A DNA stretch of 64,000 bases from an uncultured virus (IMG/VR IMGVR_UViG_3300043094_000104) (Duplodnaviria; Heunggongvirae; Uroviricota; Caudoviricetes), in the IMG/VR virus record IMGVR_UViG_3300043094_000104; one strand, written 5' to 3'. Below the pieces are notes generated by a model. That model had not been told where the DNA came from and ran no database searches. It saw only the letters and a list, made by a program, of their open reading frames with translations. This document shows, piece after piece, positions 1 to 64,000 of the stretch. A program made the position numbers and the translations under genes. The first letter of the stretch is position 1, and every line of letters starts with the position of its first letter.

Positions 1-122
1 AAATTCCTATTATTATTAACCTCCTATAATAATAATGAAATGGTAATTAAATAATCTACCTCTACGTGGTATTACTAGAAGATTCTTTTTAATAAGAATA
101 CTAAAAGATTATTAATATATAT

Positions 123-198
123 TCTTCAATAGCTCAGTCGGTAGAGCCACGCACTGTTAATGCGTTTGTCGTTGGTTCGAGTCCAACTTGGAGAGCCA
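123..198 (+). tRNA. tRNA-Asn(GTT)
   Basis: Acceptor TCTTCAA/TTGGAGA, anticodon arm ACGCA-CTGTTAA-TGCGT, T-loop GTTCGAGTC, encoded CCA. Confidence 0.95.
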
Positions 199-201
199 AA
201 C

Positions 202-288
202 GCTGGTATGATGGAATAGGCAGACATAGCGGACTTAAAATCCGCTGATAGCAATATCGTATCGGTTCAAGTCCGATTACCAGCACCA
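202..288 (+). tRNA. tRNA-Leu(TAA)
   Basis: Acceptor GCTGGTA/TACCAGC, anticodon arm GCGGA-CTTAAAA-TCCGC, long variable arm, GTTCAAGTC, CCA. Confidence 0.95.
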
Positions 289-319
289 TTTATTTTAATT
301 ATAAAGAAAGGTAATTAAA

Positions 320-1024
320 ATGAATAAAAAATATAATGCAGAAGATTGGAAAGATCGTATTATTGAAGCCATTGATAAAACTGATTCTATGACACAAGCT
401 TATCAATATTTAGGCTTAGAAAGAAAAACTTTTATAAAAATGGCTAAAGAATTAAATCTTTATAAACCAAATCAAGGATTAAAAGGAGTTACTAAAAATA
501 TAAAATATAAGAAAAAAGATTTAAAAGATATTTTAGTAAAAAACTCTAATTATGAAAGTCATAAATTAAAATTAAGACTAATTGAGGAAGGCATTAAAGA
601 AAATAAATGTGAAAAATGTGGTCTTACTAAATGGATGAATGTTGATTTATCTTTACAATTACATCATATTGATGGAGATCATCATAATAATGAATTAGAT
701 AATTTACAAATTTTGTGTCCAAATTGTCATTCTATAACTGATAACTATACTTCTAAAAATAAAAAAGTTAATTCTTATAATATTAATAAAATACCAACTT
801 CAGAAAGTGGTTTTTTAGGAGTAATGAGAGGAAAACAAAAAGGTAAATATATTTATAGAGCAGTTATTACTGATCCTAATACTAAATTACCTATTCAATT
901 AGGGTATACTTTTAATTTAGATAGTGAAGAAGATAAAATTCGTCTAGCAAAATTGTATGATAAAAAAGCAATTGAATTATATGGTGATGATATATCTACT
1001 AATAAAAAATTAGGCTTATACTAA
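320..1024 (+). CDS. Free-standing HNH endonuclease with C-terminal AP2-like DNA-binding domain
   Basis: CEKC...LQLHHIDGDHHNNELDNLQILCPNCH; C-terminal SGFLGV...YRAVI...LGY...YDKKAIELYG. Confidence 0.85.
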   Translation: MNKKYNAEDWKDRIIEAIDKTDSMTQAYQYLGLERKTFIKMAKELNLYKPNQGLKGVTKNIKYKKKDLKDILVKNSNYESHKLKLRLIEEGIKENKCEKCGLTKWMNVDLSLQLHHIDGDHHNNELDNLQILCPNCHSITDNYTSKNKKVNSYNINKIPTSESGFLGVMRGKQKGKYIYRAVITDPNTKLPIQLGYTFNLDSEEDKIRLAKLYDKKAIELYGDDISTNKKLGLY

Positions 1025-1029
1025 TATAT

Positions 1030-1086
1030 GGATAAGCATATTTTATATATGAAAAAATGTAGGTGTAAATCCTACCTTATCTACCA
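1030..1086 (+). pseudogene. Truncated tRNA-like element lacking D-arm
   Basis: GGATAAG/CTTATCT acceptor + ACCA, T-arm GTAGG-TGTAAAT-CCTAC; only about 22 AT-rich nt between acceptor and T-arm. Confidence 0.6.
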
Positions 1087-1215
1087 AGCTTTTTAATATA
1101 TATTTAATTATATATTAAAAAGTATAGCTGAAGTTTGTAAATAGCAGTAATAACATCCTTTTTATGGCAATGCCAAAAAGCTAAGATTGTCGTGAAGATA
1201 AGCTTAGCTTTTATA

Positions 1216-1260
1216 TGAAGGCTATGGGTGTAGTCCGTTCGACTCGGAAAGCCTTCAACC
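1216..1260 (+). ncRNA. tRNA-like minihelix (acceptor-like stem plus T-arm)
   Basis: TGAAGGCT/AGCCTTCA stem enclosing TCCG-TTCGACT-CGGA. Confidence 0.45.
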
Positions 1261-1774
1261 TCCGATTTTTTTTATTCTTTGAGTGCGATATGGGAATAAT
1301 CCTCCGTTCCTAACAACGACCTTTCTGCGGTGATTTATGTGGATATGATAAGTTCGGATTTGTAAAGTGTGTTAAACGAATAAAAATTTTTGATTTTTCT
1401 CCTTTTTAGGGGATTTATTATCGGAAAATAAATCCCCTAACTTTTTAAACAGATATGTTTTAAATTAGTTAATAGCTAATTTAATTCTCCAATATTTTCT
1501 AAAATAAAAAATTAGTAAGCGATGTGTAACCATAGTAGTTTTTTCATTGTTGGACCTCCAGATATGTATATGAATGTATAAGGGAATTTATAATATTATT
1601 ATTATTATAATTTTTTTTTTTTGTCTAAAGGTAGTTTTGCTAATTTTCTACCTTTAGAAATTTTTATTGCTTAAGTAATTTAATGATACTAAGCTATCAT
1701 AATAATGGTAGCAACGTATAGGGAAGTTATCACTAAGGATAACGTACTATTCATTGTGGGTTATGAATAGACAA

Positions 1775-1853
1775 GGCGGTGTAATCCAATTGGTTGAGAT
1801 AGATTAAAATTTACTAGAGTCTTTATGTTGGTTCAAGTCCAGCCACCGCCCCA
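1775..1853 (+). tRNA. tRNA-like gene with aberrant 12-nt anticodon loop (identity undetermined)
   Basis: GGCGGTG/CACCGCC acceptor, D-loop AATTGGTT, T-arm GTTGG-TTCAAGT-CCAGC; anticodon arm AGATT-AAAATTTACTAG-AGTCT. Confidence 0.7.
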
Positions 1854-1859
1854 AATTAA

Positions 1860-1935
1860 TGTCGGATCGGCAAGTGGTAAGCCAGCAGGTTTTGATCCTG
1901 CCATTCCGTAGGTTCGAATCCTACTCCGACAACCA
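1860..1935 (+). tRNA. tRNA-Gln(TTG)
   Basis: TGTCGGA/TCCGACA acceptor, GCAGG-TTTTGAT-CCTGC, GTTCGAATC, CCA. Confidence 0.95.
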
Positions 1936-1961
1936 AATTATTTCATAGAAAGGATTTTAAA

Positions 1962-3065
1962 ATGAGTAAAAAACTTACCAACGAAGAATATCAAACTCGT
2001 CTTAATGAAATCTATGAAGAAAACGAATATATAGTCTTAGAGGAATATAAATCCTCTAAGACAAAAATTTTTCATCTTCATACTAAATGTAATAAAAAAT
2101 TTAAATCAACACCATATAATCTATTAATTAATAAATGTACCTGTCCAAATTGTAATAATATTAAAAAACATAATAAAAGTAATACAGAAGAGTTTAAACA
2201 AAAAGTATATAATTTATATAATAATGAATATACTGTTTTAGGTGATTATATTAATAATAAAACTAAAATTAAAATGCTTCATAATAAATGTAATACCGAA
2301 TTTGAAATAGCTCCTAATAATTTTTTATTAGGACGAAAATGTCCTAAGTGCTCTAAAAGATTAAGAAAAAATACTGAAATAGTTAAAAAAGAAATATATG
2401 ATTTATATAATGATGAATATACTTTATTAAGTGAATATATCAATGATAAAACTAAAATTAAAATTAAGCATAATAAATGTAATAATGATTTTGAAGTTAA
2501 ACCAAGTTATTTTTTAAAAGAAAATGGTACAAGATGTCCTTATTGTTTTGGATCTAAAAAGAAAACTACTGAAGAATATAAGAAAGAAGTATATAACAAA
2601 GTAAAAGATGAATATACTGTATTAGGAGAATATATTAATACAAATACTAAAATATTACATAGACATAATAAATGTAATAAAGAATATTTAGTATCTCCTA
2701 ATAAATTTTTAAATTATAATCGAAGGTGTCCTTATTGTAAATCTTCTAAAGGTGAAGAGAAAATAAGAGAATGGTTATTAGAAAATAATATTGTATTTGA
2801 AGAACAATATTCATTTTCAGATTGTAAGAATATTAATCCTCTTAAATTTGATTTTAAAATTAATATAAATAATTCATTTATATTATTAGAATATGATGGT
2901 ATACAACATTTTGAAAATACATTTTATACTGATGATTTTGAAAAACAGAAAATAAGAGATAATATTAAAAATCAATATTGCGAAAATAATGATTATAAAT
3001 TAATACGTATTTCTTATAAAGATTATAATAATATAGTTTCTATATTAAATAAATTAATAAAATAA
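1962..3065 (+). CDS. Putative homing endonuclease: 4 zinc-binding repeats + Vsr/EDxHD-like nuclease
   Basis: HxKC...CPxC repeats; SKGE...FDF...EYDGIQH nuclease motifs. Confidence 0.8.
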   Translation: MSKKLTNEEYQTRLNEIYEENEYIVLEEYKSSKTKIFHLHTKCNKKFKSTPYNLLINKCTCPNCNNIKKHNKSNTEEFKQKVYNLYNNEYTVLGDYINNKTKIKMLHNKCNTEFEIAPNNFLLGRKCPKCSKRLRKNTEIVKKEIYDLYNDEYTLLSEYINDKTKIKIKHNKCNNDFEVKPSYFLKENGTRCPYCFGSKKKTTEEYKKEVYNKVKDEYTVLGEYINTNTKILHRHNKCNKEYLVSPNKFLNYNRRCPYCKSSKGEEKIREWLLENNIVFEEQYSFSDCKNINPLKFDFKININNSFILLEYDGIQHFENTFYTDDFEKQKIRDNIKNQYCENNDYKLIRISYKDYNNIVSILNKLIK

Positions 3066-3074
3066 TAAAATAAA

Positions 3075-3102
3075 TTCCAATAGAGATTAATCTCTATTGG
3101 AA
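3075..3102. terminator. Bidirectional terminator-like hairpin between convergent genes
   Basis: Perfect palindrome TTCCAATAGAGATTAATCTCTATTGGAA. Confidence 0.7.
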
Positions 3103-3116
3103 AATTTTTAATTATT

Positions 3117-3596
3117 TTACTTAGCTTTCTTTCTAAGCTCACTCATGATTCTCTTTCTGTCATTAGGCTTTAATCTTTCATATAACTGTAATAATTCCAT
3201 TGTATCGGCTTCAAAAGTTCTTGCACCTGGTAAAAAGCTATTCTTTCTATATAATACACCATTTGTAGAACCATAAGTACCCTTAAGTAAACCACCCTTA
3301 ATAGTATTACCCTTATCTAAATAATATTTAGTAGCAGCAATTCTATCTGGTGAGTCACCTACACCTATATTAGCTTTAATATCACCAACGAAATCTCCAC
3401 CACCAATCATTGGAAAAGGATTAGCCTGAATTTCCATTTCATTTAAAGCATCATAATAACCTTCTAAATAAGCATCATCATAATCATCTTCAAAGTCTAC
3501 ACCATCATCATCATAATCATAAATGTCTAAGTCTTCTTCAGATTCTGATAAAGCATCATAATAACCTTCTAAATAAGCATCATCTAAATAACTCAT
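3117..3596 (-). CDS. Putative internal head protein with acidic N-terminal tag
   Basis: Two copies of AYLEGYYDAL(S/N)E in a D/Y-rich N-terminus. Confidence 0.55.
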   Translation of the reverse strand: MSYLDDAYLEGYYDALSESEEDLDIYDYDDDGVDFEDDYDDAYLEGYYDALNEMEIQANPFPMIGGGDFVGDIKANIGVGDSPDRIAATKYYLDKGNTIKGGLLKGTYGSTNGVLYRKNSFLPGARTFEADTMELLQLYERLKPNDRKRIMSELRKKAK

Positions 3597-3650
3597 AGAT
3601 AAATAACCTTCTTTCTTTTAAAAATATAATATTTAGTTTTTATTTTTAAG

Positions 3651-3660
3651 TATATATTAT
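3651..3660 (+). promoter_or_regulatory. Putative phage early promoter TATATATTAT
   Basis: Same 10-mer intergenic and gene-oriented at 7445, 12915, 43308, 52801, 53453, 55589, 56364 (+) and 31710, 33228, 42796 (-). Confidence 0.6.
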
Positions 3661-3768
3661 TACGGTGTATTATTGAAAAGATAATTAAAAGAGAGGTGAA
3701 AATTCATATCTTTTTAAATAATACAATAAAAAATTATTTATTATTTATTTAAATGGAGGAATTTATTT

Positions 3769-4932
3769 ATGAAATTTTCAGAAGTTAAAGAGATGGTTCT
3801 TAATGTTACTTTGGCTGGTTATGTACCTTTTATTCGTGGTCTTCATGGTATTGGAAAGTCTGAAATGATTGAGTTAATTGCTAATCAAATTTCTGATATT
3901 AAAGGAAAAGATGTAACACTTCATACAGTTGATATGTCACATATTAAAGAAGGTGAATTGACTGGTATGCCAATTACTGGAAAAGATCCTGAAACAGGTT
4001 GTCTTATTAATAGTTACACTACTTATAATCTATTCAATGATGTAATTAGAGAAAGTAATGAAGGATTAATTCCTATTATTTTCTTTGATGAAGTTAATAG
4101 AGCTGATAGAGTAGTATTTAATGAATTAATGCCAATCATCTTGAATAAGAGAGTACAGGAAATCTATCTTCCAGATGAAACTATCATTATTACTGCAGGA
4201 AACCCAGAAGATGTTAGTAAGTATAAAGGTGCTACTGATGATTATTCAGTACTTCCTATGGACCCAGCTCTTAAAGACAGATTCTTTATCTTTGAATTAG
4301 ATGTTGATCCAATTGAATGGCTTAATTGGGCGAATGATACTAATGAAGATAATGAGAAAAATATTGACACTGATGTCATTGAATTTATTACAGAATACCC
4401 AAATATGCTTCATTTCTTAAGTGAAGCAGAAATTAATCCAACTCCTAGAGCGTGGAAAATGTTTTCAGATGTTTATACAAGAATTAAAAATAATGGAAAG
4501 GATTTTAATGATTATAAAGAATCAATCTTTATTTTAGGTGGTTCTAAAATTGGAAGTGATACTACTATTAATTTTGTAAGATTCCTTTCAGAAAACAATA
4601 ATCCAATTTTAAAGGCTAAAGACTTCTTCGGTGTAAATGATGAAACTTTTGATCGTAATATTAAAAAGCTTGTTGCTGATACACCTACAAGACAGTATAT
4701 GTCAATGAAGTATTCAACTGAATATTACATCGAAAAACTTGAAGCACTTAAGACAAAGAAAAAGGAAAAAGAAAATCTTGTAGACACTTATATGAAAATT
4801 CTATGGTCCATGCCAAAAGATATTCTTATTGGAACTCTTAAGGAATTAATGACAAATAATAAAAAGGCTTTGAATGAAATTACAAAAAGAGATCCTAAGA
4901 AGATTATTGAAGTACAGAAATATCTTGTTTAA
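3769..4932 (+). CDS. MoxR-like AAA+ ATPase
   Basis: Walker A GLHGIGKS, Walker B IIFFDEVNRA, AGNP, MDPALKDRF, TPRAW. Confidence 0.9.
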   Translation: MKFSEVKEMVLNVTLAGYVPFIRGLHGIGKSEMIELIANQISDIKGKDVTLHTVDMSHIKEGELTGMPITGKDPETGCLINSYTTYNLFNDVIRESNEGLIPIIFFDEVNRADRVVFNELMPIILNKRVQEIYLPDETIIITAGNPEDVSKYKGATDDYSVLPMDPALKDRFFIFELDVDPIEWLNWANDTNEDNEKNIDTDVIEFITEYPNMLHFLSEAEINPTPRAWKMFSDVYTRIKNNGKDFNDYKESIFILGGSKIGSDTTINFVRFLSENNNPILKAKDFFGVNDETFDRNIKKLVADTPTRQYMSMKYSTEYYIEKLEALKTKKKEKENLVDTYMKILWSMPKDILIGTLKELMTNNKKALNEITKRDPKKIIEVQKYLV

Positions 4933-4959
4933 TTTAATTTTAATTAAAAACTAAAAATA

Positions 4960-4990
4960 AATGTAATGCTATATTAAATAGCATTACATT
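4960..4990 (+). terminator. Intrinsic terminator-like hairpin
   Basis: AATGTAATGCTAT/ATAGCATTACATT followed by T-run. Confidence 0.6.
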
Positions 4991-5015
4991 TTTTATTTTA
5001 AAGGAGAAGAATAAT

Positions 5016-6386
5016 ATGGAAGAAAATAAAAAATATACAGTAAAAGAACTTAATGAAAAAGTATATAATCACGTTTCAAAATATAAAGAAATAGTGGATA
5101 AAAATACTGAAATAAACCCAAATAATTATTATTCATTAATTGGTTCTTTTAATCGTCATCATACAAAAATTGAAGGCTATATGGAAACTTTTGAAGATAG
5201 ACTTAAACGTCTTAAAGAGACTAAGATTGATTTTAATTATTATGAAGAACAACTTCATAATTATAAAAAATTTTTTGAAAAATTAAATGAAGATAATATA
5301 CAACCAACAGATGAAGAAATATATGGTTATATAGTTTGGTTCTTTCTTTCAATTTATCCAATAGACAATGATATACAAAAAATTAAAATAAATGGAAAAA
5401 CTGTTAAAAATTATATAAATGGAAGTATAGATTATATACAATATAAAAATATACCAAAAGATAAATATCAAACTCCTGAAGTTAAAAAAATTATAGATGA
5501 TTTTTTAGATAGTTTAAAGACAATGATTAAAGATGGTACTCCAGAAGAATTATTTCTTATATTTAATTTTGATTTAGACGAAAGAAAAAATAGATATATT
5601 GAAGGAAGATATTATCCAACAAAATATGACATTAATTTTAAAAAAAGTTCTATATTTAATGATGAAATTGCAATTTATATATTCAAGTATTTAAAAGAAA
5701 ATATTAATTTATTTTCAGATGAAATAGTTATAAAATATCTTTTCTATACTGAAAAAGAAGCGTTTTTTCTAAAAGAATGTTATGGTTATTTTATTTTTGA
5801 TGTTGACGAAAATGAAACTTCAACAATTCATAGAGATTTATATTTAACAAGACCAGACTTTGTTAATTACGAATTTATAATTGGCTTATTGAAAAGAGAT
5901 ATTAATAAAAGTATTTTAAAAAATTATAATTTTTATATTTCTGATAGATTGGGCACAATAGAAAAACGTTATAAATATTTTATTGAAAATATTTATATTT
6001 GGTATCCGTTATTTATGTATGACAGATTTTATAAAGAAAAAACAATGTTTTCTCTTTATGATAAAGAAAGGACTGATAAATTAGAAAAAGAAATAAATAA
6101 ACTTTTTATAAAAACGTATAGAGTTTGTTTAAGACATAAAAAGACTATGAAAAGAATATTAAATTATAGAATAAATTACGCTACTAAAATTGAATTTGTT
6201 AAGGAAAAAACATATTATCCTGAAACAGATTGGTTGTTTTCTAATAAATCTATAAAAAATAGATATTTAATGCTTTTGTTAATAGTAAAAAAAATTATGA
6301 TAAAACAATCAGATAAAGGAATAGATGTTTGTAAGAAATATGGAATAACTCAAAATAACTTTACAAATATTTTATTTGATTTATAA
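5016..6386 (+). CDS. Hypothetical protein (C-terminal YGITQNNFTNILFDL motif)
   Basis: 456-aa ORF, SD AAGGAG. Confidence 0.8.
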   Translation: MEENKKYTVKELNEKVYNHVSKYKEIVDKNTEINPNNYYSLIGSFNRHHTKIEGYMETFEDRLKRLKETKIDFNYYEEQLHNYKKFFEKLNEDNIQPTDEEIYGYIVWFFLSIYPIDNDIQKIKINGKTVKNYINGSIDYIQYKNIPKDKYQTPEVKKIIDDFLDSLKTMIKDGTPEELFLIFNFDLDERKNRYIEGRYYPTKYDINFKKSSIFNDEIAIYIFKYLKENINLFSDEIVIKYLFYTEKEAFFLKECYGYFIFDVDENETSTIHRDLYLTRPDFVNYEFIIGLLKRDINKSILKNYNFYISDRLGTIEKRYKYFIENIYIWYPLFMYDRFYKEKTMFSLYDKERTDKLEKEINKLFIKTYRVCLRHKKTMKRILNYRINYATKIEFVKEKTYYPETDWLFSNKSIKNRYLMLLLIVKKIMIKQSDKGIDVCKKYGITQNNFTNILFDL

Positions 6387-6460
6387 TTTAAATTATAATT
6401 TGGGTGATGGATATATTAATATATCCATCATCTAATATTTTTTATAAAGGAGTATAAAGT

Positions 6461-7435
6461 ATGTTAAAAGATTATATTGAAATGGTGACAAAAAGCCAGT
6501 CAGATAGAAAATTAGGAGAAAATATTAAATTTATTTTTACTAATATTAAAGATAAAAGAGAATATGAACTCAATATTTTCTCTTTTACAAAAAATAATGA
6601 AATATTTCGTGATTATATAATTTCAAAATTATTATCATTTTGTAATACTAAAATAAGACCGTATGAATATATTGAGCTATTAGATATGTTTATTAATTTT
6701 CTTAATAATAATCGTGAAAATTATTATAAAAAACCTTATACTGATTTACCATTACTTCAACAGGAAATGCTTACTGAAAAGGAATTATATAATATTCTAT
6801 TAACTCAAAAAATTTATTATGATTTATCAACTATTTTAAACCATGATTTAACATTAGAACAACAAAAAGAAAAAATTCTTTTTGACTTAGAAGCTATAGA
6901 TGAAAAAGATCTTTATGATAATATTGATTTGTATGATCCAGAAATTGTTAATGATTTATTTTGTATTTTTAATAGCTATGAGATGGATATTCCATATAAT
7001 AGTATAAATAGAATTATTAAAAAAAATAATGATATATATAATAATTGTATACCATATATATTTAGTTATATATTACCATCACTTCATATGATAAATAATT
7101 TCATGGGAATATATTTTACTAATGAAGAAGAGTATGAAAATATTACTAAACTTATTCATGAAAAGTTTAAAGAGTTATTAACTGCAGCTAAAGAATTCTA
7201 TATTTATAATTATAAGTATTTAAAGACATGGATTAATAACTTTATTAGAAATCGTCAAAATGATTGCAGCCATGAAATTATATTAAATACATCTAATGTA
7301 TTTAATTATCATAATCTTAATACAATTGTATATAAATATATTGTAAATTGGGTTAAAGATTTGACTGACAAAGATAATAAAGATTATTATGGTATTAGTG
7401 ATAATAATATCACAAATATTTTAATGGAAATATAA
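6461..7435 (+). CDS. Hypothetical protein (C-terminal YGISDNNITNILMEI motif)
   Basis: 324-aa ORF, SD AAGGAG. Confidence 0.8.
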   Translation: MLKDYIEMVTKSQSDRKLGENIKFIFTNIKDKREYELNIFSFTKNNEIFRDYIISKLLSFCNTKIRPYEYIELLDMFINFLNNNRENYYKKPYTDLPLLQQEMLTEKELYNILLTQKIYYDLSTILNHDLTLEQQKEKILFDLEAIDEKDLYDNIDLYDPEIVNDLFCIFNSYEMDIPYNSINRIIKKNNDIYNNCIPYIFSYILPSLHMINNFMGIYFTNEEEYENITKLIHEKFKELLTAAKEFYIYNYKYLKTWINNFIRNRQNDCSHEIILNTSNVFNYHNLNTIVYKYIVNWVKDLTDKDNKDYYGISDNNITNILMEI

Positions 7436-7510
7436 ATTTAAAAATATATATTATATTAGTGGAAGAAAAATCTTCCACTAATATTTTTTATTAAAAAGGA
7501 GTAATGTAAA

Positions 7511-8980
7511 ATGATTAATATCGCAAATAACAAAGAGTTTAATACTTTATTTAAAAAGATTAAACAGTCAATAACAGAAGAAGGAGTTGAATATAGTTCT
7601 TTAGAGAATGATATGATTGAATTGTTTAATAATATGATAGCAGCAATAGAACTTGGAAAAGGTGATGAAGCTTTTGTAGGAATGTTTCTTCCAAAGATTA
7701 ATAGAGTTTATGATTTCTCAGAACCATTTATTGCAGGAATTGCAATAATTAATGAAACTATAACTCTTAAAATTAATCCACTATTATTCTTTAATATGTG
7801 TGATAGTTATGAAGACTTTGTAGTGGTTATTACGCATGAAATTTATCATTTGGTATTTAAGCATCTTAATAAAGAAAGAATGTTACCTAATCATAAGATT
7901 GATAATATATCTAAAGATATTTCTGTAAATCAATATATTAATTTTAGTTATGCTTGTTCTACTTTAAGAGATGGTTGTTGTAAATTAGCAGATATTCAAG
8001 AATTAAATCCTGAACCTAAAAGAGAAAATGAATATTATTATGATTTAATAATTAATTCTAAAAATATCTTTAATGATGGAAATGAAGAAAATAATAATGA
8101 AGATAAAAAGCTTAAAAATATGCTTAATGATTTAAAAGATCTAAAAGATAAATTAAATAATAATGACTTAAGTGAAGAAGAAAAAGAACAAATCGAAAAT
8201 GATATTAAAGAATTAAAAGAAGAAATTAAAGATTATATTAAAGAACATTATAAAATAATGGATATTGATTATTCAAATAATTCTTCTAATTCAGATGAAA
8301 TAATTCTTAATGATTTAGTTGAAAGTACTCTTTCTGAAGCTAAAGAAAAAGGAAAGATTCCATCAAAAATTAAAGATACAATAGATGATCTTTATTATAA
8401 AAAGCCAATTATCAGTTGGAAGAAAGAATTAAGAAATATTGTTGGTAGTGTTCCTTGTCCGTATAAGAAAACCATGAGAGTAAAAAATAGAAGACAACCT
8501 AGAAGAGCTGATCTTCTTGGAAAGGTAAATGATAGAAAGATTAGAATAGCTATTTGTATTGATACATCAGGTTCTGTTTCTAATGAAGAATTAAAATATT
8601 TCTTTAATGAATTATTTAATATTGTTAAAGATTATAATACTGAAATTACTTTAATTCAATGTGATAGTAGAGTTAACTCAGTAGATATTATTACTAATAA
8701 AAGAGATGTAAGCAAAATTGCTATTACTGGTAGAGGAGGAACTTGTTTTACACCTGCTTTTGAATATATTAAAGAAAATATTCCTAAGTATAAACAGCCA
8801 AACGTAATTATATATTTTACTGATGGTTGGGGTGAATCTACTATTAATCTTAAATATAAACCTATGGGAGAAATTATGTGGGTTTTAACGGGAAATACTC
8901 ATAATACATTATCTGTTAAAACTCCTGAATTTATTAAAAAGGTAAGACTTCTTAATATCGAAGGTAAAAAATATATTTAA
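7511..8980 (+). CDS. HExxH metallopeptidase-like + vWA domain protein (DUF2201-like), MoxR partner
   Basis: THEIYH; MIDAS IDTSGS, GRGGT, YFTDG. Confidence 0.85.
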   Translation: MINIANNKEFNTLFKKIKQSITEEGVEYSSLENDMIELFNNMIAAIELGKGDEAFVGMFLPKINRVYDFSEPFIAGIAIINETITLKINPLLFFNMCDSYEDFVVVITHEIYHLVFKHLNKERMLPNHKIDNISKDISVNQYINFSYACSTLRDGCCKLADIQELNPEPKRENEYYYDLIINSKNIFNDGNEENNNEDKKLKNMLNDLKDLKDKLNNNDLSEEEKEQIENDIKELKEEIKDYIKEHYKIMDIDYSNNSSNSDEIILNDLVESTLSEAKEKGKIPSKIKDTIDDLYYKKPIISWKKELRNIVGSVPCPYKKTMRVKNRRQPRRADLLGKVNDRKIRIAICIDTSGSVSNEELKYFFNELFNIVKDYNTEITLIQCDSRVNSVDIITNKRDVSKIAITGRGGTCFTPAFEYIKENIPKYKQPNVIIYFTDGWGESTINLKYKPMGEIMWVLTGNTHNTLSVKTPEFIKKVRLLNIEGKKYI

Positions 8981-9046
8981 ACTAATTATTAATATAAGAC
9001 GAAGTTTAGCAATAGTTGGACTAAGTGTTTTATATTATTGAAAATT

Positions 9047-9082
9047 AAAACAGTATACCAAAATAATTTGGTATACTGTTTT
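9047..9082. terminator. Bidirectional terminator-like hairpin
   Basis: AAAACAGTATACCAAA/TTTGGTATACTGTTTT. Confidence 0.7.
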
Positions 9083-9086
9083 TTTT

Positions 9087-10295
9087 TTACCCACTAATAT
9101 AATCGTCTATATTAATCTTTTTTAAGTGAACCGTACTATCATGGAAAGCTTTCATGCTACTATTTAAGATAATACCACCTATTTCAGTAGTAAGTAATCC
9201 TATATTTTTACTTCCCATTTTATAATAATAATTTCCAGCACATTTATTACAAATTTTATCTCCTTTACAGAATAATGGAGATCTCATCTTTACTAATTTA
9301 TTAATATACTTTGATTTATTTTCATTATTTAATTCAACTAGTTGACCAGTTGTTGGATCTTTTATATAACGGAATTTAAATTTATTAAATATATCTTCAG
9401 TAAGTACAAATTCATAAAATAATTTAGTTCCACAATCAGAATTTTCTTCATCAAGAACTGATGACTGAAAACTTGTAGTCATAATTTTATTTTGATAACC
9501 ACCTTTTTGTGTTTCAACTGCTTTATTATATGTACCAGAAATACTCATATCACAATAATATTTAAACTCTTCTGGTTTAATTCCTTCATCTAGATTACTT
9601 GTAGATATATAACTTTCATTTGTAACGAAGTCTTTTACTGCTCCACGCATAATACTTGTATTTTTATAGTTATTATCGAAACTACCACGACAACCACTAT
9701 CATAAATTTGCATAGCAGGGCTATCTTTATATTCTTCTTTAGCTATATTTAATAATTCATTTTCAATTTTAGAAGTTACTACTAAATCACCATTTTTTAT
9801 AGCTGTATCATTTTCTTTAATTAATTCTTTCTTACGTTTTTCTACTTTAGGATTAGTTATAATAAAATCAGCTGATAATGATGAATTAATAAATTTACCA
9901 CAATAAAAACCAAACCAATTGACTTTATCTAAAAAGTCTCTAACTTCTTGCATATCAAGTTTATCTTCAGTAAATTTATCAATAATTTCACCTAATAATC
10001 CATTAATATTTTTACCAAAGGCTTTATTTTGATAACCAATCAATTTTCCTATATTTTCACTAAGTATTAATAAATTAAATATATATCTACCTACCGTAGT
10101 AGGCTCAGCTTTTTTATTATAAAGTTTTTCAGCAGGAAGAACAAAATAATCTTGTGGACAAAATTTAGGTTTTTTATTTTTAGTAAATGCAAAAAAATCT
10201 TCTAATAAAGGACCATTAACATCATCAGAAGTTAATTGTAATAATAATTTAATTTCTTCTTCACCAAGAGATCTTCCTTTAATAACTTTTTCCAT
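9087..10295 (-). CDS. Multisubunit RNA polymerase beta-prime C-terminal fragment (probably virion RNAP)
   Basis: Bridge-helix-like KAVETQKGGY, DCGT, MRSPLFC...ICNKCAG, NIGL...MKAFH. Confidence 0.85.
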   Translation of the reverse strand: MEKVIKGRSLGEEEIKLLLQLTSDDVNGPLLEDFFAFTKNKKPKFCPQDYFVLPAEKLYNKKAEPTTVGRYIFNLLILSENIGKLIGYQNKAFGKNINGLLGEIIDKFTEDKLDMQEVRDFLDKVNWFGFYCGKFINSSLSADFIITNPKVEKRKKELIKENDTAIKNGDLVVTSKIENELLNIAKEEYKDSPAMQIYDSGCRGSFDNNYKNTSIMRGAVKDFVTNESYISTSNLDEGIKPEEFKYYCDMSISGTYNKAVETQKGGYQNKIMTTSFQSSVLDEENSDCGTKLFYEFVLTEDIFNKFKFRYIKDPTTGQLVELNNENKSKYINKLVKMRSPLFCKGDKICNKCAGNYYYKMGSKNIGLLTTEIGGIILNSSMKAFHDSTVHLKKINIDDYISG

Positions 10296-10454
10296 ATAAT
10301 ATTCTCTCCTTTCAAAATTTAATAATTAATAGTTGTATGTCATATTTAAGTATATAACTTTAAAAAAGAGATTTTTTATATTAAAATAAAATTAACATAA
10401 AAATGGTATAAGGATTTAATCCTTATACCATTTTTAATTAAAATCTATTAAAAA

Positions 10455-12170
10455 TTATAAACCATAATAATCTTCATAATAATCTTCGAAATAATCCATA
10501 TCCATTTCTTCATACATTTCTGTATAATATCTAATTTCTTCCATATCATATTCATCAATATCATCAAAAGATTCATAAATAGCTTCATAGAACTGTTCAT
10601 TAAATTCTAATAAATCAGAATAATCATAATCTTCACAATAATAACCTAAAGATTCCTTTAATGATTTCTTTGCTTTTTGCATTGCTTTCCATTCTTCATA
10701 AGAAACCTTAGATCTCTTTCTAGGATTTTCAGCTACCCATTTTTCATATTGCTTCTTGTCATAAACTTTCTTACCAGCAACAATACCTGTAGTAATAGCT
10801 GCTGCACCTGCTGCACCTGCTATCATTGCACCAGTATGTTTATTACCTGATTTTTCATCAGTTTTATTCTCAGTGCTTTTAGCAACTTTATTTGATGGAA
10901 GATTTGTATCAGTCTTAGGTGTAGGAGCGGAAGGTGTAGGAGCGGAAGGTGTAGGAGCGGAAGGTGTAGGAGCAGGAGTAGTCTTCTTTGGCTCTTCTGC
11001 AGCAGCAATAGCTCTACTATTAATTCTTTCAGCTTCCTCTCTTGTTTTAGTTTCAACACCTTTAAGAATTGGTGATGTTCTTCCTTCAGCATTTCTCTTT
11101 GCAACAACTTGATTACCAGCATCTTGACCTGGATTACCATTTCTTCTATTTTCTTTTTTCTGTCCTAAAACTTCTCCAGAAAATTCATCTCTTTTAGTTG
11201 ATATATTATTTTTACTTCTGTTATAATGATCTGCTTTAGTTTCAGCTGTTTTTATTTTCTGTTTATTTCCAGATTTTTTAGCACCTTCTAAGTTAGTATT
11301 AGCTTGTTTACTTCTATTCTCTTTAAATTCAGCAAGCTCTCCTGAATGAGTACTTGTTTGATTTGCATGTGTAATTGGTTTACCCTTTGGAGTATGTGTT
11401 GTTTGAGCTTTAATTCTATCTTCTAATGCCTTTTCTGGATCTTTTTCTCTATTTGAATTCTTTTGTTGTAATCTTTGCTGTTGATCTTGATTTTTTTTCT
11501 TTGCTGCTTCTACTTCATCTCTTGTCATTCCAGTAGCTGCTGCAATTTTTGAAGTAGCTTTACCATTGGCAATCATTTCTCTTTTCTTAGCAGCATCTCT
11601 TGACTGTTGAGTTGTTGCAGTGCTTCTTTCATCTGAATCTTTATTAAATTTATCTAAAGCAGCAGCTGCCTGTCTTTTTGATACATTTTTAAATTGATTG
11701 TCATAAACTTGTCTGCTTTGTGCACCAAAGCTAGCCATACTATTTTTATCCTTATCATGTTTTGTAGCATAGTAATCTTTTTTAACAGAAGCAGCACCAG
11801 TTAATTGGTTTCTTTGTTTATGTAAGTTAGCTAATTCTTTTTTTTCATAATCAGTTTTATTTTTTTTACGTTGTAATCTTTTAATTTCATCATCTAAGTC
11901 AGTTACTCTTTCATCAGTACCTGCTGCAGCATTTAAACGGTCAGTTAATGCATTTTCTGTTAAATAATCAAATGCTTCTGAATAATAATCATAGAGTGCG
12001 TCATACATGCCTGCAATTGCAGCATCTTCATAAAAAGCATCTTCATAGAAATAATCATTTAAATCATCAGAATATTCTGGATCATAATTTTCTATTAAAT
12101 AATCATATGCTTCATTGTATATATATTCTTCATTTAATAAATATTCATATTCTTCATCGATATAAAACAT
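10455..12170 (-). CDS. Putative internal head/ejected protein with acidic Tyr-rich termini and basic core
   Basis: Y/E/D-rich termini with LNE/LTE/LKE sites, K/R-rich core, hydrophobic AMIAGAAGAAAITTGIVAG segment. Confidence 0.55.
   Translation of the reverse strand: MFYIDEEYEYLLNEEYIYNEAYDYLIENYDPEYSDDLNDYFYEDAFYEDAAIAGMYDALYDYYSEAFDYLTENALTDRLNAAAGTDERVTDLDDEIKRLQRKKNKTDYEKKELANLHKQRNQLTGAASVKKDYYATKHDKDKNSMASFGAQSRQVYDNQFKNVSKRQAAAALDKFNKDSDERSTATTQQSRDAAKKREMIANGKATSKIAAATGMTRDEVEAAKKKNQDQQQRLQQKNSNREKDPEKALEDRIKAQTTHTPKGKPITHANQTSTHSGELAEFKENRSKQANTNLEGAKKSGNKQKIKTAETKADHYNRSKNNISTKRDEFSGEVLGQKKENRRNGNPGQDAGNQVVAKRNAEGRTSPILKGVETKTREEAERINSRAIAAAEEPKKTTPAPTPSAPTPSAPTPSAPTPKTDTNLPSNKVAKSTENKTDEKSGNKHTGAMIAGAAGAAAITTGIVAGKKVYDKKQYEKWVAENPRKRSKVSYEEWKAMQKAKKSLKESLGYYCEDYDYSDLLEFNEQFYEAIYESFDDIDEYDMEEIRYYTEMYEEMDMDYFEDYYEDYYGL
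10918..10977. repeat. 15-nt coding tandem repeat (APTPS, about 4 copies)
   Basis: GGTGTAGGAGCGGAA repeated. Confidence 0.9.
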
Positions 12171-12196
12171 ATTTAAAAACCTTCTTTTTTATTATT

Positions 12197-12847
12197 TTAA
12201 AATAATTCTAAAATTTCACTTACTGAATATCCCTCATCTACAAGACTTTCAATAATTATCATATCCTGATAATCATCAGTATATCCAGATTCAAGATAAT
12301 ATTCTTCCTTTAATGGCTTTCCATTAGCAACCCACTGCTTATAAGAAACCTTAGAACGTTTTCTTGGATCTGCTTCTTGCCATGCTTTATAATGTTTTTT
12401 ATCAATAAGTGTTTTAGCACCTACAGCTAAACCTGCAACTGCTGCTGTACCACCAGCTACAGCTATGCCTGTTTTTAAATTTTTATTTTGTCTATTTGCT
12501 TTTTCTAATTCTTGTTTAGTATAATTATGATCAGATCTTTCAAAACCTAATCTCTGTCTTAATTTTTCATTTGTATTTTCTAAGTTATTAATTCTCTTCT
12601 TTCTTGCTGCTGCAATAAGTTCAGTTTTCTTTTTTTGTGTAAGTTTACCAACTTCACCATCTTTAGAATACTTAGGATTCTTATTTTTACTAACTGGTTG
12701 TTCGACTGGTCTCCAGCCATTTTCATCCATTGTTTGTCTAACCATATCGTCAGTCCAGCCCTTTTTTTTCATTTCTCGTTTGTAACGATTTGATTCTAAA
12801 AGTGCATCACAATATCCTTCTAAATAAATATCATCATAATAATACAT
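12197..12847 (-). CDS. Putative internal head protein, paralog of 10455 C-terminal region
   Basis: Start MYYYDD after SD GAAAGGAG; IYLEGYCDALLES tag; DPRKRSKVSYKQW matches NPRKRSKVSYEEW of 10455. Confidence 0.6.
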   Translation of the reverse strand: MYYYDDIYLEGYCDALLESNRYKREMKKKGWTDDMVRQTMDENGWRPVEQPVSKNKNPKYSKDGEVGKLTQKKKTELIAAARKKRINNLENTNEKLRQRLGFERSDHNYTKQELEKANRQNKNLKTGIAVAGGTAAVAGLAVGAKTLIDKKHYKAWQEADPRKRSKVSYKQWVANGKPLKEEYYLESGYTDDYQDMIIIESLVDEGYSVSEILELF

Positions 12848-12897
12848 AATAAAAAGAACTCCTTTCTTTTCCAATTCAAAAAAAAAAAAAATATTTA

Positions 12898-12909
12898 TAA
12901 TTATTTGTT
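12898..12909 (-). promoter_or_regulatory. Putative late promoter AACA-N6-TA
   Basis: AACA-AATAAT-TA upstream of a cargo gene; motif recurs at 11 other gene-oriented sites. Confidence 0.6.
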
Positions 12910-13088
12910 TTATTTATATATTATATAATTGAAGGAGGTAACAATTTATTTTAAAAAATTATAAAAATTTTGTCTTTCAATAAAAAAGAAACGAGATAAA
13001 AAATAATTATCATAAAAATTTAATATTATTATAATAATTTATAATAATATTAAAAATATTTAAATCAAATTTTATCGGAGGTTAAAAT

Positions 13089-15866
13089 ATGAGAATAACT
13101 TATATCAAACTTGAAAATTTCTTAGGAATCTATGCTGGTATGAAAAGAACCACTTTAGAAATTGATTTTAAGAATAATAAAAATAAAATAATTATTCTTA
13201 ACGCAGCTAATGGAAAAGGTAAAACTACACTTTTATCAATGTTGCAACCGTTGAGAGAAACATTAGATTGCAGAAAGGATATCGTAATTCCAGGTGAATT
13301 AGGTCATAAAGTTGTAGATTTAATTCATAATGATATTGAATATCATATCGAACATTTCTATGGAAAAAAGAATAAATCATTTATATCTAAAAATGGAGAA
13401 GAATTAAATGAAAATGGTAATATTAAATCCTTTAATCAAATAGCTAAAGAAGAATTAGGTATTGATGAAGAATATTTTAAAATTGGTAGAATAGGTTCTA
13501 ATGTATCTAATTTTATTGATCTAAAAGCTACTGATAGGAAAAAGTATATAACTGAATTTATTCCAAGCATTGATGAATATTTAGAAGCTTTTGATGTTAT
13601 TAAAGATAAGTATACATCATTTAATTCACAGATTAAATTTATTAAAAATACTATTGAAAAATATTCTGGTCTTAAAGAATTAGATGAAATCAAAACTTAT
13701 ATAACTCAATTAAATAATCAATATAATGATTTCCAGAAAAGATATATTGAAGTTAAATCTAAGATTAATAGTTTAGAAGATTCTAAAAAGAATTTAGAAG
13801 ATACTATTAAAAATTATATTAATGATAACACTCAGTTTATTATTAAAGATTTTGATTCAGATTTAAATGATATAACATTTTCTATTGATAACTTAGTAAC
13901 TGAAAAAGAAGAAGAAGTTAATAGATTAGTTAATATGCAGAATAATTTTATTATAAGTTATAAAATTCATGTAGAAGAAAATATTGAAGATTATATTAAG
14001 ACTTTAGAAAGAAAGTTTATAGCTAGAAAAGCTAAACTTGAATCTGAAATTGAAAATATTAATGATTTAATATTATCTTTAGAAACTACTAAAATTGATT
14101 GCTTAAATAAAATTGAATATTATACTAATAAGCTAGAATCTGTTAAGGAAAATGATTTATCTCCAGAGCAAGCTGAAGAAATTTCTAAGGAAATTGAAAG
14201 AACCAATAATGAATTAGCTTTAGCTAAAAATAATTTAACTATTTATGAAAGTAAATTTGATAAAGATGTTTTAGATGAATTATTAGAATTTTATAAGTCA
14301 CATACTTTCATAGATGGAAAAGAAATTATAGATAGTTATGATGTTCTTAAAGATAATTATTCAGAGCAAACATTCAATAATTATTATGATTATATTGAAA
14401 GTCATGAAACTCTTAGCTTAAATAGTTTAAATAATAAATATAATACTTTAAATGAAGAATTAAATAATATTAATAAACAGCTTAGTGAAATTGATGGAAG
14501 ACTTTCTTATGTAGATGAAACTCTGCCAAAAAGATCTGAAAAGTGTAATGATGATAATTGTAGTTTTATTAAATCAGCTTTAGAGATTCAAAAGAAAGAT
14601 GTTCCTCTTAGAGAGAAACTAGAAGCTAGAGTAAATGTTATTAATTCTGATATAGAAGAACTATTATCTAAGATTAATAGTATTTCAGAATATATTGAAA
14701 TTGATAATAGAGTTAAAACTCTAGAAAGTTATATCAAGCAATATATGCCAAATTATTTTGTTGAAAAGATTCTTAGTAAAAAATTATTAATCAATAATAA
14801 TACAACACTTTTAGAAGATATTGGTATTTTTACAATAGAAAAGATTATTAATATTAATAAAAATATTGAAGAATTAAATAACTATATTAATAAAATTACA
14901 ACACAATTAGAAAACTTTAAGATTTCTAAAACTCTTATTGATGAGTATTCTGAACAGCTAAAAAATTATAAAGAAATTTTAAATGAAAGCGAAAATAATC
15001 TTAAAGAGAATAAAGAGACTTTAAAAGATTTAACACTAAAATTAAATGATTCTGAAAAAAGAATTTCTATTTGTAATGAATATTATACTATTAATGAAGA
15101 ATTAACTAAAACTACTGAAGAATATAATGATATTTTAGATATTCATAAACATTTATTTGATTTATTAACAAATTATAGTGAATTTAAAAAGACAAATAAT
15201 GTTGACGAACTTAATAATGATTTAATCACATTTAAAAGAAATATTGACGAGATTAAGATTAAATTAGATGAAAATAATACTGCTGTAAAAATTATTGAAG
15301 ATAATATAAATAAACTTTCAGAGATTGAAGTAATTTATAATGATGTTTTATTAATTAAAGATGCTTTAGATCCTAAGAAAGGTATTCCAGTAGTATTTGC
15401 TAATGAGTATCTTAAAAGTATTGCAACTAATACTAATAAATTATTAAAAATTGCTTATGGTGAAAAATTTAAAATTCGTTTTAATATAACATCTACTGAC
15501 TTTCTTGTTGAAGTATATAAAAATGATGGAACATTTCTTACAGATATTAAACAAGCATCTCAGGGTGAAACTTCACTTACAAATGTTTCATTAAGTTTAG
15601 CAATGTTAGAATGTATGATTAAAAAGTATAATATCATTTATCTTGATGAAGTTGATTGTACTCTTTCAACTGAAAATAGAAAATTATTTATTGAGTTATT
15701 AGAAAAACAGATTGATGAATTAAATATTGAACAATGTTTTGTAATTTCTCATAATAATGAATTTTATGATAAGAATATTGACTTAATTCTTCTTGAAGGT
15801 CATGATTGTCCTTTAGATGATAAAGAATTTATGCAAGGTAAAAATGTAATTTTAAATTTAGAATAA
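13089..15866 (+). CDS. sbcC: SbcC/Rad50-like SMC ATPase
   Basis: Walker A NGKGKT, long coiled coil with central CxxxxC, signature ASQGE, Walker B IIYLDEVD, ISH. Confidence 0.85.
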   Translation: MRITYIKLENFLGIYAGMKRTTLEIDFKNNKNKIIILNAANGKGKTTLLSMLQPLRETLDCRKDIVIPGELGHKVVDLIHNDIEYHIEHFYGKKNKSFISKNGEELNENGNIKSFNQIAKEELGIDEEYFKIGRIGSNVSNFIDLKATDRKKYITEFIPSIDEYLEAFDVIKDKYTSFNSQIKFIKNTIEKYSGLKELDEIKTYITQLNNQYNDFQKRYIEVKSKINSLEDSKKNLEDTIKNYINDNTQFIIKDFDSDLNDITFSIDNLVTEKEEEVNRLVNMQNNFIISYKIHVEENIEDYIKTLERKFIARKAKLESEIENINDLILSLETTKIDCLNKIEYYTNKLESVKENDLSPEQAEEISKEIERTNNELALAKNNLTIYESKFDKDVLDELLEFYKSHTFIDGKEIIDSYDVLKDNYSEQTFNNYYDYIESHETLSLNSLNNKYNTLNEELNNINKQLSEIDGRLSYVDETLPKRSEKCNDDNCSFIKSALEIQKKDVPLREKLEARVNVINSDIEELLSKINSISEYIEIDNRVKTLESYIKQYMPNYFVEKILSKKLLINNNTTLLEDIGIFTIEKIININKNIEELNNYINKITTQLENFKISKTLIDEYSEQLKNYKEILNESENNLKENKETLKDLTLKLNDSEKRISICNEYYTINEELTKTTEEYNDILDIHKHLFDLLTNYSEFKKTNNVDELNNDLITFKRNIDEIKIKLDENNTAVKIIEDNINKLSEIEVIYNDVLLIKDALDPKKGIPVVFANEYLKSIATNTNKLLKIAYGEKFKIRFNITSTDFLVEVYKNDGTFLTDIKQASQGETSLTNVSLSLAMLECMIKKYNIIYLDEVDCTLSTENRKLFIELLEKQIDELNIEQCFVISHNNEFYDKNIDLILLEGHDCPLDDKEFMQGKNVILNLE

Positions 15867-15930
15867 ACTTATTTAAAAATTGAATAAATATAGAGATTAG
15901 GAAATAAATTCCTAATCTCTATATTTTTTT

Positions 15931-16173
15931 TTAGTTATTTCTCCATACAATAATTCCTGCTTTAGTATCATAAGGAGAGATTTCCACTTCAACAGAATCT
16001 TCTTCTGTAATCTGAATTTTATTCATTCTAAGCTTACCAGATAAAGAACAAATTACTTCAGCATTAAGGTCATCTAGAATTACCTTAAACTTAGTACCTG
16101 GAAGACAAGAATCAACAATTCCTGTTGCAGTGATATGTTCTTCTTTAACATACTTGTTTTTAATTTTTTTCAT
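15931..16173 (-). CDS. infA: Translation initiation factor IF-1
   Basis: KEEHI...G.V...LPGTKFKV...SGKLRMNKIQI...D.V.VEISPYD...G.IVWR. Confidence 0.93.
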   Translation of the reverse strand: MKKIKNKYVKEEHITATGIVDSCLPGTKFKVILDDLNAEVICSLSGKLRMNKIQITEEDSVEVEISPYDTKAGIIVWRNN

Positions 16174-16212
16174 AAGTTATTACTCCTATTGAAAATGTTG
16201 TTGTTTATATTT

Positions 16213-16689
16213 TTAATACTGATTATTTAAATACTTGTTGTCATATGAATTTTTTGAAAATGGCGGTGGAGTTGTCATTTGATTTGTATTCCAAGCATAG
16301 AAATCCTGTTCATATCTTTGAGGTTTTTCATATACTTGATAATCATCTTCAATCTTTCTTCCATACATATCATGATTAATAGAAATTGGATGATCTTCAT
16401 CTATCTTAATATAATCATGAATATCACAAGTATCAAATTCTTCTTTACTCATACCTCTATCAACTATTGGAGGAGTTATTAGAATAGATTTTTCACCAGA
16501 TACAATTGCATCAACAATTATATCAAATGTTTGTGCTACTACACCATAATTAGGAGATTCAAAAATACAAATTCCTTCATTGCGAGTAGTTCCAATTAAT
16601 TTAAATATAGGTGCTTCTTCTTTAATTTTAACACCATAAATATCATGAGCAAATTTAGCATTAGTATCGTTTCTAATTACTGTAATCAT
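16213..16689 (-). CDS. Hypothetical protein
   Basis: 158-aa ORF in operon orientation. Confidence 0.7.
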   Translation of the reverse strand: MITVIRNDTNAKFAHDIYGVKIKEEAPIFKLIGTTRNEGICIFESPNYGVVAQTFDIIVDAIVSGEKSILITPPIVDRGMSKEEFDTCDIHDYIKIDEDHPISINHDMYGRKIEDDYQVYEKPQRYEQDFYAWNTNQMTTPPPFSKNSYDNKYLNNQY

Positions 16690-16694
16690 AATAA

Positions 16695-18467
16695 TTAACC
16701 CCCGATATCTTCAGTTTCCTCAGTCTTAGAAGAAGTTTCATCTGTTACTTCAGAGGAACTATTAGAATCTGTTGTTTCTTCAACAATTTCTTCTACAGAA
16801 TCGGTAGTAGTAACATCTTCTTCTTTAATAATAATTCTATCAGTAGCGGAAGGAGTCTTTAAAGGTTTACCATCGACTTCAATTACCTTAACAAACTGAT
16901 CTGAAATTGCAATACTATCATTGTAACTATCAGATACCCAAGTACAGAAGCCATGTTTATAATTATCATCAGGAATTGCAATAAAGTAAACAGTAATTAA
17001 AGGTGTAGTTTTATCATCTTTAGAATAAACTTTTAATTCATAAACATGATTTTCAATAGCTTGCCATGCAATTTCATCATGAATAAAGCTATTTAAATTT
17101 CTAATTACTTGATTAGTTACTGAAAGATCTTCAATAGTTGCAGAATATTCATTCTTAGCAAAGTTTTCAATATTAACAGAAACTACATACTTCATATCAA
17201 TATTTAAATCTCTATTATCAACTTCTTCATGACCTTCAGAAGCTTCATTATTAAAATTAACACCAGACTTAGCAAATCTCATATCATAACGACCATTAAG
17301 TCTTACAGCATTAACATAATATCTAACACCATTATCTTGAACTGTAAATGTAGTCTGAGGAATAGTTTTATCTAATTCAAACCAAGTACCATCAATTGTA
17401 TCTTCCTTATAATACCAATTAAAGTCTTCTACTAACTTATAGAACTTATCAGGAATCATAAAGAAACTCCATTCGCCTGCAATATCCATATTTGTCTTAA
17501 ATGTAGCATCTGGTAAAATACAATCTAATACACCTTTCTTAACTACAATATTGTCTCTAGGATTCATATTAGTAAATGTAGAATGATAATTCTTAGAAAG
17601 CATTACTCTTAAAGCACTAGGTGAAATTTCTTTAATATTAGAAATAACAGATTCACCCATTGCAAAACCACCATTACCATAGTAAACAATAATCTTTTCT
17701 CTAACTGGAGGTGGAACTACTGGAAAAATAAATGGCTTATCTTCTTTCTTTGGTTCTGGAACTACATGAATTTTATTATTAAAGATTTCTTCATTATAAT
17801 AAGGATAATCATAGGGATTAATAGGAGTCATAGATGGTTTATTATCACTAGTAAAACTCATAATTTCTCCATCTCTCTTAGGCTGTTTATTATAATCAAT
17901 TTCATCTATTTCATTATAATATGGTGGATTATCATAATAATGTTTAGGTTCTCTAGTATATCTAGGTTCTTTAGAAATATTATCAAATACATCATAAAAA
18001 GGATTTGTTCTAGGATCATTAATATATCTAGGATCAATATCAGAATCTGGAATATTTTCTATAGAACTATCATTCTTATTAATTTTATAATAATCTTTCT
18101 TAGGTTGAGTTTCATTATTATCAAAAGAATAATTTTCTTTCTTTAATGGTGTATCAGGAATTCTAGAAAGATCTATATATCTATAATCTTTAGAACATAA
18201 TTCAATAAAATTATTTAAGAATACTTCAGCTTTATTCTTATCCTTAGCTTGATAACAAGTAACAGACTGAGATAACTCTGGATTAGTAAATAAAACTACT
18301 TCATAAAAAATCTTATCAATAAAACGTGGATCTCTAGGCACTGGAATATTATGAATTGCCTTTGGAGAATAAGGATATGTATTCTTACGCTGTTTTATTC
18401 TTGCACCATAAACAGTAAAAATACCAATATCATTTTTATAGCATGTTACGCTAAATGGATGATTCAT
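16695..18467 (-). CDS. Hypothetical protein (Pro/Tyr-rich linker, acidic tail)
   Basis: 590-aa ORF with SD AAGGAA. Confidence 0.75.
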   Translation of the reverse strand: MNHPFSVTCYKNDIGIFTVYGARIKQRKNTYPYSPKAIHNIPVPRDPRFIDKIFYEVVLFTNPELSQSVTCYQAKDKNKAEVFLNNFIELCSKDYRYIDLSRIPDTPLKKENYSFDNNETQPKKDYYKINKNDSSIENIPDSDIDPRYINDPRTNPFYDVFDNISKEPRYTREPKHYYDNPPYYNEIDEIDYNKQPKRDGEIMSFTSDNKPSMTPINPYDYPYYNEEIFNNKIHVVPEPKKEDKPFIFPVVPPPVREKIIVYYGNGGFAMGESVISNIKEISPSALRVMLSKNYHSTFTNMNPRDNIVVKKGVLDCILPDATFKTNMDIAGEWSFFMIPDKFYKLVEDFNWYYKEDTIDGTWFELDKTIPQTTFTVQDNGVRYYVNAVRLNGRYDMRFAKSGVNFNNEASEGHEEVDNRDLNIDMKYVVSVNIENFAKNEYSATIEDLSVTNQVIRNLNSFIHDEIAWQAIENHVYELKVYSKDDKTTPLITVYFIAIPDDNYKHGFCTWVSDSYNDSIAISDQFVKVIEVDGKPLKTPSATDRIIIKEEDVTTTDSVEEIVEETTDSNSSSEVTDETSSKTEETEDIGG

Positions 18468-18497
18468 AAATTATCATTCCTTTCTTTTTAATAAATT

Positions 18498-19739
18498 TTA
18501 TCTATATTTTGCTGGCATACGAATAGCAGGAGTTAATGGCATTGTATACATAAGATTAATAGACTCCTTAAATGTTACAGGCGTACCATCAGCTCTATAT
18601 CCAACAGTTCCTGATTTAACATTTCCTGAGAGAGGTTTACCATTTTTATCATAAATAATTGGATTACCATTATCATCTTTTTCAGGTCTTGTTGCAGATG
18701 GTTTATTAGTTGTTGATGTTTGAGCAGCAGCTTGTTGTGTATTACCATTGCCATTAGCAGGTGTAGTTTGTGTTGGTTGAGGTGTTTGGGTATTACCATT
18801 ACCAGCAGGAGCAGCAGCTTGTTGTGTATTACCATTGCCATTAGCAGGTGTAGTTTGTGTTGGTTGAGGTGTTTGGGTATTACCATTACCAGCAGGAGCA
18901 GCAGCTTGTTGTGTATTACCATTGCCATTAGCAGGTGTAGTTTGTGTTGGTTGAGGTGTTTGGGTATTACCATTACCAGCAGGAGCAGCAGCAGGAGCTT
19001 CTGGTTGACCTTTAGCCTTTCCTTGCTTCTTTTTTTCTTTCTCTTCTTCTCTTTTCGCTCTATTTTCTTGCATTCTAGCTTGTCCAGCAACAATTCTTTG
19101 TCCTCTTTCACTATTGGCATCAACTACTATATCATTACCATCTTTATCTTTTTTATTAAGTATAATATTATCAGTACCAGTTAAGTTTTCTCCTTTTTTA
19201 ACAGCTTTTTTAGCAGTTTTCTTATCACCAACAGACATAACAGCATCGCCCATTACATTATCAGAACCTATAGTTCTAGTTCTTGAAGCACCATTATATT
19301 GTTGTTGAGCTATTTCTGAATTTCTTGAAGTATTTCTAATATTTTTAATAGCACCACCAATACCACCAGATTGCTGCATAAAGTTACTTGCATTTTGTTT
19401 AAAGTTTTTAAAACCACCAGTTTCTGCACCTGTAGCTTTAGCGTTAGAGTTTACAGAGTTAATAGTTTTCTTAGCCATAGAGCCTGCAGCTACAGCGCCA
19501 CCTACCAATGCAGCGCCACCTAATAATTTTTTAAAGAAACCTTCATTAAGCATAATATTTTGTAAATATTCTGATTCACTTAAAGGCTCATAACCATTTT
19601 CTTCACAACTTTCTAAGTAATAATTATATGACTCTAATATATAACTTTCACACATTGAAATTGTTTTTTGATCATTTGGATCATCTATATCACATTGTGA
19701 TAGTCTTTCAACACATTCAGCTAAAAGATATAATTTCAT
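18498..19739 (-). CDS. Putative internal head protein with acidic propeptide
   Basis: Acidic N-terminus ending MLNE, then GFFKKLLGGAALVGGAVAAG; SYNYYLESCEENGYEPLSE resembles a segment of 62893; late-type promoter at 19787-19798. Confidence 0.55.
   Translation of the reverse strand: MKLYLLAECVERLSQCDIDDPNDQKTISMCESYILESYNYYLESCEENGYEPLSESEYLQNIMLNEGFFKKLLGGAALVGGAVAAGSMAKKTINSVNSNAKATGAETGGFKNFKQNASNFMQQSGGIGGAIKNIRNTSRNSEIAQQQYNGASRTRTIGSDNVMGDAVMSVGDKKTAKKAVKKGENLTGTDNIILNKKDKDGNDIVVDANSERGQRIVAGQARMQENRAKREEEKEKKKQGKAKGQPEAPAAAPAGNGNTQTPQPTQTTPANGNGNTQQAAAPAGNGNTQTPQPTQTTPANGNGNTQQAAAPAGNGNTQTPQPTQTTPANGNGNTQQAAAQTSTTNKPSATRPEKDDNGNPIIYDKNGKPLSGNVKSGTVGYRADGTPVTFKESINLMYTMPLTPAIRMPAKYR
18722..18991. 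repeat. 87-nt coding tandem repeat x3
   Basis: Encodes AAAPAGNGNTQTPQPTQTTPANGNGNTQQ; copies start at 18722, 18809, 18896. Confidence 0.95.
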
Positions 19740-19847
19740 AAAATTTCACCTTCTCTAATAATTTATTAAGTTAAATATACTTAGTATAAGAATTTGTTAA
19801 GGATTAATAAAAAATCAGTTTGTTCATAAAACAAACTGATTTTTAAC

Positions 19848-20981
19848 TTAATTATTTGCATATCTTTCTAAAGTAGGTAATAAAATTCTTTTTAATTGTA
19901 GTTGATTCTTACCATCTAAAACACAACCTGAAGCAAATGGATGACCGCCACCGCCATATATAGAAGCTATTTTGGTTAAATCAATATCATCATAAACTCT
20001 TCTAAAATTAATACTTCCATATTTAAAAGATACATTGATTATATATTTAATATTAAATCTTGTATATATTTTTTTATTAATAATATCATTTTTAAGCATA
20101 TCACAAATTAAAGAAACATTATCATCACTTCTAATAATAATATATTGAATATCTGGATGAGTAAAACCATCTTCATCAATATGATCAAGAACTATTGAGG
20201 TATTTAATACTCTATTATATTCTTTATTAATACTTTCTAATGTTTCATTAATAATAGTTTTTTCAGTTTTATTAAATGAAAAAACTATACTTTCCTTTTG
20301 CACTTGCATTAAAAAGAACTTAGTTCTTTGCATATGTGAAAATAATAGATTTAAATCTCTAGCCATTAAATTATTATTATTTTTCCATTCAAATGTATCC
20401 CAGTCATTAACATTTTTTAAATAACTTTCTAACCAAGCTTTTTGATCATTTAATTTAGCATGTTCAAGACCTAATGTTGTATTAGTCCATTCAATTGATT
20501 GTCTATTAGCACAAAAGTTATATAATTGTAAACTAGCACAATTGGTCATATCATTAAAATATTCTATCTTATCAAATAAAGTAAATATTTTATCTCTAAA
20601 TGTTTTTTCACTATCTGCATGATGATCAATAAAAAATATCTTTTTAAATATACTTGAATAACCTTTATTAGGAGAATTTAAAAGAGTAGTAAATTTTTTA
20701 AAAGGATTTAATATATAATCTTCTAGATCTTTTCCTTTAAAGTTTAAATCAGTTATAAATAAATAATCATAAATTTTAGCACCATATTCATTATCAATAT
20801 CAAAGAATTCTTTAATCTTATCATAATCATTATAACTAATAAAGTCATAATTAAAATTAATATTTTTTGTATTATAAAATTTTTTAAATACTAATCCACA
20901 ACTAACTCCATCTAGATCATTATGAGTAAACACTTTAACTCTAATAGTTGATATATTAGAGATAGTTTCTATATCCCTCAT
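19848..20981 (-). CDS. DHH-family phosphoesterase (DHH/DHHA1)
   Basis: HNDLDG, ITD, IDHH, GGGGHPFASG; start MRDIE after SD AGGAGG. Confidence 0.9.
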   Translation of the reverse strand: MRDIETISNISTIRVKVFTHNDLDGVSCGLVFKKFYNTKNINFNYDFISYNDYDKIKEFFDIDNEYGAKIYDYLFITDLNFKGKDLEDYILNPFKKFTTLLNSPNKGYSSIFKKIFFIDHHADSEKTFRDKIFTLFDKIEYFNDMTNCASLQLYNFCANRQSIEWTNTTLGLEHAKLNDQKAWLESYLKNVNDWDTFEWKNNNNLMARDLNLLFSHMQRTKFFLMQVQKESIVFSFNKTEKTIINETLESINKEYNRVLNTSIVLDHIDEDGFTHPDIQYIIIRSDDNVSLICDMLKNDIINKKIYTRFNIKYIINVSFKYGSINFRRVYDDIDLTKIASIYGGGGHPFASGCVLDGKNQLQLKRILLPTLERYANN

Positions 20982-21750
20982 ATTCAAGTCCTCCTGTATT
21001 ATATAAAGAATTTGAATCAGATCCATTGAAAAATGGTTTATCAAATAATTCAACCGAAGTAGGTTTATCAACAGCTCTGACTACATCTTCTATTTTTAGA
21101 ATACAAGTTTGTTTCCTTATACCTAAATTAATAAATCCATTATTTTCAAAAAATCTAATTTTTGATTCTTCAGAAATATCTATTTCAGCCATATTAGCGG
21201 ATAAACTAGTTTTAGCCATCTTTAATAAATCTTTAGCAAATCCTAAACCACTATATTGTGAACTAACATCAAATTTAGTAATAATATTATTACCATTTCT
21301 ACTTTCTACTTCTACTTCTGCTATTTGATTATTAAAATTATCAAAAAATTTATAACCTTTAATTTTAATTCTATTAGACTTAGTAGTTCCACTATTATCA
21401 TTATAATAACTATTATAAGATGATTCATAACTTCTTCTATTAAAATCCAATAATTGCATAGGTTTCATACATTCTTCAAAAGAAGAAATTTTATTAGCAG
21501 TTTTATTAAGAGAAAACTGTCTTCCAGCAGATAATTGTTTAGCTTTAACTCTTGCAATTCCATTTTTTGTCATACCACTATATTTACCTGAATTTGTTGA
21601 TACTCTATTACTTGCTGATGGTGAAACTTCATATCCGCCTCTAGTTTTTGTTGGTCCGTTCACACCTGTAGATGTATGAACTGTTCTAACTCTTTTTATC
21701 TTAAACTTTGGACCTTCATTATATAATCTAAAACCAAAATCATTATACAT
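20956..21750 (-). CDS. GNAT-like acetyltransferase with N-terminal extension
   Basis: FDVSSQYSGLGFAKDLL acetyl-CoA motif A; IRFFENNGF. Confidence 0.65.
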   Translation of the reverse strand: MYNDFGFRLYNEGPKFKIKRVRTVHTSTGVNGPTKTRGGYEVSPSASNRVSTNSGKYSGMTKNGIARVKAKQLSAGRQFSLNKTANKISSFEECMKPMQLLDFNRRSYESSYNSYYNDNSGTTKSNRIKIKGYKFFDNFNNQIAEVEVESRNGNNIITKFDVSSQYSGLGFAKDLLKMAKTSLSANMAEIDISEESKIRFFENNGFINLGIRKQTCILKIEDVVRAVDKPTSVELFDKPFFNGSDSNSLYNTGGLEYEGYRNYL

Positions 21751-21884
21751 TTTATAATCATCTCCCTTTTTTAAATATTAATAACCTAATGTTTTTTAAT
21801 ATAAACTTATTAATTATTATATTTTTTAAAATTAAATTTAATAATTAATATTATATTATTAGGTTTTTAAAGGAGGTAAATTAA

Positions 21885-22559
21885 ATGAAATTAATGACTA
21901 TGAAGCAATTTTTACAAAATCCTTCAGGAAGTTATTCTGCAAGTTTTGCAAGAAGAGACCTTATCATAGCTAATTTAGAAGATAGATTTTATAAATTATA
22001 TAAAAAAAGAAAAAGTGATTTTAAAGTTAAAATCTTTAGAGGAACTAATAAAAATGATTATTTCTTTTATATTCAAGTTCCTAGTGAAAAATATGATAAA
22101 ATTAATTATGATGTTGTTATACAATTTCTTCCAGTAGATATGAATTCTTTATCATCTACTACAATAGATAAGTATGCAATTAAAGTATTTAGTAATAGTT
22201 TGAATTTTACGTTTACATACTGCTACTGGTACAATCAAGATGATATAGTTGTAACACAGTTAAAAGATAAATTTTCTCCAAAAGCTCTTAAAGATAAACC
22301 TGTCGTTAAAAATAATGAAGGTATTTATGGATTTGAGAAATCTTGTTATTTTGCTATGTTATATATAAAATATAATGAATTAAATAAAAAAGTAAATATA
22401 AATAAAGCTTTAGATACTACAATGACTATTCAAAAATTAAAACCAACAATAAAAAGTGCTAATTCTAAAATTATTGAATATAACATGACTAAAAAAGCTA
22501 ATGGTGATGAAAATAAGAAGAAAAAGCAAACATTAACTAATCAACCATTTAAGCTCTAA
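21885..22559 (+). CDS. Hypothetical phage protein
   Basis: 224-aa ORF, SD AAGGAGG. Confidence 0.75.
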   Translation: MKLMTMKQFLQNPSGSYSASFARRDLIIANLEDRFYKLYKKRKSDFKVKIFRGTNKNDYFFYIQVPSEKYDKINYDVVIQFLPVDMNSLSSTTIDKYAIKVFSNSLNFTFTYCYWYNQDDIVVTQLKDKFSPKALKDKPVVKNNEGIYGFEKSCYFAMLYIKYNELNKKVNINKALDTTMTIQKLKPTIKSANSKIIEYNMTKKANGDENKKKKQTLTNQPFKL

Positions 22560-22569
22560 GGAGAAAATA

Positions 22570-23487
22570 TTGAAAAAACTAAATTATGAAGATGTTAGAA
22601 ATTATATTAATTCTACAGGAGAAACTTTAATCTCTAAAGAATATATCAATTATAATTTTAAATTAAATATTAAATGTAATAAATGTGGTAATATATACGG
22701 TATGAATTTAACTAATTTTAAAAAAGGAAAACGTTGTAATAAATGTGCTAAGAACTTAAGAATAAAAAAGATGAAACTAAATTATGAAGATGTTAAATCT
22801 TTTATAAACTCTACAGGAGAAACTTTAATCTCAACTGAATATAATAATTGTAAAGAAAAATTAAATATTAAATGTAATAAATGTGGTAATATTTATTCTA
22901 TTAGATTTTGTAATTTTAAACAGGGTAATAGATGTAATAAATGTTCTATCAAAGAAAGAAATGATAATAATAAACTTCTTTATGAAGATGTTAGAAATTA
23001 TATTAATTCCACAGGAGAAGAATTAATTTCTAAAGAATATAAAGGTTGTAAAACTTCTTTACAAGTTAAATGTAAAAAATGTAATAAAATTTATAAAGTT
23101 CGTTTTAATGATTTTAAACAAGGAAATAGATGTTCTTATTGTAAAGCTTCAAAAGGTGAAGAACGAATTAGAACATGGCTTGAAAATAATCATTATACTT
23201 TTGAAGAACAATATAAATTTGATGATTGTAAATATAAACGTTATTTGCCATTTGATTTTAAATTAGAAGATAAGAATGGTAAAATAATTTTAATAGAATA
23301 TGATGGAATACAACATTATCAAGAATCTTTTTATGGTAATAATTTAAAAGAACAGAAAAAGAGAGATTCCATCAAAGACGATTATTGTAATTCACATGAT
23401 AATATTGATTTATATAGAATTCCTTATACGGAATTTAATAACATAGATTCTATTCTTAAAGATATTTTTAATAAATATATATTATAA
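22570..23487 (+). CDS. Putative homing endonuclease: 3 CxxC...CxxC repeats + Vsr/EDxHD-like nuclease
   Basis: KCNKCG...RCNKC repeats; SKGE, LPFDF, IEYDGIQH. Confidence 0.8.
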   Translation: MKKLNYEDVRNYINSTGETLISKEYINYNFKLNIKCNKCGNIYGMNLTNFKKGKRCNKCAKNLRIKKMKLNYEDVKSFINSTGETLISTEYNNCKEKLNIKCNKCGNIYSIRFCNFKQGNRCNKCSIKERNDNNKLLYEDVRNYINSTGEELISKEYKGCKTSLQVKCKKCNKIYKVRFNDFKQGNRCSYCKASKGEERIRTWLENNHYTFEEQYKFDDCKYKRYLPFDFKLEDKNGKIILIEYDGIQHYQESFYGNNLKEQKKRDSIKDDYCNSHDNIDLYRIPYTEFNNIDSILKDIFNKYIL

Positions 23488-23541
23488 ATATGTCTTTGAG
23501 GACAAAATATATTTTAAAAGTTTTTTATAGGAGGAAAACTA

Positions 23542-25041
23542 ATGGCAACTAAAGGATTGACTAATGAGGAATTAATCGAAAAGTACGACCAACCATTAAC
23601 TAAAAATGAGGAGGGCATGTATGAATTTGCTGTATATGACCAAGAGAGTCATTGTATTATCATTAAATTCGATAAGATATTTAATAGAGATAGTATAAAA
23701 CAGCATAACATTTTCAAGATACAGCATAAAAGATATTATTCAGAAGGAACAGCTAATAGCTCAACTAAGCCAATGTTACCAACAATCTGTAATGATATTA
23801 ATTATGTAATGAATCAAAATAATGATTCAATTAGATCTTATGCTTTATTTAGTACTAAAATAGCTCTTAAAGATAAGAAACCATATGAATTAGAAACGTT
23901 TAAAGAAGATGTTTACAAATTTATTGATGATATCAAAGTAGATATTGTAAATTACGTAGAAAGTAATTATGAACTTGATTTATCTGAAACTAATGAAAAG
24001 ATTAATACAGATCTTCAAGTTACTGATGAAATGAATAAAATTTTCGTTGAATCAGCAGTAGCAATGAGAATTGTTATTCCAATTATTTGTGACTATACTT
24101 TAAATAATAAAATTGATGGAATATTCTATGATATTTTTAGAACTATAATGATTAAATTCACGCAGCTAAATGAAGAAAAGAATAATCCTTTAACAAAATT
24201 AAGATCAGTAGTTCGTTCAAGAGTTGAACAGACAAAATATGCTAATAAAAAGATTTGGAAGTTTATTAGTAATTATACTACTGATATGAAATTAATTTGT
24301 GAAGAATTTAATGTACAATTAATTGAAAGTATTATTCCAAAGTTAGATATTAATAGATCTGCGATTAAATATATTGACGTAGTCTTAAGAAAAAAGCTTG
24401 ACTTTGCATTTACATTTAATTTTACGTTTGAGTTTAGACCATTAAGAAATCTTGAAAATGATGATGATACTGATGAAAGAGATAGACTTAATGAAACAAT
24501 CTTCACAAATAGAAAGAATGAAGGACAATTAGTTCTTAATAAGTTAACTATTAAACAACATATCAGTCAGTATATTTATGATAATGATATTACTGATGAT
24601 ATTATTGATGAATTTAAAACTAATGTTCTTAAGAATAAGAATCTTAATAATATTCAAAATTATTTCTTATTCATAACATTTGGAAAGATCTTTGAAGTAA
24701 ATGTTGCAACTGAAAAAGATCGTGTAATACTTCTTCATGAATTAATCCATGATTTAGAAGAAGATGGATTTATTGAACTTCCAAAGATTCTTAAATCAAC
24801 AGTTGAAAATGAAATTGACATTAGAAACAAAGTTGGTGGAAAGAAGCTTAAGAGTCAAGATGGATTTTTAAAGATTATTAAAAAGTATGAAGATGTTGTA
24901 GATATTATTGATAATGATAATTTTATCATTAAGATGATTTCATTCAAAAATTATAGATATCTCGATGACGAAGATAATCAGATTATTATTAATCCTAATA
25001 ATTATGAAAGAGAAGTAATTAGCTTTATTCTAGCACTTTAA
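23542..25041 (+). CDS. Possible sigma-like promoter-specificity subunit of non-virion RNAP (phiKZ gp68/AR9 gp226 type)
   Basis: About 500 aa, apparently helical; AVAMRIVIPIICDY is reminiscent of that family; recalled resemblance only. Confidence 0.4.
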   Translation: MATKGLTNEELIEKYDQPLTKNEEGMYEFAVYDQESHCIIIKFDKIFNRDSIKQHNIFKIQHKRYYSEGTANSSTKPMLPTICNDINYVMNQNNDSIRSYALFSTKIALKDKKPYELETFKEDVYKFIDDIKVDIVNYVESNYELDLSETNEKINTDLQVTDEMNKIFVESAVAMRIVIPIICDYTLNNKIDGIFYDIFRTIMIKFTQLNEEKNNPLTKLRSVVRSRVEQTKYANKKIWKFISNYTTDMKLICEEFNVQLIESIIPKLDINRSAIKYIDVVLRKKLDFAFTFNFTFEFRPLRNLENDDDTDERDRLNETIFTNRKNEGQLVLNKLTIKQHISQYIYDNDITDDIIDEFKTNVLKNKNLNNIQNYFLFITFGKIFEVNVATEKDRVILLHELIHDLEEDGFIELPKILKSTVENEIDIRNKVGGKKLKSQDGFLKIIKKYEDVVDIIDNDNFIIKMISFKNYRYLDDEDNQIIINPNNYEREVISFILAL

Positions 25042-25113
25042 TTTTAATAAATATTCCTTAAGGTTTTATAAATAAAAACCTTAAGGAATAAATTTTTATA
25101 TGGAGGTGAAAAA

Positions 25114-26148
25114 ATGATAAATAATAATTATGATTTTACAGTATATGAATATTTAAAAAAGAATATTAAACTATGTTATTTAACTACTGATAAATCTGAA
25201 ACTTATATAAGATGTCCTTATTGTGGTGATAGTACAAATCTTAATCATGCTCATTTATATATTAATAATCAACCACCATTTAAATACTTTTGTCAAAAAT
25301 GTTCTGTAACAGGAATTGTTGATAATAAGTTCTTAAGAGATATTGATTTATATGATCCTGAAGTTATTAATTATGTAGTTCAAAGTAAAAATAATTATAT
25401 TAAAAATCTTAATAAAAAATATGGTAATAACTTCTTAGAAATATTTAATAAAAATTTTGATGTATTACCAAACCAATATAATAAAAAAGAATTAGAAAAA
25501 ATAAAATATATTAATAATAGACTAGGTATAAATATTAATGAAGAAAGTCTTATAGAAAAATATAAGATAATCTTAAATATTGAAGACTTCTTTAACAATA
25601 ATAAACTTCAAATGAATCAATTCTATAAGAAAAATTTATCTAAGTTAGAAAATAATTATGTAGGATTCTTATTAAATGATAATAATATGATTTGCTTTAG
25701 AGATATTACTGGTAAACAAAATGAAAGATATATTAATAAAAAAATATATAGTGAGAATATATTGCAAAGTAGAAAATTCTATACTATAGGAAATGAAATA
25801 AATCTTTCAAGAGAAGTTTATAATATTTATTTAGCCGAAGGAATCTTTGACATATTAGGTATATTTAATCATTTATATGATTGTAAACAAAATGATAATG
25901 ACTTATTTATATCATGTAATGGAAAATCTTATAACTTTGTATTAAAATATCTTCAAACATTAGGAATTCTTAATTGTAATATTAATATATTTTCTGATAA
26001 AGATGTTTCAAAGAAAAAGATAATTGAACTATTACATGGAAATTATCTTACAAAATTTAATGGTGTTACTTTATATTATAATAATATTGGAAAGGATTAT
26101 GGTGTTACTAAATTGGAAATAGAATTATCCAATCCAATTGAAATTTAG
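25114..26148 (+). CDS. DNA primase (zinc-binding + TOPRIM)
   Basis: RCPYCGDS...HLY...CQKC; YLAEGIFD; FSDKD; KDYG. Confidence 0.8.
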   Translation: MINNNYDFTVYEYLKKNIKLCYLTTDKSETYIRCPYCGDSTNLNHAHLYINNQPPFKYFCQKCSVTGIVDNKFLRDIDLYDPEVINYVVQSKNNYIKNLNKKYGNNFLEIFNKNFDVLPNQYNKKELEKIKYINNRLGININEESLIEKYKIILNIEDFFNNNKLQMNQFYKKNLSKLENNYVGFLLNDNNMICFRDITGKQNERYINKKIYSENILQSRKFYTIGNEINLSREVYNIYLAEGIFDILGIFNHLYDCKQNDNDLFISCNGKSYNFVLKYLQTLGILNCNINIFSDKDVSKKKIIELLHGNYLTKFNGVTLYYNNIGKDYGVTKLEIELSNPIEI

Positions 26149-26160
26149 GAGGAAATATAA

Positions 26161-27255
26161 ATGATTGAAAATATAGAAAAAATTCTAAATGCTAAGAAAA
26201 TCCGTTATGAATATATGGATAATTTATTTAGAAAATATAAGAGTGTATTAGCTGAAGGTTCTGTAATAAATATATTTATAGACTTAGCTTCTACAATCAA
26301 ACAATTATATAACCCTGAAAGCATTAAAGGACTTTCAGGTATTGTAAATAAAAAGGATAAATATGCAATATCTTCTATATTATTGAATATGATTGGACAT
26401 TATAGACATTACTTTGCAAGTAGACATAGATGTTATACTAATATAATATTCATGTATAATTCAAAGATTGATAATCAGATTAAAGATATTAATCCAGATT
26501 ATAAAAAGACTTATTATGAAAAAAGATTCTTACTAGATAATCCAGTATTTAGTGATTTAAATCTATTATTAAAGGATAATTATAAGATGATGAAAACAAT
26601 TATTGAATATCTACCAAATGTTTCTTTTGCAGATAGTTCATATTGTGATTATCGTAGTATATTTCCTTTTATGATTGAAAAAGAAGAATTTAAAAATAAT
26701 CTAAATATTATATTAACTACAGATAAACAAATGTATCAGAATACTTTACTAGGAGAAACTATTATATTAGAACCTAGAGGAGATAAATCTCGCATTATTA
26801 CTTCTAATTATATTATTAAGATTTTATTAGGTAAAAGTAAAACTATTGAAAAACATCCTGATTATTTAACAATTAATCCAGAAAATGTTATATTAATTGA
26901 AAGTCTTATATCCCATAAAGATTTAGATACAACTGGTATAAAGAACTTTAGTTATTTAAAAGCAGTAGCTTTTTTATGTAAAAATAATATTGATATTAAT
27001 AAAATTATATTTAATATTGCTTCTATTAATGAATTATTTAAAGATATTTTAACTGAAGAAGAGTTAAATAAAGTTATTGAAAATTTTAAAATATATAATA
27101 ACTTTTATTTAGCTTCAAAATATGAAAATGATTTAAATATTATGTATCCATCATTTATAAAGTCTATTAATGATTATTCAGAATTAAAGAAAGTTAATGA
27201 AACTTTATATTCTAAAAATCCATTAACATTAGATTTCTTCTTTGATGGGGAATAA
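26161..27255 (+). CDS. Possible 5'-3' exonuclease/flap-nuclease-like (PIN fold) protein
   Basis: NIFIDL, IILTTDKQMYQ, TGIKNF; next to primase. Confidence 0.45.
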   Translation: MIENIEKILNAKKIRYEYMDNLFRKYKSVLAEGSVINIFIDLASTIKQLYNPESIKGLSGIVNKKDKYAISSILLNMIGHYRHYFASRHRCYTNIIFMYNSKIDNQIKDINPDYKKTYYEKRFLLDNPVFSDLNLLLKDNYKMMKTIIEYLPNVSFADSSYCDYRSIFPFMIEKEEFKNNLNIILTTDKQMYQNTLLGETIILEPRGDKSRIITSNYIIKILLGKSKTIEKHPDYLTINPENVILIESLISHKDLDTTGIKNFSYLKAVAFLCKNNIDINKIIFNIASINELFKDILTEEELNKVIENFKIYNNFYLASKYENDLNIMYPSFIKSINDYSELKKVNETLYSKNPLTLDFFFDGE

Positions 27256-27310
27256 AATTTTAAATTTTATAAATAATAATTAATTATTAATTTTCAAGGA
27301 GGAATCTATT

Positions 27311-27652
27311 ATGATTATTAAAAGTGGTAAATTGTATCGACATTTTAAAGGCGGTATTTATAAGGTAGTCTGTGTTGGATACCATTCAGAAACTAATGAA
27401 AAGATGGTAGTTTATAAGGATATTGAATCTAATAAAGTTTGTATTAGACCTTATGACATGTTTACTTCTGATGTAGATAAGGAAAAGTATCCTAATGTAA
27501 AACAGAAGAAGAGATTTGAAAGAATCAAGAAAAGCCGTAAGCTAACAAAAAAATTCCGTGATCATTCTTGTTCTGATTTTGATATTTCGGAAAATTCTAA
27601 TAAGAAATTTTATGAATCAGGAATTCAGGATGGTAAAAATCTCCTAAAGTGA
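27311..27652 (+). CDS. DUF1653 family protein
   Basis: YRHFKGGIYKV...HSETNEKMVVY...RPYDMF...RF. Confidence 0.9.
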   Translation: MIIKSGKLYRHFKGGIYKVVCVGYHSETNEKMVVYKDIESNKVCIRPYDMFTSDVDKEKYPNVKQKKRFERIKKSRKLTKKFRDHSCSDFDISENSNKKFYESGIQDGKNLLK

Positions 27653-27763
27653 TTTAATAAAAATGACCCATAAGAGTCAAGAACTCTTATGGGTTATATA
27701 TATAAAAACATTCTTAGGAGGAATAACTTATATAAATTAATGTTATTATAAAGGAGAAATATT

Positions 27764-28048
27764 ATGATAATTAAGTATAAAATGATTGATACTGATATAA
27801 AGGACATTGAAAAGGTTATGAGTTATATTAATACAGATATTGATAATCTTTATCTAGTTCAGGGAGTTAAAGATAAAAGCTTAGAAACATATAAGGTTTT
27901 CTTAAAAGAAAATGATCTTGAATATTGTAGAAATTTCTCTGGATATTCATTTGTAAAATATAAAGGAGATAGTTACTTAGTAAGTAAAGACTTCTTAAAT
28001 GATTTTCAAATAATTGACAGATTACTTAAAAGAAACTATGTGGGGTGA
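27764..28048 (+). CDS. Hypothetical protein
   Basis: 94-aa ORF, SD AAGGAG. Confidence 0.7.
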   Translation: MIIKYKMIDTDIKDIEKVMSYINTDIDNLYLVQGVKDKSLETYKVFLKENDLEYCRNFSGYSFVKYKGDSYLVSKDFLNDFQIIDRLLKRNYVG

Positions 28049-28563
28049 GAAACATGAACTATTCTAAAATTTATTATACAGATGTTATTAATGGAGATGG
28101 ACTAAGAGTATCTCTATTCGTTAGTGGATGTACAATTCATTGTAAAGGTTGTTTTAATGAAGATGCTTGGGAGTTTAATTCTGGAAGAGTCTTTACAGAT
28201 TTTGAAAAAGATTTAATTTTGGACCAAGTATTTAATACTAAAATTTATTACAGTGGAATTTCATTACTTGGTGGAGAACCATTAGATAATATTATAGGTT
28301 TATTACCATTAATGGAAGAATTTAGATTAAGAAATTTAACTGACAATAAGAATGTATGGATTTGGACTGGCTATACTTTAGAACAGATTGAAGAGAATCC
28401 TAATATGAAAAATTTCTTATTAAAATATTGTAATAAAGCAGTTATTGGACCTTTTATTGAAGAACAAAAGGATTTAAACCTAAAATTTAGAGGTAGTAAA
28501 AATCAAAAAGTTTATACTATTGATAAAGAAAATAAAACATTTTTAGCTGATAACAATTATTAA
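28045..28563 (+). CDS. nrdG: Anaerobic ribonucleotide reductase activating enzyme
   Basis: NGDGLRVSLFVSGCTIHCKGCFN radical-SAM motif, LLGGEP, WTGY, FRGSKNQ. Confidence 0.95.
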   Translation: MRNMNYSKIYYTDVINGDGLRVSLFVSGCTIHCKGCFNEDAWEFNSGRVFTDFEKDLILDQVFNTKIYYSGISLLGGEPLDNIIGLLPLMEEFRLRNLTDNKNVWIWTGYTLEQIEENPNMKNFLLKYCNKAVIGPFIEEQKDLNLKFRGSKNQKVYTIDKENKTFLADNNY

Positions 28564-28616
28564 ATTTATATTATATCAATGTATAAAAATAAATTATTTT
28601 GGAGGAATTTTATATA

Positions 28617-29174
28617 ATGAGTAATATTATGAGAGATATTTATGTGACACACGGTGATAAGACAATTAAATTTGGTACATATCTTTTCAAAAGTGAAAGT
28701 TATGATGAAAATGTTAATAAGCTACTTTTAAGTAATCAGCTTTCTGTTGAAGGCTTTTTAAAATATATAGAGAATGAAGAAACTCAGAAGATTATTAAAA
28801 CTAAAGTAGATCAAACTGGTAATTCAGCTTTATATGATAAATTAAAAGATGAAATTAAAACTAAAGTTATTAATTATTTTCATAAATATAGAAATAGAAT
28901 CTTTAAAGAAAGTTATAGATACCAAAAAGTAAGATTTGAAAGAAATTTTCCTTTTGAGAAATATACTTACTATATTGATTATTGTCGTTATTATACTGAA
29001 AGATCTCTTCCAGAAAACTTTAAGATTTTAATTCCTGCTAATAGTTTTTATTACCTTAAAGTCACTGATGGAATTGTTAATAAAGTAATTCGTAAATATT
29101 CAAGTGATAGAAATAATTATAGAGAATATACTCCTCTAAGTGACAATCTTGAATATTTTAAAGTTGCTTATTAA
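28617..29174 (+). CDS. Hypothetical protein
   Basis: ATG after SD GGAGG. Confidence 0.7.
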   Translation: MSNIMRDIYVTHGDKTIKFGTYLFKSESYDENVNKLLLSNQLSVEGFLKYIENEETQKIIKTKVDQTGNSALYDKLKDEIKTKVINYFHKYRNRIFKESYRYQKVRFERNFPFEKYTYYIDYCRYYTERSLPENFKILIPANSFYYLKVTDGIVNKVIRKYSSDRNNYREYTPLSDNLEYFKVAY

Positions 29175-29224
29175 TTTAAATAAAGAGAATAGCTAAATAA
29201 ATAGCTATTCTCTTTATTTTTTTT

Positions 29225-29848
29225 TTAGGCTTTAATAATAGATTCATCAAATTCATTATTATTCATATCTATTAATTTATTATAATTCTCTTTAATATCT
29301 TCTGAAATATAACCTTCATATTTATTTACAAAAGCATTTATATCTCCAAATATACTTTCTAATTTAATAAATATTTTTCCAGCATGAACTAATTCATGAG
29401 CAGTCTTTGATAATTTTACTAGACCAACTTGATTTAATTCATGAAGCTTTAATACTTCATAAGCAATATCTAAAGAAGTAAAATTTTCATTATTCATTAA
29501 TCTTTTATTAATACAAATTTCTACAATATCATAAAGAGTAAAAGGATAATGATGAAATTCAAATGTAACTCCATCAATACTATCTGAAAGATTTCCAAAT
29601 ATAGCACAATTATGTATACCTATTTCATTATTTAAATGACCTATATAGGTTTTATATTCATTAGACATTCTTATTTGTCTTTCAATATTCTTTATAAACA
29701 TTTTCATTTCTTTACTATCAGACCATTGATTAAAATAAAAACTTCCAATAATATTTTTACTATCACCTTTTCTGGCAATTACTACATCATTATCTTTATT
29801 CATAGAAATTATATTATTAACCTCATTAGGTTTATTAATCTGTTTCAT
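29225..29848 (-). CDS. HNH-like protein
   Basis: CAI...EFHHYP...LSKTAHELVH; start MKQIN after SD AAGGAG. Confidence 0.5.
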   Translation of the reverse strand: MKQINKPNEVNNIISMNKDNDVVIARKGDSKNIIGSFYFNQWSDSKEMKMFIKNIERQIRMSNEYKTYIGHLNNEIGIHNCAIFGNLSDSIDGVTFEFHHYPFTLYDIVEICINKRLMNNENFTSLDIAYEVLKLHELNQVGLVKLSKTAHELVHAGKIFIKLESIFGDINAFVNKYEGYISEDIKENYNKLIDMNNNEFDESIIKA

Positions 29849-29908
29849 TTTGTATGCTCCTTTATATAAAATTAAGAGAATGACTAATAATTTAGTCATT
29901 CTCCTTTT

Positions 29909-30218
29909 TTAGAATCTATACTTAAAATAATTATCCATATTACTAACCACAGAATTCTTTAAGAATAATTTAAGAGTTTCATTACCTTCTTTAATTGAAA
30001 GTAATTTATTAGCTCTATCTACTTCTACATTTGAATAATCTTCATTAATATTAAAATTAAGAGATTCACAAATAGCATTAATTCTTCTATCTTCCTTAGT
30101 TACATATTCTGCTAAATCAGCCATATTAAAATTAATAAGACCTTCATTAAGCACATTATTATCATATGACTCAGAAATAGTTCTAGTCATATAAGCTTTA
30201 TCATGTGATGGAATAGTT
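29909..30218 (-). CDS. Prohead protease exon 2
   Basis: Splicing restores DWV-TIPSHDKAY; reads on into the 93-aa ORF in the track. Confidence 0.9.
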
Positions 30219-31770
30219 CATTACCATCATTATTCTTCACATAAGTTCGTTAATCTTATGCAGTTCTCTTATGAACTTCTCTAGTTTTATTTATATCTAG
30301 AGTTGAGACTATATCTTCATAGAAAATATTTCTATGCTCCCCATTTCGATTTAATCAGGAATTACTGAATTATTACTTCATACCTGAACCACTTGGCTCT
30401 ACTCTACTCTCTTCTTCAATTATTCTTTAAGAATAATTTATGATTTCGATAGTCGTTGAACGTTACAAAAAAAAACTTCTTATAAAAAGAAGCTTTTTTG
30501 TCTTCGCTGCTGATTATCCTTATATAAAGGAGTTTCCAGCAATTAAAGGAGTTTATACTGAGCAACATTATTCTTCGATTATTTCATAATTTTCATTTAA
30601 ATATTTGTCTAAATTTTTAATATAATCTTCATCGTAGGAAAGTCTTAAAAGATCTTTATTATTTTCTTTACACCAATCATTTTTCATTTTATCATGTTTT
30701 TGAGTTAAAGATAATTTATTTTCATCTTTATACCAACCAGCTTCAAAATGTTGTTTTCCATCATATTCAATAAGTAAATCATATTCAGTTAAGTAAAAAT
30801 CAAATCTTAATAAATATTTATCTTTACAAGTAGAAAAAGTTTTTTCTTGAATATAATTTATATAATTATTTTCTAAATATTCTTTTATTTCCTTAACCGC
30901 TTTAGATTCTGAATTATGTAAATTACAACAAGGACATCTATTTCCTCCTAAGAAGTGAGTTGGTGTCATTTCAAATATATAATGATTACAATTATTACTA
31001 TTATGTTGAAATTTTATTTTAGAGCTATTATTAATATAATCACTTATTACTATATATTCATCTTTAACTAAATCATATACTTCTTTTTTAAACTTTTCAG
31101 TAGTTTTTAAGTGTGTTCCAAAACAATAAGGACATCTTCTACCACTTGAAAATGATTTTGGCTCTACATAATAAATATTATTACATTTTTTATGACGTAA
31201 TTTTACTTTAGTCTTACAATTAATATAATTACTTAATAATTCATAATCATCACCAATTTCTTTACTAAATGAATCAGTAGTTTTCTTTTTAAGCTTAGAA
31301 CAATTAGGACATCTATGATTTTGATGTAAAAATTTAAAAGGTTTCATTTCAAATTCAGTATTACATTTATTATGTTTCATTTTAATTTTATCATTAGTTG
31401 TTTTATATTCACCTAATACTTCATATTCATTTCCTACTAAATTATATATTTCTTTTTTAAATCCTTCAGTAGTTTTCTTAGGTGTTCCAAAACAATAAGG
31501 ACATCTTCTACCTCTTAAAAAATCATTAGGTCTAGTTTCAAATTCAGTATTACATTTATTATGTTTCATTTTAATCTTAATTTTATTACTAACATATTCA
31601 CCTAATACTTCATATTCATTTCCTACTAAATTATATATTTCTTTTACAAATTCTTTTTGTGTTTTTCTTTGTTGACAATAAGCCATATTAAACACTTCCT
31701 TTCACGAATATAATATATACGTAAAAGTTTAAACTAAAATTATTTTTTTAACCATCGATAATAACTTCAT
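30219..31770 (-). mobile_element. Group I intron (1552 nt) carrying a homing endonuclease ORF
   Basis: Core P AATTGCTGGAAA, Q AATCAGCAG, R GTTCAACGACTA, S AAGATATAGTCT on minus strand; exon ends in U, intron ends in G; frame restored. Confidence 0.93.
30568..31695 (-). CDS. Intron-encoded homing endonuclease (4 zinc repeats + EDxHD/Vsr-like nuclease)
   Basis: HNKC...RCPYC repeats; LRFDFY, IEYDGKQH. Confidence 0.88.
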   Translation of the reverse strand: MFNMAYCQQRKTQKEFVKEIYNLVGNEYEVLGEYVSNKIKIKMKHNKCNTEFETRPNDFLRGRRCPYCFGTPKKTTEGFKKEIYNLVGNEYEVLGEYKTTNDKIKMKHNKCNTEFEMKPFKFLHQNHRCPNCSKLKKKTTDSFSKEIGDDYELLSNYINCKTKVKLRHKKCNNIYYVEPKSFSSGRRCPYCFGTHLKTTEKFKKEVYDLVKDEYIVISDYINNSSKIKFQHNSNNCNHYIFEMTPTHFLGGNRCPCCNLHNSESKAVKEIKEYLENNYINYIQEKTFSTCKDKYLLRFDFYLTEYDLLIEYDGKQHFEAGWYKDENKLSLTQKHDKMKNDWCKENNKDLLRLSYDEDYIKNLDKYLNENYEIIEE

Positions 31771-32261
31771 ACCCAGTCATATGCCACAATCATTAATGGT
31801 CCATATACACGGTTATATTGTCCTTCTTGCTTAATAACATTTCCAAGTGCTCTCATAGAAAATGAAACACGAGAGCCTTGTCTAATCAATCCTCTCATGT
31901 CATAGCCTGTAGCTGTTTGTGCAGTTTCTACAATACCTTTTAAGAGGTTTCCTTCCCAACTAAGAGAAGTTACAATATGACTAATATTTGTTTGATCTAT
32001 ATAAGACTGGCGGTGAATATCACTACTGAGCGGATGCCCTGCTTCGCCGAAAAAACATTTATTAGCAATTTTTTCTTTTACAGTTGGATTATTTAAAGCA
32101 TCAGATAAAACATCTTTACCATAAATACGTTTATTTCTATTTGGAGCATCAGCTTCTTGAAGTATTGCTTCAAATGTAATTGATTTATTATCATCTGCTA
32201 AAATAGAAGGTGTAGAAGAATTAAATTCTTCACAAACAATAAATCCTTCACTATTATTCAT
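31771..32261 (-). CDS. Prohead protease (T4 gp21-like) exon 1; spliced product 266 aa
   Basis: NRNKRIY, GEAGHP (His), SFSMRALG (Ser), AYDWV (Asp). Confidence 0.92.
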
Positions 32262-32392
32262 TATTTATCAATCCTTTCATTAATAAAATATAATACACTG
32301 TTTCTTTATATAATATTTTAATGCAAAAAAAAAATAAAGTCATAAGGAAGAGATTTACTCTTCCTTATGACCATTTAAATTAAATATGATTA

Positions 32393-33166
32393 TTATAATA
32401 AATTACAAACACTAAGAACTTCTGTTTTATTAGGATAATAACAATTTTTAATTCTTTCAAAGAATTTAATAATATTATAATCCTTATCATCTAATATTAC
32501 AGCATTACCACTATCTTTTTCAATAAAATTGAATTGATATGTATTATTATTAGAATCATATGAAATAGATAAATTAGTATAAAATGTTAATGTTGTTTGA
32601 CCTAAACCATCTGGTCTAATAATATCATCTGGTGTTAATGGTCTATTTTTTAAATCTTTTTTCTTAATATCAGAATATTCTTTACTGTAAACAGGAGCAG
32701 GAACTAATAAATCAAAATGATAATTATATACTAAATCAAGTATACCATTATTCATATCTAATTTAGAACGATTATAACTACCTCCAATAATTTTTCCAAT
32801 AAACTGTTCCTTAGTTGAAAAAGCATATTTACCAAAATAAACTTGTCTAATATTAAGATCAAAAACTGCTAGTTTTAAAGCAATTTCATTAATAGTTTTT
32901 TGTACTTCAATAGGATTGGTATTAATTTTTTCTTTTTCAAAAATATTAATAATCATCTTTTTATAATTACTATAATTACTAATTTCTGGATTCTTAATAG
33001 AAGCATGATAAAACATTTTTCCATTAAAATTCTTTAAATCAAGATTAATACTTTCTTCTAGTTTTTCTTTATTATTTAAAGCTTTAGAAGAATCTTTTAA
33101 GTAATTTTCATATTCCTTAAAAAGTAAAAAACCATCCGTACAAATTGAATTTCTTGTCATTGACAT
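32393..33166 (-). CDS. Hypothetical protein
   Basis: 257-aa ORF, SD AAGGAG, early-type promoter at 33228. Confidence 0.75.
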   Translation of the reverse strand: MSMTRNSICTDGFLLFKEYENYLKDSSKALNNKEKLEESINLDLKNFNGKMFYHASIKNPEISNYSNYKKMIINIFEKEKINTNPIEVQKTINEIALKLAVFDLNIRQVYFGKYAFSTKEQFIGKIIGGSYNRSKLDMNNGILDLVYNYHFDLLVPAPVYSKEYSDIKKKDLKNRPLTPDDIIRPDGLGQTTLTFYTNLSISYDSNNNTYQFNFIEKDSGNAVILDDKDYNIIKFFERIKNCYYPNKTEVLSVCNLL

Positions 33167-33273
33167 AAAAATAATCTCCTTTATAATAAAAATAATTTGA
33201 TAAATTTAATAAATATTTATCACAACTATAATATATACTTAAAAACTTTTTATTATAAGAAATAATAAAAGAG

Positions 33274-34200
33274 GTGATAACTTTGGATTATAAAACATTT
33301 TTAAATGAATCATGTAAAGATATTCAAACAGCAAGAAAATTTGTTTCTGAAGTTGGAAAATTAGCTAAAAAATATGATGCTAATTATTTTATAGTAACTG
33401 ATGGAGCTTCTGGAATTAATAATAGTGGAAATCCAGCTGTTAAAAATGCTAGAGAATGTCATATAAAATGGGAAAAAGAAAATGGTGGAGATCCTTATGA
33501 AGATTGGGGAAAAAATGAATCATATGATGAATTATATAATGAAACATTAGAAACTTCTGTAACAAGACCTTTTCTTTCTAAAGATGTAACACTTTATCAT
33601 GGTTCTAAGATAAAATATAAAAATGACGTAATAGATCCTAGATTTGGTGCTATTAATATTGGCACTAAATTATCGAGTCCTAGATATTCTTCTTGGTGGA
33701 CGACAGATAAAATTTTCCCATTATTCAGTTCAGCACAAACAGTATTAAGAAAATTATTATGTAAATATATAGATAATAAAGAAGATTTTGAAAAAGCTTA
33801 TGTTCTTGATTTTAAAAATAGAAAATTTTATATTAATCAAAAATATAAAGATTTAATTGATTGGAATTTTTCTAGTGAAAATTATCTATATCAAGTTACT
33901 GTTCCAAGAAGAATTGTTGGAAGAGGACATAATATAGAAATTGATGAATATACTTTAGATCAGCCAATTAAAGCTGATAAAGTTAAATTAATTAAATTAA
34001 AAGATTTAAAACCTTTTATAGAATTTAAAGATGAATCTTTTATTATATTAAAAATTAAAGAATTTGAAAGTAGTCATGCTACTTATAAGCCAACAGTTAT
34101 GGATAAAATGATTTATTATAGTAATGATGAAATGAGAAAAATTAGAAAAGATTATAGAAAGAAATTTGGTTATTTAACTGATGGAGAATTTAAATATTAA
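33274..34200 (+). CDS. Possible ADP-ribosyltransferase-fold protein
   Basis: TLYHGS...SSWWTTD...YLYQV...EIDEY; FLNES and LYNE potential processing sites. Confidence 0.4.
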   Translation: MITLDYKTFLNESCKDIQTARKFVSEVGKLAKKYDANYFIVTDGASGINNSGNPAVKNARECHIKWEKENGGDPYEDWGKNESYDELYNETLETSVTRPFLSKDVTLYHGSKIKYKNDVIDPRFGAINIGTKLSSPRYSSWWTTDKIFPLFSSAQTVLRKLLCKYIDNKEDFEKAYVLDFKNRKFYINQKYKDLIDWNFSSENYLYQVTVPRRIVGRGHNIEIDEYTLDQPIKADKVKLIKLKDLKPFIEFKDESFIILKIKEFESSHATYKPTVMDKMIYYSNDEMRKIRKDYRKKFGYLTDGEFKY

Positions 34201-34256
34201 AAAAATCGTATATAGGATATACCTATATACGATTTATATTTTATTTTAAAATAAAC

Positions 34257-34910
34257 TTAGATATCATAACCGTTATCTAAATAAGCCATATAATAGCCTT
34301 CTAAATAAGCTTCAGTTTCATCGTCATCATCATAATAATCATCTTCATAATCATAATCATCATAATCTTCATCATAATAATCATAATCATCATAATCTTC
34401 ATCATAATAATCATAATCATCATAACCCATATCTTCTAAAGCTGCATAGAAACCTTCAAGATAAGCTTCTTTAAGTGCTGGTTCTTTACTTGATACTTCC
34501 TTAAATTTTGCACAATTCTTTCTATAAGATGAACCACTTATTTTATTAGCTCCAATAGTTCCACCTGCAGCAACAGCACCAGTAACAGCAGCACCAGCAG
34601 CAGCAACAGCTAATTTATTATATTTTTTAGCTAAAGCTGCATACTTTGCTTTTTCTTCCTTATTCTTTGTCTGTTCTGCTAATTTCTTATACTTATTTGC
34701 CTGTTGTTTAAGCATAGCTGCACTTGTTGCACCTGCAGTTGCAGCAGTAACTCCGCTACCTACAGTAATTTTTCCTGCTTTACTACCAGTAGCTTTCCAC
34801 ACTGCTTTAGCTCTATTTTTTTTCTTTGCAATTTTGCCACCTTCAATTGCCACCTCATCATAAGTTGGTTGATCTGCGGCTTCAGCTAAAACCATATCTA
34901 AATAATTCAT
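34257..34910 (-). CDS. Putative internal head protein (YLEGxY tag family)
   Basis: Basic core with two Ala/Gly segments; C-terminal AYLEGFYAALE and AYLEGYYMAY with DY repeats. Confidence 0.6.
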   Translation of the reverse strand: MNYLDMVLAEAADQPTYDEVAIEGGKIAKKKNRAKAVWKATGSKAGKITVGSGVTAATAGATSAAMLKQQANKYKKLAEQTKNKEEKAKYAALAKKYNKLAVAAAGAAVTGAVAAGGTIGANKISGSSYRKNCAKFKEVSSKEPALKEAYLEGFYAALEDMGYDDYDYYDEDYDDYDYYDEDYDDYDYEDDYYDDDDETEAYLEGYYMAYLDNGYDI

Positions 34911-34954
34911 ATTATTACCTACTTTCTTTTTAAATTAAAATTAATAAATATTTG

Positions 34955-35491
34955 TTAATATTCTAAATATTCTATTTCTTCAAGAGCATCATAATATCCT
35001 TCTAAAAAATCTTCTGTAAGCTTAGTTTTAGCAGCAGAAGGACAATTTTTTTTAGCAATTTTAGCTTGTTTAATAGCTCTATTATTAATTCTTTTAGCAT
35101 CGATATAAGGTGTATATTCTGTTGATGCTCTAGCTGCTGTAATTGCTCCAGCACCTAATGCTAAATGCTTATATTTTTTTGCCATAGCTTCATACTTTTT
35201 TCTTTCATTTTCATTTTTTGCTTGTTTTGCTAATTTCTTATATTCTCTATATTTTACAGCTGCTAAAGCAGTGGCTGTTCCACTAATAGCAGATTTATTA
35301 GCAACTCTAGAAAGTCTTCTGGCTCTATCGTTATTAAAAGTTTCTTTATTTATTTCATTAGAGAATTTTGCCACTTTTCCTAAAGCAATTTTTTGTTCAT
35401 ATTTTTTCTTAATTGGATCATTCGTTTTAAGAGCATAATTTTTTGAACTTTCATTTAAATTATATAATTCTAAATAATTCATATTAATCAC
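34955..35491 (-). CDS. Putative internal head protein, paralog
   Basis: YKKLAKQAKNENERKKYEA core; C-terminus FLEGYYDALEEIEYLEY. Confidence 0.6.
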   Translation of the reverse strand: MINMNYLELYNLNESSKNYALKTNDPIKKKYEQKIALGKVAKFSNEINKETFNNDRARRLSRVANKSAISGTATALAAVKYREYKKLAKQAKNENERKKYEAMAKKYKHLALGAGAITAARASTEYTPYIDAKRINNRAIKQAKIAKKNCPSAAKTKLTEDFLEGYYDALEEIEYLEY

Positions 35492-35505
35492 TACCTTCTT
35501 TTTTA

Positions 35506-36009
35506 TTAATATTCTAAATATTCTATTTCTTCAAGAGCATCATAATAACCTTTCAAATAAGATTCTTCTAAAGGAACTACATTACCAGCATCAGTACGAT
35601 ATGTTAATTTTCTTTGTAAATCTGAATATTGTTTTCTACTTTTTCTAGTAGCACCATTAATACCTTTATCTACAGCATGACTACCAATAGCAACTCCTGC
35701 ACCAGCAACACTTGATATTTTTAAGGCTCTAATTCTTTTTTCATATTTTTTTACTAAAGCTTCATATTTTGCTTTTTCTTTCTTATTTTTTGTTTCTGAT
35801 GCTAATTTTTTATATTTGTTATATTCTCTTTTTGCAGTAACAAGATCAATAGCACTAATTGCAGCTAAACTGCCACCAAAAATTTTGCCAGGCTTTGAAT
35901 ACATTTTTTGTTTGTCATTTAATTTTTCAAGTTTAATATTTTTACGACCAACTTTATGAAATTCATCAAATTCTTTTTTATTTTTTTCTCTAAATTCTTT
36001 ATAACTCAT
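35506..36009 (-). CDS. Putative internal head protein, paralog
   Basis: YKKLASETKNKKEKAKYEA core; C-terminus YLKGYYDALEEIEYLEY. Confidence 0.6.
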   Translation of the reverse strand: MSYKEFREKNKKEFDEFHKVGRKNIKLEKLNDKQKMYSKPGKIFGGSLAAISAIDLVTAKREYNKYKKLASETKNKKEKAKYEALVKKYEKRIRALKISSVAGAGVAIGSHAVDKGINGATRKSRKQYSDLQRKLTYRTDAGNVVPLEESYLKGYYDALEEIEYLEY

Positions 36010-36096
36010 TATAATAAAATTCTCCTTTCGTTATAATTATTATTTATATCTATTTGTTTTTTTGTCAACATACACTTATACATTTTATAAAAAGAG

Positions 36097-37062
36097 GTGA
36101 ATAAAATGTCAGAATTATCTAATAAACAAAGAAATTCTTTAAATAAAAATACATTTGGAATTCCTTCTTTAAGAAAATATCCATTAAATGATAAAGATCA
36201 TGTACAAAAAGCAATACAGATGTTTCATCATTGTCCTATAGAATATAAAAGAGAATTAGCTCATAATATTAATAAAAATGCTAAAAAATATAATATTACT
36301 ATTTCTCAAAATTCTCCTATTTATAATTATTTAAATGAAAGTGAACAAGTTGAAATAGATTTAATGAATGATATTTATTTATTAGAAGAAGATTTATATT
36401 ATAATGAAGCTTTTGGAATGAATGAAGATGAAGCTAGAGGTACAGTAGACACTGCAATGCAATTATGGAAAAAGAGAAAAAAATTTGTACAAAATAATAA
36501 AGATAAACAAAGATTAGTTACTGATATTAGAAACGAAAAACTATCTTTAAGTTCTTTACAAACTAGAAATGATTATTTATCTATTATACAAAGAGCAAAA
36601 TCTACTGTAAATACTATGAGTAAAAAATTATCCACTGGAGAGTATCAAGATGCTAAAACAATCAAAGGAAAAGGATATAATGCTGGTGTAAATGGCGCAG
36701 CTAAAACTGTTGGAAAATTAGCAGGTACAGTGGCAGCAGGTGTAGCAGTCGGTGCAGTTGCTGGAGGAGCTTTAGGTAAAAGATCTGCTAATAATAAAGG
36801 TAATGGTAGAGTTGTAAGTACTATGAAAAAAACTACAGGAGCGGTTGCAGGAGCTGTAGCTCTAGGAACTGTTGGTTCAATGGTTGGTAAAGGAATGGTT
36901 GTTTCAGATAATTTTAAGAAAAATAATACTAGACATAGAGATGATCCAGTTAGAAAACAAGCAGATCGTTATATTAATTTTGTAAATGATTTTTATAGTG
37001 AAATAATTGATATGATTCCTAGCTCACAACAACAAAATAATGAGGGAGAAGGTGAACAATAA
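36097..37062 (+). CDS. Putative virion protein
   Basis: N-terminal FGIPSLRKYPLNDKDHV domain, YLNES/YYNE sites, two Gly/Ala hydrophobic segments; late-type promoter at 36067. Confidence 0.55.
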   Translation: MNKMSELSNKQRNSLNKNTFGIPSLRKYPLNDKDHVQKAIQMFHHCPIEYKRELAHNINKNAKKYNITISQNSPIYNYLNESEQVEIDLMNDIYLLEEDLYYNEAFGMNEDEARGTVDTAMQLWKKRKKFVQNNKDKQRLVTDIRNEKLSLSSLQTRNDYLSIIQRAKSTVNTMSKKLSTGEYQDAKTIKGKGYNAGVNGAAKTVGKLAGTVAAGVAVGAVAGGALGKRSANNKGNGRVVSTMKKTTGAVAGAVALGTVGSMVGKGMVVSDNFKKNNTRHRDDPVRKQADRYINFVNDFYSEIIDMIPSSQQQNNEGEGEQ

Positions 37063-38357
37063 TGGGTAAATTTATACAAGAAGATTCTATAGAAAAAAAG
37101 GTTCTTTCTAATTATTTTGATAATTATTTAGATACTACTGAAAGATATTCTAAATGGTTACAAGGTTCTCCAACATTTGTAACGTATTATTCAATTAATT
37201 TAGAAAGTTCTACACAAGATCAAGGTCTTAATAATGTAATGGAAATAGTAGGTGGAGAATCACCTATTAAATATAATAAAATTGAAGATTTTCCAATATA
37301 TCTTGAAGGAGAAATGAATTTCTCAACTAATCTAGAAGAAGATGCTGGTTTTGATAGTGAATCAGAAGGTTCTGCAATAATTCTTCCAGGAACTATAATA
37401 CCTCAAAATGATGATTTAATAGTATTTAATATATTAGAGAAAAATTATATTTATAGAGTTGCTAATGTAGAATTTTCAAATACAAGTATTAGAAAATTTT
37501 ATAAAATTAGTTTCTTTGTGTCTCCTTTTGATATTGAAACATTGGAAAGTAGACAAGTTAAAGATGAATATAGTGTTATATATAATAATATAGGAACTGA
37601 AAATGATCCAGTAATATCTAAAAAAGAATTTACATTTTTAGATGATATCGATAAGATTATTGATTATCTTTCAGAAAGATATATAAGATTTTATTATGAT
37701 AAGAAAACAAATTCTTTTATATATAATCTTGATAAAATGAATATGACTATTCATGATTTTTATAAAGATAATGGCATATATGACCCTAAATTAGCTTTAT
37801 TTATAAAAAGAAATAATTTATTTATTAATAAAAAAACATTCTTAAAAAATATTTATGTTGAATGTTTATTACAGAATAGAGATTTAGATTATGAAAATTC
37901 TATTTATTCATTATTTGAAACTTTAGATTTAGATGAATTTAAATATCCTTATTATTATTTTATTAATATTAATGAATCAGTATTTATGTTAGTTCAAGAC
38001 AAATTCCATGAAGTTGTTCATAATCCTGTTGATATTTATAATAAAGGTAATAAATTATTAAATGATAAGTTTAAATCTGGAAAATTTACTTCTATTGATT
38101 TAACTAAATATACTAAGGATATTAAATTATTAATTGATGATCTTCCTATCAATGAAAAGATAATGATTATTTATTTACGTTGTAGGATATATGAAGAACA
38201 AAATAATATAACGGATTACTTAGAAGATATAGTTAATTTAGCTAAAGATGTTAAAGTGGATAAAAATTTCTATACCTATATACAAATCCCTTGTATAATT
38301 TATATTTTAAAAGAAATTAAAAATATTATTATGCATAGTACAAACTATATTAAATAA
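37062..38357 (+). CDS. Putative virion structural protein
   Basis: PTFVTYY...SPIKYNKIEDFPIY...AIILPGTIIP resembles jumbo-phage structural proteins; in late operon. Confidence 0.5.
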   Translation: MGKFIQEDSIEKKVLSNYFDNYLDTTERYSKWLQGSPTFVTYYSINLESSTQDQGLNNVMEIVGGESPIKYNKIEDFPIYLEGEMNFSTNLEEDAGFDSESEGSAIILPGTIIPQNDDLIVFNILEKNYIYRVANVEFSNTSIRKFYKISFFVSPFDIETLESRQVKDEYSVIYNNIGTENDPVISKKEFTFLDDIDKIIDYLSERYIRFYYDKKTNSFIYNLDKMNMTIHDFYKDNGIYDPKLALFIKRNNLFINKKTFLKNIYVECLLQNRDLDYENSIYSLFETLDLDEFKYPYYYFININESVFMLVQDKFHEVVHNPVDIYNKGNKLLNDKFKSGKFTSIDLTKYTKDIKLLIDDLPINEKIMIIYLRCRIYEEQNNITDYLEDIVNLAKDVKVDKNFYTYIQIPCIIYILKEIKNIIMHSTNYIK

Positions 38358-38365
38358 AGAAAGGG

Positions 38366-39391
38366 TTGAATGTTATGTTTAATTCATTAAGAGATGAACT
38401 TGATAAAATTTCATTAATGGAAAGTGATGATTTAGAATATTATAATGATTACACTGTTGATGGAGATGAAGGAGCAGCTGATGATGAGCTTTATGATGAT
38501 CTCGAAGAAGGCGAAGAGGAAGAAGACTTCGATGATTTAGATGATGGTGAAGCAATCAATGAAGCAATTGATATGATTATAAACGAAATGCTTGTAAACG
38601 AATCTTATGATGATTATGAGTCTGATGATTATGACTATGATTATGATGATTATGATTATTATAATGAATCTGATGACGAAGATGATGACTTTGATGATAC
38701 AGAATTCGATGACGATTATGATTCCGATGAATTTGAAGATGATGATGACGAAGTAGATATGGACTATGGTGTTGTTGGTGATGGAAAGTCTGTTAAGGGT
38801 GAACCTGATGATGATGCATATGATGAAGTAGATATTGGTGGAGTTACAAATTCTATTCATGGAGATGTTGATTTAAAGGAAGATATCGATGATGACGAAG
38901 ATGATGACTTAGATGAATTATTAGAAGCTATTTGTGGTGATGAATGTTCTAATGCAATTCGTGCTAATGCTCATGATATTTATGGTGACAGTGCAGATAT
39001 GCCTGATGATGATGTTCCTCCTGCTCCACAGTATTCAAAGTTATATGCTAGAAATAAGATTGGTGGAGTTTATGATAATTATGGTAGAGATGATTATAAT
39101 ACTTTTGGTAAGAATTGTTTTAGCCGTGATGTTATGAATTCTATGACAGTTGATGATGATGCATATGATGAAGAAGGTAATGATTACGATCTTTATGCTT
39201 CTGCAGGTAATATTTATGATGATGATGAAAATGAAGAATACTATGGCATCAGAAATAAAGTTCAGACTAAAAACCTATTTGGTAGACATAATATAGATAA
39301 TATTAATTATGCACAATTAGGTGATCGTTTTAGTGGTACAGGTGATGCTTTAGACGAAAGCATTGCTACTTTCTTAAGTTCATTAGATTAA
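38366..39391 (+). CDS. Highly acidic protein, possible prohead core/scaffold
   Basis: Very D/E-rich, many L/I-x-E sites. Confidence 0.5.
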   Translation: MNVMFNSLRDELDKISLMESDDLEYYNDYTVDGDEGAADDELYDDLEEGEEEEDFDDLDDGEAINEAIDMIINEMLVNESYDDYESDDYDYDYDDYDYYNESDDEDDDFDDTEFDDDYDSDEFEDDDDEVDMDYGVVGDGKSVKGEPDDDAYDEVDIGGVTNSIHGDVDLKEDIDDDEDDDLDELLEAICGDECSNAIRANAHDIYGDSADMPDDDVPPAPQYSKLYARNKIGGVYDNYGRDDYNTFGKNCFSRDVMNSMTVDDDAYDEEGNDYDLYASAGNIYDDDENEEYYGIRNKVQTKNLFGRHNIDNINYAQLGDRFSGTGDALDESIATFLSSLD

Positions 39392-39422
39392 TTTAAAATT
39401 ATAAGAAAGGAGTAAATTTTAA

Positions 39423-39974
39423 ATGAAAGTATGTATATTAGATGAAGGATTTATTCCAGGTTTAGGTAGAGGACCTTTTAAAACTCCTATTGAAATTAGT
39501 GAAGATAAATATGCTTTATATAAAAGAATGGGTTTACAAATTATTAATGCTACAAAGACAGTACCTATCGCTGAAAGCGGTGTAATTAATAAGTTTCCTA
39601 AAAAGAAAACTGAAATTAATATTCCAAAGGTAGAAGAAAAGTTAGTAGAAGAAGAAGTTAAGGAAGTAATTCCTGAAACTACTATTGAACCTACTATTGC
39701 TGAAGAAGTAGTAGAAGAAACTGCTACAGAAGAACCAGTGGTAGAAGAAGTTAAGGAAGTAATTCCTGAAACTACTGTTGAACCTACTATTGCTGAAGAA
39801 GTAGTAGAAGAAACTGCTACAGAAGAACCAGTAGTGGAAGAGACTGAAGAAGTTGTAGATCTTAATAATTTAACTAAGAAAGAACTTATTGATCTTTTAA
39901 CTGAAGCAGATATCAAGTGTAATAATACTATGACTAAGAGTCAATTAATTGAATTAGCAGAAGCTAATCTATAA
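39423..39974 (+). CDS. Acidic repeat protein with C-terminal HeH/LEM-like domain
   Basis: DLNNLTKKELIDLLTEADIKCNNTMTKSQLIELA. Confidence 0.6.
   Translation: MKVCILDEGFIPGLGRGPFKTPIEISEDKYALYKRMGLQIINATKTVPIAESGVINKFPKKKTEINIPKVEEKLVEEEVKEVIPETTIEPTIAEEVVEETATEEPVVEEVKEVIPETTVEPTIAEEVVEETATEEPVVEETEEVVDLNNLTKKELIDLLTEADIKCNNTMTKSQLIELAEANL
39651..39839 (+). repeat. 93-nt coding tandem duplication x2
   Basis: EEVKEVIPETT(I/V)EPTIAEEVVEETATEEPVV copies at 39651 and 39744. Confidence 0.9.
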
Positions 39975-40019
39975 AAAAAAATAAGCCTTAACACTATTAT
40001 AGTGTTAAGGCTTTTTAAT

Positions 40020-40727
40020 TTACTTTTTAAAATTATAATATTTGATCATCAAATTTTTTTCTTTAGCTTTTTCTAAATATTCTTTAGAAAATGGTGTATT
40101 ATATCCAGTCATTGGAATAACTACTAAAGCATTATCTATATTATTTGAATGATCTATGTAGTCATATATATTACTAAGTTCATCATCAATTATTAAAGAT
40201 ACTTTTTCAATATCTTTAATAGATTCAGATTTAGTTTCAGTCATACCAGTAAATATAATTTCTACATCTTTAATAATAGGCAAAAATAATTTTTTAATAC
40301 AATCCTTTTTAGCATTCATAAATTCTTCAAAAGTTCTTGTAACAATGTATATCTTGTTAAATTTAAAATGATTATAATTAAACATGTCAATTAAAGCATT
40401 TACTAAAGGTGTTTGCATTACATATTGGTAAAAGGTTTTTTCACGGAAGTAAGCTTCCATGATAAAACCTCTAGCCACTAAATAATCTTCATTTGATAAA
40501 TCTTTTCTACAAAGCCAATCGCCAAAGTTATAAGTTGGTCTAGTGAGAGGATAATAGAAATCTTTATCATAACTATAATTCTTTGGAATTAAATTCATAT
40601 TGATATATGGTTCAAATACTTTAATATTCTTTACAATACAATTAAACCAATAATTAGTTGTAAAGGTTAGTACATCATCCATATCAATTACCATTGAGCC
40701 AGGCTCTATTTTACCTAATTTTTCCAT
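40020..40727 (-). CDS. HAD-superfamily 5'(3')-nucleotidase-like protein
   Basis: IDMDDVL, IVTR, K, IIDD motifs. Confidence 0.7.
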   Translation of the reverse strand: MEKLGKIEPGSMVIDMDDVLTFTTNYWFNCIVKNIKVFEPYINMNLIPKNYSYDKDFYYPLTRPTYNFGDWLCRKDLSNEDYLVARGFIMEAYFREKTFYQYVMQTPLVNALIDMFNYNHFKFNKIYIVTRTFEEFMNAKKDCIKKLFLPIIKDVEIIFTGMTETKSESIKDIEKVSLIIDDELSNIYDYIDHSNNIDNALVVIPMTGYNTPFSKEYLEKAKEKNLMIKYYNFKK

Positions 40728-40742
40728 TTAATTTTCTCCTTT

Positions 40743-42761
40743 TTAAATCTTAATTATATTTGTAGGAATTAAGTTATCATTTATTTTAGGTGTTTGAATA
40801 TTAAGACAATCAAGAATAATAACTCCAGAATTAAGATGATCAAATACCATATTATCAATATTTAAGAATGGTCTAATAAATACTGGAATTTCAGTTACAG
40901 TTTTAGGAATACTAATTACATTAATAATTCCATCTTTAACTAATAACTTTTTACTATTATTATCTTTGTCTTTATAACTTAAATCAAAAGCTTCACTTAT
41001 TCTATTTAAGAATACTTCCAATTCTTCATCATCAATAGTAATATCATTCTTAATTGCGTAATCTAAAATAGTTTCTCTTATTAAATCATAATCTTCTTCA
41101 ATAATTACTTTAACTACATTAACATTAGTTGGAAGAGTTATTTCATCTTCAGGGAATAAAGTATTCCAAGTTAAAACACCTCTTACTTGCATAACATTAG
41201 CTGGAATAGCATAACTTCCGATTTCGTTAGCTCTTGAAGGTAAAGTAAAAGTAATTTCTCCTTTATTGAAAGAATTCTTAATAACATCAATTAGATTAAA
41301 ATACTTTCTAATGATATTACTATAGTTAATTTCTTTAGCAAGAATAATATCATCTTTAAGAATATTAGTAAAATATTCACTAACAAATTTATTTGTGTTA
41401 GATTTCTTAATAGCTAATCCTTTAAGATCAATTTTCTGCTTTTTAATAAGTCTTCCTTCTTGCATTAATACTGAAGAAGCATAGCTCTTTTTATTCTTAG
41501 TTAAAAGTAATCTTGAAAGCATAAATTCATTTTTCATATTAATTAAAGGTCTATACTTTTCTTCAACATTATGAAGTTCACCAAATCTTAAATAAGCTTC
41601 GTTAATTACCTTAGTAATTAAATAAGTGATACAGTTAATTGAGCTAATAATCATTTCATTACTATCATCAACTTTGTCAATAGAATTCTTAAAATATTCA
41701 TATGCAGGTTTAAGATATAAGAAATTTGAATCTGTATCAACAGTAAGAACAGATTTTCTCTTACCTTTTTTGCAATAATTATATTTATTAATATCTATAT
41801 GATTATAGAAAACCCAATCTTTAACATAGAACCAAATATCTTCAAGAATTTCTTTATTTTCTTCTGAAGGATTATTAGGATCTAAGAAAGGTTCTTCATT
41901 ATTAAATATATCTTCAAAGTTTTTAATTAATTCTGAGTCAGTTAAAAATTCATAAAGATTATTTTTATAATAAACTTTATTGATTTCTTCTTGAGACAAA
42001 TTATCAATATAATTCATTATAGCTTCATTATCTCTTAAGTCTAATTGAATTTTATATAATTCATCTCTGTCATAAAAATGATCATTAAACCAGTCAATTA
42101 AACAATCTTTAGAAATTCCTTCAAATTCTATTTCTGATTCATATTCTTCATTAAGAATATTTTCAATATAAGTTACAACATCACTCGGATCATATAAATG
42201 AAAATTATTCCTTAAGAACTTTTCAAATGTATCAATCGCTGTCATAATTATTTCTTCACCACTTGAAGTAACTGACTCACCACAATCTAAGTCTCTAAAG
42301 ATACTTCCATTAGCAGTTAACACACCATAATATGAATTCATTACGCTAGCTTTATATGTCTGCTGAATAGCATCATATCTTTTCATAATGGTCGGATCTT
42401 CATCATTGATATGCTCAAACTTTTTAGCTTTAGCAGCTTTTCTTCTTTTACCAGTAGCATCCAACATTTTACTTTCCAAAGCTTCTTTAACAGAATGTTG
42501 AATATAAGTTGTTCCATATTTTGTGATTACTGGTTTTGCTTTATCAAGAGATCTTTCTAAAGCATTGATTGATGGATATTTGTCATCATTGATTTGATCA
42601 AAATATTTAACTTGAACTGTGATATTATCATCCTGATAATCTCTTTCATCAATAATATCTTCAAGTTTACTTTCAATTTCTTCTTCACTTTTATCTGGAA
42701 AAGATCTCTTAAGAAATTGAATCATTTTTGATTTATAGTCTTCTAATTTTTTACTAAGCAT
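40743..42761 (-). CDS. Family-B DNA polymerase subunit (split, phiKZ/AR9-type)
   Basis: Motif B KASVMNSYYG, motif C VDTDS, KKSYA, LKGL; no exonuclease domain or motif A visible. Confidence 0.85.
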   Translation of the reverse strand: MLSKKLEDYKSKMIQFLKRSFPDKSEEEIESKLEDIIDERDYQDDNITVQVKYFDQINDDKYPSINALERSLDKAKPVITKYGTTYIQHSVKEALESKMLDATGKRRKAAKAKKFEHINDEDPTIMKRYDAIQQTYKASVMNSYYGVLTANGSIFRDLDCGESVTSSGEEIIMTAIDTFEKFLRNNFHLYDPSDVVTYIENILNEEYESEIEFEGISKDCLIDWFNDHFYDRDELYKIQLDLRDNEAIMNYIDNLSQEEINKVYYKNNLYEFLTDSELIKNFEDIFNNEEPFLDPNNPSEENKEILEDIWFYVKDWVFYNHIDINKYNYCKKGKRKSVLTVDTDSNFLYLKPAYEYFKNSIDKVDDSNEMIISSINCITYLITKVINEAYLRFGELHNVEEKYRPLINMKNEFMLSRLLLTKNKKSYASSVLMQEGRLIKKQKIDLKGLAIKKSNTNKFVSEYFTNILKDDIILAKEINYSNIIRKYFNLIDVIKNSFNKGEITFTLPSRANEIGSYAIPANVMQVRGVLTWNTLFPEDEITLPTNVNVVKVIIEEDYDLIRETILDYAIKNDITIDDEELEVFLNRISEAFDLSYKDKDNNSKKLLVKDGIINVISIPKTVTEIPVFIRPFLNIDNMVFDHLNSGVIILDCLNIQTPKINDNLIPTNIIKI

Positions 42762-42907
42762 TTAATTATTCCTCCTTTTATATAAATGCATAAATATAAT
42801 ATATAAATATACTTTTTTGTTATTTTTGAATTTAAATAGATGGGAAATTAACAATAATTTATTATATTTATAATAAAATATATTTTATTACGAAGGGAGC
42901 TATTAAA

Positions 42908-43234
42908 ATGTCTCAATTTTTTGATAACTATAATGCAGATAGTGTAATTGAATACATGAACGAATCTTTTGACATCATTTATCAGAATGCACATGCAGGA
43001 GAAAATGCTGCGCTTAATGAAGCTAACGTAATTAAGTTAGATAATCAGACTATGAAGAAGAAGATGATTCGTAGAGCTGAATTAGCAGCTGCAAAGTCAG
43101 CAGACGATCCTTTATATCATAAGTATGTTAAGCATAGTAAGCTTAGAAAGCAGTATAGAAGACAGATTCATGATAAATATAATTCTAAGGCTAATATCAT
43201 CTACAAGCAGTGGGTAGCAGCTAACAGAGGTTAA
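42908..43234 (+). CDS. Small basic putative virion protein with acidic propeptide
   Basis: YMNES, ALNE then basic core; late-type promoter at 42850. Confidence 0.55.
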   Translation: MSQFFDNYNADSVIEYMNESFDIIYQNAHAGENAALNEANVIKLDNQTMKKKMIRRAELAAAKSADDPLYHKYVKHSKLRKQYRRQIHDKYNSKANIIYKQWVAANRG

Positions 43235-43393
43235 TAATTGAAAGTGTTATAACGATTTTTCGTTATAACACTTTTTTTATTTATAATTTTAATTTATTAT
43301 TTTAAAATATATATTATAAAAATGTAAATATTTAAATTTTAATTATAATTTAAATATTTAATTATTAACTATAAATAGGAGGAAGCTAAAATT

Positions 43394-45292
43394 ATGATTA
43401 GCAAAAATTTAAAAATTAATGTAAATGATCTATTTAATGATCCAGATGAAAGTAAGTATGAAGAATTAATGAATGAAATTTCAACTTATATTACAGAGGA
43501 TATTGAAAGAAGACATGAAACTTGTTTGGTATCATTTATGGGAGAAAAATTAAAAGAACTACCTTTGGGACAGACTTTAACTTATCTAATAATTCTTGAA
43601 CCATTTTATGTTTATAGTGAAGATATTAATGTTGATGTTATTCCAGATGTAAGTAATATTAATGAAATTGAAAAGTATTATGATTGGTGTATTGATTATT
43701 TTGGTATTCAATTAGGTAATACTGATATTGGTGAAGTTCTAGTAGATATTATTGATAGACTTAACCAAATTACTTGTGATATGACACAAAGTTTTGGACC
43801 AACATTTGATTTACACACATTTATTAAAATTGCTGAAAGAAATAAAAGATTTGCAGAGATTTTGTATGAACCAGATAAGTTTGTTAAAGAAAATGAAGGT
43901 AATCTAACTGCTGAAGAAATTGTAAATCATACTCATGATATTATTGATGAAGTTCAAGAATGTATCATTAATGATCCAGATAATAATTTTAAGAACTTTA
44001 TTACTTCTGGAGCAGGAATTAACTCAAAACAGCTTGGACAGGTTCTTGGTTATATTGGTCTTAAGCCAGATCTTAAAGAGAAAATTATTCCAAGATCAAT
44101 TGATACAAATTTCTGTATGGGATTAAGAAATATTACTGATTATTATATAAATGCAGTAGGTTGTCTTAAAGCTCTTATCACTGTTAAAATTCAAACTAAG
44201 AATTCTGGTTATCTTACTAGAAAGCTTCAGATACTTCTTAATGATGAATATATTTCTGATGTAGATGATTGTGGTACAAAACACTTACTACCTTTTACAG
44301 TAGAAAGTAAAGCACATCTAAATCATATAAATAATCTTTATTATTCTAAGAAGTCTAACGGAACAAAACTTTCTAAAATTAATAGTGATAAAAATAAAGA
44401 TCTTATTGGTCAGACAATTTATTTAAGAACTCCTATTACTTGTGCTTGTAATAATGGTATTTGTAAAAAGTGTTATGGAGATATGTATAAGATTAATCAG
44501 AATATGAATGTTGGTTTAATTGCTGCATTAACTATTACTAATATGATTACTCAAACAAATCTTTCAGTAAAGCATCTTCTTCAGGCTGTTGTATTGAATA
44601 ATCTTCATCCAGATCTTCTTAAATATTTTAATATTGAAATTGATAAGCTAAGTATTAAAGATGAATATCTTGATAAGATTAGTTTAGCATTTAATAGAGA
44701 TATTAGTTGTGATAATCCTAATGGTGAATATGAAGTAAGAACTATTACTGTAATAGATGGTGATGAAATAATTGATATTGAAAATCAAATTCTATTTAAT
44801 GTTAATCCAGAGATTAATGAACTAATTACTTCAGATGTTAATAAAGATTTAGATAAATATGTAGTTAAAGGTAAAAAGCTAAAAGACTTTGATTATATTT
44901 TTAATTATTCAGTTGAAAATAATTCATTATCTGGTCCTATGCTTAAGTTAAAAGAAATTATTGAAAAGAATGAGTTTATTAAATCTCATGATGCATTTGA
45001 ATTGTTTAATAAGATTGTAGAAATTCTTATTGAAAGTAAAAGTAAAACTGATTATATTCATATTGGTGTTCTAATTAAGAATCTAATGAAAGTAGAAGGA
45101 AATAGAGAATCATTTACTAATAAGGAATTTCCTGAATATACACTTTATTCTGTTCCTGATGCTATTCATTATTGTTCAAATAGTATTTCTAAGCCATTGC
45201 TATTTGAGAGAATCAAGGATCAGTTGTTACTTGATAAATACGGTACATTAGATAAGAGAGGTTACTCTAACTACGATGTACTATTGAAGTAA
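43394..45292 (+). CDS. Multisubunit RNA polymerase beta-prime C-terminal subunit (probably non-virion RNAP)
   Basis: SGYLTRKL, DCGT, LRTPITC...ICKKCYG, NVGLIAA...TQTNLSVKH; early-type promoter; followed by SF2 helicase as in phiKZ gp74-gp75. Confidence 0.88.
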   Translation: MISKNLKINVNDLFNDPDESKYEELMNEISTYITEDIERRHETCLVSFMGEKLKELPLGQTLTYLIILEPFYVYSEDINVDVIPDVSNINEIEKYYDWCIDYFGIQLGNTDIGEVLVDIIDRLNQITCDMTQSFGPTFDLHTFIKIAERNKRFAEILYEPDKFVKENEGNLTAEEIVNHTHDIIDEVQECIINDPDNNFKNFITSGAGINSKQLGQVLGYIGLKPDLKEKIIPRSIDTNFCMGLRNITDYYINAVGCLKALITVKIQTKNSGYLTRKLQILLNDEYISDVDDCGTKHLLPFTVESKAHLNHINNLYYSKKSNGTKLSKINSDKNKDLIGQTIYLRTPITCACNNGICKKCYGDMYKINQNMNVGLIAALTITNMITQTNLSVKHLLQAVVLNNLHPDLLKYFNIEIDKLSIKDEYLDKISLAFNRDISCDNPNGEYEVRTITVIDGDEIIDIENQILFNVNPEINELITSDVNKDLDKYVVKGKKLKDFDYIFNYSVENNSLSGPMLKLKEIIEKNEFIKSHDAFELFNKIVEILIESKSKTDYIHIGVLIKNLMKVEGNRESFTNKEFPEYTLYSVPDAIHYCSNSISKPLLFERIKDQLLLDKYGTLDKRGYSNYDVLLK

Positions 45293-45394
45293 TTTTAAAG
45301 AGGTCGAAAGAGGGAATAATCCTTCTTTCGACTTAAAATTTAAATTTAAATCTAACAAATTTATATTTAAATTTATAAAATTCGGAGGTTAAAT

Positions 45395-46897
45395 ATGGTT
45401 GAAATAAGTGAACGTAAAATTACTTTATTTCCTACTAGAATAGTTATTGAACCTTATGAAGAAAGAAATTCTAAGATTGAAAACTCTTTTAGTGTTTGGA
45501 ATGAAGTTACACATTCATATGATTTTCAAGCCTTCATAAAAGATGAAATAAATAATAGATTAATTATTCCAACAAGTTACACAAAAAACGAATTAAAATT
45601 AATGTACCCAACATATCAAATTGTAGATAGACGTAATATTTGTGAAAGCTATATGAATGCAAACAGACGTGTTGACAGAATTAATATGAAATATGATTTT
45701 AAGAATGATCTTCAAAAAAAGGCTTTAGACTTTTTGAATAAAAAAGAAAATATTAGACATCTATATAGACCTATGCAAAGATACTTATGTTTGAAAACAG
45801 GTGATGGTAAAACATATTGTGCGGTTAGATATATAGTTGATAATTGTGATAGACCTATTATTTTTGTTGATCAAGATTCATTAGGGCAGCAATGGAAAGA
45901 AAGAATATTAGAATATACAGATACTAAAGAAGAAGAAATTTATTATATTTCTGGAACTCCATCTATTAATAAATTAATGGAAAAAGATGATAGTGATATT
46001 CTAAAGATTAAATTCTTTATTTGTTGTTATAGAACATTGACTAATAATATTAAAAATACAAATAATTCAAATTTAATTAGTTCTTTGTTTAATAAAATAA
46101 AAATTACATTAAAAATATTTGATGAAGCTCATATTGAATACAGATCTATTTTTAAAATAGATATGATTTCAAATATAAGAAGTATTTATCTTTCTGCAAC
46201 GCCTAAGAGAAGTGATCCAAAGGAAGATAAAGTATATCAAAAAATATTTTATAATGTTAAAAAGTTCTTTTCAGATTCAGTAGAAAAAGAAGAGAATTAT
46301 CACAATATTATTTTATATAATTGGAATTCAAAACCATCATTAACAGATCAAACAAAATGTTCTACTAAATATGGTTTTTCAATGGCTAGATATTGTTCTT
46401 ATCTTGAAGAAAATAAATATGACCAGTTTGAAGAATTCTTATATGAAATAATTTTTAAAACAGTTTTAGCTAATAGAAAGAAAAAGAAAATGGCTATATT
46501 ATTTGGAACTCTATCACTTCTTGATAAGTTTTATAATAATCTAGTAAAATATGTAAGTGATCAAGGATATAAATTAACAGTAAATAAATTTACAGGTAAT
46601 ACTGATAAAAAAGAAAAATTAGATATTCTTGAGACAACTGATATAATACTTACTACAGATAAATCATTTAGTAAAGGAATGGATGTAAAGAATCTTCAAG
46701 TATTAATCAATACAGTTCCTTTTTCATCTGATACTAAATTAATTCAGGTAGTTGGTAGATTAAGAAAAATTCCAGATAAAGAGGTTATTTTTATTGATGT
46801 TAATGATTTTGGTTTTGACGCTATTAAATGGCAAACAAACTCTAAGAAAAAAGTTTATGAAGTTTTAGCCAAGAATCTTTTTATAAAAAATAAATAA
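45395..46897 (+). CDS. Superfamily 2 DEAH helicase
   Basis: KTGDGKT, FDEAH, LSATP, KGMD, QVVGRLR. Confidence 0.92.
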   Translation: MVEISERKITLFPTRIVIEPYEERNSKIENSFSVWNEVTHSYDFQAFIKDEINNRLIIPTSYTKNELKLMYPTYQIVDRRNICESYMNANRRVDRINMKYDFKNDLQKKALDFLNKKENIRHLYRPMQRYLCLKTGDGKTYCAVRYIVDNCDRPIIFVDQDSLGQQWKERILEYTDTKEEEIYYISGTPSINKLMEKDDSDILKIKFFICCYRTLTNNIKNTNNSNLISSLFNKIKITLKIFDEAHIEYRSIFKIDMISNIRSIYLSATPKRSDPKEDKVYQKIFYNVKKFFSDSVEKEENYHNIILYNWNSKPSLTDQTKCSTKYGFSMARYCSYLEENKYDQFEEFLYEIIFKTVLANRKKKKMAILFGTLSLLDKFYNNLVKYVSDQGYKLTVNKFTGNTDKKEKLDILETTDIILTTDKSFSKGMDVKNLQVLINTVPFSSDTKLIQVVGRLRKIPDKEVIFIDVNDFGFDAIKWQTNSKKKVYEVLAKNLFIKNK

Positions 46898-46929
46898 ACA
46901 TATATTATAAATGTGAAAAGGAGGAAATT

Positions 46930-47637
46930 ATGGCTAATTTAGAAGTTAATTATTACGATAAAGATATTATTAATAAATATCTAGATTGGTATAAACAAGA
47001 AAACAATAAAAAGGAGGAAACTGTAATGACAAAATCAGAAACCGTTAATAGCTTTTTAGAATTAAGTAAAAAAATGAGCTTTATGCTCGATCAGTGTAAT
47101 ATTGATTTTAATAAAGAGTGTAATGCTATTATTGGTTTAACAAAAGAAAACATTAATAAGTTTTCAATTGTTTATAATATTGATAAGCATAACGTATTAC
47201 TAGTTTATAAGGTAGAAAATCCTACTTTATTAAATGTAACAAATCATAGTGAGACAGTTAATGTTTCATTTGCTGAAATTGATTTTGTGAGTGAAACAAT
47301 TACTAAAACTGATTATGAAAATTATTTAAATATAGTTGATTTAGTTTTAGATACTTTTGATAAAGAAAAGATTACTCTTGAAAAAGAGAAAAGTATTCTT
47401 TATAATAAAAGTAATAACTTTTGGTTTAGATTAACTCATCCTAGAGTTGGCACTGCTATAAAAAATATTGACAGTGCTTTAAATCAGTTAAATCAATATG
47501 AATCAGATATTGTTAAAGAGAAAGATTTATTAGCAAATAAAACTATAATTGACGATATATTTAAAACATTTGTTGATGAAGTAGGTCATACTTATGGACT
47601 CATGAATTTAAAATATTCAAATAATAAAGGATGGTAA
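46930..47637 (+). CDS. Hypothetical protein
   Basis: 235-aa ORF, SD AAGGAGG. Confidence 0.7.
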   Translation: MANLEVNYYDKDIINKYLDWYKQENNKKEETVMTKSETVNSFLELSKKMSFMLDQCNIDFNKECNAIIGLTKENINKFSIVYNIDKHNVLLVYKVENPTLLNVTNHSETVNVSFAEIDFVSETITKTDYENYLNIVDLVLDTFDKEKITLEKEKSILYNKSNNFWFRLTHPRVGTAIKNIDSALNQLNQYESDIVKEKDLLANKTIIDDIFKTFVDEVGHTYGLMNLKYSNNKGW

Positions 47638-47641
47638 TAAT

Positions 47642-48262
47642 ATGAAGAATCTATATATTAGATTATATTATGATCTAAAAGATATTAAGAAGACTTCAAT
47701 ATGGAAGATGGCTTTAACTGATAGTGATAGCCATATTCTTTATATTGAAACTTTACATGATAAAGTCTCATCTGATCTTCCAGAATCAGAATATGTGAAA
47801 TTAACTCAGAAGAGTTATTTCAAAGGTTTAGCAGCTGCTGATGCTAATTTAGCTACATTAGAATTAGTTAATCAAATTGATAACACGGGAAGTACAAATA
47901 TAAATATTTTCGTTAATGAAGACGAAGAAATTCGCAATAAAATTAACAGATATTTAGATAAATATTTTAATAAAAGTGAAGATAAAAATTTAAATTTAAT
48001 CTTCAAAGACTCCTTCGAAGAAATTTTATTCCTTAATTTTATGGGTGAAGATTTCTTTAAGGATTACACTGTTAGAACTGCTAATATTACTAATATTTTC
48101 TGTGATCCAGACAAGCGTTATGAAATTATTTGTGACGAATCTGTTAAAAAATCACTAGAAGATTTAAAAGATAATGAAGAAATAAAATCTTTATTCTCTT
48201 ACATTACTATAGTTGTAGAAGATCTTATTCTTAAAGATCTTTTCACATATATCAATAAATAA
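47642..48262 (+). CDS. Hypothetical protein
   Basis: 206-aa ORF in operon. Confidence 0.7.
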   Translation: MKNLYIRLYYDLKDIKKTSIWKMALTDSDSHILYIETLHDKVSSDLPESEYVKLTQKSYFKGLAAADANLATLELVNQIDNTGSTNINIFVNEDEEIRNKINRYLDKYFNKSEDKNLNLIFKDSFEEILFLNFMGEDFFKDYTVRTANITNIFCDPDKRYEIICDESVKKSLEDLKDNEEIKSLFSYITIVVEDLILKDLFTYINK

Positions 48263-48286
48263 TTTATTTCTCAGGAGGAAAATAAC

Positions 48287-49234
48287 ATGAAAAATTCTAT
48301 TGAAAAAATTTACGGTAAGGTATTCGAAGTTGGTCATATGTCTTTAAACACTGTCATCCAGAATGGAACTAAAACTCCATCTAATGAAATGAGAAGAGAT
48401 TCATATTATTATAATACTTATGAATCAGGTAAGTATTCTAATTTAGATAAGCTTGATCAGCTTCAAATTAATTATAACTCTTATTTAGCTCTTTCTTATA
48501 AAGGTTATGACGAAAATAAAAAGTTCTTTAATAAGGAAATTTGGATGAATAATACTTCACTTGAAAATTTCAAAGATTTCATTGAATATTCTTATGATTA
48601 CATTAGTCAGAATGCTAAAAGAATTTATGGAAAAAATGATATTAACAAAGAATTTGAAGACTTTATTATTCATACTGGATATAATGATGATGGTTCAGGT
48701 TTTGGGGCTATTGATAGTCTTGGTACTATTAGTTATGTATATCCTTTAATGCTAAGTACTGAGGATAATAAAAATACTTATAATGGTATTATGCTTGGTA
48801 TAGAAACACCTAAAGAAGAACAGTATGAGCAAGAAATGTCATTAAGTACTTTTTATACTTTTGTAATGACTATTAAAAATTATAATAGTCAATTAGATGG
48901 AAGACTTGTTTCTATTATGGGACTTCTATATCAAATTCTAAATGATGAATCTTCAGCTAATAGTTATTCAGGACCTACTTATTCTAATAAAATTCCTTCA
49001 AGAACTGTTACTAAGAAGCCTGTGATTCAGAGAAGACAGACTCTTTCAGAAGCGATGGCTACAGTAAAGAAGGATGAAGAAGCTGAAGAAAAGGAAGAAA
49101 TTAAAGAAGAACTTCCAAAGAGAAGTACAAAGAAGAATGTTGTTAAGAAGACTGAAAAAGTATCTTTAAATGATATTCTTGCTGAAGCTGAAAATATGGA
49201 AATCGATTTAGATGATGAAGGAGAAGAATATTAA
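48287..49234 (+). CDS. Hypothetical protein with acidic C-terminal tail (possibly SSB-like)
   Basis: Ends EIDLDDEGEEY after a flexible charged linker. Confidence 0.55.
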   Translation: MKNSIEKIYGKVFEVGHMSLNTVIQNGTKTPSNEMRRDSYYYNTYESGKYSNLDKLDQLQINYNSYLALSYKGYDENKKFFNKEIWMNNTSLENFKDFIEYSYDYISQNAKRIYGKNDINKEFEDFIIHTGYNDDGSGFGAIDSLGTISYVYPLMLSTEDNKNTYNGIMLGIETPKEEQYEQEMSLSTFYTFVMTIKNYNSQLDGRLVSIMGLLYQILNDESSANSYSGPTYSNKIPSRTVTKKPVIQRRQTLSEAMATVKKDEEAEEKEEIKEELPKRSTKKNVVKKTEKVSLNDILAEAENMEIDLDDEGEEY

Positions 49235-49653
49235 TGATTGACATCAAATTGGATGATGAGTTAGATTCATTATTTGATGAAGCATCAGAAGTTTGTGGTA
49301 CGTCTGAAACATCTGACAAAAAGACTGTAGCTAAAACTAATGAAACAATTACTTTTGTCATTAATGAAAACGATGATGAATTTAAAGCTTCATTGAAGAA
49401 TTTAATAAATAACTCAGGAATCACAACTCAAGATATTTATGATATTAAAAGCCAGAATAATGGTTATAATATGATTTATAGTCTCAGAAAGAAAGGTCAA
49501 TTAGGTATAGACCGTATTAAGGCTTGGTGTAATATTTTACATAAAAAGCCAGTTCTTACTTTTGTTGATATGACAGAAGAAGAAGCCAAACAAGTAGATG
49601 AAGAACTTTTAAATGAGTTAAAAAATCCTACTAAAAAGAATAAAAAGAAATAA
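49234..49653 (+). CDS. Hypothetical protein, possible HTH
   Basis: GITTQDIY...GYNMIYSLRKKGQLGIDRIKAWCNIL. Confidence 0.55.
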   Translation: MIDIKLDDELDSLFDEASEVCGTSETSDKKTVAKTNETITFVINENDDEFKASLKNLINNSGITTQDIYDIKSQNNGYNMIYSLRKKGQLGIDRIKAWCNILHKKPVLTFVDMTEEEAKQVDEELLNELKNPTKKNKKK

Positions 49654-49754
49654 CATATAATAAATTTATTAATTATGGCGTATGATAACATTAATTTAAA
49701 ATATCATACGTCATAATTTTTTTTTTGATATAATTTTATAAAGGAGTAATTTTT

Positions 49755-50378
49755 ATGTTTTTATTGAATAATGAAGAGCTTAGTAAAGATATTAAAAATA
49801 TGACTATGCTGGAAATTGAGTATTATGTAGAACATCTAAAGCAGACTATTTATAGCTTAACAAGTACCATGCAATTAATAATTTCTTCTCTTGATACAGT
49901 TAAGGATGATTTAGATACATTTAATAATACTAAAATAAAGCAGGATTATCCAAGAGCCATTGAAGAAAAGAAAAAAGAGCGTAAAAAGCTGAAGGATGAA
50001 AAAGAAACAAATATAATTGATGAATCTGCTAATGAAATTGAAGAATTTAAAGAAGAGCTTAATAAGTATGCTCATTTAAATGAAGATGATGAATACAGCA
50101 ATAATTATTTTCTAGAAGCTGTATTTAGTATTGAAAATACAAATAAGCAAGATAGTATTTTATTAGGTAAAAATAGTTCATTCTGTGTAAAGAGTGTTGA
50201 ACCAACTAATTATGCAGAGATTAAAGATCTAATAGAACATAATCCAATTTTTGTTTTCAATGAAAAATTATCTGCAGATGAAATTAATTATTTATGGAAG
50301 AATTTTAAAGATAATTATTCTAATAATATTTATCATAATGATGTTGATTTAATTTCAATTAATACAATTGTATTTTAA
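49755..50378 (+). CDS. Hypothetical coiled-coil protein
   Basis: 207-aa ORF, SD AAGGAG. Confidence 0.7.
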   Translation: MFLLNNEELSKDIKNMTMLEIEYYVEHLKQTIYSLTSTMQLIISSLDTVKDDLDTFNNTKIKQDYPRAIEEKKKERKKLKDEKETNIIDESANEIEEFKEELNKYAHLNEDDEYSNNYFLEAVFSIENTNKQDSILLGKNSSFCVKSVEPTNYAEIKDLIEHNPIFVFNEKLSADEINYLWKNFKDNYSNNIYHNDVDLISINTIVF

Positions 50379-50422
50379 ATAAAAGTCCCTAATACCGTTT
50401 AAGGTATTAGGGATATTTTTTT

Positions 50423-51280
50423 TTATTCAGTTTCTTCAGTTGAAGAACTCTTAGTAGATTTAATTGTACCAATTTCATCTTCTTCAGATTCTAATATAAA
50501 TAACTTTGTAATGATATCTTCTAATGAAGTATTCTTAATAGAATCACCAACAACACAACCACCAATCTTAGTAGTTATTAAACTTGGTGCAGATTTTGGT
50601 AACTTGCCTTCAACGCCAAATTGTGCTACATCCTTAGTTGTAACAGGTTTTGCAATAAAGTTAATTAATAATTTCTTTTCACCAAAAATAACAAGAGGTG
50701 GTGTGTCAATTTCCTTAACTTTTTCTTTAGTAGTTGTAACAGTGCCTAACATTCCAAAATAAGGACTCTCTAAAGCTTCATTATAATCTTTGTATAAAGC
50801 AGTAATTCTTTCAATTTCTTCAGTATAATTTTTAATAATATCATCAGACTGTGTTGAAGCAGTATCACTAGCTGTGATACCATAATAAGAAGTAGCTTCT
50901 TCTAAAACTTTTTCAGGGTCATATTCTGGAATTTCTTCATCTGGTTTTTGAACATAGAAGAAAATATTTTCACCTACATTATAGCTAGAAAGATCGAACT
51001 CTTCTTCACTAAATTCAGATGGCTTAATAATATGATCTACAATAACATAACCTTGCTGAGCCATATTAGACCAATATAAACCCATATTAGAAGCTTCTGT
51101 TTCATTAAATTCATCATAAACATGAATCTTAACACCAGCAAATTGTAATAATCTATACTTTTGATCTGAAATTAAAGTATATTCAGAATTTAGAACTTTT
51201 TCTAAATCTTTAGAAAATATAGCTGTGACATCTTCCTTAAGAGGAATATCAAAATCACGCATAATTTTAACAAGTTTCAT
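50423..51280 (-). CDS. Hypothetical protein, paralog of 51349
   Basis: MKLVK, LLQF, KPSEF, TTKDVAQFGVEGKLPK. Confidence 0.75.
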   Translation of the reverse strand: MKLVKIMRDFDIPLKEDVTAIFSKDLEKVLNSEYTLISDQKYRLLQFAGVKIHVYDEFNETEASNMGLYWSNMAQQGYVIVDHIIKPSEFSEEEFDLSSYNVGENIFFYVQKPDEEIPEYDPEKVLEEATSYYGITASDTASTQSDDIIKNYTEEIERITALYKDYNEALESPYFGMLGTVTTTKEKVKEIDTPPLVIFGEKKLLINFIAKPVTTKDVAQFGVEGKLPKSAPSLITTKIGGCVVGDSIKNTSLEDIITKLFILESEEDEIGTIKSTKSSSTEETE

Positions 51281-51348
51281 TGTTATTTGCCCCTTTCTAT
51301 AATTATTTTAATTCCGATAATGAATTTTTCATTATCGGAATATATTTA

Positions 51349-52167
51349 TTATTCTGAAGCAGAATTGCTTGAAGTAGAATCTTCTTCATCAGAATCTTCA
51401 GGAAGAAGCTTTCCAACTATATCTTCCTCTTCTTCTAAGCCAAGTGCCTTTGTAATAATATCTGTAATAGTCATACCCTTAATAGAATCATCTTCTGCAA
51501 AGCCACCAAGAGCAACTACTACCTTAGTAGCAACATCCTTTGGTAACTTACCTTCAACACCAAACTGTGCTGTATCCTTAGTTGTTTCAAAAGAGAAGTC
51601 AGCAATAACCTTATATTGTGTACTACTTACAATCTGAACTAAGTAACCAAATTCAGTCTTACTACCTTCACCCTCAGTGATAAATTTCTTAACAGCTTCT
51701 TCATAAGATTCTAAATCAGATTCATATTCCTTAACAGCCTTATCAAATTCATTCTTTGCATCAACAAATTCTTGAAGAGTAAACTTATAACCAACTTCAG
51801 GCTTTCTCATCTTTGGAGGTTCGCCTGGATGTACTAAAGTCTTACCATCTTCATCTTCTGGTTCTGCATAAACAAAAATGTAATCGCCAATTTCATACTT
51901 TGAAGGATCAAAGCTTTCAAATTCAGATGGCTTAACTAATTCCTTAATTACATAAGTCTTATTCTTGTCAAATTCACCTAAATTAGCAATTGCATTTTCA
52001 GAAAATTCCTTAACTAGAAGAGTTCTTACATGATTAAACTGTAAAAGAGTAAAACGATCATTAGATACTAAAAGAGATTCTTTTAAAGTAATCTTTTCAC
52101 TCTCTGGAATACCTACGATTCCAGCTACAGCAGATAATGGCTTATCTAAAAGCTTTACTAGTTTCAT
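51349..52167 (-). CDS. Hypothetical protein, paralog of 50423
   Basis: MKLVK, LLQF, KPSEF, TTKDTAQFGVEGKLPK. Confidence 0.75.
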   Translation of the reverse strand: MKLVKLLDKPLSAVAGIVGIPESEKITLKESLLVSNDRFTLLQFNHVRTLLVKEFSENAIANLGEFDKNKTYVIKELVKPSEFESFDPSKYEIGDYIFVYAEPEDEDGKTLVHPGEPPKMRKPEVGYKFTLQEFVDAKNEFDKAVKEYESDLESYEEAVKKFITEGEGSKTEFGYLVQIVSSTQYKVIADFSFETTKDTAQFGVEGKLPKDVATKVVVALGGFAEDDSIKGMTITDIITKALGLEEEEDIVGKLLPEDSDEEDSTSSNSASE

Positions 52168-52182
52168 TTAAAATACCTTCTT

Positions 52183-52737
52183 TCATTTATTTTTATTTTC
52201 ATCATTTTCTTGTTTAACATTTCTCATCACATTTTCAAATGAATCAATAATGATATTTATTTTTTTGACAATAGCATTAAATATAGCTCTTGTTTTATCT
52301 ATATTAACACTTGATATGCCTTTTTCTAAGAAAAAGTTAATTTGCTCAGTTGTTTCTTCAAGAGAAGAGATGAGTAGGTTAATAATTTTATGTTGATTTT
52401 CATCGTTAATTTCATCAAAAGTGATATAATGTTTTGAATTATTAAATGTTATTTTAGTTTTCTCTAATAGTTCTAAAAGATTATTAAATTTCTTAAAATA
52501 CTGTAATTTTTGATAATTAGTAAAATTTAATAAATCTTGTTCAGGAGTAGTTCCATCTTTTTCTTCAGGAAACTTTTTATCTGTATCACTATCAGTATCT
52601 TCTATATCTAACATGGCAGGAGGTGGTGGAGGTGCTGCACCTTCAGCATTAGGATCTCCTTCAGCCATTTCTTCTCCTTCTTCATTAAAGTATAAATTAA
52701 AATATTTACTCTTTTTCAAAGCTATCACTCCTTTCAA
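52183..52737 (-). CDS. Hypothetical late protein
   Basis: Acidic/poly-Pro N-terminus; late-type promoter at 52754-52765. Confidence 0.65.
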   Translation of the reverse strand: MKGVIALKKSKYFNLYFNEEGEEMAEGDPNAEGAAPPPPPAMLDIEDTDSDTDKKFPEEKDGTTPEQDLLNFTNYQKLQYFKKFNNLLELLEKTKITFNNSKHYITFDEINDENQHKIINLLISSLEETTEQINFFLEKGISSVNIDKTRAIFNAIVKKINIIIDSFENVMRNVKQENDENKNK

Positions 52738-52800
52738 TTAAATATAACAAATATAAGATTTTGTTTTCCTATATAAATCGTATTAAACTATATAATTGTA

Positions 52801-53010
52801 TATATATTATAATTGTGAATAAAGTAAATAATTACTTATATTCACTTCATATTATTGAAGTATTAGTGACGATATTAAATCTAACATCACTTTAATAAAT
52901 GTTAGAGTTTGTATGTTCCCTCGAAGAAACTCATGACCTGAAAAGATAGGGTCGTTATATGAGATAACAGAGTAGAGGTAAATTAGTACAAATATATCTT
53001 GGAGGTCATT
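52801..53010 (+). ncRNA. Repeated structured 5' leader, copy 1 (with promoter)
   Basis: Shares TATATATTATAATTG, TTTGTATGTTCCC, TGAAAAGATA, AGAGTA..GGTAAA..TAGTACAA with copies 2 and 3; covarying stems. Confidence 0.75.
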
Positions 53011-53385
53011 ATGACTACAACAAAAACTATCACTAATCGTTTTAACACACAGGCTGAAGGCGTAGCTTTCATTAAGAATCTTCTTGACAGCGATAGAAGA
53101 GAAGAAGAACTTATAACTGGTAAGTTCTTTGATATTCTTAAAAGAAGCACTGTAAACATTCAGGTAAGAAACGGTAAAACTGCATTGGTGTTTGACACAG
53201 ACTATGGAACTGTGTTGGAAACATTAACTGACAGCGATAAATTCTATTATATGGTAAAGGAGTTTACTCCTACATATGAAAGAAATATTATGGATGATGT
53301 ACTTATTTATATAGCACCGAACAACACCATGTTCTTTAAGGTTAGCAGAAATGGTTCTGTGTACTTGACATATAATAAGGACTAA
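53011..53385 (+). CDS. Hypothetical early protein
   Basis: ATG after GGAGG; the track start at 52999 overlaps the SD. Confidence 0.75.
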   Translation: MTTTKTITNRFNTQAEGVAFIKNLLDSDRREEELITGKFFDILKRSTVNIQVRNGKTALVFDTDYGTVLETLTDSDKFYYMVKEFTPTYERNIMDDVLIYIAPNNTMFFKVSRNGSVYLTYNKD

Positions 53386-53496
53386 TTACTAAAATTATAA
53401 TCACCTTGCTTCTTATGAATGCGAGGTGATTTTTTTTTCTAATTTTTTTATTTATATATTATTTATATGTGATTAAATAAAAAGGAGTGAAATAAA

Positions 53497-53910
53497 ATGA
53501 CTAAATCACAAATAAAACTGTGTGAGAAAATTTATAATAATAATAAATCTTCTTACTCAAGACTTACTATGATGGCATTTTTGTTTAAAGGTAAGTCATT
53601 AATTTCTCAGGGTATAAACTCTGATAAAACTGATCCTATTCAAAATAAGTTCAGAAAACAAATTATAAATAATGATAACTATATAGACAAAAGACATGCA
53701 GAAGTTGATTGTCTTAAAAGTTTCATTGAAGACAAAGAAATTGATTTTAAAAGTCTTACATTATTTGTTCTTTCAAAAAAAGCTAATGGAGAATATAGAA
53801 ATAGTAAACCTTGTCCTATTTGCAGAAAAATGATTGAAAGCTTAGGTGTAGGTGAAATTTGTTATATTTATAATGGTAGACTTATAAATGAAAAACTTCT
53901 CAATGTTTAA
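53497..53910 (+). CDS. Zinc-dependent cytidine/dCMP deaminase-family protein
   Basis: GIN, HAEVDC, SKPCPIC. Confidence 0.85.
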   Translation: MTKSQIKLCEKIYNNNKSSYSRLTMMAFLFKGKSLISQGINSDKTDPIQNKFRKQIINNDNYIDKRHAEVDCLKSFIEDKEIDFKSLTLFVLSKKANGEYRNSKPCPICRKMIESLGVGEICYIYNGRLINEKLLNV

Positions 53911-53984
53911 TTAAAATTAAATTTTAAATACTATTATAACAAAATAGTATTAAGAAAATGAATATTTTTAAAGGAGTAAATAAA

Positions 53985-54551
53985 ATGGTAAATCTAATTA
54001 AAAATGAAAATGATTCAATTCTTAAAGTGGATGGTACTGATTTTAAGATTTCTAATGAGCTAGCTAGTTTTCTAGAAGCTACTAATAGTCTTAATGATGA
54101 TACTATCACTAAAACCATCAGCAAAGCTGGTGTAATTACATTGAAAATTAAGAGTCTTACTTACACTATCTGTAATGATAATAAGAAAAAGATCCTTAAT
54201 ATGTACAAAATTAATAATAATGAAGGAGTAATTCATATGAAGACATTTATCAAGTTTATGAAACCAAAGCAGGAAAGTGGTAAGAAGAACCCTTTTAATT
54301 CTCTTATTCTAAGAGTACTTAAGCCAGCACTTAATAACGTGGAATTTGAAGATATTGATGCTGTAAGATCTACAGTATATGATACACTTAAGCCACTTAT
54401 GAGTGAAAATTCTAAGTGGGAAATTGAAGATAATACTAAGACACTTGGTCTTGTTGTAAAGAATGAGTATCTTAAGGAAGGTAAGGAATATCCTTCTCAT
54501 AATATCTTCTTTATTAATGTAGTACCAGAAGAGTCTACAGCATCTGAATGA
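53985..54551 (+). CDS. Hypothetical protein
   Basis: ATG after AAGGAG; second in-frame SD+ATG at 54237. Confidence 0.65.
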   Translation: MVNLIKNENDSILKVDGTDFKISNELASFLEATNSLNDDTITKTISKAGVITLKIKSLTYTICNDNKKKILNMYKINNNEGVIHMKTFIKFMKPKQESGKKNPFNSLILRVLKPALNNVEFEDIDAVRSTVYDTLKPLMSENSKWEIEDNTKTLGLVVKNEYLKEGKEYPSHNIFFINVVPEESTASE

Positions 54552-54638
54552 TATATAAAAGGTATAAGCTTTAAAAGCTTATACCTTTTTATTAAACAAA
54601 TTTTAATTTATATAATAAATTTTAGGAGGACTATTGTC

Positions 54639-55094
54639 ATGGAAGAAAGAATTGAAAAATTTACAAATAAAGAATTTTATGAGGTAGTTAATAAAATTTC
54701 TACTGCAGTTATTAAAAGAGTATCATCAATTGAAATGAATTCTATTATAATTAGAGCTAATATTAATGATTATTATATTTTTATTGGAAAAAACTTATTT
54801 ATATTTTCTCTTAAAGAATATAGCGATGATAAATATATTACATTTGAACATATTCTTTTAATTAATAAAAAAAATCATAGTGTAAATAATTTTAATGATA
54901 TTAAACTAAAAGATATATCAATTACTGATAATAGCGATACTATTGGTGATACTATTGACGAATTAATAACGGAAATAAACTATCAAAATGATAAAGAATT
55001 TAATAATATATTACTATCTCGATATCAAATTTATAAAAAGAATCTTATCTCAGAAATTGAGAAAGTTAAAAATTATATTGAATTAGTGTTTTAA
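54639..55094 (+). CDS. Hypothetical protein
   Basis: SD AGGAGG. Confidence 0.7.
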   Translation: MEERIEKFTNKEFYEVVNKISTAVIKRVSSIEMNSIIIRANINDYYIFIGKNLFIFSLKEYSDDKYITFEHILLINKKNHSVNNFNDIKLKDISITDNSDTIGDTIDELITEINYQNDKEFNNILLSRYQIYKKNLISEIEKVKNYIELVF

Positions 55095-55105
55095 AAGGAG
55101 TTATT

Positions 55106-55504
55106 ATGATAATTAAATGTAAAAAAGATTTTGAAGCTTTTGTAAGTGTTATGATTGCATCTTGTATAAAGAGTGATAAGAAAATTTATATTTATGAAGA
55201 AAATAATATAAAAACTAATAATATGATTTATAAGCATGTATGTATTGAAAAAGATGTTTTTTCATTTATTTATAGTTTTTCTAAAACATCTAGCCTTCAG
55301 TTTGCTCATCAAAAACTTGATTCAGAAAGAATTTATAATATGTTTAAACAAGGGGAAGAAATTTCTTCTAATATTAATCTTTATCTTATTGATTGTGAAC
55401 ATAGTTTAACACATGATTTTAATCTTACTTTATCAAATGAAGAAATCAATAAAGAAATTCATTCAATATGTAATTACATTGAAGTTGTACTTAATGTAAT
55501 CTAA
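55106..55504 (+). CDS. Hypothetical protein
   Basis: SD AAGGAG; C-terminal NYIE(L/V)V resembles upstream ORF. Confidence 0.7.
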   Translation: MIIKCKKDFEAFVSVMIASCIKSDKKIYIYEENNIKTNNMIYKHVCIEKDVFSFIYSFSKTSSLQFAHQKLDSERIYNMFKQGEEISSNINLYLIDCEHSLTHDFNLTLSNEEINKEIHSICNYIEVVLNVI

Positions 55505-55588
55505 AATAAATAAATTTTAATTTAATACATAAGCTTATTTTAAATAAGCTTATGTATTTTTTTTTTTGTATTTAATTATAATGCTGAA

Positions 55589-55785
55589 TATATATTATAA
55601 TTGCGAATAAAGTATTTAATTACTTATATTCATACTTAGTGTAGATAATTAAATCCAATAAGCACTTAAATAAATATTGGAGTTTGTATGTTCCCTTCGA
55701 AGAAACTCTTGGTTGAAAAGATATATACCATATAAGAGATAACAGAGTAAAGGTAAATTAGTACAAATATATCTTGGAGGTCATT
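55589..55785 (+). ncRNA. Repeated structured 5' leader, copy 2
   Basis: 3' end GAGATAACAGAGTA(A/G)AGGTAAATTAGTACAAATATATCTTGGAGGTCATTATGACTA nearly identical to copy 1. Confidence 0.75.
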
Positions 55786-56253
55786 ATGACTAATCGGGCT
55801 AAAGAGAGTAAAGAAAAATGTGTGAATATGTTCACTTTTCAACTTCCGCTTATCCTGAGTACTTATCAGCTACATGCTAATATGAAAAACACTCAAGAAG
55901 GCTTAGCTGAAATACCCGAAATCAAATTGGATGAAAATATGGCTAAGAGCTTAATCTTATCCAATTCCATTATTCTTGAAAAAGATAATGGAGAAAAAAC
56001 GATCTATGATTTATCTTATGATGAGTCTATAGATTGTATTGAGGAGTATGATCATGAAAGTGACGATATTCGCCGTTATTGTGCTAGCGTTGATCGTGAT
56101 ATCGATTATTCTAAGAGAATAACAAACGCAACATCAAGTCTTCTTAATCTCATTATGGATAAAAAGCTTTATGTCATTTCCATCATTAATGGTGGAGTAT
56201 GTCTTAAAGAAAGTGAAGGTGAACATGTGTATAGACTGTATTCAAAAGATTAA
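55786..56253 (+). CDS. Hypothetical early protein
   Basis: ATG after GGAGG. Confidence 0.75.
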   Translation: MTNRAKESKEKCVNMFTFQLPLILSTYQLHANMKNTQEGLAEIPEIKLDENMAKSLILSNSIILEKDNGEKTIYDLSYDESIDCIEEYDHESDDIRRYCASVDRDIDYSKRITNATSSLLNLIMDKKLYVISIINGGVCLKESEGEHVYRLYSKD

Positions 56254-56363
56254 TCAATAAAATGTGTGGAAAGGAGAATGATATTGATGATTAAAAAACG
56301 TACTGTAATGGTGCGTTTTTTTTTTAGTAAAAATTATTGACTGTATTTAATTATAATGCTGAA

Positions 56364-56552
56364 TATATATTATAATTGTGAATAAGAATAATTTATATTC
56401 TATTCAAATAAGGATGAGTATGAATCTAGTAGCCTTATTACTAGAAATTTGTATGTTCCCGAAAAACATGTATGGTTGAAAAGATATAATACCAATATAC
56501 ATGAGAAAAGAGTAGGTAAATAGTACAAGTTAATATTCAAAAGGAGTTTATT
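56364..56552 (+). ncRNA. Repeated structured 5' leader, copy 3 (divergent)
   Basis: Same conserved blocks with different but pairing stems. Confidence 0.7.
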
Positions 56553-56960
56553 ATGTTTACTATTAATTCTGTTGAAGATTTCAAAATGATTGTAAAAAGA
56601 GTTTTAGAAGTTGCTGCAACAGGTGAAAAGGACATAAGAACTGTAAAATCCTTTAACGATAACGATGATGACTGGTTTGTAGGAATCGTCATTGAAGATG
56701 ATGAAGCTCGCAATATGGTTACAATTCAGGGAGGAAGAAATAATGACTATATTGTAGCAGATCTTTTCTTTAACGTTAAGGAGAAGGATGTAAATCTTCT
56801 TATGAATGAAAAGTATTACGGAAACGGTAATCTCTGCCATCTGGTTAGAGTTAATGAAGATTTTACCGCAGTGCTTTCCATTCGCAGATTTATCGACAAT
56901 GAAGAAGACTTTGAAGCCCTTGTCGGTACGGTAAAGTTTATGGTTATGAAAACATCATAA
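56553..56960 (+). CDS. Hypothetical early protein
   Basis: SD AAGGAG. Confidence 0.75.
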   Translation: MFTINSVEDFKMIVKRVLEVAATGEKDIRTVKSFNDNDDDWFVGIVIEDDEARNMVTIQGGRNNDYIVADLFFNVKEKDVNLLMNEKYYGNGNLCHLVRVNEDFTAVLSIRRFIDNEEDFEALVGTVKFMVMKTS

Positions 56961-57084
56961 TCTAAACAATAAAAAATAACGGCACTCTTACATATTCATC
57001 AAGCTGTTTTAAATTGAATTGTAGAGTGTCGTTATATTATTCACATACGCCTAAAAAATTAATTTTATTAAAGGAGAAAAAAAA

Positions 57085-57306
57085 ATGAACAATATCTTTG
57101 AAATGAACAACAATAACATGATGAGTGACCTGAACAAGGTCTTTGAAGCAAACAGAAAGCAGGATGAAAAAATGGCGGAGAATATCCGTAACATGACAGG
57201 AAATAAAAAGCCTGCAACTGAAGCCATCAAAAATCTTTGGGAGCGTTATGCTCTTGAAGGAAATATTGAAGGTATGGAAAAACTCGAACGAGTTTATTCT
57301 ATCTAA
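57085..57306 (+). CDS. Small hypothetical protein
   Basis: SD AAGGAG; followed by terminator-like TACCCCCT/AGGGGGTA + T-run. Confidence 0.75.
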   Translation: MNNIFEMNNNNMMSDLNKVFEANRKQDEKMAENIRNMTGNKKPATEAIKNLWERYALEGNIEGMEKLERVYSI

Positions 57307-57400
57307 CAACTTCAATGTACCCCCTTTAATTAGGGGGTATTTTTTTTTTCATTAAAGTTTAAATATTTATATTATTATTAAGCAAAGGAGTTGATTTATA

Positions 57401-58339
57401 ATGTCAAAAAAGTATACTATTGATGATATTAAAGAAATGATTTATAATAAATATAATGGAGAATATATTTGTTTATCAAATGAATATAAAAATAATAAAG
57501 AGAAAATTAAGATAAAGCATAATATATGTAATAATATATTTGAAATGAGAAGTGGTAATTTTTTAAATAATAATAATCGTTGTCCTTACTGTAAGAATAA
57601 AAATGATGGAAAAACTAATAAAACAGTTACTAAAATGACTAAAGAAGATTTTATTAAACGTTTAGATAATGATTATGAGTTAGTCAGTGATTTTATTAAT
57701 TTAAAAACTAATGTAGACTTATTACATAAATCATGTGGTAATATTTATAATGTAAGACCCGATAATTTTTTATATAATAATCATAGATGTGAATGTACTA
57801 GAGTTAAGCATAAATATACAATAGAAGATATTCAAAAGTATTTTAATAAAATAAATGACTATGAACTAATTTCTAAAGAATATGTCAATAAAAATGAAAA
57901 ATTAAAAATTAAGCATTTATCATGTGATAATATATTTGAAATGTCATTAAATGATTTTAAGAATAATAATTATAGATGTCCTAAATGTAAAGCATCTAAA
58001 GGAGAAAATAATGTAAGAACTTTTCTATTAAATAATAATATTAAATTTACTGAGCAAAAGCGTTTCAATGATTGTAAAGATAAAAGAACTTTACCGTTCG
58101 ATTTTTATTTAGAAGATTATAATATCTGTATAGAATATGATGGTGAATTACATTATAATAAAGCTAGATATAAAAATGATGAAGAATATAATCAGGATAA
58201 ATTAAATATTACTAAAAAACATGATGAAATTAAAAATGAATATTGTAGAGTAAATAATATAAGACTTATTAGGATTCCATATACAGAGTTTGGTAATATT
58301 GAAAAGATTCTTAAAAAGGAGTTGAATATTAATGCCTAG
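57401..58339 (+). CDS. Zinc-repeat Vsr/EDxHD-like nuclease (array gene 1, 3 repeats)
   Basis: HxxC...RC repeats, SKGE, LPFDFY, IEYDGELH. Confidence 0.8.
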   Translation: MSKKYTIDDIKEMIYNKYNGEYICLSNEYKNNKEKIKIKHNICNNIFEMRSGNFLNNNNRCPYCKNKNDGKTNKTVTKMTKEDFIKRLDNDYELVSDFINLKTNVDLLHKSCGNIYNVRPDNFLYNNHRCECTRVKHKYTIEDIQKYFNKINDYELISKEYVNKNEKLKIKHLSCDNIFEMSLNDFKNNNYRCPKCKASKGENNVRTFLLNNNIKFTEQKRFNDCKDKRTLPFDFYLEDYNICIEYDGELHYNKARYKNDEEYNQDKLNITKKHDEIKNEYCRVNNIRLIRIPYTEFGNIEKILKKELNINA

Positions 58340-59066
58340 AAAATTAACTTATAAAGAAGTTAAAGATATTATAGAAGAAAATGGTGAATATACTTTATTA
58401 TCTAAAGAGTATTTAAATAATAGACAGCATTTATTAATAAGACATAATTGTAATAAATGTAATAATAATATCTTTGAAAGAAGTCTTTATGTATTTCAAG
58501 CAGGTAAAAAATGTCATAAATGTGCTATAATAAATAGAACTAAATTAAAAACTAAAACTACTGAAGAATTTAAAGATGATATTAAAAGAATATTTAATGA
58601 TGAAATGGAAGTTATAGGAGATTATAAAAATAATAAAACTAAAATATTAATGTATAGTAGAAAGTGTGGTCATTATTTTGAAGGGTATCCTATAAATCTT
58701 TTAAAAGGTTGTGGATGTAATATATGTACTATAAGATCTAAAGGTAATGAAAAAATAGATTCTATATTAAATGAATTAAATATAAATCATAAGTCTGAAT
58801 ATAAATTTGAAGATTGTAAATATAAAAGAACTTTATCATTTGATTTTTACTTAGAAGATTATAATATCTGTATAGAATATGATGGAGAACAACATTATTC
58901 TAAGAATACTTTTAGATATGGTGAAAAATTTGAAGAACAACAAAAACGTGATAATATTAAGAATAATTATTGTAAAACAAACAATATAAAACTTATTAGA
59001 ATTCCTTATACTGAATTCGATAATATTGAAAACATTCTTAAAGAGAATATAAAAGGAGAAAAATAA
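58332..59066 (+). CDS. Zinc-repeat Vsr/EDxHD-like nuclease (array gene 2, 2 repeats)
   Basis: SKGN, FDFY, IEYDGEQH. Confidence 0.8.
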   Translation: MPRKLTYKEVKDIIEENGEYTLLSKEYLNNRQHLLIRHNCNKCNNNIFERSLYVFQAGKKCHKCAIINRTKLKTKTTEEFKDDIKRIFNDEMEVIGDYKNNKTKILMYSRKCGHYFEGYPINLLKGCGCNICTIRSKGNEKIDSILNELNINHKSEYKFEDCKYKRTLSFDFYLEDYNICIEYDGEQHYSKNTFRYGEKFEEQQKRDNIKNNYCKTNNIKLIRIPYTEFDNIENILKENIKGEK

Positions 59067-59067
59067 A

Positions 59068-59991
59068 ATGTCAAGAAAATATACTATAGAAGAAGTTAAA
59101 AATATGATTCATGATAAATATAATAGTGAATATATTTGTATATCGGAAGAATATATTAATAATAAAGAAAAGATTAAAATTAAACATTTGAAATGTAATA
59201 ATATATTTGAAATGAGATTAAATAATTTCTTATTAGGTAATAAATGTCCTTACTGTAAGAATAAAAATGATGGAAAAACTAATAAAACAGTTAAGAAAAT
59301 GACTAAAGAAGACTTTATTAATAAATTAGACGATGATTATGTATTAATAGGAGATTTTATTAATCTTAAAACTAATGTAAATCTATTACATAAAACTTGT
59401 GGCAATATTTATAATGTAAGACCTGGAAATTATCTTTATAATAATCATCGTTGTAACTGTACTAGAACTAAACATAAGTATACTATTGAAGATATTCAAG
59501 AATTCTTTAATAAAATAGATGATTATGAATTAATTTCTAAAGAATATGTAAATACAATTAGTAAAATTAAAATAAAGCATTTAAAATGTAATAATATATT
59601 TGAAATGAGATTTAATGACTTTAAAAATAATAATAATAGATGTCCTAAATGTAGTTCTTCAAAAGGTGAAAATATTATAAGAACTTTTCTATTAAATAAT
59701 AATATTGGTTTTATTGAACAAAAATGCTTTGAAGATTGTAAAGATAAAAGAGTATTACCATTTGATTTTTATTTAGAGGATTATAATATACTTATTGAAT
59801 ATGACGGTGAATTACATTATAAAGAAAGTAGATATAAAAATAGTCAAGATAAATTAAATATTATTAAAAATCATGATAATATTAAGAATAATTATTGTAA
59901 GGAAAATAATATAAAACTTATTAGAATACCTTATATAGAATTTAATAATATTGAAGAAATTCTTAAAAAGGAGTTGAATGTAAATGGGTAA
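59068..59991 (+). CDS. Zinc-repeat Vsr/EDxHD-like nuclease (array gene 3, close paralog of gene 1)
   Basis: Shares CPYCKNKNDGKTNKTV.KMTKEDFI with gene 1. Confidence 0.8.
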   Translation: MSRKYTIEEVKNMIHDKYNSEYICISEEYINNKEKIKIKHLKCNNIFEMRLNNFLLGNKCPYCKNKNDGKTNKTVKKMTKEDFINKLDDDYVLIGDFINLKTNVNLLHKTCGNIYNVRPGNYLYNNHRCNCTRTKHKYTIEDIQEFFNKIDDYELISKEYVNTISKIKIKHLKCNNIFEMRFNDFKNNNNRCPKCSSSKGENIIRTFLLNNNIGFIEQKCFEDCKDKRVLPFDFYLEDYNILIEYDGELHYKESRYKNSQDKLNIIKNHDNIKNNYCKENNIKLIRIPYIEFNNIEEILKKELNVNG

Positions 59992-60904
59992 AAAATTTAC
60001 TTATACAGAGGTTAAAAATATTATAGAAAAAGAAAATGGATATATTCTAATATCTGAAGAATATATTAATAATAGACAAAAATTAAAAATAAAACATTTA
60101 GAATGTAATAATCTATTCGAAATGGCATTTACAAATTTTTATAATTCTGGTAATAGATGTCCTTATTGTGCAAATAAAATAAGAAATAGAAATAATAAAT
60201 ATAAAATAAGTGATATAAATAGTTATATGAAAAAATTTGGTTATGAATGTTTATCGAAAGAATATCAAAATTACCGACAAAAATTAAAAATAAAACATTT
60301 AGAATGTAATAATATATTTGAAATGACTTTTGATAATTTTAAAAATGGTAAAAATCGTTGTCCTTACTGTTCTAATCATATTAAATATACTATAGAAGAT
60401 GTTAAGAAAATAATTAAAGATAAAGATCCTGATTATGAATGTTTGTCAGAAGAATATATTAACAATAAAACTAATTTAAAAATTAAACATCTTAAATGTA
60501 ATAATATTTATGAAGTAAATTTAAATAATTTTTTGAATAAAGAAAATAGATGTCCTTATTGTAAGACTTCTAAAGGAGAAAAAATTATAAATGATTATTT
60601 ATTAAAGAATAATATAAAATTTATAAGAGAATATAAATTTGAAAATTGTAAAGATAAAAGAGTATTACCATTTGATTTTTATTTAGAGGATTATAATATA
60701 CTTATTGAATATGACGGTGAATTACATTATAAAGAAAGTAGATATCGTGATTCTAAATATAATAAAGATAAATTAAATAAACAAATATTACATGATAATA
60801 TTAAAAATGAATATTGTAAAAATAATCATATAAAACTTATTAGAATACCGTATACAGAATTTAATAATATTGAAGAAATTCTTAAAGAAGAATTAAATTT
60901 GTAA
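59984..60904 (+). CDS. Zinc-repeat Vsr/EDxHD-like nuclease (array gene 4, 3 repeats)
   Basis: KIKHLxC...NRCPYC x3; nuclease core identical to gene 3. Confidence 0.8.
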   Translation: MGKKFTYTEVKNIIEKENGYILISEEYINNRQKLKIKHLECNNLFEMAFTNFYNSGNRCPYCANKIRNRNNKYKISDINSYMKKFGYECLSKEYQNYRQKLKIKHLECNNIFEMTFDNFKNGKNRCPYCSNHIKYTIEDVKKIIKDKDPDYECLSEEYINNKTNLKIKHLKCNNIYEVNLNNFLNKENRCPYCKTSKGEKIINDYLLKNNIKFIREYKFENCKDKRVLPFDFYLEDYNILIEYDGELHYKESRYRDSKYNKDKLNKQILHDNIKNEYCKNNHIKLIRIPYTEFNNIEEILKEELNL

Positions 60905-60911
60905 TAAAATT

Positions 60912-60938
60912 CCCCTAAGACTTTTATAGTCTTAGGGG
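60912..60938. terminator. Terminator-like hairpin between convergent nuclease array and capsid gene
   Basis: CCCCTAAGACT/AGTCTTAGGGG. Confidence 0.7.
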
Positions 60939-60992
60939 TTATTTTTATAGTTGGAATATTTTTATAATATTTTATAAAAATTCTATATAAAA

Positions 60993-62762
60993 TTAAACTC
61001 TATCGTAAACAGAACCATCATTATTCTTAATAATGATCTTTGCAATAATAGGTACGTATTCTTCTAATGTATCACGCTTTGTGAGCATTATAGATGGTAC
61101 ATTAGCGTTAACAGTATTTAAATAATTCTTAACAACGTTGAATGTATATGGATAATATTCGAATGTCTTGAATTTATCGGTTGTTGGAACGAAGAACATA
61201 GTTAACTCGCCCTGTGGAATTAAGTCAGAAGAAATAATAGTATACTTATTAGCACCAGAAATAGCACCAATAGAATATTGAACTTCTACACCGTTCTGCT
61301 GATCATTTACAGAATTAAATGACCAAGAAACGTTAGGAAGAATATTTGTATCAATTGGATTACCAATAATTACAAAGTAACCATTATAGCACTTATAATC
61401 GCCACGCATCTTAGTAGCAAGTAAATCAAATAACTTCTTAAGTTCATTTAACCATTCAGAAGGATTCATTGCAAAGTGACCAGAAGGATATACATTAAAG
61501 CTCTTTCTATACTGAGCTTCAGTACCTTCATAAGCTCTCATTAAGAACTGATAAATTCTCTGGTCTAACTTCTGAGCACAAACATTAGACATGATATCGA
61601 TTAATTCAGCAGCGCCATCAACCTGATACATAGCCTTTACGTCCTGAAGGAATTCAAGAGGTAAGGATGCTTCAATGTGTTCGCCTGTTCCGATTTCGAT
61701 ATCCTTCTTATCCATTTCAAAGTCAACGTTGGTAGACTTCTGATGTGTTTCAGAAGATAAGAATGCCATTACACGAACCTTAGTAGCTCTACCAGACATA
61801 GAAACGAATTCTAAGAAACCATTTTCAAGATCTACAGAACCAAATACAGTATCCTTAACAGGAGTTAAATTACCATCCTTATCATATTCAGTAAAGAATA
61901 CGTCAGAATAAATTCTTCTGTAAAGGTCAACCTTTGCATTAACCTTAATAGGAGTTTCTACATAAGTACCATCTGCACCACATACTGGATAGTAAACATC
62001 TGTTACAACAAACTTTCTATCTACAGCATAACGAGCATCGTTTGTAGGATTCTTATGATCAAAGATTGTAGAACCTGTAAATAAGTTAAATCTTTCAATC
62101 TTACCACCCTCTGCAAGAGCGATTACACCCTTATCAATAGGAGTAGCAGCTGTCTTATCATCTGTAGCTTCATAAGTATAAGTACCATCAGCTTCAGAAA
62201 TAGTAATAGTAGAATAGAACTTAGTTTCTGCAGGATCACCATCAAAATCAGGATTCTGAGCTACACCATCATTCATAGGAAGCTGATAAAGTTCAGCTAA
62301 TTCATTATCCTGCATATTAATAGATTCTGGTAAGTAATGCTTTGTCTTACCATCTGCGCCTAAAATATATGGCTTCATAAATGCTACAGAGAATGCAGGA
62401 ACTGTTACTGGCTCAGTTGGAACTGCATACTTTAAGCTTAAACGTGCCCAAAGCTTAACAAGAATAGGCATTGTTAAAGAAGCATAAGGCTGTACGCCTT
62501 CTAAAGATTCAGTTAAAATAGATTCTCTTGTAGAATCTGCCATTTCATGGATCTGAGCACATTCAGTAGCTTCAAAACCTTCACAAAGATGGCTCATATA
62601 ATCCTCATATAAAACATTGTCAGTTAAAATATCTTCAAAATTCTTACCAATGATGTTTGTCTGATGTCTCTGAGCAAAGTAATCCTGTGTCTCAGAAAGT
62701 CTTCTAGAGAAAGCATCCTGTGGTGAAGATGTAGTAACTTTCTTTTGATAAATTACACTCAT
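60993..62762 (-). CDS. Major capsid protein (T4 gp23-like precursor)
   Basis: N-terminal segment ending ILTES, then PxLxxxW...VPTEP; LEFLQDVKAMYQVDGAAELIDIMS; YYPY near C-terminus; distinct codon bias; late-type promoter at 62870-62881. Confidence 0.75.
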   Translation of the reverse strand: MSVIYQKKVTTSSPQDAFSRRLSETQDYFAQRHQTNIIGKNFEDILTDNVLYEDYMSHLCEGFEATECAQIHEMADSTRESILTESLEGVQPYASLTMPILVKLWARLSLKYAVPTEPVTVPAFSVAFMKPYILGADGKTKHYLPESINMQDNELAELYQLPMNDGVAQNPDFDGDPAETKFYSTITISEADGTYTYEATDDKTAATPIDKGVIALAEGGKIERFNLFTGSTIFDHKNPTNDARYAVDRKFVVTDVYYPVCGADGTYVETPIKVNAKVDLYRRIYSDVFFTEYDKDGNLTPVKDTVFGSVDLENGFLEFVSMSGRATKVRVMAFLSSETHQKSTNVDFEMDKKDIEIGTGEHIEASLPLEFLQDVKAMYQVDGAAELIDIMSNVCAQKLDQRIYQFLMRAYEGTEAQYRKSFNVYPSGHFAMNPSEWLNELKKLFDLLATKMRGDYKCYNGYFVIIGNPIDTNILPNVSWSFNSVNDQQNGVEVQYSIGAISGANKYTIISSDLIPQGELTMFFVPTTDKFKTFEYYPYTFNVVKNYLNTVNANVPSIMLTKRDTLEEYVPIIAKIIIKNNDGSVYDRV

Positions 62763-62892
62763 GGTATCTCACCTAAGATGAAATTATTATCATCTTATTT
62801 TTTCCTTTCTTTTAAAGTAATAAATTATATAAATAAACTAAAAAAATTATAAATTATATAAATTAATAATAAATTTATGTTAAGCTCTTTAA

Positions 62893-63993
62893 TTAGTTAA
62901 ATATCTTTTTAACAACTGTTTTTCCTAATTGTTCACCACTACCTCTTAATAATGATTGTTTAAAGGTTTGTGATAAATCATGTCTATCCTGTCTTTTTTC
63001 TTCTTCTGCTTCTTCTTTTTTACGTTTTTCTCTAAGGTATTCTTTTTTTTCTTCAGCAGTCATATTTTTCATTTTTTCTGCTTCTTTTTTCTTTTCTTCT
63101 TCTTTCTTTTTAGCTTTTTCTTTTTCCATTTCTTCTACTTTAGCTTTTCTCTTTTCTTCTTCAGCTTTAATACCATTTATAGCAGCTTTAGTATAAACAG
63201 AAATATGTTTCTTAGCTTGTTCAAACGCATTTTCATCTAAAGGCTCTAAACCTCTAGATTCCATCATAATACAATATGAATTATATGATTTAATTTTAAA
63301 GTTTTCATCATATTCTAATGCTTCTAAATAATTATCCATATCATAAGAAGATACACTCATTAGTTCTTCACAAACTGGATTTAGATGTTTATTAAATCCC
63401 ATTTTTTCATATATTTTATTTCTATCATGTCTATCTTTCTGATCTTTATCAACTTTTCTATCTAATTTACGATTAGCCCTGCTTGGATCGCCATTTATTT
63501 TATGTCTAATTTCATTTCCTGCAAAAGCAGCACCTAAAGTAGTAGCAGTTCCTAATATAACTTTTTTCTTTAATGCTTTCTTATCATTTTTCCATTCTTT
63601 ATAAGATTTATAATTTTTATTACCTTTAGCTTTTTCTCTTTGTTTATATTCATTATAACTTTCTTTATCTTTAGACTCATTAAAATAATTATTATAATAA
63701 TTTAATAATTCTGATTCTGTAAAGTTTTCATATAAATAAATATATAAACTTTCATTTAAATCTTGTTTTAAAGCTTGTTTGGTATCTCTAAATTTTTTCT
63801 TTCCTTCTTTTTTTCCAATAAGTCTACCTGTTTTTGTAGCATATCTTTGTGTCTGTTTTCCATAAGCTCTAATTTGTTTTTCTTGAGCTCTTTGATTAAT
63901 TCTAGCTTGTTTTCTCATCATTCTAGCATTATGTGCATTTTGTTTTTTACGTATATTTTCAGCAGTTTTATCTTCATCTTTATTATCATGCAT
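62893..63993 (-). CDS. Putative internal head protein (may start beyond window edge)
   Basis: Alternating basic blocks and acidic Tyr-rich blocks bounded by LNES/FNES; hydrophobic VILGTATTLGAAFAG; frame open to window end. Confidence 0.55.
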   Translation of the reverse strand: MHDNKDEDKTAENIRKKQNAHNARMMRKQARINQRAQEKQIRAYGKQTQRYATKTGRLIGKKEGKKKFRDTKQALKQDLNESLYIYLYENFTESELLNYYNNYFNESKDKESYNEYKQREKAKGNKNYKSYKEWKNDKKALKKKVILGTATTLGAAFAGNEIRHKINGDPSRANRKLDRKVDKDQKDRHDRNKIYEKMGFNKHLNPVCEELMSVSSYDMDNYLEALEYDENFKIKSYNSYCIMMESRGLEPLDENAFEQAKKHISVYTKAAINGIKAEEEKRKAKVEEMEKEKAKKKEEEKKKEAEKMKNMTAEEKKEYLREKRKKEEAEEEKRQDRHDLSQTFKQSLLRGSGEQLGKTVVKKIFN

Positions 63994-64000
63994 TTTTTTA

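What the first reader, a model, noticed from the sequence alone, without database searches (positions are those of the whole stretch)
52801..56552. Novel roughly 200-nt structured leader repeated three times ahead of unrelated early ORFs
Seen: copies at 52801-53010, 55589-55785 and 56364-56552 each start at TATATATTATAATTG and end at an SD. Shared order: (i) a GAATA...TATTC hairpin; (ii) a hairpin with different but pairing stems (TCTAACAT/ATGTTAGA, TCCAATA/TATTGGA, TCTAGTA/TACTAGA) whose loop complements an upstream segment (AGTG/CACT, AGTGT/GCACT, TAAGG/CCTTA), i.e. a covarying pseudoknot or kissing loop; (iii) a long arm closed by TTGTA/TACAA containing CC..GG pairs beside a GAA/AGTA loop-E-like motif and variable stems (CTCAT/ATGAG, CTCTT/AAGAG, CATGTAT/ATACATG) capped by an invariant TGAAAAGATA loop. 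The three downstream proteins show no similarity. Inference: an RNA-level cis element (ribozyme, riboswitch, translational enhancer or protein-binding site) that is also a portable expression cassette, analogous to but more elaborate than T4-type PeSL cassettes. I do not recognise it as a named RNA family.
Basis: partly seen in the sequence, partly recalled or inferred. Interest (0 to 1): 0.85.

Follow-up and report, generated by a model that had tools for sequence, protein, structure and literature searches.

The report
Folded leader RNA on jumbo-phage early genes
An uncultured giant phage of animal guts puts the same elaborately folded, uncatalogued RNA leader (a hairpin at the very start, a pseudoknot and a long arm) between its early promoter and seven unrelated small genes, probably to control how long these first messages last and how well they are translated, though its function is untested.

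Summary
The window holds three copies (52801-53010, 55589-55785, 56364-56552). A near-identical complete 265-kb genome (handle G001) holds seven, all on one strand.

The first 16 bases of each copy are not RNA. They are the core of an AR9-type virion-RNA-polymerase early promoter. This places the predicted starts at 52817, 55605 and 56380 and gives leaders of 194, 181 and 173 nt.

The fold is a 5' hairpin, an H-type pseudoknot and a four-tier arm. On nine distinct sequences 92.9% of cells pair against 81.7% in shuffles, and 21 of 44 pairs change on both sides (0 of 500 shuffles).

I found no match in Rfam 15, none in five cultured AR9-like phages, and no true match in the metagenome or genome collections.

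Each unit is a single-gene cassette: early promoter, leader, small ORF and, in 6 of 7, a terminator. The copies are mosaics of one another.

Best reading (about 0.45): a cis-acting leader that sets message stability and translation and offers one shared binding surface. Riboswitch, ribozyme and antitermination readings are unsupported but not excluded.

This scan had already found the same element on another genome (e1-5710737).

The parts
52778..52816 (+). Copy 1: extended early promoter. Conserved block from about -39, with the AR9-type core at 52800-52810 and a 6-base spacer at 52811-52816.
   Evidence: The AR9 early consensus AAATATATATTAT-(6N)-G+1 is taken from PMC5312081 (passages read). 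In G001 the core occurs 26 times on the + strand and 2 times on the - strand. A position weight matrix finds 10 sites with the extended form.
52817..53010 (+). Copy 1 leader RNA, 194 nt, from the predicted +1 G to the base before the start codon at 53011.
   Evidence: Model hit of 203.7 bits. An RNA-library contig covers 52874-53340 and so joins leader and ORF. The +1 is inferred from the AR9 rule and was not mapped.
52817..52843 (+). Copy 1, P1: hairpin at the very 5' end of the predicted transcript.
   Evidence: In G001, 18 of 23 predicted early starts begin with such a hairpin.
52845..52860 (+). Extra 5-bp hairpin found in copy 1 only. It is an insertion relative to the other copies.
   Evidence: Alignment gaps; fold.
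52865..52869 (+). Copy 1, 5' strand of the pseudoknot. It pairs with 52887-52891.
   Evidence: Helix 2: 4 of 5 pairs change on both sides and 91.1% of cells pair. Copy 1 sits one column out of register in that alignment.
52880..52906 (+). Copy 1, P2 hairpin (stem 52880-52886 with 52900-52906). Its loop holds the 3' strand of the pseudoknot (52887-52891).
   Evidence: Helix 3: 3 of 7 pairs change on both sides and 93.7% of cells pair. RNAalifold recovers it.
52908..52992 (+). Copy 1, P3 arm. P3a is 52908-52913 with 52987-52992. P3b is 52919-52922 with 52975-52978. The GAA/AGTA internal loop is 52923-52925 with 52971-52974. P3c is 52930-52934 with 52959-52963. P3d is 52935-52938 with 52950-52953. 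The terminal loop is 52939-52949.
   Evidence: Helices 4-7. RNAalifold recovers P3a, P3b and P3c. The junction word and the loop word are located.
53001..53013 (+). Copy 1 ribosome-binding site (53001-53005) and start codon (53011-53013) of a 124-aa ORF (53011-53385).
   Evidence: The ribosome-binding site lies at -10 or -11 in all seven copies.
53398..53445 (+). Terminator-like hairpin plus T-run after the copy 1 ORF.
   Evidence: folding energy -18.3 kcal/mol.
55566..55604 (+). Copy 2 early promoter (core 55588-55598). A terminator-like hairpin at 55524-55558 lies directly upstream.
55605..55785 (+). Copy 2 leader RNA, 181 nt. The pseudoknot is 55638-55642 with 55662-55666. P2 is 55654-55660 with 55675-55681. 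The P3 arm is 55683-55767 with its terminal loop starting at 55714. The ribosome-binding site is 55776-55780 and the start codon is 55786.
   Evidence: Model hit of 159.6 bits.
56341..56379 (+). Copy 3 early promoter (core 56363-56373). A terminator-like hairpin at 56293-56321 lies upstream.
56380..56552 (+). Copy 3 leader RNA, 173 nt, the most divergent copy in the window. P1 is 56380-56405. The pseudoknot is 56408-56413 with 56433-56438. P2 is 56425-56431 with 56439-56445. The P3 arm is 56448-56529 with its terminal loop starting at 56477. The ribosome-binding site is 56543-56546 and the start codon is 56553.
   Evidence: Model hit of 50.9 bits with R1 and 119.7 bits with R2 in G001. RNA-library contigs cover 56396-56730, 56402-56601 and 56434-57085. 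Its stems differ in sequence from the other copies but still pair.

Best explanation
This is a family of paralogous, structured 5' untranslated leaders ('leader A'). It belongs to an uncultured AR9-like jumbo phage of about 265 kb.

Each copy is part of a self-contained single-gene cassette: an early promoter of the type read by the injected virion RNA polymerase, a leader of about 150-195 nt, one small unrelated ORF, and usually a terminator.

The RNA starts with a hairpin at its very 5' end. An H-type pseudoknot follows, then a four-tier arm. The junction of the arm, its internal loop and its tip are the best conserved parts. The ribosome-binding site lies about 8-16 nt after the arm.

Most likely mechanism (inferred, not shown): the leader acts in cis after transcription.
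- The terminal hairpin and the knotted domain shield the 5' end from 5'-end-dependent decay. In Firmicutes that would be RNase J1 or RNase Y.
- The fold keeps the start region in a fixed context.
- The conserved unpaired surfaces give a single trans-acting factor, a phage or host RNA-binding protein or the ribosome, one common handle on seven messages. Their translation or lifetime can then be set or shut off together.

As DNA, the repeats also recombine with one another.

Shown: the copies, the promoter match, the covariation and the cassette layout. Inferred: the start site, the early timing and every functional step.
For: Fold:
- 92.9% of cells pair against 81.7 +/- 1.1% in shuffles (0 of 500).
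- 21 of 44 pairs change on both sides, against a shuffled mean of 11.2 (0 of 500).
- With the 3' partners slid by 1-3 columns only 39-51% of cells pair.
- RNAalifold recovers P1, P2, P3a, P3b and P3c by itself, with 13 compensated pairs.

Promoter:
- The core and spacing equal the AR9 early consensus (PMC5312081, passages read).
- The exact core occurs 26 times on the + strand and 2 times on the - strand of G001.
- The major capsid protein is 44.5% identical to that of AR9/PBS1.
- A fragment of a multisubunit RNA polymerase is encoded in the window.

5' hairpin: 18 of 23 predicted early starts begin in a stem. Shifted positions give 5-12 of 23. Random G starts give a mean of 9 and a maximum of 15.

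Cassette:
- 6 of 7 leader-A genes have a hairpin plus T-run within about 100 nt of the stop codon.
- The ribosome-binding site lies at -10 or -11 in 7 of 7 copies.
- The downstream proteins are unrelated to each other, with the best pairwise E-value at 0.13. They fall in no common family.

RNA:
- Contigs from four metatranscriptome libraries join leader to ORF.
- Word depth between neighbouring genes ranges from 0 to about 300.

Recombination: copy c7 is 97% and 92% like c2 in P1 and in the pseudoknot-P2 block, but 88-89% like c1 in the arm.
Against: - No function was tested.
- The start site and the early timing rest on analogy with AR9.
- All sequences are paralogues or near-identical strains of one phage lineage. 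The alignment was fitted to the structure by the model, which inflates the pair counts (warning attached).
- Single-sequence folding energies are unremarkable, with z-scores from -2.62 to +0.52.
- The divergent copy c6 lacks P1 and the GAA/AGTA loop and has a changed tip. If these parts are the binding surface, c6 should escape control.
- The RNA libraries may contain DNA. One contig (55763-56375) covers the promoter of copy 3.
- No candidate binding protein was identified.
Confidence: 0.45

Rival explanations
1. Riboswitch: the pseudoknot and arm form a pocket for a small molecule, and binding changes translation of the seven genes.
For: It is a large, conserved fold with a pseudoknot, and its best conserved bases are unpaired. 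In three copies the 5' strand of P3b can instead pair with the ribosome-binding site: probability 0.68 in c4, 0.37 in c7 and 0.14 in c1.
Against: - No Rfam aptamer matches, even at E up to 10.
- The genes share no function or pathway.
- The alternative pairing is missing in four of seven copies, and the predicted partner of the ribosome-binding site differs from copy to copy.
- No terminator or sequestering hairpin lies between the arm and the start codon.
Confidence: 0.1
2. The leader is cut off or accumulates by itself as a small RNA. It then acts as a decoy or sponge for a host protein or nuclease, or cleaves itself.
For: There are seven copies behind strong early promoters. The 128-base piece shared by copies c2 and c4 has word depth 119-131, while the ORF behind copy 2 has 14.6-16.4.
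Against: - The shared piece sums the depth of several copies, so its depth says little.
- Other contigs run from the leader into the ORF.
- No ribozyme family matches.
- The repeat extends through the ribosome-binding site and the first codons. This ties it to translation of the ORF.
Confidence: 0.1
3. Leader-peptide control: the invariant junction word holds an AUG preceded in some copies by a ribosome-binding-like sequence. Translation of this short upstream frame (it begins M-F-P in 6 of 7 copies) would open the arm and tune the main ORF.
For: The AUG is invariant in all nine distinct sequences. Read by eye, the purine-rich end of P2 lies 5 nt upstream of it, at nearly the spacing seen at the main ORF.
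Against: - The frame runs only 3 to 17 codons.
- A one-base difference between copies c2 and c4 changes the whole peptide.
- Copy c7 changes the third residue.
- The upstream purine run is weak in c1 and c5, absent in c3, and buried in P2.
- The substitutions follow base pairing, not codons.
Confidence: 0.07
4. Processive antitermination RNA, like HK022 put (named from recall): the nascent leader binds the phage polymerase so that it reads through terminators.
For: The element lies directly after early promoters. In the copy 1 unit, further genes follow the first terminator.
Against: 6 of 7 units are one gene followed by a terminator, and then in several cases a new promoter. A near-consensus early core with one mismatch follows the copy 1 terminator, so read-through is not needed there (row 80498).
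Confidence: 0.05
5. It matters only as DNA: repeats kept by gene conversion that serve recombination and gene shuffling, with the RNA fold irrelevant.
For: The copies are mosaics, and blocks of 100% identity occur 65 kb apart. PeSL cassettes set a precedent (PMC2839356, abstract read).
Against: Compensatory changes keep six helices paired while their sequences diverge, and G-U pairs fit only the sense strand. Recombination alone does not predict either.
Confidence: 0.05

Closest known systems
Early transcription units of Bacillus jumbo phage AR9 (virion RNA polymerase promoters; Lavysh et al. 2017, PMC5312081, passages read)
   Same: The promoter core and the 6-base spacing to a G start are the same. 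Long 5' UTRs occur in AR9 (26-491 nt), and the authors mention an unexplained motif in early UTRs. The capsid protein is related (44.5% identity).
   Different: The covariance model finds no copy in AR9, LPJP1, BpSp, Machias or PALS_2 (0 of 5 at E up to 1). AR9's UTR motif is shown only in a supplementary figure that I could not see, so I could not compare it.
PeSL (promoter-early stem-loop) cassettes of T4-type phages (Arbiol et al. 2010, PMC2839356, abstract read)
   Same: Both are short regulatory cassettes repeated through the genome next to small genes of unknown function, and both recombine with one another.
   Different: PeSLs are a sigma-70-like promoter plus a terminator stem-loop. 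Here the promoter is of the phage-polymerase type, and the conserved part is a pseudoknotted 5' UTR of 150-195 nt. The upstream terminators are not conserved in sequence.
5'-terminal stem-loop mRNA stabilisers (E. coli ompA, B. subtilis aprE leaders; named from recall, no paper read here)
   Same: A hairpin starts at or within 3 nt of the predicted 5' end.
   Different: Here the hairpin is only the first of three domains, and it is shared by most early messages of the phage, not only by leader A. Copy c6 lacks it.
[quoted passage not shown]
   Same: Both are repeated structured elements in the early messages of a Bacillus-type phage.
   Different: The P3 arm is broken by large asymmetric loops rather than forming about 20 bp of duplex. 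Cleavage was not tested. What I say of those sites beyond the citation is recalled.
T-box leaders (Rfam RF00230)
   Same: Both have a long arm carrying an S-turn-like internal loop, plus a pseudoknot, upstream of a gene in a low-GC setting.
   Different: No Rfam hit at E up to 10. There is no T-box sequence or antiterminator, the order of domains differs, and the downstream genes are not aminoacyl-tRNA related.

Membership tests
Any Rfam 15 family | Covariance-model score at or above the family's gathering score | tested here: not met
   (whole window): only 4 tRNAs. (52600-56700, E up to 10): 5 weak hits, all far below their cut-offs; the only one inside a copy is DUF805b at 14.9 bits against 35.6. 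(four other copies, E up to 1): one unrelated hit.
AR9-type virion-RNAP early transcription unit | Promoter consensus AAATATATATTAT-(6N)-G+1 | tested here: met
   All three window copies carry the 11-base core, 6 bases and then G. In G001, 23 sites fit exactly.
AR9-type virion-RNAP early transcription unit | Transcript 5' end at the predicted G, appearing early and without protein synthesis | not testable with these tools
   Only assembled contigs of RNA libraries were available. None of the 32 listed pieces (32 more were not shown) bridges 52817 or 56380, which is at most a weak hint.
PeSL cassette | Sigma-70-like early promoter | tested here: not met
   No -35 hexamer lies at 16-18 bp from the -10-like box. 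The conserved block instead matches the phage-polymerase consensus.
PeSL cassette | Conserved stem-loop that terminates transcription as part of the repeat | tested here: not met
   Terminator-like hairpins lie upstream of five of the seven copies (c2, c3, c5, c7 and, less clearly, c4), but their sequences differ. The conserved stem-loops lie downstream of the start.
PeSL cassette | Recombination between copies | tested here: met
   Block-wise identities show mosaic copies.
Riboswitch | Expression platform with mutually exclusive pairing conserved across members | tested here: not met
   The predicted partner of the ribosome-binding site differs between copies. Anti-SD pairing is seen in 3 of 7 only.
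Riboswitch | Association with genes of one pathway or ligand | tested here: not met
   Seven unrelated small proteins: one M48-like metalloprotease motif, two small membrane proteins and four without a named function.
Riboswitch | Ligand binding | not testable with these tools
   Needs in-line probing or calorimetry.
H-type pseudoknot | Hairpin loop pairs with a strand outside the hairpin, kept by covariation | tested here: met
   4 of 5 pairs change on both sides and 91.1% of cells pair. The geometry is fixed: 8-11 nt upstream of P2 and 0-2 nt into the loop. Caveat: within single copies the match is no better than 10-78% of shuffles.
5'-terminal stem-loop stabiliser | Stem begins within a few nt of the 5' end | tested here: met
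   Met relative to the predicted +1 in six of seven copies (c3 and c5 only as a suboptimal fold; P1 is supported). Copy c6 has none.
5'-terminal stem-loop stabiliser | Lengthens mRNA half-life | not testable with these tools
   Needs decay assays.
Sarcin-ricin / loop E (S-turn) motif | AGUA opposite GAA next to a helix (consensus recalled, not from a call) | tested here: inconclusive
   The letters are present next to P3b in six of seven paralogous copies and absent in c6. The three-dimensional motif cannot be tested here.
T-box leader | T-box sequence with antiterminator, and a match to RF00230 | tested here: not met
   No hit at E up to 10.

The most novel reading that the evidence does not exclude
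The knotted leader is a new class of phage riboregulator in one of two forms. Either it is the RNA operator of a seven-gene early regulon, read by a dedicated phage or host factor or by a small ligand, which lets a giant phage switch its first messages on or off together. Or it is a bacterial counterpart of the exonuclease-resistant knots of RNA viruses, one that stops 5'-to-3' decay by RNase J.
Probability: 0.2. Interest if true: 0.8.

Novelty: new variant of a known kind. Interest (0 to 1): 0.6.

Why it matters
Large structured RNAs with pseudoknots are rare in phage messages, and none has been described for the early genes of jumbo phages that bring their own RNA polymerase. One full-text search listed no paper on this. 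The AR9 transcriptome paper mentions only an unexplained UTR motif.

If the leader controls the stability or translation of the first messages, it would give three things:
- a handle on how these phages take over a cell before any phage protein is made;
- a compact, portable expression module for low-GC hosts;
- a testable RNA-protein or RNA-ligand pair.

Earlier notes of this scan report similar but unrelated promoter-leader cassettes in other gut jumbo phages, which I did not check. That suggests a general design principle.

Tried and rejected
- **Second pseudoknot.** I tested pairing between the terminal loop of the arm and the bases just before the ribosome-binding site. Runs of 5-8 pairs exist in most copies, but 7-85% of shuffles do as well, and copy c6 has no run of 4. 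Rejected as unsupported.
- **Switch that masks the ribosome-binding site.** Not conserved.
- **Pseudoknot judged on single sequences.** Not above chance. It is accepted only on covariation.
- **Wider relatives by pattern.**
  - Four pattern scans of viral contigs gave true copies on six contigs, all of one phage lineage. Five of the contigs come from samples with near-consecutive numbers; the sixth comes from another sample.
  - The metagenome scan (1 locus) and the genome scan (5 loci) gave chance matches only, on inspection.
- **Wider relatives by BLAST and model.**
  - blastn against 50,697 phage records found nothing.
  - The model found nothing in five cultured relatives. The tool notes that an empty answer proves little.
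- **Through a downstream protein.** Four loci that encode 41-44% identical relatives of the c6 protein carry no leader (best 14.3 bits, E 0.34). Two of them were read directly.
- **Window hit at 45303-45393.** It scores 28.6 bits and is a terminator-like hairpin, not a copy.
- **Metatranscriptome contigs.** They cannot show starts or strands. Stretches without cover, and contig ends next to adapter sequence, were not interpreted.
- **T-box and K-turn readings of the arm.** Considered by eye and dropped.
- **Per-helix script.** The same question was answered from alignment columns.

Full report
**What is there**

Reading 52500-57000 and the repeat search (families D6, D7, D20) confirm three direct copies at the stated coordinates. 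Each ends at a ribosome-binding site and a start codon (53011, 55786, 56553). They align with 78% mean column identity.

Their diagnostic words are far commoner than chance. The 13-base junction word has 3 exact matches. With up to 2 mismatches it has 6, against 1.41 expected, and 0 of 100 shuffles reach 6. The 10-base loop word has 7 matches against 1.22 expected.

**What genome this is**

- The window has 24.9% G+C.
- It encodes a fragment of a multisubunit RNA polymerase, a divergent family B DNA polymerase, a gp23-like capsid protein, a prohead protease, an IF-1 homologue and tRNAs.
- The capsid protein is 44.5% identical to that of Bacillus phages AR9 and PBS1. Jumbo phages of Listeria and Staphylococcus come next.
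- No assembly is held for the window itself. A virus record, G001, is held instead: 265,109 bp, rated 100% complete, sharing 98% of the window's sampled words.

**Copy number and spread**

A covariance model built from three copies scores the window copies at 203.7, 159.6 and 50.9 bits. The next hit scores 28.6 bits and is only a terminator-like hairpin.

In G001 the model finds seven copies, all on the + strand. A second model built from nine distinct sequences finds the same seven. I call them c1, c2 and c3 (the window's three), then c6, c4, c5 and c7 in genome order.

Four pattern scans of viral contigs found true copies on six contigs. All belong to this phage lineage, and one comes from a different sample. 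The metagenome scan (1 locus) and the genome scan (5 loci) gave only chance matches on inspection.

The following searches found nothing:
- blastn against 50,697 phage records;
- the model on AR9, LPJP1, BpSp, Machias and PALS_2 (0 of 5);
- Rfam 15, which gives nothing for any copy.

**The first 16 bases are promoter**

The AR9 transcriptome paper gives the early promoter as AAATATATATTAT-(6N)-G, with G as the start. It is read by the virion polymerase (PMC5312081, passages read).

Every copy has the 11-base core, six bases and then G. The predicted starts are therefore 52817, 55605 and 56380, and the leaders are 194, 181 and 173 nt.

In G001 the exact core occurs 26 times on the + strand and twice on the - strand. 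That explains why all copies share one strand.

A weight matrix of positions -40 to -1 picks out ten sites that also share an upstream block. Seven of them are this leader. The other three carry a different, shorter leader.

The start site and the early timing are inferences from AR9. They were not measured.

**The fold**

Individual minimum-energy folds recover most helices, but their energies are unremarkable, with z-scores from -2.62 to +0.52. The case for the fold is comparative.

On nine distinct sequences aligned by the model I counted a structure of seven helices with 44 pairs:
- 92.9% of cells pair, against 81.7 +/- 1.1% in shuffles (0 of 500).
- 21 pairs change on both sides, against a shuffled mean of 11.2 (0 of 500).
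- With partners slid by 1-3 columns only 39-51% of cells pair.

| Helix | Pairs changed on both sides | Cells paired |
|---|---|---|
| P1 | 5 of 13 | 90.9% |
| Pseudoknot | 4 of 5 | 91.1% |
| P2 | 3 of 7 | 93.7% |
| P3a | 1 of 6 | 100% |
| P3b | 2 of 4 | 94.1% |
| P3c | 3 of 5 | 100% |
| P3d | 3 of 4 | 77.4% |

RNAalifold, given no structure, returns P1, P2, P3a, P3b and P3c with 13 compensated pairs.

Caveats:
- The alignment was fitted to the structure.
- The rows are paralogues and strain variants.
- In c6 the model laid 'P1' onto promoter DNA.
- c1 is one column out of register in the pseudoknot.

Within single copies the pseudoknot's complementarity is ordinary for such A+U-rich RNA. Between 10% and 78% of shuffles do as well. 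What supports it is the fixed geometry, together with the fact that c3, c5 and c6 have different letters that still pair.

**Limits of conservation**

Copy c6 starts directly at the pseudoknot and has no P1. It lacks the GAA/AGTA internal loop, and it changes two bases of the terminal loop. A strain variant of c6 changes them again, and it also carries a compensated change in P2.

The most constant part in all nine sequences is the junction between P3a and P3b.

**Context**

- The ribosome-binding site lies at -10 or -11 in all seven copies.
- Six of the seven genes are followed within about 100 nt by a strong hairpin plus T-run.
- Terminator-like hairpins of differing sequence stand just upstream of most promoters.
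- Each unit is therefore a single-gene cassette.
- The seven proteins (77-155 aa) show no significant similarity to each other. The best pairwise result is E = 0.13, c1 against c2, so a remote link between those two is not excluded.
- They share no family. One has an M48-like metalloprotease motif, two look like small membrane proteins, and one matches a PHROG of unknown function.
- Relatives of that last protein in other phages (41-44% identity) have no such leader.
- The copies are mosaics. c7 resembles c2 in P1 (97%) and in the pseudoknot-P2 block (92%), but resembles c1 in the arm (88-89%, against 73-76% to c2). c4 has an unrelated P1 (52%) and an arm 94-100% like that of c2.

**Expression**

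Thirteen animal-gut metatranscriptome runs hold part of the stretch. I laid four of them, available as contigs only.
- Contigs join leader to ORF at 52874-53340, 56396-56730, 56402-56601 and 56434-57085.
- Loose ends show that the c4 and c6 leaders are also contiguous with their ORFs.
- Word depth between neighbouring genes ranges from 0 to about 300, which fits RNA better than DNA.
- Contigs cannot show starts, and the libraries may contain DNA. One contig (55763-56375) covers the promoter of copy 3.

**A general feature seen on the way**

18 of 23 predicted early starts in G001 begin in a stem of at least 4 pairs. Shifted positions give 5-12 of 23. Random G starts give a mean of 9 and a maximum of 15. 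P1 is therefore a property of this phage's early messages in general. The part specific to leader A is the pseudoknot and the arm.

**How it most likely works**

The cassette layout points to a cis-acting role in the fate and translation of the message:
- The repeat extends through the ribosome-binding site and the first codons.
- A hairpin sits at the 5' end.
- A knotted domain stands directly before an apparently unmasked start region.

The conserved unpaired junction, the S-turn-like loop and the tip look like a recognition surface shared by seven messages. I put this reading at about 0.45.

I found no conserved structure that would switch the ribosome-binding site, no support for a second pseudoknot onto the pre-SD bases, and no common gene function. 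These results weigh against a riboswitch (0.1).

A short upstream frame starts at the invariant AUG of the junction. Its length and peptide are not conserved, so I give that reading 0.07. Antitermination fits poorly with one-gene units that end in terminators (0.05). A purely DNA-level role is contradicted by the covariation (0.05). A released small RNA or a ribozyme cannot be excluded (0.1).

**Comparison and novelty**

- The promoter makes these units members of the AR9-type early class.
- The leader itself matches nothing catalogued.
- PeSL cassettes (PMC2839356, abstract read) share repetition and recombination. They do not share the promoter type or the conserved element.
- 5' stem-loop stabilisers and the SP82 processing sites (seen only as a citation in PMC4838370) are functional analogies.

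One full-text search listed no paper on structured early leaders of jumbo phages. The AR9 paper mentions an unexplained motif in early UTRs, shown in a figure I could not see.

This scan had already reported the same seven-copy leader on another genome (e1-5710737). It has also reported unrelated leader cassettes in other gut jumbo phages.

**Verdict**

This is a real, new family of structured leader RNA. It has a narrow spread, and its function is untested.

Noticed in passing
G001 96329, 106319 and 158764 (outside the window; loci L125, L126, L128): Three further sites share the same extended early promoter but carry a different, shorter leader of about 70-90 nt. It has its own conserved blocks and an unusual purine-rich stretch before the start codon. 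Each precedes a small unrelated ORF followed by a terminator.
   Followed up: partly
G001, 23 predicted early starts (for example window 52817, 55605, 56380): Most early transcripts of this phage are predicted to begin with a hairpin exactly at +1: 18 of 23, against a mean of 9 of 23 for random G starts. This looks like a general 5'-end design of its early messages.
   Followed up: yes
window 53938-53949: A match to the AR9 late-promoter consensus (AACA, six bases, TA) lies 36 nt ahead of the ORF that starts at 53985. That ORF has the highest word depth of the stretch in two RNA libraries. All listed RNA contigs there begin downstream of 53949. Found by eye.
   Followed up: partly
window 57401-60904: Four tandem paralogous genes (244-312 aa) with long internal DNA repeats. 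One reaches the DUF4379 treble-clef zinc-finger family. The same domain occurs in three more genes of the window (1962-3062, 22570-23484, 30568-31692).
   Followed up: no
window 15931-16170 (- strand): The phage encodes a 79-aa homologue of translation initiation factor IF-1 (Pfam E 3.6e-15). This is of possible interest next to leaders that may act on translation.
   Followed up: no
window 123-285 and 1775-1932: Four tRNA genes in two pairs.
   Followed up: no
window 53469-53487: After the terminator of the first leader gene there is an early-promoter-like core with one mismatch, six bases and then G (row 80498). The next gene may therefore have its own weak early promoter.
   Followed up: no
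window 53011-53385 and 55786-56253: The proteins behind copies 1 and 2 align weakly over 142 residues (19.7% identity, E 0.13 in a ten-protein set) and have similar C-terminal ends. They may be very distant paralogues.
   Followed up: no
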